Counted from the first letter of the stretch, positions 1-64,000 are shown. The stretch: DNA of 64,000 nt from Trichodelitschia bisporula (GCA_010356995.1 ML996687.1:1117803-1181802); one strand, 5' to 3'. Made by a program: numbers and translations. The notes: generated by a model not told the origin, from the sequence alone.

Positions 1-169
1 TTTTGATATCCGACGCTAAGGGAGACCATCCAACGGACACCGTATATCCTGCTCAACTGCATACACGCCATCTGACGTCCGTAAGACATCAATAAACCAA
101 AAGCAAAAATCACAGAACGAGGAGAGCAGGTATCGTAGCGACATGACCGGTCCAATAGCATTACATATT

Positions 170-906
170 CTACACCACCCGTTTCACCTGGCTCCGTTAG
201 CAAATGCCCCGCATTCAGCTACGAGCACTTACTTCGAAGAACCTCTTCAGCCACCAGACCTGGAAGACGCCTTCGCCGATGAGGACCACGATCTGGAACA
301 AACTCCACCACTTGACCCGCGCATTGGTGCTCTCTGCTGTGTTACGGTGCGTCCGCTCCCGCACAACAATGTAGCCCTGTTCGTCCTTGACCTGTTGAAT
401 GAGCTCCGAGAGGTGGCGCACTGTATCCGTTAGCTGTGCTCGGTCCTCCGCCTGCGGCGGTCTTGCCTTCTTTCTCCAGCGGGTCCTGCGGCGCCTCCGA
501 CTCCGGTACGTAGACAATGCCGTGCACGTTGAACGACACCTCTTTTGTGTTCGCACTCCAATGCTCGTTGCTGAAGCAGTAGGTGTAGCGGCCGTCCATG
601 GCAGCGGTGAAGGAGTGATCGCCAAAGGAAACCGTGCGCTCGATCATCTGGTAGCCGCCAACGGGATTCGTAATCTATACAATTAGCACAATGCGCGCAA
701 AGAAGCGAGCCGCGTACCCAGAAATCAATGTCCAGATTCCCACTCCCACCAAACTCACGGTCGCCAACCTGGAAGGTGACCGTCATCTTGTCGTCGGAGT
801 GCAGCTGCTCATGGAAGCACTCGCGCGAATGCGCCTTGAGCTGGATATTGTGAGCGGAGGCGAGGGAGGCCAGCGCTAACAGCGCGGTGAGGGCGCGGAT
901 AAACAT
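170..906 (-). CDS. EMP24: p24/GOLD-domain ER-Golgi cargo receptor (Emp24 family), 4 exons
   Basis: Signal peptide, then HNIQLKAHSRECFHE, GRYTYCFSNE and RERTHRNTAESTNARVKWWS, then a TM helix and the tail LKRFFEVKRVV once three short GT-AG introns are removed. Confidence 0.93.
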
Positions 907-1286
907 GGTGAACGGGGCGCGTGGGTTGGCGTGATTGTGTTGCGTTGCGCGTGCTCCTGAGATGCGGTCGAGCTTCGGGAAATGTGTCTACACCCCTGTC
1001 TGCCAGCGTGGTAGCGGGTAAAAGTTGCGCCCCTTCCGAGAATTCAAGCCCCTTGCGCCAATCCAGATCGGGAAATCATTGACAACGTCGTCCCATCTCT
1101 GGCCGGAGCCGTTGGGTGTTCGGAAGGCGCGACAGCGTTTATATACCCGAACTGCTGCTCAAAAGGATGACTCGATGTGTATGTAGCATGTTTCAAGGTC
1201 ATCTTAGATGTCTATCTTGGGTTTGAGGCTAACAGGACATGTTTGAACAGATATCGGACTTTTGCGGAGACAAATGCGGACAACTC

Positions 1287-1330
1287 ATATCAGCAAATAT
1301 CAACAAATATCAACAAATATCAACAAATAT
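1287..1330. repeat. 10-bp tandem repeat (ATATCAACAA) x ~4.4
   Basis: Read directly: atatcagcaa atatcaacaa atatcaacaa atatcaacaa atat. Confidence 0.9.
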
Positions 1331-2148
1331 ATATTCAGTCCATAGGAATCCATGCTGAAGGGCAGTTTATAAGGCTATCGTTCCAGTATTCCTATGAAGC
1401 ACCATCTGGTCACGCAGTTTCATGCCAATCTCAAGTTTTGCTCCACTATGTCCGGCTCAAGAATGGCCATCCACCTTAGCACCATGGCATCAGTACCGCG
1501 TTGCCTGCGTCCTTTATGCTTTTTTGGGGCCATATCTCCTCTTTGGTATTGGGGATCCTCGCTTCACTTCTGGGTGGCTTCCTGGCGGCACCGGGAGCCC
1601 CCTTTGAAGGTCTTTGGGAACGCCATCAGCCCCCCTATACGCTGCGGTACCATGGTATCAAGCCTTGAACTGATAGAGGGGGTGCATATGACGGCTATTT
1701 GCCCTCACCCGCAGACTGGAGCACCAGCCGCGACCTCAACTGCCCACCAGCCGCCCCACAGCCGTCACACTTCAGCCGCGCTCCCGGGTGTTTGCCTGTC
1801 ATGCGGCTTTGATGCTTTCCGAGAGCTTCACCTGGGCTTCCGGAAGGGCCCTGTAGGCACAGCAGAGGCGGTCAGTGCACCTTCTCGCATGACCTTCTGA
1901 GAATCATTTCTCCCTCTTCATCCCCATCTCTTTACATCCAGCTTCCCCAGAACGAACCACCACTGACAGTTATCCTGTTTCCAACTGCAACTGAAAGCAG
2001 CTTCGAAAGGTAAATCTAATTGACTTATTAAGACATTGAGACTTTCGGCATTTCGTTCAATCTGCCCAAGTCGGGTTGCATTTCAACTTCCCAAATTTCG
2101 TACATGCGCCAGCTAACCCTGTCGCCTAGGCCATTACCTACTGTTAAG

Positions 2149-2358
2149 ATGGGCAACGAGGTCTCCATCATCGCTAGGCAGCGTCGTCGCCAGCGCACTG
2201 CCGTCTCTTATCGAGCTCAGGCTCGTGAGGTGTTGGTGCTGGGGCGCAATGGCGTCGGCGCTGTCATGAGGGAGGAACTTGAAGACCTTGCCATGGCCGT
2301 TGAAGAGGAAGAGGACGGGCATGTGTTGTCGCCTTTGAGGTTTGAGACAGAAAGCTAA
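2149..2358 (+). CDS. Small 69-aa ORF with N-terminal MGNEVS (myristoylation-type motif), preceded by a probable 5'UTR intron
   Basis: ATG in aagATGg context. The upstream segment 2010-2129 has a GTAAAT donor, GCTAAC branch point and TAG acceptor. Confidence 0.45.
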   Translation: MGNEVSIIARQRRRQRTAVSYRAQAREVLVLGRNGVGAVMREELEDLAMAVEEEEDGHVLSPLRFETES

Positions 2359-2635
2359 TCCTATTCGGACAGGTTTGTGCAAGACTTGGAAATAATGGTA
2401 TGTGCTCCTCTTGAAGTTTCTCCGACCCGTTGAAGGTTATGGGCCCGAGCACGTGGTCGAACCCTCCACGATCGCTGCTTGGCCTTCGTCTCCGCCGCTT
2501 TCTTCCCCCACTGCCTTCATCCCCCAAACAAAAACAACCCTCATTCACTCTTTCACGCTCCGATACCCACACTCTCATTTTCGCTTCCATTTCCCACAAT
2601 TTCTCGCGCACTGATAAGTGCTTCACTCGTTCACA

Positions 2636-5191
2636 ATGTATCCTCAACAGAGCGATATCCCCGACCCGGGGCCCACCCAACATCGGCGTTATCCTAGCAG
2701 CGCCAACCGTCAGCCGGGGCAGACAGATGACTCGTCCACCGACGACGCTGCCGAGCCCCGGCAGTCGGGTCATGGCCTGCAGGGTACTGCTCAAGAGCAC
2801 CCATACTACCCCGCCCATCCCGGTTATCACGCTGCTTCCGGTCAATATGCTTACGCGCACCAGAATATTCCACCTTCTGCTGGGGCATCTTTCAACCAGT
2901 ATAGCCCTCTGCCATACTCTGCTCCTGCGGGTGGTAGCGGTCGTTACGGCAGCGGGCGCAATCAGCAACAGCAATCAGGTCCACCTCGCGGCAGTGGGGT
3001 CCTGCCGGATGGTCGGACCTGGTCCTACGCCCAGCCGCCTCCGACGCCTCAGACGCGTTGGAACAACACGTTGCGTCGATGGGAAATGATTGGGCCCGAT
3101 GGCATCGGCGTTCCAATGCCCTCGGCTGGTTCCAGCACGGCACTTCACGACGGCGAGCAGCGTAACAGACAGCAACAGCAGCGGCAGGGACCTCGCCATG
3201 ATTCCGGTCAGCATCGCCAGTCTTCGGGCTCCCACCCGGCTTCTCGCTCCTACGGCAACAATCAGCAGCCGAACCCCGGCGCCTCGGTTCAGACCTCCAC
3301 CGAAACCTACCAGGGGCGTGCTGCGCGTAGCGGTGCCAATACTTCCAGTGCGCGCAAGGGGAAGTCGGGCGGCTCGGGTGGTGGCGAGAAGTCCAGTGGC
3401 TCTGGCAGCAAGGGCCAAGCTGCTTCGGGCGGTGGTTCCAAATGGAACAAGCAGATGGACAATCAGCTGCTGAGGATGAAGAGGCGTCCCGGAGCTACTT
3501 GGGACAACATTGCCCAGAACTTGAATATTTCCCCCCAGGAAGCCGAGCGCCGCTTCCTTCAGCTCACTGGCAGCGACAGCGCCGAGCATGAAAATGCGAC
3601 GTCGACCGACACCAATGACGGCGCTCATAACGACGCCGGCTCTGTGGAGGCTGAGCCTGAGACGCCCGAGAAGGGTGGTAAGGCGAGCACCCCGTCAAAG
3701 GCCAAGAGCCCTGAAGGCCCTGAGGATGGCAAGGCCCCGACTTCCAAGACGCCTGAGCAGGCCCCAGCCGCGGCTCCCCCTCCTCCTCCCGACCCTGAAA
3801 TTGAGCGTGACGTCCGCGCTACCGCTCGCCTCCGTGCTCGTGCGGAGCGCGAGTCGGCCCAAGCCATTCTCCGCGATCTTCAGGTCGAGCGGCAGCGCGT
3901 GCGTCGCCAGCTGCGGGAAGAGTTCCCGGAAACTTGCTCCGACCCTGATACAGAGACTGATGAGGAGGTGTCGAAGCGCCGCGATGAGCGGCAGGAGAAA
4001 AAGCGCCGGGCGGCCGCCGAAGAGAAGGCGAAGCGTGATGAAGAAAAGAAGCGCCGCGCCGAGGAGAACAAGCAGCGCCAGGAAGAGCTGAAGAAAAAGC
4101 TTGAGGAGGAAGAGAAAGCCCTCAAGGAGAAGGAGGAGAAACTCAAGCAGGAGGAGAAGGAGCTTCGCGACAAGAAGAAGCAACTTGCTCAAGAGAAAAA
4201 GAAGGCGAAAAAGGCCAAGCAATCTCCCTTTGATGACGAGCTCGATGAGGACGATGAGGGCGAGCGCAAGCCCAAGCGGAAGACGGCGAAGAAGCGCCGT
4301 TACGTCCCAGACAACCAGGTCTACGACCCTTGTGTTCAGAACTCCACGGACTCTGAAGAGGAGGCGGCGCCGCTGAAAAACAAGCGCAAGGCCAAGCAGT
4401 CCAACAAGTCATGCAAGGATTCAAGCTCCGACGATGTTGACGAGGCCTCGCCGAATTCCGACTCCGACGAGGAGTACCAGAAGTTTTCGACTGGTACTTG
4501 CAAGCATTCGCGCAAGTTCTGTTCCAAGTGTCGGAACTACCGTACCACTGCCGAGGAGGCCAAAGCCGTCGCTGATGCTCGCAAGAACGCAAAGGCTTCG
4601 AAAAAGTATGTGGAGAAGCACGACGGCAAGAGCAAGAGCAAGCACCATCGTCACCATGCCGTTGAGAAGGAGGAGTACGAAGAGTCAGAAGACTACGAGG
4701 ATGAGCCCGTTGAATCCGACGATTCGACTTCTGTGGCTGTCATGAACTCCCGTGTGCGTCACCACCATACACTCAGTGGCCCCGGTCGGAATCGGGCTTC
4801 TTTGCTGAAGAGTTCATTCACTCAGGACTGGGTCCAAGCCAATCGCCGCGCCGCCTCTGGCAAAACCGAGCCGAAGCCTCTGCGCCAGAAGAAGCCATTC
4901 GAAGAGCGTCCTCCTCGCCATAGCTCGGCCGAGCATCAGCGCAAGCGCAAGAATAGTGTGATCGATGTCAATCTGTCTGACCTTGACGACGCCGAGGCAA
5001 GTATCCCTTCTCCATTTTACTCAACACTGCTGATGTATGCCCAGATTGTCACTCTCAAGGACATCATCCGTTCCAAGCCGGGTTCTCTGACCCGTATCGC
5101 CTTTGACTTTGCTCGTGTTGCAAAGAAAGCGGTGACTATCGATGATATCGCCGAACTTACTCGGGCCATGGAGCTCGAGGAATCCTCGTAA
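2636..5191 (+). CDS. Orphan low-complexity protein with a Myb/SANT-like domain, a K/E-rich coiled coil and a probable GC-AG intron (4997-5044)
   Basis: Long ORF with biased codon usage. KWNKQMDNQLLRMKRRPGATWDNIAQNLNISPQEAERRFLQL (3440-3570) fits the W-x(n)-W-x2-IA Myb pattern. N-terminus is Q/G/S/P-rich. Confidence 0.75.
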   Translation: MYPQQSDIPDPGPTQHRRYPSSANRQPGQTDDSSTDDAAEPRQSGHGLQGTAQEHPYYPAHPGYHAASGQYAYAHQNIPPSAGASFNQYSPLPYSAPAGGSGRYGSGRNQQQQSGPPRGSGVLPDGRTWSYAQPPPTPQTRWNNTLRRWEMIGPDGIGVPMPSAGSSTALHDGEQRNRQQQQRQGPRHDSGQHRQSSGSHPASRSYGNNQQPNPGASVQTSTETYQGRAARSGANTSSARKGKSGGSGGGEKSSGSGSKGQAASGGGSKWNKQMDNQLLRMKRRPGATWDNIAQNLNISPQEAERRFLQLTGSDSAEHENATSTDTNDGAHNDAGSVEAEPETPEKGGKASTPSKAKSPEGPEDGKAPTSKTPEQAPAAAPPPPPDPEIERDVRATARLRARAERESAQAILRDLQVERQRVRRQLREEFPETCSDPDTETDEEVSKRRDERQEKKRRAAAEEKAKRDEEKKRRAEENKQRQEELKKKLEEEEKALKEKEEKLKQEEKELRDKKKQLAQEKKKAKKAKQSPFDDELDEDDEGERKPKRKTAKKRRYVPDNQVYDPCVQNSTDSEEEAAPLKNKRKAKQSNKSCKDSSSDDVDEASPNSDSDEEYQKFSTGTCKHSRKFCSKCRNYRTTAEEAKAVADARKNAKASKKYVEKHDGKSKSKHHRHHAVEKEEYEESEDYEDEPVESDDSTSVAVMNSRVRHHHTLSGPGRNRASLLKSSFTQDWVQANRRAASGKTEPKPLRQKKPFEERPPRHSSAEHQRKRKNSVIDVNLSDLDDAEASIPSPFYSTLLMYAQIVTLKDIIRSKPGSLTRIAFDFARVAKKAVTIDDIAELTRAMELEESS

Positions 5192-5282
5192 TTCCCGCAA
5201 GGGGCTACTACAATGCTGCGTCGGCCTTCATGCGAGGTTGAGCGGCGCCCGAAGTGTGTGGTTTGATTTACGCCGCGAATGA

Positions 5283-5518
5283 CTGGGTGCCGGAACAAGG
5301 AATGGCCATCACTAGCCGACTAACGCTTTTACGAGCGTCGATTGTACGTTGGTGATTGTCATTATAGGAACGGCGTCTACTGGGCGTTTCCACGTTGTAG
5401 CTGGATGCCGGAACAAGGAATGGCCATCACTAACCGACTTACGCTTTTACGAGCGTCCATTGTACGTTGGGGGTTGTCATTACAGGAACGGCGTCTGCTG
5501 GTGTTTCCGCGTTTCAGC
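5283..5518. repeat. Tandem duplication of a ~118-bp unit
   Basis: ctgggtgccggaacaaggaatggccatcac... at 5283 is repeated as ctggatgccggaacaaggaatggccatcac... at 5401, with scattered substitutions. Confidence 0.93.
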
Positions 5519-5550
5519 GATCGAATATGCCCTCTCCTGAGGTTATGTTT

Positions 5551-5665
5551 TTGCGCTCTGCATGGTTGCACTCTACACGGTTGCACTCTACACGGTTGCG
5601 CTCTACACGGTTGCGCTCTACGCGGGTAGAGAAATACGGTTACGATCTACTCGGGTAGAGAAATA
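5551..5665. repeat. 15-bp minisatellite (TTGCRCTCTACACGG) x5, ending in two small hairpins
   Basis: Five units over 5551-5625, then ctctac-gcgg-gtagag and tctac-tcgg-gtaga. Confidence 0.88.
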
Positions 5666-6018
5666 AAGAGAGTTAAAAGCACTCTGACTCCATGCTTGTA
5701 AAGTCCACTCCCACGGTAACCATCCGCACTAATCACTCCCACTTCACAATCATATTTACGGCAATCTGCCGACCCAAAAGTCAATCTCCCTAAAAAGACG
5801 TAAGCCGATCGGCCTAACCCCAATCTCCCAAGGGCCAGACCCCATCACCGGAGATGTAAACATGGAAGGGGCATTGTTATGTCAAGAAGAAGCGTACTGA
5901 GAGAGATGATGTAATGAGGGCATGGTAGAAGGAAGAAGCAAAGGAGGGTACTTGGCATTATGTATTTAGTCTCGAGAGTCTCCTCCTCTCTTCCTCTCAT
6001 CTTCTCTTCGTCTTGACT

Positions 6019-6549
6019 TCACTGTTCAGTTTTTACAGTTGCCTTAACACGTAATCCGTAATGAGCCGTTGCTCCCATCAAAAGGCCAGACCCCAGCCTC
6101 GTCCCCATCCCTCCCTCTCCCCCCTCCCCCAGAAAACGCCACGCCACCAGGCCCACTAGCGCCGGCAGACCCCATCCAGCTGGTCCCTCCAGGTCGTCCT
6201 CGGCACCTGCAACGCCATTCCGGGGTTCCCCGACCGGCGCCCCTGGGACACCGGGGATATGTCCGGTATGGCCTGGGATGCGGCTGTCATAGGCCTGGGA
6301 TGCGGTTGTCGTGTCAAACTGGGTGGGTGAGTGGTGGAGTTGCGCTTCGGAGCCGGTGTCGGTTGCTGACGTTGATGGGTGCTGATGTTGTTGACGGTGG
6401 AGGCTAGTCACGACGGAAACAGGCTAACAGCGACGGATGCGGGCGCTAGGTTCCAGAACTAGAAACGTCGATGGAGCTAGAATCGCTCCCTACCATCGGC
6501 CAGCGAGCACAGGCCACACGATATTGCGGGGACGCAACTTGAACGACAT
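6019..6549 (-). CDS. Hypothetical small protein with a C-terminal hydrophobic segment; first exon uncertain
   Basis: ORF 6019-6411 has no usable ATG near its start. A possible upstream exon (ATG 6549, MSFKLRPRNIVWPVLAGR) joins in the correct phase through a weak GTAGGG...TAG intron. Confidence 0.3.
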
Positions 6550-8197
6550 CCGGGCGCGCGCTGCAGAATATCACACCGCGCTCGGACGCGCAAATGCAAT
6601 GCAGCGCGCCTCATTGGCGCGAGCTGAGTAAATTGCGACACCTATGATTGCGAGGAACGCGCTTCCAATGCCCAGCCCACACGCCATGATGCGCGGAGAG
6701 CTTGGATAATGAAGCCTGAAAACAACGCACGATCACTGCTGGGACCGTGCTCGCCGCGCCTGTGACGGAAGGTGTACTATGCGCGATCCTGCGCATGCGG
6801 AGTCGCTTGTCTTACCAACCTCCCCCCGCAGAACTCAGCGCCACTGCTTCTCCAGCAACGCCTTGTCCCCCCAGGCTGCCCAGACCCTCGACGTCAGATG
6901 CAAGGCGGGGCGCTGAATCGCTGGGTCAATCCCGGTATCAGCTCTGCTATCGTTATTAGTTGCCCAGCTCGGCGACGCCAGTGTGCCTTGGGTAGTTGGC
7001 GAACGCCTCACAGCCTTCTGTTAGCGAGTAGAATGTTCGACTGCAGCTGGGCGGTCCTGGGGGAGTTGCGGCGCTGGGGAGAAGGCCCGGATTCCCGGCT
7101 GGAGGCGATATGTGCTCAGCTAACGGGGGCGCCATCCGCCGCAGGATTATTAGCCCTGAGGAAAACGCTGAGGAAATGTGCCGTTCGCTGTGCGGCAATA
7201 GCAAGCGCACATAACGTTCGCCCCTCTCGACGACGACGTCGCAATAACATCTCACCTAAGCCGCCCCGGCCCTAGGGTACTTCTGACAAGTATCGGTGCA
7301 GTCTCCGTCCCCTTCACCGGCCTTTGCACGAACGTAGGCAGCCCTGTCCCAGTCGCGGGTATGACGCGAGTCGCGCCACCGTACCGCACGATTAGCGATG
7401 TTGCATGAGAGGCGCAGAGAAGCAAGGCCTGCTTCGTTGGAACGCGGTGCTGCTAAACGGCGCAGATGGGAAACTGACTCGCGAGAAGCCGTCAATACTT
7501 GGACCCGGGATCGGTATGCGGGTGCCCGGGAGCCAGCTTCAGCACCCTCCAGACTTTCAGCATGCGTTGTCTTGCACAAGAAGAGGGATGCCGAGTCTCC
7601 AGCAATCCAGTCAGTGTCAAACATGATCTATTGTCTTCTCAAAGCGCAGATGGCGTTCTCAGCCTCGCCTCTCCAGTACCGCACACCTGCATCTCACCCC
7701 CTCACCCCCCGCAGGACCTTCGACCTTTGCAATAGCATGAGCGAAACGGCGCCCCCGATCCGCTCTTTTTTCCCCTGGGTATGTCCAAACCTGGATCCAT
7801 AGCACACTAGCGTATTCTGCACATTCTGCGAGCGCGCCACACCGTCCGGAGTCAGGTCCTCCATCCCCAGGCGCATCAGCCCCAGGGCCGTCAACCGGGG
7901 CCCCGCATGCAGCAAGCATCCCAGGCTTTGCCCAAAACGGAGGCGAGGGCGAGGGAGCAAGTGTACCAAGCGTCGCGAGCCCTTATGTATATCATTCAGC
8001 GCCCCGCTCCGCCCTAGTCTACTTCCTCCCAAGACCCGGTTCGACCTCCACCGACGCATTCACCACCGCATGCCGCCGCCGCGAACACGATTGCTCGGAC
8101 ACCGCTTCGGACACCAGCTTCGGACACCTTGCTAGCGACGCCGGAACTAGACCCGACCCCCCAACTCGGGGACGATATTCGGCAATAGCGGCCCGCC

Positions 8198-9413
8198 ATG
8201 AGCGCCGCCGACATCCCGGGCCTGCCGTCCAACCTCCCGCCCGATGTCTCGCGTGTGCCGCTGCTAATGGCAATAACGGTGCCGTTCTTCGCTATCGCGC
8301 TTTGCACGTACGTCGGGCGGATATGGGTGCGCGTACGGCCCGTGGTGCGGCTAGGGTGGGATGACGCTGCGATCAGCATTGCGGTCGTAAGTATTGCCTT
8401 CCGTGCGCAAGGCTGCGCTAATGTATACACCGTACAGTTCCTCGCGGTGGCCCATTTCATTCTAGTAATGCTTGCAGCAACCCACAAGTGGGGTCGACAC
8501 ATCTACTACATCCCCATGTCAGAGCTGTTCGTGAGCCTGCACTACAACTTCGCGATGCAGAGCGTGTGGACGTGGTGCATCACGTTTGTCAAGATTAGCG
8601 TTGCGCTGATGTTGCTCCGCGTCACGACGACGAGGGGGTGGGTGTATGTGTTGTGGGGGTTTAATGTGTTTCTTGTTTTTTTTGCGATCCTTACTACAGT
8701 ACTGCAGTTCGTGGAGTGCGACCCGTATACTGCGTATTGGAATCGGACGCCGGACGCGAAGTGCTGGTCGCAGGCGGAGAATGCCATCTTGGTATACACC
8801 TCATCGGGTAAGAGTCCCCATCTCCCCCGCGAGAGAGCCTAGCTAACTCCCCGCAGTCATCTTCATAGTTTCGGACATCTTCCTCTCACTCTTCCCCCTC
8901 ACCTTCGTCTCGAAACTCAACCGCCCCCGCCGGGACAAAATCGCCCTCCTCTGCATCATGGGCCTCGGCCTAATCGCCTCCGCCACCTCCATCGCCAAAA
9001 TCTACTACATCAAGCAATCCATATCCTCTCATGACCCGCTCTGGGCCGTAATCCCACCTTCAATCTGGGGCGACCTCGAAAAGAACCTCGGTATCATCGC
9101 CAGCTGTGTGCCGTGTCTGCGGGCGGTGCTCGAGAGCCTGCTGCGCCGGTTTGGCATGGTGACGTCGAGTGGTGGTGGGGCCACGGCGGGCACGAATCTG
9201 AGCGGGAGCTATAAGCTTGATGCGGTGAGTGCGGGGAGGAGTCATAGGGGAAGTGCGGCGGTGAGGCTGGACAGGGCGAAGATGGGGGGGCATGGGGGGA
9301 CGAGTGCGGAGTACATTCTTGATAATGGGGGGGATGAGTGGGAGGGTGAAGGGAAGGAGCACGATATAGAGGCGGGGAGGAGGGGAGCGAAGGTGCGTGT
9401 TGTTGAGGTTTAG
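8198..9413 (+). CDS. Fungal rhodopsin-domain (PTH11-like, no CFEM) integral membrane protein, 3 exons
   Basis: Motifs R..VR..LGWDD, GRH, KIS..L..LR, SDI.LSL.P, K..L...MGLG and E.NLGII.SC.P.LR. Introns at 8387-8437 and 8808-8856. Confidence 0.9.
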
Positions 9414-10560
9414 GCCTCGTTGTCTCTGTCTCTAGCGGGGTTGGAGTCGGTGGTGTTTGTACGATGTTCCAGGTTTCAGGAACGGGCGTTGAGGGGGGGC
9501 TGTCCGGTGGAGTTGGGGATTCAACGTACGAGACGCGATGACGATGACGGGGACGGTAATGATGGGGGGCCTACCACAGTAACAGACAACGCTACGCAAC
9601 GAAGCTGTAGAGCGATAATAGGATAGGGGCGTCGGAAGAAAGGCGTCGGAAGAAGGGCTTCCTCCAGATGTATGGTTCCAAATCAAACTCGTAATCCGAT
9701 CTCCCAACATCCCAAGAAACCTGCAACAGAGAGCTTCCCAGGCCATGCAATTGCGGCAATTGCCAGCGACAAGACCGGTTCCCCGCCCCTGCTGATCATC
9801 TCATCCACGGCACTGGTGGTGAGAGGTGAGAGGCTGCGCACATCACGTTACCCCGCCCGCCCCGCAGCTTCGAGCCCCCCGATCGCCGCGCAAGCAGGCA
9901 CAGGAACCGTGCCGTCATCACCAACCGCAGTACACGGCGCCACCCGCACATCCCACATCTCCCACAACAAACAAACAACTCCCATCCCCAAAAAGCGCCT
10001 CCTCCATCACCATCGCCCGTGCCTGAAGCTCTCATCGCACTGCAGTCGCCCTCACGTGTGCAGCGACACAAAACGACCCATTAGCCTCGCGAGCACTAGC
10101 GCAAGCCGACCCCCGCCACCCCCAGTCGATCCCTCCAATAAAAGCACCGCCTAGCGTCCTTCCCCGCACTTCCCTTAGCAAGCACGGCTGCAGGCCACAA
10201 ACGCGCTAGCCCGATCGAGCCTTGAGCAGTGGGCAGTTCGCACCGTGATCAAAGGGCAGGCGCGGCCCTGGCTTGGTCGAGTGACACCCCCGCTTCCGCT
10301 GCCTTCCATTACGCTGGCTGTGCCCGCCTTCATCTTCCCCGCTCCTCGCTCCTCTTGACTCCTTCAGCTCCAGCTTCCATCACCCCTTTGCTCTCTCATC
10401 TACTGCTGCTTTCCATCAATCCATTGTTTGCCTCGAACGATCAAACGAACCTCTGTTACCCTCTGCTACCCAGCCTTGTTCGTGACGTAACTGCCGCACC
10501 TCTTGCTCACGCCACTGCTTTCCCTCATACCTACTACAGCCTCACTGCTTCCCATTCAGA

Positions 10561-11247
10561 ATGACGGGCGCTCCATTGACCAAGGTCGACTCTGCTGTTG
10601 AGCAGCCTGATGCCGCTAAGAAGCATCGTCGGTCCAGCAGCAGTGCTACCAATGTGCACAACATCAATGACCTAGGTGAGTTGGTTGGGGCGAGGTGCGG
10701 GGGTGTTCTGTAACCGAGGAGCTGACGTGTCGCAGAAAAGGAGGGCGTTGAGATCAAGATTAGCCCGGAGACACAACAGCTCAACTGGTAAGTCGTCTTT
10801 GTTGGTGTTGTGCGTTGATGGCCGTCGATGTCGATGGCCGTTGCGGTGTAATACTGTCGATTCCCTTCCATCGTCGTCGAGTGGCCAGCTCCTGCCAACA
10901 CACGCTGACTCCGCTCCAGGAAGGTGAACACATCACCCGGCACCATCGATGACAAGGAGGCTCTCAAAAAGCCTCTCTGCAACCCCATGGTCAAGAAGAT
11001 CGACCTGCACTTCCCGCTCGGGCTCGGGGTGACGGCACGCAACCTCAAGGGCGTGACAATCAAGGATGCCCTAGACGCCATCCACAAGCAGTTCAAGAAG
11101 AAGCAGGACGATGAACTCGAGCTGCCCTACCTCGCTGGATTCGAGTGGGACAAGGATGAGAGCTACACGCGCTTTGTTGTGCATCTCAAGAAGGATGGTG
11201 CCCCCGTGAGCAAGAAGTCCAAGAAGAAGGGTGCAGCCGAGGAATAG
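10561..11247 (+). CDS. Conserved-looking fungal hypothetical protein, 3 exons
   Basis: Canonical introns 10676-10735 and 10788-10919 give a continuous frame: MTGAPLTKVDS...KKIDLHFPLGLGVTARNLKGVTIKDALDAIHKQFKKK...YLAGFEWD. Confidence 0.85.
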
Positions 11248-13199
11248 ATCCGGCTAGTTGATGTGCGTGCCATTGGCCGTGCGGTGGAGGCGGGCTTTTC
11301 CTCTCTGTGTGTCTGCTGTGCTGGTAACAGATAAACGGGCGTATCAATAGAAGTATATTGCTCGGCGACGCTGATGGTTGTGTGTGTGGTTGCGATTCAT
11401 GTCTGATGTTGTTTGGCCTTTCGGATGCTTGGCTGGCGTCCGTAGTCGTTCGGATGCCTGACTGACGTCTCTAGTTCTTCGTCTCTACCAGCAACATCGG
11501 ACGGAATGGGAAGGCAAAACGCGGTCGCGGGCCTCGCTTGCTAAGTAGTAGGGAGACTTCGGCGTGCTGCCCAGGGGTTAGGTGAGCCAGACTCTCATCG
11601 GTGCTGGCCCATGATGCACTCAGCCGAGTAGTGCACCAGAAGCTCCAACGAACGATAGCAAAGACAGCTGGATCTGGCTGGGTGCATCTTGCCAAAGAGG
11701 ATTTATGAACCGTGTTCCGTCGAAGGTTCAAAGGGGCGTCATTGGGCTATTTGGCGTTGGAGGAGGTAGAATCGGAAAGTTGTGTGTCGTTGTTGGAGGC
11801 TAGGGCCGAGTTTTATGTACCTGCATGTTCGGGCGGCAGTGGCGTCCCACGTGGGGGCGGGTCAAATCGGAGATAGGGCGCTAGTTGGGGAGATGTGCTA
11901 TTTTGGGGGTTGGCTTGCCTGGGATTTGGGCACTGGAGGGGTTAGTGAGGAATGACGACTGGCTTGATGCTGTTATATGATTCTCGGAGAGGTGGGTGAA
12001 TGGTGGTGGAGAGAGGAAGATTAGGGATGATGAGGGACGTGTGGAGGGTGAGCTTTGGGGATGCGAACTGTCAGAAGCAGTGTAACCGTACATAGTTATC
12101 TGGGAGTTACTTGGGGAAGATACTCACGATACTGTACCTCGTGAGGCTGAGGGAGAGAGATAGAGAAGAGGGAACGAGTCCCAGGTCACACTTGAGCTGC
12201 TCGAAGTCTCGACAGCCATTGAGTTCTCCACTGTACATTCCGACCGACTTGCCGATTTGAACGACTGCATGCGAGTAGCAGGAAATCCATGAGCATTTTC
12301 AGGAACTTGAATTGTCTACATCCGTAGAATGCATTTTCGCCAAAGATCACGGCAAAGAGGGCCCGGACTCGCGAAAGTGGGAAGTGGGAAGTGGTGACGA
12401 AATCATCACGGCTTCATGGGACGAAAAGCTTCAAAAGAGGCTGGCAGAGAAATTTTGCCAGCACTGATTGGCCGATGTCGGGCTTGTGCGCGGCTTATCG
12501 ATTGTCGCCCTCCCAACGGGAACAGTGAAACACGTCACCGGGGCAGCCTTCCGTTAGGCGATTTACCGGGGGGGGGTGCCCTAAAGTTAGGGGGGGGTTT
12601 CGTCTGGGGGAAGCAAACACTCAGCCTTCTCGAGCTCCACCAAGCTTCCCATCCCATCCCGACGTCAACAACAATCATCTTGTCTTTTGTTCTCCCCACC
12701 CATCCCATTGTTCAAGTAAAAAAAAGTGTGCAGGAGTTGCGCAATTAATTTCTTCCCCAACCTCCGTCTCCGCAAGTGTGTCTCGGGCACAGCGCATGAG
12801 TGGGCCGGCCTTGGTGGGAGTGGCAGGTAGTACGAAAAATCGGAGGCGGGTTGCCAGCCATTTGTGCAGCGACGACCGTCGACCTTCTCCGCTGGCCGCG
12901 CAATTGGGAAGTCTCTCCCATCTCTCGTTTCTGCTTCATTCTCTTTGTCTGAACATACTCTGACACTGATCTTTGCCGCTGTTCCAGGACTTCAACTGCA
13001 GCTTGCGTTGTTGCTACAAGCAAACTAGGACGCTACGATCCCCCTCAACAGTTACCGAGCGCCTTTGCAGCAAGAACAACTCACACCTCCCGCGCAACTA
13101 TACTCCGTACTTCAACACTTCAACACATCCACTCCACATTCCACGATATTCACATCCAGCATTAGCATTCCGCACCGCCCACGGGGCCAATTGCCCAGC

Positions 13200-14396
13200 A
13201 TGCGCCCCTCTCTTTTCTCCCTCCTCGCCCTTACGACCCTCACCGCCGCATCACCCTTCTCGCGGCTTTCCTCTCTCGCCTCAGACCTCGAAGCGCGCGC
13301 AGAACAACTCCTCCACATCGAACACTCCCCTCTCCTCTTCGAGCGCGGCAACACATGCGCCGCCGGCACCACATCCTGCGGCTTCTACGGACAGCTCTGC
13401 TGCACGTCGTCAGAAAGCTGCATCACAGACAGCAACAACCAAGCGCAGTGCGTGGCAGCCGTCCAAGGTGCCAATGCCGCTGTTTCCTCCTCTGGGGCCT
13501 GGGCCGTGTACACGTCCACATGGGTTGAGACGAACCTCGTGACGAAGACATCCGTCTACTCGTCCTGGGTTCCGGCTGCGACTGGCACTGGAACATGCAA
13601 GCCCAACTGGGCGAACAACGAATCCCCCTGCGGCTCCATCTGCTGCAAGTCCGGTCAGTACTGCTACTCCGATGGCGTGTGCGCTCCAGCTGGCGCGAAC
13701 GGCTTCACGACCACGGGCGTCGGACCCATCATTCGACCTACGACGGGCACCGGCGTGATTGTCACGCAGACGGCGAGCCCAACGACGACGATGGCGTTTC
13801 AGACACCGGCGCCGGCGAACAATGGCACAGCTGTCCCGAGCAAGAGTCACCTCAGCGGCGGCGCAATTGCGGGCATTGTCATCGGTGTGCTTCTCGGCAT
13901 TGCGCTGCTGTTCTTGCTCTGCCTGTTCTGTTGTCTGAAGAAGGGCTTCGAGGGTATCCTTGCGCTGCTTGGTATAGGGAGGAAGAAGGAGCGCCGCACA
14001 CGACATGTTGAGGAGACCATCATCAGCTCGCGCCATAGACACGGGGGTGCTGCCGTTGTCGCCGAGGATCGGAGATGGTATGGCGGTGGCGGTGGGCGCG
14101 CGTCGAGCCGCGTCTCGGACCGCAGGCAGAAGAGGACGGGCGGTCTTGGGGGCATGGCGGCTGTTACTGCCGGTCTCGGGGGACTAGCGCTTGCGTTGGG
14201 TCTGCGGAGAAAGGAGAAAAGAGCGAAGAGTGAGGTGAGCAGTACTGGGTACACATACGAGTCGTACAGTTACACAGACGAGAGTGAGTCTGCCTTTTCG
14301 TAATCTTCTTTTTTGGGCGGGGAACAGGGACTAATTGTCGTTCTAGGTGCGAGTTCAAGAAGCGATGACCGAACGCGACGAAGCTCGAGACGCTAG
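13200..14396 (+). CDS. Type I membrane protein with signal peptide, Cys-rich and Ser/Thr-rich ectodomain (Mid2-like architecture)
   Basis: MRPSLFSLLALTTLTAA signal, two CG..CC clusters, LSGGAIAGIVIGV TM helix, basic cytoplasmic tail. Final intron at 14284-14346. Confidence 0.85.
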
Positions 14397-15268
14397 TGTC
14401 ACGGGCACGTACAACAGCCGGAGCAGCAGCGTTAGCTCCATCTCAGAGGAGAGTGTGGTGCGCGAGGTTGTTACAGATCGCGCGGTCGTTCGGGTTCGCG
14501 AGGTGGCCCGCAGTCGGTACGCGCGGGGTTATGCCGTCGTCGTGCCCGTGGAAGATGACTGGTCTGCTTATTCTGCTGGGAGCGAAGAGACGATTGATGC
14601 TGCATTTCATCCGGGCGTTTATGATAGCACACTAGGGGAATCAGTGTGGACGGAGGAATAATGTATTTGTACATGGGTTTTATCAATGACTGGGTGATAG
14701 CAGGGGGCTGCTTCTGAGGCTATCTGTGGATATGGGATGGATGGATGGGTGTCATGAACGTAATGATGGCGGGAATTAGACTGAATTTGACGCGCGATGC
14801 GGTTATGGCTGTGCTTTGATGCTGGTTGACTGTCACGGTGCCATGCCCAACCCCCCTCTGGACCCTTACCGGTCCAGCTACCTTGTGCTCGGTCACCACC
14901 GGGGCTCTTGCCTGAGGGCAAGGAGGCTTGGAGCTGGGAACTTGAAGGTCTCCTCTCCTCCATCTCCTCCGTCTCCTCTCTTCTCCTCGACTGAAGTGTC
15001 TTGAAGCTCTTAACTCTCTGGTATGACTCCGTGACAGTGATGAAGATGACAACCGTTCTTAGACTCAGCTGCGTCTACGGCGTTATTGAGTTAAGTTGTC
15101 CGTCTAACTATTCACTCTTTTGATACCTAGAACTCTTACTGACCAAAATTCCAATAGAAAGAAAACAAGACTGATCCAGAAAGACAAGCTACCCTGAAAC
15201 GCCAACCTCTATAACAATCTAGTTCAAGATGTCCTCCGCTTGTCCATGCCGTCACATACCCACCACCC

Positions 15269-16234
15269 CTACCCGCTCGCCTCCTCCAACAGCGCCCTCG
15301 CACACGCCGCCGCCGTAACAGACGCATACGCCTGCCACCCCTTTGTCTTATGACTATCCGCATAATCCGCCACACCCTTAACCACAATCGTGGGGAGCGT
15401 ATCCCACACCCCCGCCGCTTCCATCTCAAACCCCACCACCTGTTCCCGTACTGCAACGCCGTCTCGCTCCGTCCCCGCCCGTACGACCCAATCGCTGCAA
15501 CCCATGACTCCGAAATGCACACCCGGCCCTCGTGCCCCCTTTACCCGCCGTATCTCGTACCCGAGATCGCACCCGATGCTGCTGCAGTCGGTCCCCATCA
15601 CGGCGGAGCACATCCCGCCCGAGCTGCAGATGCTGCAGCCGCGGCGGTGCCGGTGCTGGTAGGCGGAGGCGAAGAGCCGGTCTGCCTGAGGGCCCGGGTA
15701 CGCGGCCCGTAGCTCGGGCCGCGCCGCGAGTTGTGCTGCGTACGGACCCATGCGGGCGCGCAGCCTGGAGGCGGCAGCGGGGGAAGCGAAACGGGACAAC
15801 AGGGCCCTAGGCGCGAGAGCAGGATTTGCACCCGGGGGAGCGGGCATGGGGGCCCGTGGATTCGCAGTCTCGAGATCGAACTCCGCCACCGCAGTACTCA
15901 CTAGGACGTCACCCAAATGTATGGGCACGCCGGACGGTGAGGTAGGGACAGCGCCAGCGACGCCGACTACCAGCGCGAGGGCGAGGGCGGGGAAGGAGAT
16001 GCGCAGGTCTACGGCTAGGAGGGCGGCGTTGAGCTTGCCGGCGCCTGGGAGGAGGGCGATGACGGTGTTGTGGCCCGCTAGGCGGCCGAGGGTGTAGGTG
16101 TTTGGGTCTGTGGGGCGGGTGAGGTGGGTGAAGGGGGGGTAGATTGTGTCGAGGAGGGCGGTTGCGGCGGCGGCTTCGAGGGGGAGAGCGCAGATTAAGG
16201 CTACGGAGAAGGAAGAGGGGACGAGGAGGGGCAT
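15269..16234 (-). CDS. Stand-alone purine nucleoside phosphorylase domain protein (PNP_UDP_1, fungal NLR-associated type)
   Basis: Motifs ALICALPLE, DPNTYTLG, LVVGVAGAVP, IHLGDV, GFEMEAAG, VKGVADYADSHKTKGWQAYA. Intronless; stops right after the domain. Confidence 0.92.
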   Translation of the reverse strand: MPLLVPSSFSVALICALPLEAAAATALLDTIYPPFTHLTRPTDPNTYTLGRLAGHNTVIALLPGAGKLNAALLAVDLRISFPALALALVVGVAGAVPTSPSGVPIHLGDVLVSTAVAEFDLETANPRAPMPAPPGANPALAPRALLSRFASPAAASRLRARMGPYAAQLAARPELRAAYPGPQADRLFASAYQHRHRRGCSICSSGGMCSAVMGTDCSSIGCDLGYEIRRVKGARGPGVHFGVMGCSDWVVRAGTERDGVAVREQVVGFEMEAAGVWDTLPTIVVKGVADYADSHKTKGWQAYASVTAAACARALLEEASG

Positions 16235-17024
16235 GGTGAGGGAGGTGGTTTAGTCTAGTCTATTAAGTGCTGTGAGCTCGTTGGGAGTGAGGCGATGGTT
16301 GAAGGCGTAGGATCTGGATAGTCAGCCTTGTGCGCCCAGCAACCCGCACCACCACGTACCTTTAGCACAAGTCTCAAATCTTCTAGCAGTAAACTGGACT
16401 AGACTGAAGAACTCTGTCCTACGTAACACAACGCATCCTACCGCTGGGTCTTATACTCCCTCACTACCACAGCCACGCTCCCCCTCCGGCGTGAACCGCG
16501 ACATGCGCCCGGAACATGACTTTGCCGCCGAGACTGTGCCCCTGCACGTACCCGGACCGATGTTGGTAGCATCCCTCCCCGGGTGCTCTGGAATCCTTAG
16601 GTCGGCGAGGGCGGATATGGGATGCATTTAAGCGCGCGCGCTGGGGGGCCGGGGTCGCGTTTCAGAGACCAGCCGTGGTTGGTTGAGGGGTGCGGCGCGG
16701 GTTAGAGAATAGACGACGCGGTGGGGGAGATCAGTTGAACTCTGGTATTAGAGTCTGGGATATGCTGGTTGGAGAAGCAGCTTGACGTGAGACGGATATG
16801 GCTAGAAGGGGGGGATGGAGTTGAGGTGAGGTTGTTGAACGGGTGTTCACGTGATGTATTGCCCGATCGGGATATCGTGAGCTCTGACTTTGATCGACGA
16901 GGCCAGCGGACTTTAAGCTGATGCAAGAGGACTTCGGGAAAGTCGAGGAAGCGGTGCGTACATTCGGTCCATTTTTTGTTATCCAAATCTACAGCCCATT
17001 CCTCCCAAACTGTCGTAACCGACT

Positions 17025-18312
17025 TTACACACTCGCTTCCTCTGAGCCCTTTTTCACCTCGCTCCACGAGCCTGTCGTCCCAGAGAGGGCATTGACCTCC
17101 TCGACCATCTCACTAACCTTAGCATCGTGCTTGCTCGCCATGGGCTCAAGCCCCCAGCGGTCAAACATGACCTTATCCTCGTCCCACCCATTGCACTCCG
17201 TAGTCAACATCTTCTCGCCCGTGAACACGGCATTAGCGCCCGCCATGAAGCACAGCATCTGCTTCTCCTCGCTCATAATGTTGCGCCCCGCGGCCAGACG
17301 GATGATGGTGGAGGGGAGCACGAGGCGCGCCGTGGCAATGGTGCGCACAATGGCGTCGAAGGGTACGATTTCAGAGTCGCCCAGCGGGGTGCCCTTGATG
17401 GGGACGAGGGCGTTGACGGGGAAGGACTCCGGGTGCGACGGCATTGTCGCAACCGTATGCAACAAGCCCACCCGATCCGTCTCCTTCTCACCCAGCCCCA
17501 AAATCCCGCCCGAGCACACATTGATCCCCGCATCGCGCACATTCGCAATCGTCGCCAACCGCTCGTCGTAGCTCCGCGTCGTAATTACATTGGGATAGTG
17601 CTCGCGGCTCGTGTCGACGTTGTGGTTATACGCCGTAAGCCCCGCGTCCTTGAGCTCACGCGCCTGCGCCGCGTCGATCATGCCCAGCGTCACGCACGCC
17701 TCCATGCCCAGCGCCCGCACCCCGCTCACCATGTCCTTGATGTTCTTGAGGTTCGTCTTGCGGCCGCGCATGTCGCGCCACGCGGCGCCCATGCAGAACC
17801 GGCTGCTACCGTTGGACTTTGCGATGCGTGCGGCTTCGAGGACGGATTCGACGGTTACCATTTTTGTGGCTTTGAGGCCGGTGTTGTGTTTGCTGGATTG
17901 GGCGCAGTAGCTGCAGTCCTCGCTGCAGCCGCCGGTTTTGATGTTCATCAGTGTGCACATTTGGATGGCGCGCGGGGAGTGGAAGCGTCGGTGGACGGTG
18001 GCCTGCGACGCGGTCAGAGGCACGAGCGGAGATTCAGAGGCACGAGAGACAAACGGCCGCGTATTGCAGCTCTACCAAGGGCGTGTGGTACAGCTCTGCG
18101 ATCTCATCCTTGGACCAGTTCGTGCGCGGGCCGGCGGCGTCGATGGCGGCTTGCAGCGCGGAACGTCCCTTGGAAGCTGTAGCCGCGGGCGAGGGCACGG
18201 GGATGGGCGTGCTGCCGAGCGGGGCGTCGTGGACGGTGCTGAATGTGCGGAGGGGGGTGCGCAGCGCGGGGAGCCGCACGCTGGCGTGGAAGGTGGCGCG
18301 GAAGCAGCTCAT
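17025..18312 (-). CDS. BIO2: Biotin synthase (radical SAM), mitochondrial
   Basis: CSEDCSYC radical-SAM motif, FCMGAAWR, YNHNVDTS, PESFPVNAL, IIRLAAGR. Arg-rich presequence; intron at 18003-18054. Confidence 0.97.
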
Positions 18313-18732
18313 CGCGAGTGAGTTTCGGGGAGGTGAGGGAGTGGAGATAGTGTTGAGGGTAGGGAATGAAGTTGAGCAGAGTGTTGCGGAGAGGGGAGTC
18401 CGGTGGGTGTTGGGATGGTGGGGCAGCTGGGGGGTTCGTTCGGCGTCGGCTTCACGGCCCGAGGTTGGCCGAGTTGCTGCACTGGATAGGCGCGCGGGTC
18501 AGGTGATAGGGCGTGTCGGGGAAGACGCGTTCTGGACTGCAACTCCAGGTTCTGCATACAATTATCCGCTTCCGGAAGTGTGTTTGGTTAGTTTTTGGGC
18601 AGCGCACTCGGTTGATCTCATGTGCCGCTACGAACTCCTCAGCCTCGCCATCGTCTTCTTCCAGGACCGCCGCTCCCGCGCGTCGCCCCACTCCCACCGC
18701 ACCGCAGATATCCCCCCGCCGCGACCGCCGCA

Positions 18733-20844
18733 ATGCTCCACGAAATCCTCCTCTCGCTCGCGGGGCATCCCTCAGCGCTCTTCGATCCCGCACACCCGGG
18801 CCAGGTAGACGCGTCCTTCCCGCTGCTCTCGCCGCCCGAGCGCGCGCTCCTCGAAACGATCGCCCATCTCTCCACTCTGCACCGCACCACCCGCGCCGCC
18901 GCCACGAGCATCGCGTCCACGCATCCCTCGCCCATCGCCCGGGCCGTAGCCTCCGCGCTCATAACACCACACCTCGAAGCCTTCCAGCACAAGATCCTGT
19001 CCGTCGAGCGCTCCATCCTCGCGCACGACTCCAGCACCGTGGGCGCGTACAACATCGTCCCGCTCGCCTCGCTCGTCGCCGACTTCGACGACTGGACGCG
19101 CCGGCTAGAATGGTACTCCACACTCACAGCCTACATCCAACCTAAGAACAGCACCCCTTGCACCGGCGCCGCGCTCATCGACCACCTCCGCTCCGCCGCC
19201 CAAACCGGCTACCCGGACATCGAAACCGCGGCCCTATCCCTCGGCCGCGTCGCCGAAACAGCATGGCTGCGCCAACTCTCCGTCTGGGTGCTCTACGGGC
19301 GATTGCCCGTACATGCAGGCGGGGACTTCTTCATCCAACCGGCGCCAGAGGGGGAGGGGACTGAATTCGTCCTCGCGCCCCGGCTGCTCCCCGGTTTCGT
19401 GCCGCCACCCGTCGCTTCATCGATCTTGTTCATCGGCAAGTCGCTAACGCACATCCGCGCCCGCGGCCTGGAGGACGTACCCGGCGTTCGCAGCGCAGCT
19501 GGCCGGACCTCGGAGCTCGACCTCCTCCCAACGCACCTAGCACACCTCTCCGCCCTCGCATTGCCAATAAGCAGCGCTGCGCTCGGCAGCGTGATAAGCG
19601 CAATCCGGCTCTCCCTCTCGCGCACTGCGCTGCAGCGCCTCCTCCCCCTGCCCAAAATTACCTCCATCCTAACCGTGCTGCGGGATTTCTTCCTCCTCGG
19701 CCGGGGCGAATTTGCCGTCGCCCTCGTGGCAGCAGCAGACGAGCGCCTCGTCCTGCGCACGAAAAACATGCTCGCCGCGCCGCCGGACGCGCTTCGCGGA
19801 ATGCAGATAAAAAGCGCCGAGTTAACCGCCATCCTCCACAAAGCCCTCAGCACCCTCTCCTCTACAGTCCCGGAATCAGACGCCGATGATTCAACCCTGT
19901 ACCTAGCGCGGGAACTCCTGCACCTCGGCCCGCCACCCCGGCCCCATCCCACACCTAACCTCCCCACCCCCGCACCCACCAGCTTCGCCTCCTTCCTCCT
20001 CCCTACTCCTACAGGCCTAACCCTGCACACACCCTCCCCGTACGACCTCTTCCTCTCATCCCCGGAACTAGCCCTCTACTCAAGTCTCGCGTCATATCTC
20101 CTCTCCCTCCGCCGCGCACACTTACGCCTCACCTCCCTCTGGCGCGAATCGCCCCTCCGCCGCTCACATCCGTGCCCGCCCGGCCCACCGACCAGCTGCA
20201 CCCCCCACGGGGCAGCACTGCTCAAGACGCAGCGCGAGCGGGCTGCAAGGCGGAATGTAGCGCTCCGACCGGTATGGGCCGTGGCCGGCGCGGCGGTGTT
20301 CCTCCTTGCGGAGCTCGGGGCTTACTTCGAGGGTGATGTGGTGCGGGGCGCGTGGGAGGCACTGGGGACGTGGATCGGCGAGGGCGGGGACGGGGCGCCG
20401 CGGGATCCCGAGGCGCTGACGGCGGCGCATTTGGCGTATCTGCGCGTTGTGGTGCTGGGGTTGCTCCTGCCGCATGCCGGGTTTGTGCGAGCGTTGCATG
20501 ACTTGCTGCAAGCTGTGGATGCGTTGGCTGCGGGGGTGGGACGGCTGTGTGTGTTGCATGCAGCCATGGATTTGGAGAGTGATAGTGGGGTTGTGGATTC
20601 GTTTGGGCCGGGGGAGGCGGAGGTGGGGAGTGTAGGGAGGGAGGTGGAACGGGCGAGGAAGAGGGTTGATGCGGGGGTTAGGGGGGTTGTGGGTGTGCTT
20701 AGGGGGTTGGAGGGGGGAGGGGAGGAGTTGCTGCTGGGGGAGGCGGTGTGGCGGGTGCCTGGCGTGGAGAGGTTGCTTATGAAGTTGGAGTTTGGGGGGG
20801 TAGGGAGGGAGGATGGGGAAGAGGTGGAGTTGGTGGTTAGGTAG
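18733..20844 (+). CDS. GCP4: Gamma-tubulin complex component 4 (Spc97/Spc98 family)
   Basis: N-terminal MLHEILLSLAGHPS, WLRQLSVWVLYG, SILFIGKSL, LRDFFLLGRGEF, and C-terminal RLLMKL. Confidence 0.88.
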   Translation: MLHEILLSLAGHPSALFDPAHPGQVDASFPLLSPPERALLETIAHLSTLHRTTRAAATSIASTHPSPIARAVASALITPHLEAFQHKILSVERSILAHDSSTVGAYNIVPLASLVADFDDWTRRLEWYSTLTAYIQPKNSTPCTGAALIDHLRSAAQTGYPDIETAALSLGRVAETAWLRQLSVWVLYGRLPVHAGGDFFIQPAPEGEGTEFVLAPRLLPGFVPPPVASSILFIGKSLTHIRARGLEDVPGVRSAAGRTSELDLLPTHLAHLSALALPISSAALGSVISAIRLSLSRTALQRLLPLPKITSILTVLRDFFLLGRGEFAVALVAAADERLVLRTKNMLAAPPDALRGMQIKSAELTAILHKALSTLSSTVPESDADDSTLYLARELLHLGPPPRPHPTPNLPTPAPTSFASFLLPTPTGLTLHTPSPYDLFLSSPELALYSSLASYLLSLRRAHLRLTSLWRESPLRRSHPCPPGPPTSCTPHGAALLKTQRERAARRNVALRPVWAVAGAAVFLLAELGAYFEGDVVRGAWEALGTWIGEGGDGAPRDPEALTAAHLAYLRVVVLGLLLPHAGFVRALHDLLQAVDALAAGVGRLCVLHAAMDLESDSGVVDSFGPGEAEVGSVGREVERARKRVDAGVRGVVGVLRGLEGGGEELLLGEAVWRVPGVERLLMKLEFGGVGREDGEEVELVVR

Positions 20845-20946
20845 AGAGGTGGGCTTTGCTCTGGCGTTATGGGCTGGGTGGGATGGATGGATGGATAGAT
20901 GGCATAAAACGGGTCTAGGGACGTTTATTACTGCGGAAAGGCCTAC

Positions 20947-21193
20947 TACCACGAAGTGCTACACAAGAATGGTGCAAAGAAAAGACGATAAACACATGTA
21001 AAAGGCGTGGGGCTCACATGCCCCTCTCCAAAGGACGACTTCCAGGGCTTTTCCTCAACCCTTCCAGGGAGGGTTTTTGCCGTGTAGAACCAAAGAAATT
21101 GGTCAAACCCACTCCTAAAGTGGTGAGACCCAACCATACGGCTAGCTAAAACAACCCTGGGCGTAATCAAGCTATTATTATTACCACGAAGTG
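20947..21193 (+). mobile_element. Short retroposed fragment (5'-truncated non-LTR/SINE-like 3' end) with target-site duplication and (TAT)n tail
   Basis: TACCACGAAGTG occurs at 20947-20958 and 21182-21193, flanking ~220 bp that contain several stems and end in TATTATTATTA. Confidence 0.7.
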
Positions 21194-21523
21194 TTAATGG
21201 CTCCCAGACTGAGTGGAGGTGATGTTAAGCCTCGCTCTAGGTAGATCACGTGATGAATATACGTTGAGAGGTTGTTCAAGAGGTGAAGGTAGGAAAGGGC
21301 ATTAGGCATGCACCTTTTTGAATTCAAGCGTCAGAAGCGTTAACACTGGCAATGAGGTATTCGGTATCATACTCTCCGTAAGCGGAATTCTCGTTGACGA
21401 TTTTGGCGTCGCCGTAGAATCAACTGGATCTCGTCACGTGCTTGAACTCCAGTGGCAGCTGGATTTAAATGTTGTCCGTTTCCGCTACTTCACCTACCAA
21501 CCTTCAACATCATACATCAAACC

Positions 21524-22459
21524 ATGGCTTCTCCAGTTCAGACCTCTCCAAACCCTCACAGCTCTCCCAACCCTCAGAGCTCTCCCAACTCTCAGAGCTC
21601 TTCGAAACCCCAGAGCTCTCCAAACCTTCAGAGTTATTCGAATCGTCAGAACTCTCCAAACCTTTAAAAGCCTTCGCATCCTCAGAGTTCTCCAAACCTT
21701 CAGAGTTCTCCAAACCTTCGGATCTCTTTGAATCTTCAGAGCTCTCCGAACCCTCCAAACCCACCATATGTTGGCTCTTTCCAGTCCTATATTCAGTCCC
21801 AAGCCACGCAGCAGGCGCGAGCTTCTTCAGCTCAAAACTCACAGGGCCGTCGGCAACCAGCATCTTTTGACTCATTCGAGGACTTTCTTCATTTCCACGT
21901 TCAGCAGCATCAATCCGAGCAGCAGTCGCAAGTCGCGCAGCAGTCGCAAGTCGCGCAGCAGTCTCAAGCAGCGCAGCCGGCGCGAGTTTCTTCAGCTCAA
22001 AGCTCACAGGGCCCTCGGCAACTAGCATCTTTTGACTCTCTCGAGGCCTATCTTCATTTCCACATTCAGCAGCATCAATCTGCGCAGCAGTCGCAAGTCA
22101 CGCAGCAGCCTCAAACAGCGCAACAGCCTCAAACAGCGCAGCAGCCTCAAGCCGCGCAGCTGCCCCAAGCCGCGCAGCAGCCTCAAGCTCCGCAGCGGTG
22201 TGAAGCTACGCTGCAGTCAGAAGCCGCGGAGCAGTCAGAAGCCACACAGAAGCCTCACGCAGTACGACATAAAGAGCTTACACGTGACAAACGCATCCAG
22301 ATCCTGACTTTGAGAAACATGGCCGGCATGACGTACGCAGATATTGCAAGGCACGTAGGCTGCTCAATGAGACAAGTTCAACGGACAGTCGTCATAGGAC
22401 ATCCCTCGCCTCAGAGAAAGGGACGCTGTGGTCGTAAAAAGCGCGCATCTTCGACGTGA
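21524..22459 (+). pseudogene. Q/S/P-rich repeat protein fused to a Tc1/mariner-type N-terminal HTH, with one in-frame TAA at 21665-21667
   Basis: ATG 21524 is in frame with ORF 21728-22459. QSSPNL hexapeptide repeats and a 165-bp internal duplication precede the C-terminal KELTRDKRIQILTLRNMAGMTYADIARHVGCSMRQVQR...GR. Confidence 0.65.
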
Positions 22460-22670
22460 TCGAGACCTGCGGGACTCACGAGAGAATAGGCCGGATTACC
22501 GAGTTCTTGAGCTTGGTATGGCTTTCGGCCATTTCGGTTTTGGGTGACACAGCATTCAACGTGTGTACACGGGTCTGAGTAGCTGAAAGTCTAGCTAATG
22601 TCACATCCAGATGCTTTTCGCCTGCGTGGCTTTCGACGATAGCTCGAGGCAAGCCACCGCTGATGACCCG
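22460..22670 (+). mobile_element. Decayed Tc1-like transposase remnant containing a probable spliceosomal intron (22561-22610)
   Basis: Translates with stops and frameshifts to SRENR..VLELGMAFGHFGFG*HSIQ|HAFRLRGFRR/IARGKPPL. No DDE domain or TIRs seen. Confidence 0.6.
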
Positions 22671-23319
22671 GAGTTACCGGACTCAAGCTCCTCAGCGCGG
22701 TCAGAATGCAGCCGACTGCTTTTGATCCTTCTGCCTGGTCTCTATGTCTCGTCGGTCCAAAGAATCTGGTCCAATTGATCTGATGTTCAGGATATCAGAT
22801 CCGTGGGATCAGATCCTTTGAACAGACGAAACATAGAGACCCGGGCAGAAGAATCGAAAGCAGTGAATCGCAATTTAGCCGCGCAAAGGGCTTGAGTTGG
22901 GTAATGTCCAGCGATCCCCTCCACAAGCTGAGCACCAGTTATCATCAAAGTCGCAACCACGCAGTCAAGCGACAAACTAGCTTCAATATCTTTTTCTGAA
23001 GATGGAGCTACTGCTCGGTCAGCATCAAGATTCACGTTATCGCCACATTGGATGGGCCTTAGAGGGTATGAGTGCCACCAGTACTCTATCTTCAGCTTCA
23101 CAAGGGGATATGGAATCACCAGACTCTTCGTCACTGTGCTCTCGTTTTCACACGTACACAATGCATACAAAAGCCATTGAGCACTGCCTTTACCATAGCA
23201 TGACCAGTCTTCCCTCGACTACAACAGTATCTACAGCCTCAATCCACGAACGCAAAATGCGAGATAAACCCACAGCTTCAGCATCCAAACACTGATCACC
23301 TTCCCAACCAATATACAAC

Positions 23320-23547
23320 ATGCATCCTCCGAGCACCACCTTCATCTACCAGTGCCGGGACCATGAGCTCAGCAACTGCTGGGGCTGGGTCTCGGAAAAG
23401 GAAGGCTTGTGCTTCAAGTGCCTTGCCTTGAAGGCCATAATCGATGGATCCCAAGAGGGATCGGGCACTAAAGGAGAGTTTGAGAAACAACAGTCTGCGA
23501 CCCGGGGCGCTACACGGGACTGCGTAGTTCAGGAGCCTAAGCCGTGA
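23320..23547 (+). CDS. Small Cys-rich protein, C-x7-C-x10-C-x2-C (paralog B)
   Basis: YQCRDHELSNCWGWVSEKEGLCFKCL; aacATG context; shares the motif with ORF 23886. Confidence 0.6.
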   Translation: MHPPSTTFIYQCRDHELSNCWGWVSEKEGLCFKCLALKAIIDGSQEGSGTKGEFEKQQSATRGATRDCVVQEPKP

Positions 23548-23885
23548 AGAGAAAACGGGAACTCAAAGATGCATCGCTCTTGAGTGGGAGTGACAAGAAG
23601 GGCCGATATGACTCGGTAGATAAATGAAACCTCTTGATGAGACAATTTCGATAAGTGTGGTCCCGATATTCTCGTCCCTATAGCTTCCTTCGTTAGCTTC
23701 CTTGGTGAATCCTCCGATCACAGTTTACAGCTGATGTGTGAAGTGACCAGCAAGTGAATGAACCCTGCAGAGTATATTAACCCCCACGAACCCAGCCTTC
23801 TCTGCATCATCTCTCAGCCTTACAAACCCCTGTCGATTCCTCGGACGTCTTCAATAAACCTCAGCGCTATTCCTATTTTGCAAAA

Positions 23886-24251
23886 ATGCGCCGCATCAAC
23901 TCCAACACCGAATACCACGTCTGGCAACAGTGCCCTAACTTCTGGACCGAGAAATGTCACGGCTGGGTGTCTCAGGAACACGCGCTTTGCAATCAATGCC
24001 TTGAAGCTCGGGCTGCCGTGCAGAACGACCTTCTGAAGCTCTTCGACCATGAAAGCTGGCGCCGTCCCGAGGCTGGTAAGTCGAAAGCTGCTGAACGAGA
24101 TGAGACTGAGAACAGGGAAGCTAAGGAAGCGGCGGACGGAGAGAAGGCTTTGAATGAGCTTCTGGATATATTCGAGCGTGAAGGCCGGAGTGCCGATGAG
24201 GGTGGTGATTCAAAAGCTCCGGACTGGCATGATCCTAAGAGCGACAAATGA
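23886..24251 (+). CDS. Small Cys-rich protein, C-x7-C-x10-C-x2-C, with charged tail (paralog A)
   Basis: WQQCPNFWTEKCHGWVSQEHALCNQCL; aaaATG context; TATA-like tatattaa near 23773. Confidence 0.7.
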   Translation: MRRINSNTEYHVWQQCPNFWTEKCHGWVSQEHALCNQCLEARAAVQNDLLKLFDHESWRRPEAGKSKAAERDETENREAKEAADGEKALNELLDIFEREGRSADEGGDSKAPDWHDPKSDK

Positions 24252-25214
24252 AGGAAGGCTTGAATTAAGAGAGTGGGATAAGGATGGAAATTCTAGAGTG
24301 TAACTGTACAATATCGGTGTGAATACAAATCTAGAAGCAGATGAAGTTGAAATGGAAAGGCATAGACAGAATAGAGACACTCCACTCCCAAAGATAAGAG
24401 CCCACGCCCATGATGACGGCGTCTGAGCCTGCAACCTCGCCGACCTCCTCACAGTTGGCTTCTCACTCGGAGCCTTCACCTGTGTCTTGTCACTCGGAGC
24501 CTTCGCCCGTGGCTTCTCAATCCGACCCCTCGCCCCTGCCTTGTCACTCCGAGCCTGCGTCCCTGCCTTGCCGCTCCGAGCCTTCGCCTGTGGCTCCTTG
24601 CTCCGAGCCTTCTTCCCCCATGGCTCCTCAATCTCATCCTTCGCTGACGTGGACTTATCGTTCTCCACCCCCTCACCCTCTCCCTTACGCTTCTTACGCT
24701 CTTCCTCCCTTTGCTTAAGATACGCCGCCATCTCCTTGCCAGTCCAGTACCCCTCCCTTGGCGGCAACACATCATCCGCCTCACTCTCCACCAGCGTCGA
24801 CTCATCCATCTCCACCCCCTCCTCCAATTCCTCCTTGCCCTTCGCAAGCATCACCTCCTGTTTCCGGTCGATATACGCCGCGATTTCATGATACCTCTTC
24901 ATCTTATCCCTCTGCTCCACCTCCCTCGCCTCCCGCTCCCCATTCGCCATATGCAGCCTCTCAAACTCATCCCACGGTCCAGGCTCATCCTCATCATGAT
25001 CCCTCCTCGTCGAAATAACGCGTATCCCCCGATGGCTCAGGTCGCCAGCCTCGCGGTACTGGCGCGCCCATCGATGACCCGTTGCTTTGGGAATTTCGCA
25101 CTCGGTGGCAGCGGCGACGATGGACATGCCTTCGTCGAGGCAGTCCATGAAGTCGACGCGCTGGGTTGCGCTGTAGCAGCCCTTGGGCATTGGGTAGTGG
25201 ATCATATTGTCCAT
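24210..25214 (-). CDS. Orphan protein with an N-terminal transposase-like HTH, charged middle and 9-aa (27-bp) repeats
   Basis: YSATQRVDFMDCLDEGMSIVAAATECEIPKATGHRWARQY. Repeats KARSKEPQA/KARSGKAGT/QARSDKAGA/KAPSDKTQV/KAPSEKPTV. aaaATG context. Confidence 0.65.
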   Translation of the reverse strand: MDNMIHYPMPKGCYSATQRVDFMDCLDEGMSIVAAATECEIPKATGHRWARQYREAGDLSHRGIRVISTRRDHDEDEPGPWDEFERLHMANGEREAREVEQRDKMKRYHEIAAYIDRKQEVMLAKGKEELEEGVEMDESTLVESEADDVLPPREGYWTGKEMAAYLKQREEERKKRKGEGEGVENDKSTSAKDEIEEPWGKKARSKEPQAKARSGKAGTQARSDKAGARGRIEKPRAKAPSDKTQVKAPSEKPTVRRSARLQAQTPSSWAWALIFGSGVSLFCLCLSISTSSASRFVFTPILYSYTLEFPSLSHSLNSSLPSFVALRIMPVRSF

Positions 25215-25563
25215 TTTGACTGCAAAAGAGTTGGAGGAGTGTTAACAGGTTATTTGTGATTTGTGATTTGCGATTTGTGGGTTGAAGTTGGATGGGAAGG
25301 GCGCAACGTCATGTTAGTAAATCCTTTCACCTTCCCTTATACTCGCCATCGCGTGTATCTCAGACGCGAATCAACGCGTCACATGTCCGTACAAAAGAAA
25401 AGAGGTAAACATTGCTCATGCTTTTTCTGACGTCAATTGGAGGCGATCACCACTTCATGAAGCCAGAAGACTCCAAACCAAAACTGCAATTTAGGTTGGC
25501 CCTCCTAGGATACGAATTCCCCCGCCCGTCCAGCAATTTCTCACCTCACCACCACCCCGCATA

Positions 25564-28500
25564 TCAAAGTGCCCGCTGACCCCACTCCCCCTCCGCCCCA
25601 TAAAAGCTCGTCTCCCCAATTTCACTCCTCCTCATCCCCTCCACATACTCCTCCCTCCCACCAGGAACATAGCTCTTCATGCCACCATCCTCGCTCATAT
25701 CTCCCGCAAAGCTCTCAGCATACAGCCAGTCCCAGTCGCAAATCTCCCCATCCCGCGATACGCTCAGCTCCTTGGGCAGCCCATGTCTCCGCCCATTATT
25801 CACTTGCCATACCTTCGCCTTGCCATCCCGCCCAAACCCCCAGATCGCCAGGCCTGCTGTCTGGCTTACCGCCAGGTCGACTACCCCGTCTTGGTCGCCC
25901 ACGATCGATCCCTCCAGGTATATTGGCCACCACTTACCCTGCGGCGCCGGCCCACCACCCAGACCTACTGAAGGCGGACACCGCATCTCACGCGGCCACC
26001 ACTCGAGCCACTCATGATTAGAAGCCCGCCGATGTGCTGCACCAGGTTCCTCAGCTGCAGCCACTTCGCGCGTCCCTGGTAAGTTGTGCCTCGACGTGCG
26101 CTGGAGCTCGTGCAAGGATGCAAGATACGCATCTGCGGGGATGGAGTACAAAACAATCAGATCGCCGTAGACTGCAACGATCTTTGGGCCCTGGGCGAGA
26201 TCCGTGCCCACGGCGTAGATACGCGGGAACACGTTCTGCTGCGGGGGGAGCATGACGAATTTGCGCAAGAGCCTCCGCCGGTCCTCAGCGCGCGGCGAGT
26301 CGCCTCCCAAACAGAGATACCCGCTCGGCGGGTCGACGTACAGGATGTGGTATCCATCTGACAGCGGGACAGCGCGGTAATGATCCGCCGTGTTGAAGTG
26401 ATCGTAGTTGCGGCTGATAAGTTCGAGGGTGTCGACGTACGGATGGGGGGTGCTGCGGGCGGAGTAGAGGCGGTTCGAGAGATCGGAGCGCTGCGAGTGG
26501 TGCGCGGCGGAGCTGATGACGCGTAGTTTCTTGGGCGAGTCGATATTAGCCCGCGGCGGGAGGAAGTACAGGAAGTCGCTTGGCCCTGTTAGTGGAAACC
26601 ACCGGTTCATGTGCTGCCGTGACTGTGCGTCGATCCAGTGCAGCTCAACGCCGGCGAAGCACCCGTAGGCCACGCACTGCCGCTGCGGGCAGATGGCGAC
26701 GCTGCGCGGCGGGTCGTCGTCCGAGCACAGGTGCCGGTATATACTGCGTGGACCGTCTTCAATGGGAATGCCGCGCGAGTTTTCATCGAAGAAGCGGTGC
26801 GGCTGCGACGAGCGGACGCGCCGGACGCCACGAAATGGGGCCTTGTTGACTCGGAATTTGCCCAGTGCTGTCAGAGCGTTGCTGTCTATGGAGTGCGAGT
26901 CGGCGTCGTCGCGGTTCTCTTGCAAGGAGGAGCTAGCTGCAGACATCGCGCTGACTTCTTCCGTGGCCACGCTGCTGTGGGACCGGGGTGTCTTGACTTT
27001 GGGAGGCGAGACTATGGCGCGCTCTTCGCCGATTGTTAGGTCGCAGACTAAACCCATTCGACCATCAAGGAGAGCAGCGACGGCATACCGTCGGCAGCTA
27101 ACGTCCATGCTCATGGCCAGGACGCGGCGTGGACACACTACGCTCGTCAGGGGAAACAAATCGTTCCCCGTCAGCTCGTAGACGTATATCATACCACCTT
27201 CGGCGACCATGACGAAATCTCCACAGCTGCTGGCAGTGAGGATCAAGCCGCCCTCCTCCTTCGCCTCAGGGCCGCCATACCCGCTCGCCAGCTCGCTGAA
27301 ATCGACCCGCAGCGTTTGAGCCATAGAAGGGACGTTGAAGCAATCCTCAATACCATTTCCCGTCCATGACGAGCTCAGCGTACATTCCAGACTGAGGCGG
27401 CAGCTGAAGAACCAAGCGTTGGTTTCCATCAAAGCGCGCTCGGCTTTCCGGACTGCGCGCTGGGAATCACCGTTTCGGTCCAACATCCGCAAGGCCAGGT
27501 CATAGACGGCGCCACTGTACCATCCGCCGCGGGTAAGCATCTTGATCAGGAGCTTGTTATCGAGGCTGGCGCGGAACCAAAAGGTGCATGTGCGGCGTGC
27601 GGCATTAAAGTATTTTGGGGCTAGGTAGTCGTAGACCAAGTGTAGAATCTCGGTGGGCATACGCATGCTCAGTGGATATATCGGTGAGGGGAAGTCAGTT
27701 GTGTTGACATCAAATAGCTGGCAGACCTCGCAGAGTGCCCTGTACGTCCGGGGATCGAGGTAGGATGCAATTCTCCCCATCACCGGCTCGGGCAGCCTCT
27801 TGAGATATGATTCCATAGGGGGGAAGTATCCGGAGTGCATCCGACTGCCACCCCATTTGAGAGGATGGGGCGCCACGACATCGGAGCTGCTGAAATGCAA
27901 TTGACGCTGTCCAATCCAATTATCCGACTGCGCGCGCGAAGGAAGACTTCGTGGGGTGGAGACCTGTCGTGAAATGTTTTCCATCGACGCCGAAATATTT
28001 GTGGGAGTAACTGCTTCCGACGACGCATTAGCAAGGCTGCTGACCTGGCTCACACAACTGTGCATGCTCAGGGATGTTTGAGAGGCAAAGACGGATGGCA
28101 GTGTAGAGGGGGTAGCATCCTCGAACCCCGGGCTGCTGAAGAGGAACACCCCCCGAGCGACGACATCCATGCTGTATGACGAGCTCTGCCTAATAGGCGC
28201 CATACGGCCGCGGGTAACAAAGCTGGCCGTCGGGCTGCTGGAATGGATGATGACAAAGCTGTGATGTAGACTGGACGTACTCCGCTGTTGGGATCTTCCC
28301 GGCCCGACATCCGAGAGCCGTGTCTGCCTGCTCGGAGAGCGGACATGCAGCGAGTTTCGGACTGAAGAAAAGACCCTGTGGAGTCGAGCGGAATGGTAAC
28401 GGGGTAGGTAATATGATGACCGCGTCTCATCTCGGCGAAGATAACTGCGGATGCGCTCTGACCGGCGGCGGCGAAGATCTGTCGGACTGCTTTGTTCTGC

Positions 28501-28641
28501 AGATGCACCGTAGCCAGAGTCGGAAGAGTGTTGTGAATAGCTGAGCTCGTGAGGCTGCATGGCATTTTGAGCGCCCAGGTCAACGTCTCCGGGAGAGTCA
28601 CCAGGCATTAAGGCTGGAGTTGACTGGAGCGTGTGACTCAT
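25564..28641 (-). CDS. F-box domain protein with a C-terminal beta-propeller-like region
   Basis: Two F-box-like motifs (LKRLPEPVMGRIASYLD; MRMPTEILHLVYDYL) and conserved-looking blocks CPRRVLAMSMD and DDPPRSVAICPQRQCVAYGC. Start codon uncertain. Confidence 0.85.
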   Translation of the reverse strand: MSHTLQSTPALMPGDSPGDVDLGAQNAMQPHELSYSQHSSDSGYGASAEQSSPTDLRRRRSERIRSYLRRDETRSSYYLPRYHSARLHRVFSSVRNSLHVRSPSRQTRLSDVGPGRSQQRSTSSLHHSFVIIHSSSPTASFVTRGRMAPIRQSSSYSMDVVARGVFLFSSPGFEDATPSTLPSVFASQTSLSMHSCVSQVSSLANASSEAVTPTNISASMENISRQVSTPRSLPSRAQSDNWIGQRQLHFSSSDVVAPHPLKWGGSRMHSGYFPPMESYLKRLPEPVMGRIASYLDPRTYRALCEVCQLFDVNTTDFPSPIYPLSMRMPTEILHLVYDYLAPKYFNAARRTCTFWFRASLDNKLLIKMLTRGGWYSGAVYDLALRMLDRNGDSQRAVRKAERALMETNAWFFSCRLSLECTLSSSWTGNGIEDCFNVPSMAQTLRVDFSELASGYGGPEAKEEGGLILTASSCGDFVMVAEGGMIYVYELTGNDLFPLTSVVCPRRVLAMSMDVSCRRYAVAALLDGRMGLVCDLTIGEERAIVSPPKVKTPRSHSSVATEEVSAMSAASSSLQENRDDADSHSIDSNALTALGKFRVNKAPFRGVRRVRSSQPHRFFDENSRGIPIEDGPRSIYRHLCSDDDPPRSVAICPQRQCVAYGCFAGVELHWIDAQSRQHMNRWFPLTGPSDFLYFLPPRANIDSPKKLRVISSAAHHSQRSDLSNRLYSARSTPHPYVDTLELISRNYDHFNTADHYRAVPLSDGYHILYVDPPSGYLCLGGDSPRAEDRRRLLRKFVMLPPQQNVFPRIYAVGTDLAQGPKIVAVYGDLIVLYSIPADAYLASLHELQRTSRHNLPGTREVAAAEEPGAAHRRASNHEWLEWWPREMRCPPSVGLGGGPAPQGKWWPIYLEGSIVGDQDGVVDLAVSQTAGLAIWGFGRDGKAKVWQVNNGRRHGLPKELSVSRDGEICDWDWLYAESFAGDMSEDGGMKSYVPGGREEYVEGMRRSEIGETSFYGAEGEWGQRAL

Positions 28642-29073
28642 GTCGGAACGGTTGTTCAAGAGGGAGCTAGAACTTGTAGAGCTGCGTTCAGTGCTGTCCT
28701 GTCCATCTGTCGAAACCGCTGAAGCCTTGTTGGCAGAGGGTACGCCGAGCGGATGAGTGCTGGCCGGAGCGACCTCCCGCGATAGGAGGATTGAGGAAGA
28801 CGTGTTTACGATTGAGCCAGAAGGCTAGGGAAAAGTGATGAAGGGGCTGTGAGCTAGTTGTGGATGGCAGTAAGGGGTAATGGATGCATAGAGATGATTT
28901 GTGCGGTCGTTAGGAAGACATGAAGGCAAGGAGGCAATGGGAAAACAGGGCGACAGTACGGAGGAGCTCTGGGTCGGGCTTACAACAGCAAGTGGCAGTA
29001 GCGAACCAACGTGCGGTGGAGTAACATGGGGCCAAAACGCACTTGCCTTCAATTATTGATAACCGCTGCCTCA

Positions 29074-31763
29074 CTAAACCTGGGATTCTCCATCACTCAA
29101 CTCGCTGGGGTATCTGTTTCCATCTCTCGCCGTCTTATCTGCAAGCCACACGTTCTCAAGACTAATCATGTAAGTAGATACATATATGACAAGGGAGAAA
29201 CTTACGGGGCGACCAAGCTGGGATTAACAAAATAGAGACCGGAGTCGCGCACCTCATCTCCACTGCCGGAGCTCCTGTTACTCCGCGTCTCTGCAGCAAG
29301 TCTGATCGACTGGCCTTGATCATCCGCATGCTCCGCCTTGCGGATGCTTCTCAGAGCGATGAAAGTCATCAAGGGCTTGTAGCTGCTGCTGTACATGTAT
29401 CCGTACCACACAGTGACTACAATCAGTGGTATGATACCCAATGATCGCTTGACGGCGGATCGAAGAGCCAACTGGCCGGCCATAGAAATCTGAAAGATAA
29501 CCAAGCCGATGATGATACGATCGCAGACCATAATCCAGCTTTTACCGGTGGAGTGATGACTGTGATCCATGGCGTAGAGAAGCTGGTACTTGTAGACAAA
29601 ATATCCAATAATGAAGTAGGCAAGACCGGGAAGCAGGACTTGCCAGGAGGATCGGAGGACGCTGTACACGATGCAGATAAGAAAGATGAGGATATTCTGG
29701 GGCAAGGCGAAACCATAGCTGAACGCGGGTGGCTGCACAACGTCGGCATAATCGCGCGGTGTCTTGGCCCCGAACAGCGAGAACGGGTATAGGAAGACGC
29801 TTCCAAATTCCAGGAGGCGGAAAGGGAACAGGCCCAGTCCCTGAAGGATGATGTAGTTGACGTAGAAATTCCTCAGATCCTGGATGGACAAGGCGAGCTT
29901 ATTAGCCGTCTCTCTGGGAGATTCATTGCCAAAGTCGCTTGGTGCCAGGGCCACTGTCCCCAAAGCGGTGAACACGAGGAAAAAGTTGAAGAACACGAAG
30001 AAGAAGTTTTTCGAAATCACAGAGAGTTCGACATCGCCTTGCGAGATCATCCCTTGCTGGTTGGCAAGCCCTATCGCGCTCAGTATCCACTCGTTCGCAA
30101 AGCTGCGCACTTACAGTCATAAAAGTACGGCACTAAGACGTTCAGCAAAGACGCGACAAGGGTCGGCAGCTGCGTCTGGACTAGGGACTTGATAATGGGG
30201 TGCAGGTCCAACACATGCGCCAGACTTGGCCAGAACGTGTGGATACGGTCAAGGTCGATCAGCCCGGCAATAGGGACAAGCACCACCGACCAGAAGACGG
30301 TCAAGAGGCAGATGAGTGCTGTGATGGCCCATTTTCTAAGCATGCGCTGTGAGCGAGGTAGATAGGTGTTGGGCCACACCACATCTACTGGAGCCGGGCT
30401 AGTGCTCGCCAGTAGCTGCAGGGGCTGCGAATCCAACACTGCCTGGACCGCCATTTGCTGACAGACTCAGCTGAGCTCATCAACCTTGGGAGCCGAACTT
30501 ACACAACTGGCAACACTGTCCATCGTAACAAAGGCAAGTTCAGACGGCTTGAATTCCTTCTGCCGCAGCGCCTTGATCTTTTCGTCCATCCGGCGCAGCT
30601 TCTCCTCGTAATAGTCGATGGCGTCCACATTCTTGTACCGGAGCTTCCAAGGACCATACCATATGCGAGTAGTAGGCCGGGGCTGAGAATACGGGACAAC
30701 ATGGCTCCCGTTTCCACCAGAAAGAAGATGACTCTGCTCGTCGTCCCCGCTATGCAGCGTGGGGCTCGGCGGGGCTGGCTGCACTATTGGGAGGGTCTCG
30801 CGACTTCGCTCAATCCGACGAGGGCCTAAGAACACAGTCCATGCCTCCTCGAGTTTCCGCAAGAAGCTCATTCGCAAAGCCATAGCATCATCCAGCTCTT
30901 TCCAATTCCGACAAATAGTGACACTTTCCACCTTGCCAATTTCGAGATCCTCGACAAACTTTTTGATCTTGTCCTCGGACCGGAGCTCGTGTGGAATCCC
31001 AGACAGGCGAATGGTCTTATCCGTCACTGTACACTGGCTTCCCAGAAACTCCTGCCGAATGTCGATGATCCTCCTTGACTCAGTCGTCGTCATGTACAGT
31101 GCGAGACCGGTAAAGAAGTAGGCGAAGGCAAGATACATCCAGAGATAGTCGGCCTCATAGCTGGGGGTCGGAAACGGGTCCTCGATGTCCAAGAACGTAG
31201 GCCGCTTCGAAGGATCAATTTGTGAAAGAAAAAGAGTGTCTCCTTTAGTCTTGTTTTGATGCTTGGGTGCCTTCTCCGGAAAGCTGTCATGGACGGGTTT
31301 TATCACAATAAGCGCAAAGAAGAGCGTCACAGCAAGGAACTTGATGGCCATTTTGAAGAATGCCAGAAACTGAACGAGTCAGCATAATCCTCTAGAGTTA
31401 TCGCAGATCCCCCATGTACCACAAAGGCATCTAAGCCGGCCGAAGCGAGCACTTGCTCCTCCGTAATGTGCCATAACGCTGGTATCCATCCTAGGAGTGA
31501 GTTCGGGAGGTCTGGGAGGTTGGCTGCGCCGCTGTTCTGTCGCTTCCTCGCTGCGTAAAGGCTAGGCCATCTTGTCCGAAGAATCTGTCGATATGGTAAG
31601 CAGCTTGGTCTCGCGTGCAGAAAGGAGGTCATACACAGAACGCGACAAACGCGCCCAGACCAAGTGCTCCAGAGATGGCGATCTGGACGATAGTGTCCTT
31701 CGGGTCGCCGACTATTCGCTTCCGATAGCCGTCGTCCTGGAGTGTCCGGAACTCGAAAGCCAT
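29074..31763 (-). CDS. CSC1/OSCA/TMEM63 family (DUF221, RSN1-like) mechanosensitive Ca2+-permeable channel, multi-exon
   Basis: Motifs SAGLDAFV, TIRLSGIP, VDAIDYY, AFVTMDS, AP.P.DVVWPN, KNFFFVFFN, AKTPRD, YKYQLLY. Several short introns. Confidence 0.93.
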
Positions 31764-31966
31764 GGTGGATGGCGCTGAGAACTTGTCGTTATTGTGCGAG
31801 AAGCGTTGCTGCCAGCGGAAAGCCCCAAGCCAACTCGGGCTAAACACCCCGGGAGGTTACCTCATCGCCAAGACTCTGTCAAGTGACGCCACGGCGCATC
31901 GATCTGCGGCCGGGTCGCCTTGTCCAAACGTGCATGCACAGACATCAACGCCTCCACCCTCTTTCA

Positions 31967-33610
31967 ATGTCGCATACCACTTCCGATGCCGTGATGACCA
32001 CCACTAGCTGTGTGAACAAGCCTTCGCTCAACGTCGAAGTGCGCCTGAAAGATGTGTCGTGCACCTTCGTCCGGACTGACCTTGTAGGACACCATCTTTG
32101 GAGGATATCAACAGATCATACAGTGCCTCTGCAGAAAACTGATATCTGCAGGTCAGAGAAGAGGTGTACCAGTGGTTGCTGAACAATTTCATTCACCTCC
32201 GAATCGACCAAGAATTGACCGAGTTCGGTGTGATGCCCTGGTGCTTTGACTGATCCAACGCTAACTCGACCTTTTGCCAGGAAGCCTCAAGTGCGGAGAC
32301 ATCATTGATTCCATTAGCGTTGTCGATTTTTCCGGCAAAAGCTCCGGTTCAGCTTTCCACCGCGTAGCAGATGTAAACGTTGACGTACATGCGTACGCAC
32401 TCCGTGAAAACGATGAAGCCCCGTCCTCACCGAAAAGTCGTCCAGCGCGAAGCAGTCAAGATGAGAGTGACGATGATCCGACAGCACAGTTCCGCATCAG
32501 TTCTCTTCCGAGTAAGGCCTTGTCTAACGCATGGGACGGCTTGATATTTGATGATGATATTCCGACTCGCCTCCTACACTCCTGCGGCCGCATGTGTATG
32601 CTCACATCTCCTACTCGAAGAGTGCCTGCTAAGCGCAGCAGTAACCATCATGCGGCGCTGTAGGATCAACTCTAGCTTGATCAACTGGAACCGGCTGCTG
32701 TTACTGTACGGCCCTCCCGGTAGCGGCAAATCTACTCTCTGGTCAGTCCGCACCCGCTGCCTTCCGCCCTGCCGCTCACGGTCGCAGCCGGGCACTGGCT
32801 CAAAAGCTCACCATTCGTCTTGGAAAGTACTTCACTCAAGGAAAGCTGGTGGAAATCAACGCCAACGCGGTGCTCAGCAAGTGGTTCGGTGAGAGCGGGA
32901 AACTCGTAAAGCGCATGTTTAACCAAGTGCACAAAGTAGCTGTGGATGAGACAACATTAGTCTGTGTCCTCATCGACGAGGTAGAGACGCTTGCTGGATG
33001 CCGCGAAAAGGCCGTCTCGGGTAATGAAATTGGGGATGCGCTGCGAGCAACTAACCAACTTTTGACGGCCCTGGACAGACTCCGACATCAGCCAAACATA
33101 ATCGTCTTTTGCACCAGTAACCTCATTGCAGCTATTGATCCAGCGTTCTTGGACCGCGTGGATATTACGGAGTGTATCCCGCAGCCTTCCCCGCGCGCAG
33201 TATACGAGATATTCCGGTCTGGGCTGCAGGAACTCATGCGATGCAACATCATCACCCAGGGGGGTGGTTCAACTGTCGTAAATCCGACACAGTGTGGCCA
33301 CGACGGTGCTTGTTCTCGTCCGCCGAAGTCCGGTTGCGAGTCCAAGACCGTACAACTCCTTCCTAGCCTGGCCGAAGTGGAAATCCATCTCTGGAATCGG
33401 CCTGAAGCTCCGGGAAGCAGACTTTGGGCCATTGCACAGAACTGCCGAGGCTTCAGCGGACGTTCCCTCCGCCGGCTTCCGATGCTTTCTATCGCCATGT
33501 ACACGTATGGAGAAGCATGCACAATTGAAGAAGCCCTTCACGCTATGGCCACAGCCGTCGGTGAGGAGATTGCTCGCATGGAAGATGGCAAGAACGGATC
33601 CTCGATGTAA
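31967..33610 (+). CDS. PCH2: Pachytene checkpoint AAA+ ATPase (Pch2/TRIP13)
   Basis: [28 protein letters not shown] (spliced), EINANAVLSKWFGESGKLV, VLIDEVETL, DALRATNQLLTALDRL, GFSGRSLRRLP. Confidence 0.93.
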
Positions 33611-34759
33611 CTCCAAAAACACTTTCATCCGAATTTTCATGGGAAGGTTGATACTTAACTACATCCCGAGGTTCTCGGGTTAACTGAAAGCAAAAGTCAA
33701 GGGTACATCCCATCAAATGCATGCGTACGGCCTATGCACTTCACCGGCCCTCTTGGTTGCCGTAAGTCTGTGACGAATTCATCAATAAATATGAGCAGAA
33801 GATAAACCTGACGAAACTCACAGCTTTGTTCCATATTCTTTGAATGGGTCCCGGCTGTCAAGAATCGGTCAGACTTCGTCAGTGCCAGAGTATATGAACC
33901 TACGTATGGTCTCTGAGAAGAAATATTGTCCTTATAGTGCTTGCTGCCGACACCTATGCAGTTGGATTAGCATCCTTCTCTGGTGGTCTTCGGAGCACTA
34001 TACCGCGTGATTCTGTTTCGCCTTGCGGATTGAGTGAAGCCGACTGCAGGCTCTCTGGTCCTCCCGTTTCATCGGCTTGGTAAGTGTCAGTTCTAATGAA
34101 GCTTGTTGGCTGCTGCAAGTCTCCCTACCGTCAAAATCTCTACCTCGTGCGCTCGTGTCCGTCCATAGACCGAACTCCTCTTGGTAGAGCCAGTCGTCTA
34201 CATCCGTAGATACTGGGTTTCTCTTGTGTCCAACCAGGGCGAGCATGCCAGCTCCGAGTCCAAATCCGGCAAGTGCTAAGTTTCTGTTCATTTTTGGAAA
34301 ATTCGATCTTCTATGTTTGGGATCTCAGTTCAGACAAGTTGGGAGTTAAATAGTCTCTCTCAAAGGGCGATGGCATGACTTCCGGCATCATCAGGAGTTG
34401 CCTCATTGGGACCCTGATGAGGTGCTATCATCAGTCTGGAACAAACTTTGGGACCGTGACGACACTTATGATTCCCATGAACATGAACAGATACTGCATC
34501 ATGCGTCACCAGGCGGATGCTCAACCCAAGGCTCAACGTACGGTGCGGTAGGGCTGGATATCACAACGCCACACACCATGTGGCGCAGTTGTTTCCACAA
34601 CCACCGGCGCCAAGATCTTCCGTTCCGACTATTTACAAACAAGGCAGCCCTGGAGGGGGTGGGCGACAACGCAAGCTGACCCAAACGCGTATTGCTGTCC
34701 GGAAAGCACTTGAGGTCTGCATCAGCGTTAAACTGCACACGGCACACGAACCTGCCAGA

Positions 34760-37308
34760 ATGCCGCGCGTCTCAAATGCGCCCCGTTCGCGCGTCTTTTC
34801 AGGCCCGACTGCGACGCCGGCCAAGTCGCCGGTGAAGTGAGTTCCATCACAATGCGCTCTGGGGCATGCACTAATGGGGTATGCAGAATCCCTCTTAATG
34901 ATGATAAGCGCGAGAAGGCAAATCGGCTTCAGTCCCGGCAGGCGCAACATGAAGCCCAGATGAACCAGATCAAGGCGGCGGCCACACCACTAAGAAAACG
35001 CAAGTCATTCGCGCCTGGTACACCCCAGACACCCAACAACCAGCGCGATGAGGATGGGATGCCCTCCGTTAGCGGTACAGCCGTGACACCGATGAAGCGC
35101 GTGCCTATACTGGCGAACTTTGAGGAGTGGATGAAGATGGCAACGGATAATGTATGGCTTCTGAATGGTACCGGCATGATAGAATCTGACGTGCGCAGAA
35201 AATCAATGCGACCAACTCGTGGAATTTTGCACTCATCGACTACTTCCATGACATGTCTTTGCTGCGCGAGGGTGATGGTGTCAACTTTCAGAAAGCCAGC
35301 TGCACGCTGGACGGGTGCGTCAAGATATACACCAACCGTGTGGACAGTGTGGCAACCGAGACTGGGAAGCTACTTAGTGGTCTCGCGGATGGCGGCAACA
35401 AGAAGCGCAAAGACGATGGAGAAGAAGGCGCAGATGGAGAGAACGACGAGGACGAAGACGGAGAGGAAGGGGGTAAAAGACGGGCTCGGAAGCGGGTATG
35501 TTTACATCGCATAGCGCTCTCATATCCTTACCATGATAGGCCCCAAAGTCAGAAGCCACACTCGCCACCTCCTTCGCCCAGTTACAACTGAAGAAGATGG
35601 AACTGGAATTCTCTGTAGACCCGCTCTTTAAAAAGGCGTCGGCCGACTTTGACGAAGGCGGCGCAAAGGGGCTACTTTTGAATCATCTTGCAATCGATAA
35701 CAAGGGTAGGATTGTCTTCGACAGCAGTGACGATATTGAGGAGGCGACTGAGAACGGTCAAGATGCTACCGCTGCTGCTGAGATCGAAACATCAGAACTT
35801 GAAGCAGAGTCTGGCAATATCGATCTTGGCCGACTTGCCGCCAAATTCTTCCCGGATCTGGCGAAGCTTGATGAGGAGGACATATGTCCTTCTTTGAAAG
35901 GCTTCGATTTTGGCGATGCAAATGGTACTATGGATCTCCCCTTCCTCAAGGCGCCTGAAAACTGGCGGCAGGACACTCCCGCTAGCGACGACCCGAAAGA
36001 TTCGCTGGATGACGACAACGCCGGAGGCTTCGATGACGATGGCTTGTTTGGCGGCATGGATCTGGAGGGAGACGTCGGTTTCGGTGAAGGTGGGGAAGTC
36101 TGGGCAAAGGAGGCCGCTCTCGATGCGCAGATGCACGTTCACAATGTGGCGATGAGACACGACGATGGCGAAGCAGATGACAACCAGGGAGGTATTGGCG
36201 GGTTTGAACCTGCCAATCCCGAGTACACTGTTACAATCAGACATGGCCAAGACGACGAACAGGAGAACATCCTAAATTACTTCGACAAAGCTTTGCAGAG
36301 CAACTGGGCGGGACCTGAGCACTGGAAAATCCGACGCGTCAAGGACGCAGCAAAGGCGCTGAACGCACCGGCCTCCAAGCGGAAGGAAAAGGAGCCGTTT
36401 GCCCTGGACTTCGCTGTACCGATGTCGCAGGCGCTCGCTGATGCCTTATACACTCCGGCATCGTCTACTTCCATCATATCCTTGCCAAAGGCGCAATGGA
36501 AATCTAAGACAAGGAATCTGCTGCCTGACGACAAGCACTTCAACTCTCGACAGCTCCTGCGGTTGTTCCTGAAGCCAAAGGCGTCAATGGGCTCTCGCAA
36601 GACAGGCACCTCAAACCAAGCACGTGTCGCTGATCTCGAGCCGGAAGGTGAGGTTGATGAGGCGTACTGGGCCAACAAAGAGGACCCCCACGCCCAACAG
36701 GCGGATGAGGACGCTCCGCAAGGCAACTATGATGCCAATTTCTTCCAAGATGACGGTCTTGGAGCTATTGGTATGGATGATGACGATGAAGAGTTCGCTG
36801 ATGCACGTGACCACTTCTCTCCTCCAGCTGAAGGGCTAGAAGGGGCTGTGGTGGATGCGGGATCCGATCCGGCGCAGGACTTTGGTGCTCAGCTTGTTAC
36901 GCAAAGTCGCAGGTTGCGCCCTGAGTATGTTCAGTACGCCAGGGTGGCCAAGAAGGTTGATGTACGGCGGTTGAAGGAAGAGATCTGGCGCGGTTTGTCA
37001 CTCGATGAGGTTTGTGCTGATCCGGATGAACTTGCTTCCTGAATACTGATGATTCTTAGACGATGCCACCTCCAGTCGTTCCAACGCCAAAGGCGGCAGA
37101 CGAGTCGCTCAAATTTACCGATGTCATCAGCAACCTTCAGACGGTCTACTCAGGCCAGACGATGGCGGACATCTCCACGTCGTACTGCTTCATTTGCCTT
37201 CTCCATCTGGCGAATGAAAAGGGACTGGAGATACAAAACGAAGAGAACTTCATGGATTTGACCATCCGGAAGGACCACACGGCAGAGATAGTATCTGCTG
37301 GCGATTAA
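34760..37308 (+). CDS. BRN1: Condensin kleisin subunit (Brn1/Cnd2/CAP-H)
   Basis: NFEEWMKMATDNKI, NFQKASCTLDGCVKIY, VDPLFKKASADFDEGGA, WAGPEHW, YARVAKKVDVRRLK, ISTSYCFICLLHLANEKGL. Confidence 0.96.
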
Positions 37309-37731
37309 CGGGTTCTGCTGGCGGGATATGGCGTACGTAGTGCTTGGGCTGCATGTTAATGGCGTTTCGGTGGCGGTTTGCTAATGCATGAGGTGCATCT
37401 GGGACGAGATATGACGTGAATGGATGGCGGATGGGGTGCGGGGCATGGCTTTAGGCCCGGTATGCGTGTTATAAGGATTTACGAAATGCACTGCTGTTTG
37501 AGTCTTGAAAGCAAATGTATCCCCTTACGAAATGTCGTGGATGTTCATTAACTAGGCGACTGGGAAGCTTTCACAATCACGATCGGGCAAGCGCGAGGCT
37601 GTCCCGCGGTCACGTGACGGAGCCCGTGCTTGGTGGTCGTCATCGTACATTTCATTTGCGCCAGGAGACCAACACGAAACATCAACTTCACAGCACTGAG
37701 TTTTGCATATCCCGCTCACGAGCTAACCACG

Positions 37732-40700
37732 ATGCGAACGTATGCTTATATCTCTTCTAAGCATGCCTATCTACTTTTGTCCCATGGCTAATTTCTTCCC
37801 CTAGTCTTAGACGAGATGCGCTCGAGAAGCTGGCCCTGTTGTCGGCCAGCGCACCGGCCGGCCAACCGTCAGACATCACAAGGTTATGCCGTCGGTGTCC
37901 CGGTACGCGCACGCGAGTCAATGGCACTGCCAGTGGACATATGTCACGACAGTCCGTGTCCATATCGCGAGTTCCTATGGTGAGACGCGTCTCCTGTTCC
38001 CCCGATCGCGGCTAACTTGGACGACAGAGCCTCCCCGAAATCGAAGCACTCCTCGGCCTCTGCAAGGCCGCCCCACAGGTCTCCAACATCGAAATCGCAG
38101 CCCAACTACTTCCGCAACTCACGTCCTACCTCCCCGAAGCCCATCTGCAAATATTGTCGTTGCCGCCCGGGTCGCCAGACCTGGACCCTTCGCCTTGGGA
38201 GCCCCTGACTTTTCACCTTACATCCGCGGTTCTGGCCTTGGGACTGAATCACGTTTCGCTGCGGCAACATGCTGCTGCTAGCATCAGCCGGTACATCAGC
38301 AGTTGGGCGGACAATGCGTCGGAAGTGGCCAAGGAGCAACTCAACGAGGATATCGAGGAGCCGGATGCGGTTGTTGAAGCTCTCTCAAAGGTGGTGAAGC
38401 TCGCCATTTCGCTCCTTGGATTCTTGACGGCCGCATCTCGAGATGCACATTTTTGGACGGCAATGGAAAGATTATCTTTGGTTAAAAACCTGCGCAAGGC
38501 ACTCTCGGAACGATTTATGATCGTCTTGGAGACGGCCTTGTCGCTCGTGAGGAACGCTCGCCATGGGCAAGACGTTATCCACACATGGAAGCACTATTAC
38601 AAGCGATATGCGGCGAGCGGGCGGCCTCTCGGGGCGATGCTGTTGCGACAAGGCTTCATGCAATTCGTGGTTGCCTGCTCTTCCCTCCAAGTGCTTCCCG
38701 CGAATACACTCAAAAAGCGAGGCATCCTTGAAGCTCTACTGAATGGGGACCATGCGCCAGACGACTACGGATTTGACGGCCCAGTCGATGGCTTTACCGA
38801 AATTGCCGTAAACGAGCTGAATCTCCTCGAAGAAGGCTCGGACTACCTTCAACTGGGATCAGCATGGCAACAGCGGCTCGCCTCCGCCGTGAAAGCAGAA
38901 GCTCTCAAGTGCTTTTTGTGCTGCTCCTTACTGGACGACGATGTCGCGGACAAGGAGTCGTTAATCGCCTGGCTTGAATCAACCATGGGCGATCCCGTGC
39001 AGATTGCAGACGAGTATTTGGCATCCGTCATTTTCAAGAGCACCGCCATTCTTGCCAGGTCATCGCCGTCCCTGGCCTCCAGTATGAGCCGGTTGCTTCC
39101 GAGAATCATCGTCCAGGGAGGTCTCGACCCCCGTACTGCGTCTGCTGCGGCCAACTGTCTCGCGTTCGTTCTGAGGTCGCTCCCTCAAGATGCGACTATG
39201 ACCACGCTGTACAGTCTCGGTAACATTCTTAGCGGACCTGGAACCGTACAAGACCGGGCCATATCCAATTCTCCCCTGTTAGAAGGGGGTGTCGTTGCGA
39301 AGCCCAGTCAAAACGGCCACAGCTTGTATCACGACCGACACACGACGACAGGCAGTGTCATTTCCTTGGGGCCGAATGATGGGGGGGATGAGTACTCACA
39401 CGTCCACGTGTCTACCATTGAAGCCATCGTCAGTATCGCTTGCAGCGCTAAGGAAAGCAAAACCAGCGCGCTTGCTATGTCAATGCTCCTCCAAAAGATC
39501 GGCCGGATCAATCATGAAGTCGATGCGAAAATCATCACAGAGGCCGCATTTCTGGGCAGACGAAGTGCACCCAAGGACTTTCGCTCTTTGCTTAAGATGT
39601 ACTCCAAGCTCTGCCACGATGGGCTGGTCCACGACAACCTTGTTATCGTGGATGCTGTTATGCAAGCCCGCATTCATCTGTCCAAGGGTATCAAGCGAGG
39701 CTCGGAGCTCTTTGACATCTATCTACTCCATCTTCTGGATGAGGTGGTCAGCAAAGGCGATACTCACGAAGATGTCAACTCGCATCAGGCAGATTTCGAG
39801 TTGGCTTCTGAGGAGATCGCCCAGCTGCTACAACCTTTAGCTACATTTGTGATTTCGAACGCCACCTCGGACCCCCAGGACGACCTCGAAATTGAAGGAT
39901 TGACGAACCTCCAGCGCAACGCCTGGTTTAATGCTGTGGTCCATGGGTTTTCCTTTGCGTCCCCTCTCGGCAAGAAATACCGCAAAGAGCTGCAGGTGTT
40001 GGCATCGTACAGCCAGCCGCTCGTCGCTGAGGATAGGGCCGACCAACTTGAGAGCGACATCGAACTGAATACGACACTGCGTCGCAAAAAGAGCGCGGAG
40101 CATGCCGCGGAGCATAAGCGCCATCTTATCGAAGTCCTTCCAACCTGCGGGGAGGAGATCCGGGCCATGAACTACTCCGAGGTCACATTTTTGACCACGG
40201 CATACCTTGTCGAAATGCTTCGAGCAGCCTCTGGGGATTGCACCAAAGTTCTCGGATACTTCCTTGACCCCAGGTTGAACTCGGGGCCTATGGCCAAATG
40301 CATGCTTGCCATCGCCATGGCGGTGGTTAGCTCGTATCTCGCGAAGACATCATCCGGGAAGTTCCAAAAGTTTACCTCGCCTTATGTTGCTCAGCAGCTA
40401 GCGCAGTTCTTTGCCGGATGCTGCCACCGCCTGAGTAAAATCCAGGAGGTTGCCTTCAGGTGTGCGGACCTGATAATTGAGCGCGTGCCGTCTTCGCTGT
40501 GTGAGAAGTCATCCCTCTTTGCTCTTTTGGAACTCCTCACAATAATGTGGTCGAGCTGTTTGGAGCAGGAGACAGACGAGTACGAATGGCGCTCTACGTA
40601 CACCTCCAAGCGCGGAAACGTGACCATTGAATTGTCGGACGACTATGACTTGCGCCGCACAACGCTTGTGCACATCCACGGCTGGGCCAAGACTTGGTTG

Positions 40701-43700
40701 CTTCGGGTGATTGATATCGCCCCCCTCGACGTCAAGGGCCTCATCCAGACTTATCTGTCCGAGTATGACGATGACGGCGCATATGGCCATGTCTCCCTTG
40801 GCAGGTCATTTGCCTTGGAGATGGGCGGGGTTATTCCCACCACGGATCAAAGGCTGGGCGCCATCGAAAGCCAGCCAGGCGTCAACATCAACACGGCTTC
40901 TGATTTCATCGCCCAGTACACCACGCGGCAGGAGTACAGGTTTGTCGACGGTATCCGCGACTCGGACCAGGAGTGGGTGCGCTTCGACGCCCCCAACGGA
41001 GCCTTGGTTGGTCGTAGAAAGAGCCTCGACAAGTCTTTTGAAGATGCCAATTCCCTTCTAGCCGATATGGAGACGCGCACGCTGAATCACAAGCATGTCT
41101 CCATTGGAGAACTCCGCGACGTGCTGAGGAGAGCGGGGGCTATGCTTTGCCGCACGAATACGGACCAAGGTGCCATCGTACATCATCTTGTCGGAATCCC
41201 TTTTGCGGTCTTCACGAAGCAGTCAATCAAGCTCGGCATTTCACTTTGGATGGGTGTTATTAAGGAGAATGCTCGGATGGAGTCGAGGATTCTCGCCGAG
41301 ATTGCAGAGTGCTGGGAGGCCACCGTGCGTATGCGGCGCGGCTTGTTCGACCCGAGACTCCACCATTTCGATCCTTTCGACCACAAGAACGAATTTGCGC
41401 CATCTGATAGAGAACTCATTGCCCGTCGCCAGCATGCCGCTTATGACATGATCGCACCGCATCTACGCCTCGTCCAGTTCCTGTCCAGCCATTTCAACGC
41501 TAAGAGATTGGGGACGCCTCACATCTATCGGATGTACACGCGTCTCATCTCTGTTACCCTTGATGCTCTGGCTGGGACGAAATGCCATCCGCTTGCGCGC
41601 GAAGCGCATTTCCACATCGTCTTGCTCGGTCTACGGATCCTCCAGTGGAGTACCGACCTCGAGTTGCCGATTGCGTGGCGGTTCAAGGACCGCCTGCTTT
41701 CAGCTGGGCTGGCGTGGTTTGCCAGTCGGCCACAGTGGACTTATGGCGGCAACCGCCTGCAAGTCAAGGCTGAGACCCACCTGCTCGCTGATATACAGCT
41801 GGTGCTCGACAAAGTACGGGGGATCGGGTATGATACACATGGCTCTCGCAAATCTTTACAGCCGAAGCATGACCTACTTTCACTGTTGCTGGCGAATGAA
41901 CAGACTCGCCTCTTGGTGTGGCTGTTTCCGCTGGATTATGAGAGGAAGCACCACTTTACGTCGGGGAATCACAGCAAAGCGCCCCTCGAGCCGGTATTGG
42001 CTGCGGCACTTAAGACGGCTTGGGTGGAGAATCCGTCGTTGGCGGTGCATTTCCCCGGCCGCTTCCAGTCGTCGGCCCTGACGGCTGATCTTCGATTCTT
42101 GCTTCTTACCTTTCCCGAAAAGGTGCTCAACGAGCCCGATGCTCTTGAATGCCTCCTTGGGCAGGCCTTGCCTGACGATGTTTCCTTCCAGCTCAAAGTA
42201 AGTCATTCGATCAAATAGATAGACTCAATTAACCGTCACTAGTATCTTCTATACTGGGCTCCAGTCAACCCTATCACCGCCGTCTCCTACTTCCTCCCCG
42301 CATATGGTAATCACCCATTCATTATCCAATACGCCGTTCGCGCGTTGGATCACCATTCAGTCGACGTTACTTTCTTCTACGTGCCGCAAATCGTCCAGAC
42401 TCTCCGCTACGACGTCCTCGGCTACGTGGAGCGATACATCATCGAGGCAGCCAAGTTCTCGCAACTCTTCGCCCACCAAATTATCTGGAACATTAAAGCC
42501 AACGCCTACAAAGATGAAGACTCACAGATCCCAGACCCAGTCAAGCCCATCTTGGACAAGGTCATGGACAGTCTGGTCAGCAGCTTCTCGCCCGACGACC
42601 GCGACTTCTACGAGCGCGAATTCTCCTTCTTCAACGAGGTGACTGATATCTCAGGCAAGCTCCGCCCCTTCATCAAAAAGAGTAAGCCGGAAAAGAAACA
42701 AAAAATCGAAGAAGAGCTCCGCAAAATCAAAGTCGAAGTCGGCGTCTACCTCCCCTCAAACCCAGACGGCGTCGTCATCGGCATCGACCGCAAATCCGGC
42801 AAGCCCCTGCAGAGCCACGCCAAAGCGCCCTACATGGCCACGTTCCGCATCCGCAAGGAGCGGAACATGATCACCGCCGACGGGGATGAGCTCGAGCGCG
42901 CGGTGACTCGTGACGATAGGCCCGGCAGCTACGAAGTGTGGCAGAGCGCTATTTTCAAGGTCGGCGACGACTGCCGCCAGGACGTGCTGGCGCTGCAAAT
43001 GATCGCCGCCTTCCGCGGCATCTTCCACAGCGTCGGGCTGGACGTGTACGTCTTTCCCTACCGCGTGACCGCCACCGCGCCCGGCTGCGGCGTCATCGAC
43101 GTGCTGCCCAACAGCATTAGCCGCGACATGCTGGGCCGCGAGGCCGTCAACGGCCTGCACGACTACTTCACGACCAAATACGGCGGGGCCGACAGCATCC
43201 GGTACCAGGAGGCGCGGAACAATTTCGTCAAGAGCATGGCTGCCTACTCCGTTATTTCCTTCTTGCTGCAGTTCAAGGATCGGCATAATGGGAATATCAT
43301 GGTTGATGATGCGGGCCATATTCTGCATGTCGATTTCGGGTTCTGCTTTGATATTGTACCGGGTGGGGTTAAGTTTGAGCGCGCGCCGTTTAAGCTCACC
43401 GCGGAGATGGTGGCGGTTATGGGTGGCACAAATGCCCAGGCGTACCGCTGGTTTGAGGAGCTGTGCGTTAAGGCCTTCCTTGCGGCGCGCCAGCATGCGG
43501 AGCACCTCGTGCACATGGTAGTTGTAATGCTGGACTCGGGTCTGCCGTGCTTCAAGCCGACGACCATTCAGCATTTCCGCGAGCGCTTTGTGTTGGAGAA
43601 GTCGGAGCGTGAGGCGGCGGATTTTATGCGCGAGTTGATTAAGCGCAGTTTGAATAGTGTGGCGACGAGGGGGTATGATCACTTCCAGTTGCTTACGAAT

Positions 43701-43715
43701 GGGATCCCGTACTAG
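37732..43715 (+). CDS. STT4: Type IIIalpha phosphatidylinositol 4-kinase
   Basis: Long helical N-terminus, PIK helical region (FFYVPQIVQTLRYD) and kinase motifs IFKVGDDCRQD, KDRHNGNIM, HVDFGF. Introns at 37740-37804, ~37980-38027 and 42198-42242. Confidence 0.97.
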
Positions 43716-44055
43716 ATGGTGATGGGACAAGGGAGAGGGTTGGTGTGGAACTTGTAGATTTTGTAATCGAGTAATTTTGCTTCTTGTCCACTATCCATCA
43801 GTCGTTGTGCAAATGTGGATTTATGTTTTTTCGATCGCAAAACGTGCAACGATGGAGGCGATTCCATCAGGAGGGACATGTCAGCGTACATATTCGTGGC
43901 GCAAAACATGATCCGCCATCATACATACATAACATCAACCCAGACCCACGCCCGCACCATGCACCCGCCACAGAGCCTTCCCATCATCAGGCCACGTAGA
44001 TCACCAAAGGGGACTCTACCAGACATAAAGTAGCTCCGCCTAGCCCATGTGTAAC

Positions 44056-46356
44056 CTAAGAAACAACCTCCTCCGTCTCCTCAATGATCTCCTCCACAAT
44101 CTCCTCAATAGTCTCACCCTGTGCCGCATCCTTATCCTCATACGTAGGGACCTCAACACCCTCCTCCTCCAGCTCCTCAGCGACCTGCTCGCGCCACGCG
44201 CGCCACTCCTGCAGCAAGCGACGTCGATGCTCAACGACAGCGCGGTTGGCCAGGTTCTTCTTGTTGAAGTCCTGCTCGTCGAAGATCTTGCTCCACTCGC
44301 GCAAGTTCTTGCGCGTCTTCTTCTGCTCTTCCTTGGTGAGGAAGGTGGCGGGACGCGGGCGCCAGATGAACTGCTTGAACCGCTCGAGGGACTCTTCGCG
44401 CAGGAGCGTGCCTTTGAAGTCGTACAGATGGTAGCCATTCTCAGCCTGTAGTCATTAGTTCGTGATCCATAAAACCCACGAGAAGAAGACATACTTGGTG
44501 TTTCCAGAAACTGGCAACAGTCGCCACATACCGCCCCGTAGGGTCCCACTCTGCATCCGTGATGCCGTAGTGCTCCGCCGTGTTCATGAGCTGCAGGTTG
44601 CAGGCGAGATCCTTATCCTTCTCGTCCTTTTCTCCCTCAAAGTCCATGTCCCAGAAGTCAAGCTCGTACGACTGTTGCGAGTGCACCGTCGCCACGATGA
44701 CGAAGCGGCCACGCGGCGACCAGTAGATGCCGTTGCTGTTCTTCTTCTCGATCGTGCGAACATGCTTGAAGTTGCCCACGGGGCCAGGACCCTTGTTCTT
44801 CTCAGGGCAGAAGAAAATAACGCTCGTCTTGGGAGGGGCACCCGCACCACCGGCGGGAACCTCACCAGTGGTGATGACGACGAAACGATCGCCCTTGGGC
44901 TCCCACGCGAAGTTGATGACCGTGTCCTTGAGCGAGTCGACCACCTCCACAGGGATGTTCTTCTCCTGCACACGGAAAATCTCCAGGTTTGTAGCAAGGG
45001 ACTTCTTCGACTTGGAGTGACGGTCCACCTTGACGCACACGTACACACCCTCAGACTGCCAGTGCAGCTTGGCATCTGTGACGTTGAACAGGTTCCGCGT
45101 GCGCACAACCTCCTTGCTCGGTATGCTCATAAGGCCAACCTTGGCAGGGTTGCTGCCCAGCTCGGGCGTCCAGTAACAAAAGAGCTGCTCGTATTGCTTG
45201 ATCGCATCACGCTTGGGTGTAGCCGGGCTCCATTCAAAGTCCTGAACGCCCTCGATCTTGATGGCCTGCTTGTCGAGCAGCTTCATACTCGGCAGCTCGT
45301 ACACGGAGATGGATTGGCCAGGGGTCATACGGGCAACGTACTTGTCGTCCGACGACCACTTGAACGCGGGCCAAGGAATCTTGCGCTTCACTGGCTGGCC
45401 ATCCTGATCCTTGCCAGTGACGGGCATTTCGAGAGTAGTAAAGGAGCGGAGGACCTTGCCGGTGGCAACGTCCCAGATGATATAGTTTTTGCCATCCTCG
45501 TCTGCGCTAAGGAAAGGATTTCCCTCCTCGACGGTGACGGGGCGGTGTGACCAGGTAGTGACGTAGAGCTCGGTAGGTGAAAAGTCGACTAGGTTGACGC
45601 CGGGATGAGCGAACCGCTTCTGCCGGCTCCACGACTTGCCTCCCCACAGCTGGACACCCTGCGCGTGCATCGATGTCAGGTAGGTTCCGAGCGGCGACCA
45701 CTGTACAAACATCTCGGTCCAGTGTTGACGATCCACGATGGCCTCTGGCGGATCGTCCTTCTCGTTCCAGAACACGCCGACATTATCTCCACGGTACATG
45801 ACGAACTGATCGCGGGCCTCGGCATCACCCAGCCACCAGCGCAGGTGCTCCTTCTCTGTGAAGTCCTCGATGCGGGGCGGGTGGTACTCTTCATCGATCT
45901 TGCCTTCGCGGCCGTAGCGGTCGATGTCCGTCAGTTTGTTGACAAAGATGGTGTGCTTCTTGTCGAGAGGCGTGCGGTCAAGTGCCTTGACGACCGCAAG
46001 CGCTTCCCTAGCAGACGAGAACTCGACAAAGGCAAACCTATAGGGACGATTAATACCTGCACGCCATACATGAAATGCGGGGTAAAAACGTACCCCTCAG
46101 AAGAGCCATTTGGGCCATCGGGCATGTAAACGCTCTCCTCCCGCGCCCTCGACACACTGTTGACCTTGCGGAGCAAGAACTTGATGAGCTTGGCCTTTTG
46201 GCCTGGCTCCTCGACCTTGGGGAGGCCGTCGATAACGACGAACGTGTCAAGTCCCTCCTCTAGCCGCACCTCATACTGTTCGCGAAGGTCGGAGAAATCG
46301 ATATCTTCATCGTCTATTTCTTCCTCCGAAGGAAGCTGATCAAAACTGGGCGCCAT
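44056..46356 (-). CDS. PRT1: Translation initiation factor eIF3 subunit b
   Basis: N-terminal RRM (FVVIDGLP), beta-propeller ([22 protein letters not shown]) and C-terminal FIWRPRP. Two introns. Confidence 0.97.
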
Positions 46357-47195
46357 GATTGCGGTTTCGTGCCGCACGTTTACAGGGGATGCGAGTGTGT
46401 TGTAGACTTTATGCGGAGACGGAGATGCGAGAGAACGAGGTTGTTTGGTAGTTGGAGTTTTGCTTTCGCTTAGGTGAATTTTGGGGTTCTGCAACACCAG
46501 TCGCCGGTTGGCCCGTGCGGCAAGTTACCCGTACTGCCAAGCCACGGACTTATCTGAGCCACCCGTGCCACCTTACGCCACGATCTCGAACGTCTCGTCA
46601 CTTAACCACCTTTAGCATTGACCGCACACTTCAAGCGAATTTATCAAAGCTCCAATTTTTCAACTAGTGATGCAGTCTCATGGCTACGTTACGTCATGAG
46701 CTAATCCCACAAGTTAAGCCTGCCCTCCATCCGTAGCACCAAATTTCATTTCTCAACCCCTCAGACCCAGTGCTCCCGAATTCCATACGCAATTGACCAT
46801 GCGCCATGAATAGCAAAGTAGTCTCCCAATCCTCAAAGCAATGCCACCTTCATCGCTTGCAAGTAAGTGCTACACCCCTCCATTGTGAGAAGTGAGGTTC
46901 ATAAGCTGTAGTTGTGTCGTGACCCCCATAAAAAAGCCGCCTGTACTCCCCGTTTTGATTAAATGAAAAGAAAGCCCCCCCCCCACCCCCGCCCCATGAA
47001 AGTGCCATATTGAGCTTGTGTCGTTACATAAGAAAAGAACGCCTACAAATGCAACCTCCCTTTCCCATCCGGCATTTGATGCAAGTCCACTCTGACGTCG
47101 TCAGTCGTATGCTTTCCACACTGAAACCCAAGATAAAAGCAGCAGAGCAAAACAACTAGTCAACCGAATTAGGAGACCTCAGAAGCCGCGGACGC

Positions 47196-50100
47196 CTAGT
47201 TCCGTCTGTAATCTCCAGCAGTCGTCATCTGAGTCACCCCGCGCGCCATCGTGGTTTGAATGCCCGGCTCCATAGCCTGGAACTGGCCGCTCCGAGGCCG
47301 CTGCGTATTCACCTGCGGGCCGCCCAGGTGATTTAAGTTGCTCGATAGGTAGGCACCAGGAGATGGATTGTTGAATCCGCGGTTGCTGCGCCGCCGTGAT
47401 AGGCCGGGATAGACGGGCGAGAACACGGAACGCGGCTGGCCGCCAGCTCCCACAGTCGTGAAACGGGTTGTATCCTGCGATTCTGGAGCTTGCTGAGTAG
47501 TCGCTCCCCGTAATGACTGGAGGGCCGGATTGCTGGTCAGGCCTGTACGACCACCTGCAAAGGGGTTGCTACGAGCAGGACCGGCCCCCATGGCCAGCTC
47601 TTCGCGTCTACGTTCGACAAGCTCACGCGCTCGCCGAACCCGCTCGTCATGCGAAAGGTTCGACCCAGTGGGGTTGGCTGCGATGCTGCCAGTTGGCGGT
47701 TGAGGCTCGGCAGCCGCCTGAGTCGCCTGCGCCGGCTGTGAATTCTCGTTGTCCCATAGGGCACGCGGCGATGAGCGAAGCTGAATCCGAGAAGGCTGCG
47801 GGCGCACCTGCGGCGACTGTGGTGGAACGGCATCGCGGAGGCCGACCTGTGAGGGCTGTCCACGAATGTTTCTATTGGAACTGCGTGGTCTGAGTGTCGC
47901 GGTGGAAGACTGTTCACGGAGGCGCTGAGTAGAGGGCCGAGGGCGCATCTGGTGGTTGATGAACGGATTACGTGTCTGGAATGCCGTACGCGCGGACCCG
48001 AACCCCAAGCCCGGGGGTCCCATCATGTTTGGCAACGGAGCTGGAGGAGTGAACATCGGCCACTGCCCAGAACCACGCCGCCCGCCGGCCGAAGGGGGTC
48101 TGTTCAGCCGGCTCTGGGGACGCTCAATACCGGTGGCAGCATGCACTGATGGTGTAGGAAAGACTGGGCTGGGCAGCGGTTGGGAGCTTGGCAACCGGTT
48201 GGCAGGGGCAGGTGCAGGTACAGGTGCAGGCGCTCCAGCTGTAGCTTGACCATTTGTCGAAGGCCCTCCAGAGGTCCTGCCACCACTTCCATTGAGCATA
48301 ACACCGCCACTCGTGGGAATGCCGGCGTTGGGATTGGGGCGCTCCAGATTGTGACGAGCGTTGGGGGAGCTTTGCCCAGCGCCGTCCATGCCCATGTGGG
48401 GAGTGCGCAACCGCGCAGGGCTGTTCATGGCTTGTTGGGCAGCACGTGACATGGCAACAGGGCTTGCGATGCCTTGCGGTGTGTTGGCACCATTCATCCG
48501 GTTGCGGTTCACGGTTCGCGGGCGCTGCACAGGGGTACGACGCAACTGATCAACATGGCTGCCAGACGTCTCCTGCGGATAGCTGTAATCACGAAGATCG
48601 TTGCGGTACTGGGCGAACATGGAAAAAATCCTTGGATTATAGGGGAGACCTTGTGGGTCCTGGGTTGTAGAGGCATCTGTTTCGTCGCTGTCAACGTCGC
48701 TGGCATCGAGGATATTTTGCGGAGGTACACGAGGGGTAGGCTGCGAAAGAGGAGTAAGGCGAATTCGTGAGCTTCGCGGGCGGAGGGTGCGGTTCATGTT
48801 GGTGTCGCCATCCCGGTCAACGTCGGAAGTATCGTCGTCGGCATCATTGTCTTCGTAGTGTTGGGTCGTGGACAGGACCGAAGACCTCCGGCGTAAGACT
48901 CGGTTGGGATCGGCGTTTGCGGTGCGCGACGCGGGGCGCCGGTCGGGGTGAGGACTATCTGCAGTAGGCGTTAGAGATCCCGCATTGCGCGCTCTGTCAT
49001 TGGATTGCAAGTTCGGCTCCCACCCAACAGTCGTTCCAGTGTCACTATCATCCCCCTCATCCATCTCATCGTCTTGCGTTCCCTGGCCGTGGAGCTGCGT
49101 GTATCTCCAGTGGTCCTGCAAAGCTTCGCGGGGAGAGATGGAGGACGGTACTCTCTGAAGCATTCTCGGCGTCTGCGCTCTCTGGCGAAGCTGGTGGTTC
49201 CTTCGAACAGCAGGAATCGGCCCTTCATCGTCATCGTCTTCTTCTTCGACAACGGCGGAGACTGTCGAATCAGACGGCGATTCCGACACTACCCGACGGC
49301 TCCTGCGGTTTTGGAAAGGATTCGCCTGAGGCTGCGAACTCTGCGAAGCCTGCAAGTTCTGCGAAGCCCGCGAGCTTTGGCTTGGGCCGGGGGTGCGAGA
49401 AGCATTCTGACGCAGGCGAGCACCCACGCGGGAAATTGGGACGTCGTCTTCCTCATCATCATCATCATCATCATCATCCTCCTCCTCGGTCTGCCAGGTG
49501 GCTTGCGAGCTGGACCCTGGTGACTGGACCGAGAAGCCGGTATTTGAAGCGGGAGACTGCGATCCGACCTCCGTGCCTCCGTCGTCGATGAAGTCGTTCA
49601 TCGAAGAGTCCTCGTCCATTTCTTCATCCTCTTCCTCGAGTTCTGGGAGTTCGGACGCGACGCTGGCCGAGTACCTATGGCTACCCGCTGCACTGTGGGC
49701 TGCGCGGCGACGCATACCTTGAGGAGGTACTCCGCCTTCGAGGAAACGCCGCATGGCGAATGGAGCATGAGAGCCAAACTCTCCGTACCAATCGAAATCC
49801 TCAAATTCTCCTGCATCTTCTGGGAAGGCTTGAGAATCGTCGTCCAGATCCATCTCCAACTCCATTTCCGCATCAAAGTCTTCGCTGGAGAAATCGTGTT
49901 CCGACGTATCATCGATGTCGCTCATTCCCCACGTGCCTGTGCCATTTTCATCGAAGGGTAAGCGGCAGTGATCGCAAACGCCGTCTGCTACCTCCCAGTG
50001 GCAGTACGGGCAGCGATCGACGTCATCTTGAGCGTCATGGACGGGCCGCATACGGCGTCTAAAGTGGCCGCGGAAGAGCCCACCATTCCTGCGATCCGTG

Positions 50101-50989
50101 TTGGTTTTGTCTCGCTGGACCATATCCGCCTGCTCCTTTTGCCATTCTGCATGCTGATCGAGCGTTTCACCGGTAGGGAGAAGCTCCGGTTTCTTGATGA
50201 GGTGATGGGTCAATTCCCGGACCTGGACGCATTAGCACTAGTTGCGAGAGTACTGAAGAAGATAAACGCACAAGATAAGAAGGCGCAGGCGCGTGATCCA
50301 ATGTCGTGCGACATTCGGGACACGACTTGCCTGATGCTCCGCCGCTCGATGGCGCACCGAACGAGTTGCAGAGACACTGTTGACGTCAGCTCAAGTTGAT
50401 GACTAGGATGGGGAGCAAAATTACGCTGTAGCAGTATGTATGGCCGCAGGATGTGGTATAGGGCTCGTAGAGTAGACCGTAGCAGATCTTGCAGGTTACC
50501 ATGGAGCGGATTGAGTCATGCTCGGTCTTCAGCAAGTTGAGCAACTACAGCGGTGGACAGGGGTTAGCGGATGCAAAAGCAGGGACACATGGAAGGAGGT
50601 ATACACACGTCGAGGTCCTTGTTGGGGAATGCCGGACTCTCACGACCTTTAGGCGCCTTGGAGACCAAGCTATCTCTGCTGGACGTCTTAGACTTCATGC
50701 CGTCGGTGGTGAGCCGCGTAGGCTGACGGGCTTTGGCAAGGTCGCTCGATGACGCTTTTGGCCTCGTGTGTGGCATTCCATCCATGGTGGCGCGCGAAGC
50801 GGTGACGGATGAAGAGGCGGTGGATGGATTAGATGCAGGCGAGTGTGGAGTGGATTTCCGGGGGATGTTAGGGGATGCAGAGGGAGGGCCGTGCTGCTGA
50901 TCCGCGGGTGTTGGGGTTGTAGCACTTCGTGGGGAGGCAGGCGTCGTCGACGACGACGACGACGACGGGGAAGTGACGCTCGAATTCAT
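47196..50989 (-). CDS. C3HC4 RING-finger E3 ligase (Psh1-like architecture) with a long disordered C-terminus
   Basis: Spliced RING: TCKICYGLLYEPYTTSCGHTYCYSCL...CPECR. Second Cys cluster RCPYCHWE..GVCDHC; acidic tracts; three short introns between 50223 and 50608. Confidence 0.85.
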
Positions 50990-52108
50990 GGCTGACACCG
51001 AGCCCGCATCGAAAGACGGGCCAGTTGGTTGCTGGAAGAACGAAGGCGCGTCTCGAATGGAAGAGGAAAGAGACGAGAGTATTAGTAGATTGTTTGTGTG
51101 TGTCGTGTGCGTGTCGTGTGTGGGTTGTGTGAGTGTGTGTCTCTGATGGAGTGGGGGTTTGTTGTAGGGGGGGGGGGGGGGGAAGGTGCTGCAGGCTACA
51201 GCAAGCGGGAGAGCGGGAGCTGAGGGAAGGTGGGAGGAAAGGCGGGAGGAAAGGTGGTGGATGATTGGGGGTGTAGTGGAGGAAAGAGGTTGATGAAAGA
51301 GGAGGAGGAGGAGGAGGAGGAGGAGAGAGAGGAAGTTACAAGGTGTAATGGCAGGGCTTGGGGATGACGAGAAGAGATGACAAGAGTTGCAGGTGCAGCA
51401 GTAGCAGCAAAGAGAGAGAGAAGAGTCCGCAGGAAGCGTGAGAGGCGAGAGAGAGAGAGAAGAGAGGAAGAAGCGGGGCGGATCTAGCTGGTGCAGCACT
51501 GGCTGCACTGACGGCATTGGCTGGGACTGGCCGGACAAGGGGGAGGGGGGCGGGCGTCGGTCACTTGGATGCCCAGAGTGTTAGCGCGAGAGACTCCGAA
51601 TGGTTGGACTTTATGGGACTTCCAGTTGAGTGGAAGTGTGAAAATGGGATAGACAAGAGGCAAAAAGAGAGAGATGGACAGAAGAAACAAGTGAGTAACA
51701 GAGTATGGAGCAAAGTCGAGAACGGACGGGAAGAGTAGCGAGACGAGATGGGAGTGGGCAGGAATCAGGAGGACAACAGGCGTCTGTTGTCCAGTTGTTC
51801 GCCTTGCCACGACAACTCCTCGTTCAAACCACACTCCAGATCTCCCCAAGGTCCTCCCTCCAGGTCCTCTTCTCCTCTCCTCTACGGTACCGTACCAGCT
51901 CCACCATGTCCTTCACCAACCACTAGCTTCCTCCACCAACCATGCCCGATTCCTACTACTCGCGAGACTCGCCCCTCCGCCTGATCTCCCTCCGCACCCT
52001 GACAACTATTACACTACTCTACATCCGTACTCTACTCTACTGAGCCCACTTCCAACACCTTCCCCGCCCCATCAAAGCCCGACATTAATATGAACGCCTG
52101 ATATGACA

Positions 52109-52240
52109 GGCATATCCTCTGGCATATCCTCTGGCATATCCTCTGGCATATCCTCTGGCATATCCTCTGGCATATCCTCTGGCATATCCTCTGGCATATC
52201 CTCTGGCATATCCTATGGCATATCCTCTGGCATATCCTCT
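52109..52240. repeat. 12-bp minisatellite (GGCATATCCTCT) x11
   Basis: Read directly; one unit carries a C>A variant (cctat). Confidence 0.97.
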
Positions 52241-53934
52241 CAACCTTTCCTTTGAGTATCAGATCGGCATTTTTTGACGCCTCTTTTCTTTGTATGTTGT
52301 CCTACGGGTGCCTTGCTCTCGCCGCACCTCTGCTTCTCACCACTCGTCTTCTCCTTGCAAACTCTCGTAAATACCTACACGCTGAAATAATACCCGACAC
52401 CAACGCCTTACTGGCGCTGTCTTCCAACCCCAGACAACCCGTTGCGGTTCGCGCAAACATGCAATTCTCTGCGTCAAGGTCCAAGGGGTCCAGACATTTG
52501 AGGTCTGTCCGACTCTCCGGCCCCCCCCCCCTCACCACCGCCGAACAATCGGACCACTGAATTGGATACTCAACTGGCGGGAATCGTGCATGCAATCAGA
52601 CCTCTCCCAAAGTCCGTCCACTCAAGTAACCCAACTTCCAAACTCCATCCCCATCACTACCACCATGCGATGGAGCTAACCGCCTGAGCCTCCTCGCGCC
52701 TACAAAAGACGCCGTTGATATCCCGCTGCACAGTGCACACCCTGCATCGCCTCCCAGCTCCCGTCGCATTATTTCCTCCAGACGTGCAACTCGAAGCTCA
52801 CGCCTCACGCCTCAATGCTTGCTTCCTCCCAATCGTTGCGCCGAGGAGAATTTCGGCACCTGGAAACTGCATGATTGGCCGTCCCGTCGAGCTCTCCAGG
52901 CCAATAGTCGCGCGCGAATTATCGATATTCGACGAGTCCGTACCCGCCACATGCTTCCCTATGGCCCCAGACGCTCCAGTAATTCCCCATTGATCCCTCT
53001 TCAAAAAAAACTAAAGCTGCAAACTAGCTCCCTCGACTGCAGTCGTCTGCTTCCGTGCCATGCGCTTTGTTTTGCTGCAACCCCGCGCGCCGTGCGTCCA
53101 AGGTCCTTGGTCGACGTCCGACTCCACGCAGTCGCATCGTATCCCGGGGCCAGCACTGGGTGCGCCTCCCCCACCCCCACCAACGCCACTTCCACTCGTC
53201 GCTGCAGACGTCCATTGACGACGCGGGGTCCGAGTCTCGTGTGATCAGTCCCCGAGCTTAGCTCTCCCGGTGGACGGGAGAGCGGCAGCCACGGGCGTCC
53301 ATTCGCCCGTCGAGCGAGACGCGCGGTGGGATCTCTGCGTCGCTTCCGATATCGTCGTCTCCCCGCACGCGTCCCTTGGTCGCTCAGCTGCGAGCTTGCG
53401 GCCGCGGAATGCGGCCCGAGCCCGTTGGATAGACCAGTCGACGTCCGGTAGGTTATCACTCAGCGCATCAGCGCTCGGCCAATACCACGCTGCGGGTTGG
53501 GGCCGTGTTGACATGTGTTCCGCGCGCGTCTAGCCCCGGCTAGCTCCGGTTGATGCCTGTCCCATTTATAAACGAGGGAGCTCGAGTGGTTTCTGCGCAC
53601 GTTTCCGCGTTGGGCTGAGAGCTTGGGTCTCCACAAGGGGCCGGACTTCGGCTGTTGGCAACGTCAAGTCACGTGTTTCACAACGACGACGGTGACGATG
53701 AGGACGAAGACAACGGCAACGGCAACAACGACGATCAGAGACCATGATGATGAATAGAGGAGGCTAACATTACTGACCTATAGGGTACGCCAGACTAAGC
53801 AACGGCCCGCTAAACTAGTCGCATCATCGTGACGCATCTCAACCAAGAAAACGCGTCGCTACCCGGGCTCCAAACACAATTAGCAATGTCCAAAAATCCA
53901 GCCCAGATTAAGGCAAATACGCGGCTTTCCGGTG

Positions 53935-55173
53935 CTACATCCTGACCTTGACATCCGGAATATCCATCGTATCCGTATACCCCATCCGAACATCCTCATC
54001 CCGCACAATCTCCTTCTCCGTCCGCTCCAAGAACGCAATCTGCGCCGCCAAAAACGCCTTAAAGTCCATCGTCTTGAACCGGCCACCTCCCCGGCGGTGC
54101 GCCTTGATCTCCCACAGCTTCTCCCGGATCCGCTCCTCCAGCATCTGCAGCCTGTACTCGCCGAACTGGTAGTACAGCTCCGAGAGATCGCTCACGGGCC
54201 GCACGGTGCGCAGCTCCGTGTCGTCCGCCACCAGCGGGTTGCGCGGCCGGAAGGATGTCACCGATGTGATGCGCTCGCGCGCGCCCAGCGCCCGCAGCGC
54301 TTGGTGCGTGATGTACCGCCCCTGCAGCACCACGGCGCAGCCCTGGCTGATCAGCCTGCCCTACTTACACACATTAACCGCGCCGGGGGGGAAGACTCAC
54401 CATGTCCGGCCCGCGCACCTTGATCACCTGCCCATCCGCCGTGCGCAGCGCCGTATCGCCACCGATCATATCCGTGCAGTCACTCAGCATTAGGACGCAC
54501 ACGAAGGGGTAGCTATCCGTGTGCCACCCGACGATGGGCTTGTCGTCTTCCCACGGGCACCCCGCGATGCCCTCGTCGTACGCGAACATCTGCTTTTGCT
54601 TCTCGATCTCGGATTTCTCGGCGGCGGTTTGCGCGGCGGTTTTTACGCTGAAGTTGATGTGCCCGATTTCGTAGTCCATCTCGGGGACGAGATCGATGCC
54701 AGCGATGGAGGAGAGGAGGCGCAGGGTGCTGGGGTGGCGCCAGGCGGCGTAGGTGAAGGGGGCGTATCTCGTGTGGTCGGTTAGCTAACCTGATACAAAC
54801 TCCCATGATGGGGGGGGGGGAGGGGAGCAGTAGCTCACTTCTCAGCATACCCGCGCAACTGGCACGCAGCAATATTAGACCGAAACGAGCAGTGCGCCAT
54901 GATTTCGGGGTTGAAAATCTCGGTGCGCATGGCTTCGACGGCTTCGCGGCTGAAGAGGCGGAAGGGCTGCGAGACGGCGACGGGCGACACCCCCGTGCCC
55001 TCTGGGAAGCCGAGGTCTGCCATCTTGATGACGGATTCGGGAGGGGAATAGGAGAGGTGCTTGGCGGCATCGAAGGTGGTTGGCTGCGGGGCTGATTTGG
55101 CGGGCGGCGAGATGATGGGCGTGTAGCCGGGCTGCTTGAGCGCGGTGCTCGGCATGGATTGCACGGCGGCCAT
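53935..55173 (-). CDS. Fungal 2OG-Fe(II) oxygenase-like protein, 3 exons
   Basis: H-x-D motif in WHTDSYPFVCVLMLSD, GGDTALR, LQGRYITHQAL, ERITSVTSFRP. TATAAAA on the minus strand near 55355-55361. Confidence 0.85.
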
Positions 55174-56854
55174 GATGGCTGTGAATGTGTCTGTTGAGTA
55201 GACTTGAGGTCGGTGAGCGTGTGTCTTGGTAGACTGGTGATGGTGGTTGGTGGTAACCAGAAGGCAGTGGGCTTTGAAAGGGGTAAATTAGACTATCTAA
55301 CGTAGAATCTGAATCGATAATGAAGAAGGGCGTTTGCATTGCGGCGCCTCCGCCTTTTATACTTCCCCTCCCGTGAATCACTGGTCATGTCACCTGTCCC
55401 TCCTGTTACTAGTTAGTGGTCCTAGTGACGCAGTGCGGTGCGGGGCGGGAATGCGGAAGGGACGCGCAAGGCCAGGAGGGGGGGGGGGTTCCTGGTTTCA
55501 TCCTGCATCGTGTGCGGGTGACTGAAAGGGATGCGTCTAGGTTCGTGAACAGGGAAAGTTAGGAACTGGAGTATGCTGGATAATGGGAGGCAAGGCCTCG
55601 CGATGTGGCGCTGGAATGCACTTCTGCTTTCTACCTAAGGCCTCCTGTGAGGATGATCTAGATCGGCGCAGGGATGCGGGGTGGGATAGCACCCTTGGGA
55701 TAGCTACCATCCGGGGGTAATAGAGGTGCGGGGATGGTAATAGTCATCCCGAACTGGGTTTTCGTCCTTGTTTCTGCTGTCGGGGTTGTGGCAATCGATA
55801 CACCTCAGCCGAGCTATTGATATTGATAGATGTTGATATTGATAGAGCTCATTGCAATTTGAAGCACATTGAAGCTTCCTCCCGCAATGTCCACGGGCCT
55901 CACGGCCTCACGATGCTTCTCCACCTTACCATGCCGTTCTGCGCCGCCGATCGGGGGTTCGCAGTACATCGAGTGTGGGCGCGGCTCTGAGGGGTGGGGT
56001 TGGGATGGGGCGGAGCGCGGCTGCGTCATGCACCCGGCGTACCTTGCGTCTAGTCGAGGACGGGTGGTTCGAGCAAGCGCGGGTAACGCGACCTACCACA
56101 GTGCTCCCCTCTTGCAATCTTCACGCAGGACGTAAAAGAACTAGGAATGAGTAGATAGTGGGTCGGGCCGCAATGGCTTCGACGAGAGATCCTGGCCGTT
56201 GGATGAGAACTTGGAATTGGAAGAGGCGAGGCGCCGCGCCGCGTACGCAGACCTCACGATGACATGCCGCCACGCCGCGGGGTCCCATCTCCACTTTGGG
56301 CTACCTGCATCGCGGCTGGGCTGCCCCGGGATGAGCCGCCATGGCCAGCGCTGCGGCCCATATGCGCGGGTCTAGATTCCGTGATGGTGGAAGCGAGGAG
56401 CGGAGAGGAAAGCGTTATCAATTGATCAGCCAGGCGCAAAAGTCTATTTTCCAACGGCTCCCGGCGCGCGATGGATTGCCGCTTCGGGTGCGCGGGTGCT
56501 GAATGCGGGGGGTAGAGAGGGGTGGTGATATTCGAGGATGGTGAGGTGAGGTGGTATTCCGGCGATGCCAGAAGCATGGAGCCGGAGCAACCCGTTCGCT
56601 CGTAGCAATTGGGCTGCCTCGCAATGCACAATGAGAGATGGCGAGTCGAGTCTTCACTTCCCCGCTCCAGTGCTTCCGAGCATCGCCTCGCGTTGTCGTC
56701 CGCGAGATGCAGTCCCCGGCAACCGGGTCCGTGCGCCTATCGATAAGATGCGCGATCCTTGCGTGGCACGAGGGCGCGGTTCATGCTGCGCTTCCCTCGG
56801 TGGCAGGCGGATTTCTGTGAACTTGATATCTGAACTCGAGTTTTCGCCAACTGA

Positions 56855-57382
56855 ATGATGGCAAAGGAAAAGGAAACCACGGATGAGCCGAAGGTGTGGA
56901 CGGAGGAGAAAGCGGCTAAGTTTGAGAGGTCAGTACCGCTTGATACAGACTTCGGTGCTATCGACGAGTTTGCCGATGGCAGGAAGTGAGTGAGGGGCTT
57001 GTGATGCTGATACCGGGCAGCAAGGCGTACAGCAAGTACTTCGATCCATGCCAGGAGGCCGCATCGAGGAGTCTCAAGTGTCTGAAGCGCAATGGAGGCG
57101 ACAAGGAGATGTGTCAAGACTACTTTGAGTGCGTCCCCCTCTATCATCGTGGTGCTTACTTTGCGCCTGCCCCGCTGTGAACTGCACCGGGCTGTTCTTG
57201 CCAGAGGGCAAAGGAGGGGTAATGAACCCTTGCTAACTGCCGACAGGGCCTATCGTGACTGCAAGAAGGAGTGGGTGCGTGATGTCTTTCCGCTTCAGGG
57301 CGTGTTATCGCAGGCCAGTTGTGCTGACATGTGCTAGATGACCCAGCGGAAGGAAGCCAAGGTGAAGGGATTGCTATGGTGA
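56855..57382 (+). CDS. COX23: Twin CX9C mitochondrial intermembrane-space cytochrome c oxidase assembly protein, 4 exons
   Basis: [42 protein letters not shown] after splicing. Confidence 0.9.
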
Positions 57383-57965
57383 AGATCCCGAGGAGATAGC
57401 GGATGTATCGCCGGTGACGGAGCCGGGGATGTCTACGATAAGGCTGCTGATGGAGGATGATGGCTGAGGCCGAACATGTACGCGCTCCCAGTAATCTAGC
57501 AAGGCCGTCGGTATTCTGCATGTATGGCAGAGATATCCCATTCCTTTGGCCAATCCCTCGTAGCGTGCACAACAGCCTTGTCATCCTCTCAACTCCGCTC
57601 ATCTAGCAGCTCCCTATTTCCTCTAGCTCCGCTTCAATAAAGCCCTCCGTCCATCACATCTCCGCCTGCGCCAAACTCTTCTCCACGCCATGCGCCATCC
57701 CGCTGCGCTATGCCTAATTCATCTAAGCTCCCGTACGGATGTGGCACTGTACTGCACGGCTATTGGCTCACGGTCCTCCTGATCGGCAGCCACACACTTC
57801 GGGCGCCACTTCACAAGTCGACCCCACGTCGTGATCTCCAACTTTTTGATATCAACACCAAAAAAACTGGTCCCGAGCTCAACGCTACACCCCTTTCGAT
57901 CTGTAACCTTTTGCTTCATTCTCTAAGGTGCGTGGCCGCGCCAACCACGCCTCCAGCCCGCGAAA

Positions 57966-60900
57966 ATGGCCCCACCAGCCGTGGACCAAGTCAACGACCT
58001 CGTCAAGTCCTACGAAAAGCACCCGGAGCAAGGTCTAAAGGCAATCAAGAAGCGCCTCGCCAAGGACGCGCGCAATCCCGTTCTTCTCGTCTGTTCCCCT
58101 GAGAAAAACTTGCCCACAGCCACTAACCAACTCCAGATTGCGCAAGCGAAGCTCTTGCTCCGCCTCGGCCGCCCGGACGATGCCCTGACGTCGCTGCAGC
58201 AAATCGTCCCCACCAAGCCACCCGCCGAACCGATCGATGTGCAGCTTGTAGCTGAGGTTATGGGCACGATGGTGCAGGCGGAGCGCGACCACGGTACGTA
58301 TAAGCACATCGCGGGGCCGCATGTGTGGGCGCTGTGGGCGGATATTCTCGACCGGCGCCCGAAGACGCGGGATGTGCGAAACTCGATTGTGTCTATGGCG
58401 GCCGAGGATGGGTACTGGGATGTGGCGCAGCAGGTGAGTGGTGGTAGGAGCTAGGGAAACCGGTGTGTGCTAATGAGGCAAGTTCTACGCGCGCATGCAG
58501 AAGGAGCATCCGAAGGTCGCAGATTTTCACTTCTACTGGGTGGCGTATTCGCAGCTCTTGGGGGCGGTGAAGGAAGATGGCGGCATGATGAAGATGCTTG
58601 CTTCGCGCAGCTTGAAGGCTGCTATCGACAGCGTGAGAGCGAAGAAGGATACGCCTCGTCGTATCCAGAATGAGCAGCATCTTCGGCTACTTACTGCCAT
58701 CTACATGAAGCAAGGCCTGTATGAGGAGCTGGTTGACGTGCTTGTCGACCCTGACATCGGGATTGAATCGCCAGTTGGTAAAAATGATGTTGAGTTCATT
58801 CGCCTTAAGTTGCAAGCTCTAGGAAGACAGGGAAAGTGGCGGGATCTGTACGACTTGCTTCTCAGCGCTCACAAGTCATACTTGGTGGCTCAATCAACCA
58901 ACAGGGCAACAAAGACTGGGGTTCAGAGCCTAAATGAGTGGATAGATTCGTTTAGCATGTGGGACATACTCCTGACAGCGACACAATTTCTCGGGGACGA
59001 AAAGTACGTTGTTGATTGCATTACATGACGGCTTGCTAATATACCAGGGCCAAAGATGAGGTTATAAATCTCCTGCTTAAGTATCTGGAGCACAACGAAC
59101 GCAGCCGCAACCCGGGGATCGCCATGCTCAGGTATCATGTGATATTTGACAAGGCGGACCTCCTACGTTCCTGCGAGAAGTTCTTCGATGTCCACAGTGG
59201 TCATCGGTCGTGCTATGAGGACTTGGTGGATTATGTTCTTGAGCTCCCCGAGCAGCAACGCTCTCAACTCAGTACTCATATCAAGCAAGCGGCGGCCGCG
59301 GTACCCTTAGTTGTGCAGAAATCTCTGCCTTCAAATGGCGAGGACACTGACTCCAAGGACTCCGAGTGCAAGGAGACAGACCCCGAGGGTGAATCTAAGA
59401 TGGCCGATGTGACGGATACTGATTTGGCGAAACTTGAGATCTCTAAGAAGAAGCATGAGGCAAAGCCGGAGAAACCAGAGGTCTATCCCCTGTATTTACT
59501 CGCTTATCCCGACTAACCCTCCAGTCTCTCGCTTTCATTTACACAAACGCGCTGAAGTTCGAATATCTGGTCGGCTTTGCGCCTCTTACCTCGCCTCCTG
59601 CCGACGCCATAAAGGCCTTTGCATCCCGCTGCGCCGCGTATAACCCCCTCATCAAAGAAGCGAACCCGGACGCCGCCGGCGATGCCACACTCCTCGGCAT
59701 CCTCGCGCAGCTCCACCTCGCCTCATCCCTCTCAAGCACCTCCCCGGCCGAAGCAGAAACCCTACGTCTCACCGCGCTGCACACCCTCACCCGCTACCGC
59801 GAGCACGATCCCCACAACTACGAAGGAACACTGCTGCACATCCACCTCACGCTGCTCCTCGGCCTGGTCCCACAAGCGCTAAAGAGCATCGCGCACCTCG
59901 CCCTCCGCGAAATTCAATACGACACCGTCGCCCCCATCTTCTACGCCCGCCTCTCAACCCTCCACCCCCACCCTACACCCCCCTTCCGCACACCCACCAT
60001 CCGCACACCCGAAACCCGCAAATCAGACCCCGCCGCCGCCCTCTCCTTTGCAACGAACTGGCACCCCCTCGCTTCCTTCCAATTCGGCGAGGCCATCGGC
60101 AAGGGCGTCGTGACCTTCGACAAGCTCTTCGAAGTCCTGGATCTCAAGGCGAGCGTTGAGTCCTCCATCTCCCGCGCCATCTTCGCTATCGAACTCCGCC
60201 GCATAGCTAGGCTCCTCGGCCCCTTTGCTGCGGTCGATGATGTGCAGCTCGTCCGCTGGTACGATGTCTCCGATGAGCTTCCCACCGCCAAAACACCTAC
60301 GCTACCGGCTTTCGGCCGACCCCTCGCCGGATGGCCCGAGGACGCCTTCCGTGCGTGCGAGCCGCGCCGCGTATGGGTGGCGTGGATGAGCGCCGTCGAC
60401 ATAGTTGCCTCCGCGCTAACAACCAAAACCCCGGTGTCTCCAACGCATGCGAAGCATCTCGCCGACGCACGGTCCTTCGTCTATGAGAACCAAGATGCTA
60501 AGGAGGAACAACTTAGTGCAGATGAGAAAGCCTCCGAAGCGCTGATGCGCGTCTTTGTCAAGGAAGACCGGAAGGGCACGGGCAATCAATTCAGTGCGGC
60601 GGAGAAGGCAGCTGTTCCGGCGTGGGAGGGGCTAATGCGTGTTGCTGCTGGGCTGGGGTTGGTTGGGGAGACTAGGGGAGTGAAGGATGTGGATGCTGGG
60701 TTTGAGGATCTGGCGGCGTGGCTTAAGGGGGTGAAGATGGAGCCGCGGACCGTTCTGCCTGGGTGGGATGAGTATCAGACTTGGTGGACGGTGCTGGAGG
60801 TGCTCCGCGTGACAGCGCGCGCGTGTGAACTTGCGGCAGTGAAGAAGGTGAAAAAGGTCGAGGCGGTGCGGACAGTGGCACGGGAGGTGGCGCAGGGGAT

Positions 60901-61084
60901 TGTGGATGAGGTTAAAGAGTGGAAGGGGCGGGTTGAGAAGCTCGGTGAGGTTGCTGGGGTGATTATTGAGAGGGGTAGTTGGGCGAAGGATGTAGTTGAG
61001 GGGGCGCTGGATGGAATGAAGGGTGTGGAGGGAGTTGCGAGGGAGGTTCTTGGGCAGCTTCTGGGGGGGAGGGGACGGAAGTGA
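57966..61084 (+). CDS. MDM20: N-terminal acetyltransferase B auxiliary subunit (Mdm20/NAA25), multi-exon
   Basis: TPR-like N-terminus, RIQNEQHLRLL..IY..QG, SCYEDL..Y, DPHNYE, L.LREIQYDT. Confidence 0.8.
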
Positions 61085-61381
61085 GTGTGTTCGGAGAAGG
61101 ACGGATGACATGTAAGCTGAGATTACCGGTATAGTGACGATCTCGGGTTGCTAGATACTGGAGGGCGATATCCACTGCGCTAGATAGGAGAAAATACACG
61201 CGATCAACAATTCGACCGGGGGCGTGACTGCTTGCCTAAAGCGGTAATGTTATGCCGAGCTCGATATCGGAACTCACAAAACGCGGGAACAACTCGCGAT
61301 AACACCCATCTCCGCAGATCCCAATGCAAGACTGCGATAACAGCTCTTGTGATTCCATTCCCATGCCCACATCATCCTCCC

Positions 61382-64000
61382 CTACCCTAGAACCATCTTC
61401 TCCCCAGCCTCCACCCCAAGCACCCCCTCCATCTCCCCGAGTGTAAACTCAACCAAAAAACTCTCATCCCACAAATCCGCCACCCGTCCCCAATGCCTCT
61501 CGCCATACACCCGTAAACCCTCCCAAACCTCCCCCCCCTTCCCAACCTTCGTCCCCGCAAGCCCCTCAACCCCGAAACCCTCCACAAGCGCCCTGAGCAC
61601 CCGATGCGCGACCACCGCCGTCCGCGCCGACGTGCCCCACTCGCGACACCGTCTCACAAGGCGGGCAACCTGCTCAGATGCCAATCCCCTCAGTACATCA
61701 TCCACATCCTTCCTGCCCGTCCAACTCCCCTCCTCCCGTTGCCCCTCAACAACACTCTTAAATAGCCCCAGTAACCGCCCGGGATGATCCAGCGCCAAAG
61801 CCAGCGCAATCGCCTCGCGCCACTGCTGCGCCCTCACGTAGTTCTCGAGCTGCTGCCCCTTCTCCACGCGCTCCGCCGCATGCTCAGCAGCCTTCGCCGC
61901 CGTCGCCGCGCTCGTATCCGCCCAGAACGTGAGTACGCCGTCTCCGGCACCGGAGACTAGCGTCTCGCCCACACCCCCCGGTACGGGCCGGCGTGCAAGC
62001 GCCCACACGCGGTCGGTATGCCCGTCGAGCGTAGCGGCACATTCCCCGCTACTAACATCCCAAATCTTAACCAACCCATCCGCAGCCGCAGACACCACAG
62101 CCGGACCCCTTGTCTCCGTCGGCGGCAGCCAAAGCGCCTTAAGCACACTCCCCGTATGCCCCTCCAGCGTAAGCAAGCACGAAAAGTCGCTGAGCGCCCA
62201 AAGCTTAACCATGCGGTCCGCGCCCGCCGTCGCGACGAAGCCACGCTGAGCACGTGCTTCAGTGCCGGGGAGCGAAATCGTTATACCCGTCGGCGCAAAG
62301 GACGCGCTCCACACGCCGCGCTTGTGGCCGCGGAGGACGCCAACGGTCGAGCCGTCTTCTACGGCCCAGATCTTGACGAGCCGGTCTTGCGAACTCGAGG
62401 CTAGGAGTTGCCCGGTGGGGGCGACGGCTAGCGCATTGATGTCCTTATCGTGCGCCTTGCGGGTGTATGTCGCGCGAGGAACGGGGACGGGCCCGGCCGG
62501 GTCGGTGCGGGGGATGGGCCAGCGCTTGAGGGTTTTGTCCTGGGAGCCGGTGATCAGCCAGGCCGGTGTATGCTCGGCCGGGTTCTTGTAAGCAGGCGTG
62601 TCGGCCGGGGGCGGGGTTTGCGGCAGTGCGACGGCGCCGACGGATTCGGCGTGCCCGGCGAAGGTGGCGTGGCAGGTGAAGGAGTTGCTGGCCGGGTCGA
62701 GGCGCCACAGCCGCGCGGTGTTGTCTTTTGCGCCGGTGGCGAGCCAGTGACCGGACCAGTCGGTTGCGAGGCAGAGGACGATGTCGGTGTGGCCTTTTAG
62801 GGAGGCGACTTCGGCGCCGAAGGGGAGGGATTCGGAGGGTGTGGGTGGCTGGAGGGATATGAGGCGGATGTCTTCTGCGTTGGTGGCGAGGGCGAGGAGA
62901 GAGGCGGAGCGGCCTATGTATGCTACGTCGATGATTTGGCCGTGTGTGCCGGCGGTACGGCGTAGGATCGGGAGTGGGGAGGTGGAGAGAACGGAGGGGG
63001 AAAGGGAGGCGATGGAGTGGTAGACGAGGGTTTGGTCGGCGTGGACGGAAAGCAGATAGGGGAGGTCGGGGTAGTGGATGATCTCGAGGATGCTCTCCGT
63101 GTCCATTCCTGGCTGTTGCTCCGGCGTTAGTTCGCGCGCTGAGGCCAGCGACCAGATGCGGATGCGGCCGTGCTCGCCGCCCGTGTAGATGAGGGTGCCA
63201 CGGTCGAGGAATCCTGCACTTTCGACTTCCTCAAGCACGGGAATCGTGGACCGGATTTTCCACGTGCGGGCGTCCCACACCATGACGGTCTTGTCGCGAC
63301 TACCAGAGAGCAGCGCATTTTCTTCAGGGGAGAAGTCGAGTGTCCGAACCACAGACACATGTGAATCCAGTATGGCTGCAGAGTTGCGCTTGTGGAGGTT
63401 CCAGATGCGGACCTTGCCATCTTCACCACCCGAAGCCAGCCTGTATCCGAGGGTCTCTTCGTTCGTGACCTCTTCTTCCTCCCCCTGCTTTCTCTTCTTC
63501 TTGCACTTCTTAGATTCCTCTTGTGCCTGAGCCGTAACATCGACTTGGAAGAAGCGGAGTGCGGAGATGACGCCGTTGTGGCCATGGAAAGTGTGCGTCA
63601 CATAGCCGCCTATTATATCCCACACCTTGACCACACCGTCCGCGCCACCGGTGGCCAGCAGCGTTCCAGTCTGATCTACGGCCGACACAACTACAGGTGA
63701 GGGATGCGGTTTGAGTGTGCGGAGCACTTGCGTCTCAATCACATCTTCCTCGTCCGACAGCGTGAGCGCATATATGCGCATAGCGAGCGATCGTGAACAT
63801 ATTATCAGATGTGAGGCCGAAGGTGTTACTGGATTGATCAGCAGTGTCCGATCCTGAGGAAGTGCGCGCTCATACTGGCTAATGTGGTACAAATCTCTCC
63901 GTCCTACTACTTCGTCAACACGTCAGACATGACGAGCTAAGCACAGTGACGGCACTCACCCCTTCTATGCGCGCCAATTCATCGCCCGTGCGGGCGTCTG
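61382..64000 (-). CDS. UTP13: U3 snoRNA-associated WD40 protein Utp13/TBL3; 5' end lies outside the window
   Basis: Multiple WD40 repeats (LLATGGADGVVKVWD, AHDKDIN, GHKRGVW) and a C-terminal Utp13 domain (AIALALALDHPGRL). Introns at 63829-63875 and 63904-63959. Confidence 0.95.

Follow-up and report, generated by a model that had tools for sequence, protein, structure and literature searches.

What is gathered between a gamma-tubulin complex gene and an F-box gene in Trichodelitschia bisporula, where transposase-type HTH sequences stand beside small cysteine-motif (Cys) genes? The interval occupies positions 20947 to 25214 of the window, the 64,000-nucleotide stretch of DNA that was analysed (GCA_010356995.1 ML996687.1:1117803-1181802). 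A reading of the sequence alone had proposed a lineage-specific module of domesticated transposase DNA-binding domains with small putative zinc-binding partners or, equally, a spot where mobile-derived genes pile up. Its flanks are:

18733..20844, + strand: gamma-tubulin complex component gene (GCP4 in the sequence-only reading), from Pfam and RNA contigs
25564..28824, - strand: F-box gene, given as its stop-to-stop open frame, from Pfam (F-box-like, 1.7e-9) and RNA contigs

Pfam agreed with both proposed flanks, the left one at family level (GCP_N_terminal, 5.4e-31; GCP_C_terminal, 8.9e-17), and none of the nine scanned frames matched a housekeeping family at the cut-off, as had been claimed for the island. 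The RNA data were assembled contigs of two runs, X1 and X2, from one sample, their RNA nature being judged from spliced joints. Lack of expression had been named as a sign of independent decayed insertions; we observed RNA contigs over the island and, in X1, over all four genes (both HTH and both Cys genes). In X2 contig cover was near zero over the second Cys gene, uncovered stretches being taken as no evidence. Searches within the same genome give lower bounds throughout, and a literature search of partial coverage returned no title on the locus or the Cys motif.

The first piece behind the left flank had been read as a retroposed fragment, and this description was borne out:

20947..20960, + strand: target-site duplication, left copy, one mismatch against 21184-21195
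20961..21183, + strand: 5'-truncated LINE copy, reduced to its 3'-terminal 223 bp and carrying a (TAT)n tail, from genome matches and the target-site duplication
21184..21195, + strand: target-site duplication, right copy, pairing with the left one

The target-site duplication measures 12-15 bp, its exact length varying with the end assumed for the tail. The fragment has 33 further matches in the genome at 85-99% identity, the nearest at 98.7%, and 26 of 29 fetched copies extend 5' beyond it. One copy on contig C3 encodes an ORF2 with Exo_endo_phos_2 (1e-18) and RVT_1 (6e-30) domains, indicating an AP-type endonuclease and a reverse transcriptase; we take the parent to be Tad1-like. These data show a recent truncated insertion. 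It shares with 5'-truncated copies of fungal APE-RT LINEs the simple-repeat 3' tail, variable 5' truncation, target-site duplication and endonuclease-plus-reverse-transcriptase parent, and has no notable difference from them, retaining 223 non-coding bases only. Because tRNA was absent from all 28 scanned loci at the LINE ends, a tRNA-derived SINE and tRNA targeting were both ruled out.

Downstream lies what had been described as a + strand fusion of repeats to a Tc1-type HTH:

21524..22459, + strand: broken repeat/HTH chimera, ATG to TGA, from HTH_23, translation and an RNA contig
21538-21755, + strand: Ser/Pro/Asn array of 18-nt units within the chimera
21665-21667, + strand: in-frame TAA, codon 48 reading from the ATG at 21524, ending the frame before the HTH
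21794-22144, + strand: 165-nt tandem duplication within the chimera
22067-22249, + strand: Gln-rich array of 18-nt units within the chimera
about 22280-22390, + strand: HTH (HTH_23, E 1.6e-6), then a basic stretch, then the TGA

The repeats and the HTH were found as described; the single open frame was not, and with the TAA at codon 48 the gene lacks the intact frame by which a domesticated gene would be recognised. A single X1 contig (21512-22781) covers the chimera without any other letter, and across 21512-22560 it carries no differing letters, gaps or joint, so that the TAA is retained and unspliced in the RNA contig. The two copies of the 165-nt duplication are not distinguishable from neutral evolution (dN/dS 0.61, Fisher p = 0.29 against neutrality, 55 codons). 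A stop-free alternative frame at 21469-21870 was rejected as the true gene: it stops before the HTH, its pN/pS is 0.87 as against 0.57 in the frame from ATG 21524, and it is absent from the protein collection. The HTH is followed by RKGRCGRKK, presumably the GRPR-like linker of Tc1/mariner transposases. We conclude that the + strand chimera is a transcribed pseudogene.

Behind its HTH, three features had been overlooked in the sequence-only reading:

22460..22673, + strand: frameshifted remains, interpreted as the latter half of a Tc1-type DNA-binding domain, from spliced translation
22561-22610, + strand: GT-AG intron of 50 bases, spliced, its joint seen in one X1 contig
22674..22904, no strand: imperfect inverted duplication of 231 bp, arms 76% alike, from fold, DNA match and motifs

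The Tc1 first-aspartate motif occurs in both arms of the duplication, as IL*TDET on the + strand at 22813 and as ILWTDET on the - strand at 22765, and corresponds to VLWSDET in Sleeping Beauty. The pattern [IV]L[W*][ST]DE[TS] has these two occurrences in the 64-kb window, both within the hairpin, with a chance expectation in the island of about 3e-5. The relic contains this first motif and not a complete DD(34)E triad, and neither Pfam nor NCBIfam recognised its pieces as transposase. A second HTH (HTH_Tnp_Tc3_2) was detected by neither profile nor pairwise comparison, although the frameshifted pieces resemble one by eye. In comparison with the genome's own Tc1 ORF, significance was approached by one of four relic pieces (58 of 2000 shuffles) but not by the joined relic (370 of 2000), and the 22460-22673 piece was not significant; we assume the Tc1 likeness of these remains. 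The DDE_3 profile matched one locus in the whole genome, on contig C4. No terminal inverted repeats were found in 20900-25700, where the internal hairpin is the sole significant inverted repeat. No close Tc1 reference was found among phages (0) or viral contigs (none of four stretches), and none of the 21 prokaryotic and one viral matches in Tc1 motif scans was seen to be a transposase. What speaks for a Tc1 assignment of the relic is its HTH, a single motif and a presumed likeness.

Could the fold-back be, or have been, a natural hairpin silencer of its own Tc1 family? In maize, the Mu killer locus consists of part of a transposase gene duplicated in inverted orientation and transcribed by read-through from a gene beside it (PMC3440606), and both loci have transposase sequence inversely duplicated within transcribed DNA. 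The fold is strong (z = -16), a transposase-type motif is duplicated in it, and RNA contigs approach its centre from either side, one ending at 22781 and another starting at 22785. Unlike Mu killer, however, the window hairpin has short, diverged arms and no target family found in the genome, where its sole further DNA match is an 85-bp piece (G000:C22:108374-108458). Eight G-U against nine A-C oppositions show no bias toward kept RNA pairing. We regard a silencer as a very remote prospect; the 231-bp fold-back decays neutrally. A match to MIR6426 in Rfam (49.7 bits, cut-off 96) mirrors the hairpin shape alone and was discarded. The + copy is closer to the decaying Tc1/mariner pseudogenes that section 10 of PMC13548663 sets apart from domesticated genes: single copy, no terminal inverted repeats, a broken frame, sporadic occurrence and no orthologue found. 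It differs from them in its repeat-expanded upstream codons, its still-spliced remains and its palindromic first catalytic motif.

The two Cys genes lie between this relic and a second, convergent HTH gene:

23320..23547, + strand: Cys gene 1, 75 aa, C12-x7-C20-x10-C31-x2-C34, RNA contigs of both runs without a joint
23886..24251, + strand: Cys gene 2, 121 aa, C16-x7-C24-x10-C35-x2-C38 and a charged tail, X1 contig

The X1 contig over Cys gene 2 runs on across the convergent HTH gene, and its cover thus does not separate a transcript of Cys gene 2. The proposal of two small paralogues sharing C-x7-C-x10-C-x2-C held, and the pair has G-W-V-S and a terminal C-L in common as well; about 1.5e-10 second copies of the pattern would be expected in the island by chance. 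Over 31 core codons pS is 0.84 and pN 0.44 (p = 0.002), in an alignment picked by protein likeness and hence biased to low pN, and the longest DNA match between the two regions is 23 bp. Cys1 and Cys2 are thereby shown to be old paralogues under protein-level constraint.

A genome scan with the Cys pattern gave 23 matches, against two in the control, two of the 23 being the island genes; seven of the others were translated, with one retained, on contig C9, and 14 were discarded by eye as simple repeats. The four cysteines are invariant in all three paralogues and form two pairs, as expected of a C4 zinc finger. A weak profile match at window position 34552 (E 0.015) lacks the motif and was rejected as a family member. 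The exact Cys1 sequence is absent from the protein collection, and word-based searches, which are weak on short proteins, gave three candidates and none scored both for Cys2 and for the three-member alignment. Metagenomes yielded 139 stretches, none confirmed, and at least 116 pattern matches; none of the 116 listed was a family member by eye after translation. No established finger family or fold was recognised: Pfam returned no family, the best PDB sequence match had an E of 8.2, and the Cys1 structure model (pLDDT 49) found no fold match. We had assumed a likeness to A20-type or treble-clef fingers, which Pfam and the fold search did not support. All Atlas matches for the queries scored below 0.9; for both, the nearest included an Ascomycota cluster with 82 members and a length of 66 aa (0.78 and 0.75), these scores being leads only. 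Like uncatalogued ascomycete four-cysteine proteins, the Cys genes are short ORFs with an N-terminal Cys motif and no Pfam family; they differ in that no alignment-level relative was found outside their own genome. We hold with reasonable confidence that binding of a single zinc ion is the likeliest property of the putative products.

The remaining gene of the island, P0001, corresponds to the inward-pointing HTH-plus-repeat gene of the sequence-only reading, which it upholds in being annotated and intact:

24210..25214, - strand: P0001, intact 334-aa gene, from HTH_23 (6e-5) and RNA contigs in both runs, that of X2 ending at 24434
about 25169-25044, - strand: N-terminal HTH, from HTH_23
24459-24612, - strand: basic 27-nt repeats after a long acidic helix, from translation
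residues 256-261, - strand: RRSARL, HMGN-like motif, a weak lead

P0001 might alone be a recently domesticated transposase DNA-binding module and a putative chromatin protein, with its neighbours as bystanders; its HTH would read DNA, the long helix would dimerise, the basic repeats would wrap DNA, and RRSARL would engage the acidic patch of the nucleosome the way HMGN and Dsup do. In favour, the gene is single-copy, without terminal inverted repeats in the island, and its codons 1-264 (GC3 0.73, CAI 0.75) are close to those of the left flank gene (0.78, 0.77). The model of residues 1-264 has three short helices and a 54-residue helix, in part at pLDDT 92 (overall 59), its fold search giving weak HTH matches only (best E 0.52). 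RRS[AS]RL appeared in 10 of 200000 shuffles of these residues. In PMC12487698 the HMGN motif is RRSARLSA, with Dsup called the sole non-vertebrate case found; P0001 likewise carries RRSARL within a basic, predicted-disordered region. However, the motif is here followed by QA, the SA of HMGN being missing, it stands behind a transposase-type HTH, and its binding is putative. Its degenerate pattern matched 466 times in the genome, as against 407 in the reversed control, so that we consider it common and spotted after the fact. CAI barely tells P0001 from the broken + strand gene (0.68-0.70), the five 27-nt units have a pN/pS of 3.4, with more non-synonymous difference over few sites, and GC3 falls to 0.39 in the final 70 codons; this tail looks like a former 3' UTR.

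P0001 also forms a one-member cluster in NCBI/UniRef, with no orthologue among 1.84 billion representatives; its 14 matches besides itself are limited to the HTH stretch (25-39%), the three named clusters being insect, bacterial and mucoralean proteins. An IS630 transposase model matched residues 26-61 far below cut-off (E 5.3e-4). Like Drosophila CG4570, cag and toy, given as domestications of Tc1/mariner DNA-binding modules in PMC13548663, P0001 has an HTH only, is single-copy and transcribed, and lacks terminal inverted repeats; unlike them, it has no orthologues found, a single HTH and a weak family assignment. Domestication of P0001 alone is in our view unlikely, while still the foremost of the alternatives; the gene, transcribed and putatively transposase-derived, could be a young recruit. 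A bolder version, to which we give little credence, would make it a young fungal chromatin protein in which an HTH captured from a transposase is joined to a helix for dimerisation, to basic repeats like those of histone H1 and to an RRSARL acidic-patch anchor of HMGN/Dsup type: a putative sequence-guided nucleosome binder possibly acting with the zinc mini-proteins.

Both HTHs are real by HTH_23, and of six matches to this profile in the genome three pass the cut-off, two of them here, 2.8 kb apart. Such closeness has a probability of about 0.001-0.003 under uniform placement and stands unexplained. The pairing being non-uniform, a hot spot must be assumed if mobile-derived pieces accumulated here. 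Between themselves the two HTHs show no relationship, 1592 of 2000 shuffles scoring equally well: the + strand one is related to another Tc1-like relic on contig C7 (0 of 2000 shuffles), and the - strand one is unrelated to four further HTHs of Tc1 type in this genome. On contig C15 another HTH-only gene, this one with a Gln-rich tail, occurs by itself. For the + strand HTH, a word-based search of longer proteins, weak for short ones, gave ten candidates and none scored, and plasmid tblastn three weak records, among them an IS21 transposase (E 0.05); a PDB sequence search with the HTHs and the relic piece gave at best a sigma factor (E 0.12).

A lineage-specific regulatory unit in which a pair of domesticated HTH proteins works with a pair of small putative zinc-binding partners would draw on this non-random closeness, the X1 contigs on all four genes and the constraint on the Cys pair. 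Yet one HTH gene is broken, the HTHs share no ancestry by the shuffle test, and the ages of the parts lie far apart, with synonymous sites saturated at one extreme and a LINE copy at 98.7% at the other. The expected co-occurrence also failed at the one other Cys locus, where no HTH lay within the 16 kb examined around the third paralogue, and at six other HTH/Tc1 loci, none with a Cys-motif gene within 5 kb on either side. We consider such a module highly improbable. The accumulation of mobile-derived genes at one spot, offered as its alternative, fits the evidence, and the interval is probably a tolerant intergenic site with unrelated pieces gathered at different times, not one working unit. 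It is to be noted that the RNA contigs, the Cys constraint and the presence here of two of three above-cut-off HTH_23 matches argue against complete dismissal.

Under this accumulation, a possible order of events would begin with the ancient duplication of a small gene from a fungal four-cysteine family. The products of this pair would be putative small intracellular adaptors independent of the HTH genes. Two different Tc1/IS630-type transposons would then each have left an N-terminal HTH at the site. The + copy may have been read from an upstream ATG across expanding repeats, losing its frame past the first HTH; the start of its catalytic domain would have folded back into a palindrome, and a nonsense codon would have followed, so that translation would now give no more than 47 residues, or 46 if it started at an inner ATG. 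The - copy may have retained the HTH only and acquired helical and basic regions; its protein is probably, by prediction, nuclear and DNA-associated. The LINE end would have arrived last, behind the gamma-tubulin complex gene.

As most likely read, the locus is of minor importance: a compact fungal genome in which remnants of transposons have come together with orphan genes at a single site. The four-cysteine genes form a small uncatalogued family, perhaps overlooked by gene callers. If P0001 binds nucleosomes via RRSARL, the HMGN/Dsup mode would extend to fungi and be tied to transposon capture. A transposase-type HTH is caught here both as a dead chimera and as an intact one, and the occurrence in this genome of three distinct HTH-only genes, each with a low-complexity tail, hints that Tc1-type HTHs may recurrently seed new fungal nuclear proteins.

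The interval of about 4 kb between the gamma-tubulin complex gene and the F-box gene of Trichodelitschia bisporula, a filamentous ascomycete, has a GC content of 0.50-0.55 per kb as against 0.64-0.66 in its left flank. The sequence-only reading was that this island might be a module of domesticated helix-turn-helix (HTH) proteins with small putative zinc-binding partners, or equally a spot where mobile-derived genes accumulate. It was borne out in part, and an accumulation site is the best reading and the probable one. The assembly analyzed comprises 25.8 Mb in 44 contigs, and the window occupies G000:C1:1117803-1181802; a literature search of titles found none on this locus. The island contains:

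20961-21183: LINE fragment
21524-22459, + strand: broken repeat/HTH gene (the + chimera), in frame order ATG (21524), 18-nt array, TAA (codon 48), 165-nt duplication, Gln-rich array, HTH, TGA (22457-22459)
22674-22904: inverted duplication (the hairpin)
23320-23547, + strand: Cys gene 1
23886-24251, + strand: Cys gene 2
24210-25214, - strand: HTH gene encoding protein P0001

A genome search with DNA 20900-25400 returned 36 matches, 33 of which fall on 20961-21183 with 85-99% identity, the other three being the locus itself, the match of the hairpin to its own sequence and an 85-bp piece of contig C22. The fragment ends 3' in (TAT)n, has on either side a copy of a duplicated 12-15 bp sequence (one mismatch between the two), and is 98.7% alike to its closest genomic copy. 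Among 29 further copies fetched, 26 reach further 5' and three are shorter; a copy on C3 carries an ORF with endonuclease (1e-18) and reverse transcriptase (RT; 6e-30) domains. What had been called a retroposed fragment is thus a LINE 3' end, a recent and ordinary 5'-truncated insertion. Genome-wide, 25 of 34 LINE 3' ends have another within 10 kb, and clusters of them occur once per contig on 11 contigs (including G000:C3:978000-987000 and G000:C8:918000-928000). These two, when examined, proved to be tracts of about 9-10 kb devoid of long host ORFs, with a GC content mostly of 0.41-0.49 beside 0.53-0.66 in adjoining DNA; such tracts are candidate small regional centromeres. Near position 516000 of C3 (L010:314-1500), a long LINE copy directly adjoins another element-like sequence in a nested arrangement, the abutting sequence translating like what we take to be a copia-type RT/RNase H.

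Two RNA contig sets, X1 and X2 (one sample, contigs only), were aligned to 16500-30500; both lack the canonical introns of the flanking genes, so the sets derive from RNA. Around the ATG of the + chimera, position -3 is A and position +4 is G. A single X1 contig spans 21512-22781 without a mismatch; its one joint corresponds to a GT-AG intron (22561-22610) downstream of the stop. Nothing in this contig removes the TAA at codon 48, and the first in-frame ATG after it sits within the HTH. The proposed fusion therefore stands as repeats followed by an HTH, not as a single open frame; a minor isoform lacking the TAA may exist, since contigs drop rare variants. The 165-nt copies show 7 synonymous and 15 non-synonymous differences, a dN/dS of 0.61 that is not distinct from neutrality (p = 0.29). 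In the gene frame the 18-nt arrays give pN/pS of 0.57 and 0.62, but the Gln array has a lower value (0.46) when read in a different frame, so the arrays may have been coding in the past. A study on Tc1/mariner DNA-binding modules domesticated in Drosophila (PMC13548663) uses synteny, phylogeny and expression to tell domesticated copies apart from decaying ones; by these criteria the + gene is a decaying copy, and the - strand gene could be of either kind. Elsewhere in the window, at 52109-52240, a 12-nt unit stands in eleven almost perfect tandem copies (98% matches).

The + HTH is related to that of an intergenic, frameshifted Tc1-like relic at G000:C7:1021000-1021350 (L036; 0/2000 shuffles score as well), and the frames downstream of the latter are also Tc1-like in appearance. 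Behind the + HTH of the island, the sequence spliced at the intron resembles, in shifting frames, what is presumably the remainder of a fungal Tc1 DNA-binding domain. There follows the hairpin, of 231 bp with arms 76% alike. Each arm encodes ILWTDET, the W being replaced by a stop in one of them; the catalytic domain of Sleeping Beauty has VLWSDET. The pattern occurs at only two places in the 64-kb window, the two arms, with about 3e-5 matches expected in the island. The sole DDE_3 match in the genome is an intact Tc1-like transposase ORF of 381 aa (G000:C4:1481857-1483002; L211:1120-2262). Alignment to it was not significant for four relic pieces (607, 1748, 58 and 722 of 2000 shuffles) or for the pieces joined (370/2000), and profile searches recognised none of them as transposase. 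We nevertheless regard the remains as very probably a Tc1 relic. An improbable rival, modelled on Mu killer (PMC3440606), would make the hairpin a fold-back silencing a Tc1 family; the fold z of the hairpin is -16, and its arms oppose 8 G-U and 9 A-C, counts that show no sign of RNA pairing being kept. A 103-bp palindrome at G000:C22:108363-108465 (L067) has the centre and arm-specific letters in common with the hairpin and was therefore copied after the arms diverged.

P0001 (334 aa, annotated, a one-member cluster) is encoded by a single-copy gene with contig coverage in both RNA runs. Its residues 26-61 weakly match an IS630 transposase model (E 5.3e-4), a search of 1.84 billion representatives yielded itself and 14 weak matches, all over the HTH stretch, and the predicted structure comprises three short helices, one long helix and a basic disordered part. 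GC3 is 0.39 in the last 70 codons versus 0.73 in the remainder, as if these codons had been added by stop loss. Residues 256-261 read RRSARL, which 10 of 200000 shuffles yield; the HMGN acidic-patch motif is RRSARLSA (PMC12487698). Because a degenerate form of the motif matches the genome 466 times and a control pattern 407 times, the motif is only a lead. That P0001 combines a transposase HTH with an anchor to nucleosomes of the HMGN type is highly improbable.

The claim of two small Cys-motif paralogs held: both share C-x7-C-x-G-W-V-S-x4-C-x2-C-L and, over a 31-codon core whose alignment was picked by protein likeness, pN (0.44) is below pS (0.84; p = 0.002). No long DNA match links them, and from these codon comparisons the pair appears to be an old duplication preserved at the protein level. 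Cys gene 1 lies inside contigs of both RNA runs, Cys gene 2 inside an X1 contig whose span takes in the convergent - strand gene as well. Immediately 5' of Cys gene 1, on the same RNA contig, is a + strand Ser/Thr-rich ORF of 97 codons (23002-23295), absent from the protein collection and matching no Pfam family at cut-off. Zinc binding is predicted from the four invariant cysteines; the structure model is too poor to inform it. Protein-homologue and metagenome searches found no relatives outside this genome, a 66-aa Ascomycota cluster among the nearest Atlas clusters for both queries scoring below the level of evidence. Small hypothetical proteins with this spacing are probably common in filamentous ascomycetes. 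A genome scan gave 23 pattern matches versus 2 in a control. One of the 23 is a third paralogue, situated in an extended gene-poor part of C9 (G000:C9:223895 onward; L080:1459-1572 and beyond) and apparently spliced with an intron after the last Cys-Leu (Cys gene 2 tblastn against 16 kb, E 0.002).

The strongest argument for the module is the closeness of the two island HTHs (P ~0.001-0.003 under uniform placement): the genome has six HTH_23 matches, three above cut-off, two of these in the island, and HTH_28 recovers the same three loci. The two HTHs are unrelated (1592/2000 shuffles score as well). In searches within this genome, which give lower bounds, no HTH was found in 16 kb at the C9 paralogue (best E 1.1), and neither the pattern nor the profile detected a Cys-motif gene in 10 kb at each of six other HTH/Tc1 loci. 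These six are four of the HTH_23 matches, the transposase on C4 and the hairpin piece on C22. With HTHs unrelated and no co-occurrence elsewhere, the module is unsupported. One of the six, G000:C15:797456-798139 (L278:4957-5637), is the third HTH-only gene in the genome and solitary; its annotated 227-aa product, a one-member cluster, contains the motif GRPRK besides a Tc1-type HTH, has a tail rich in Gln, and lacks a catalytic domain.
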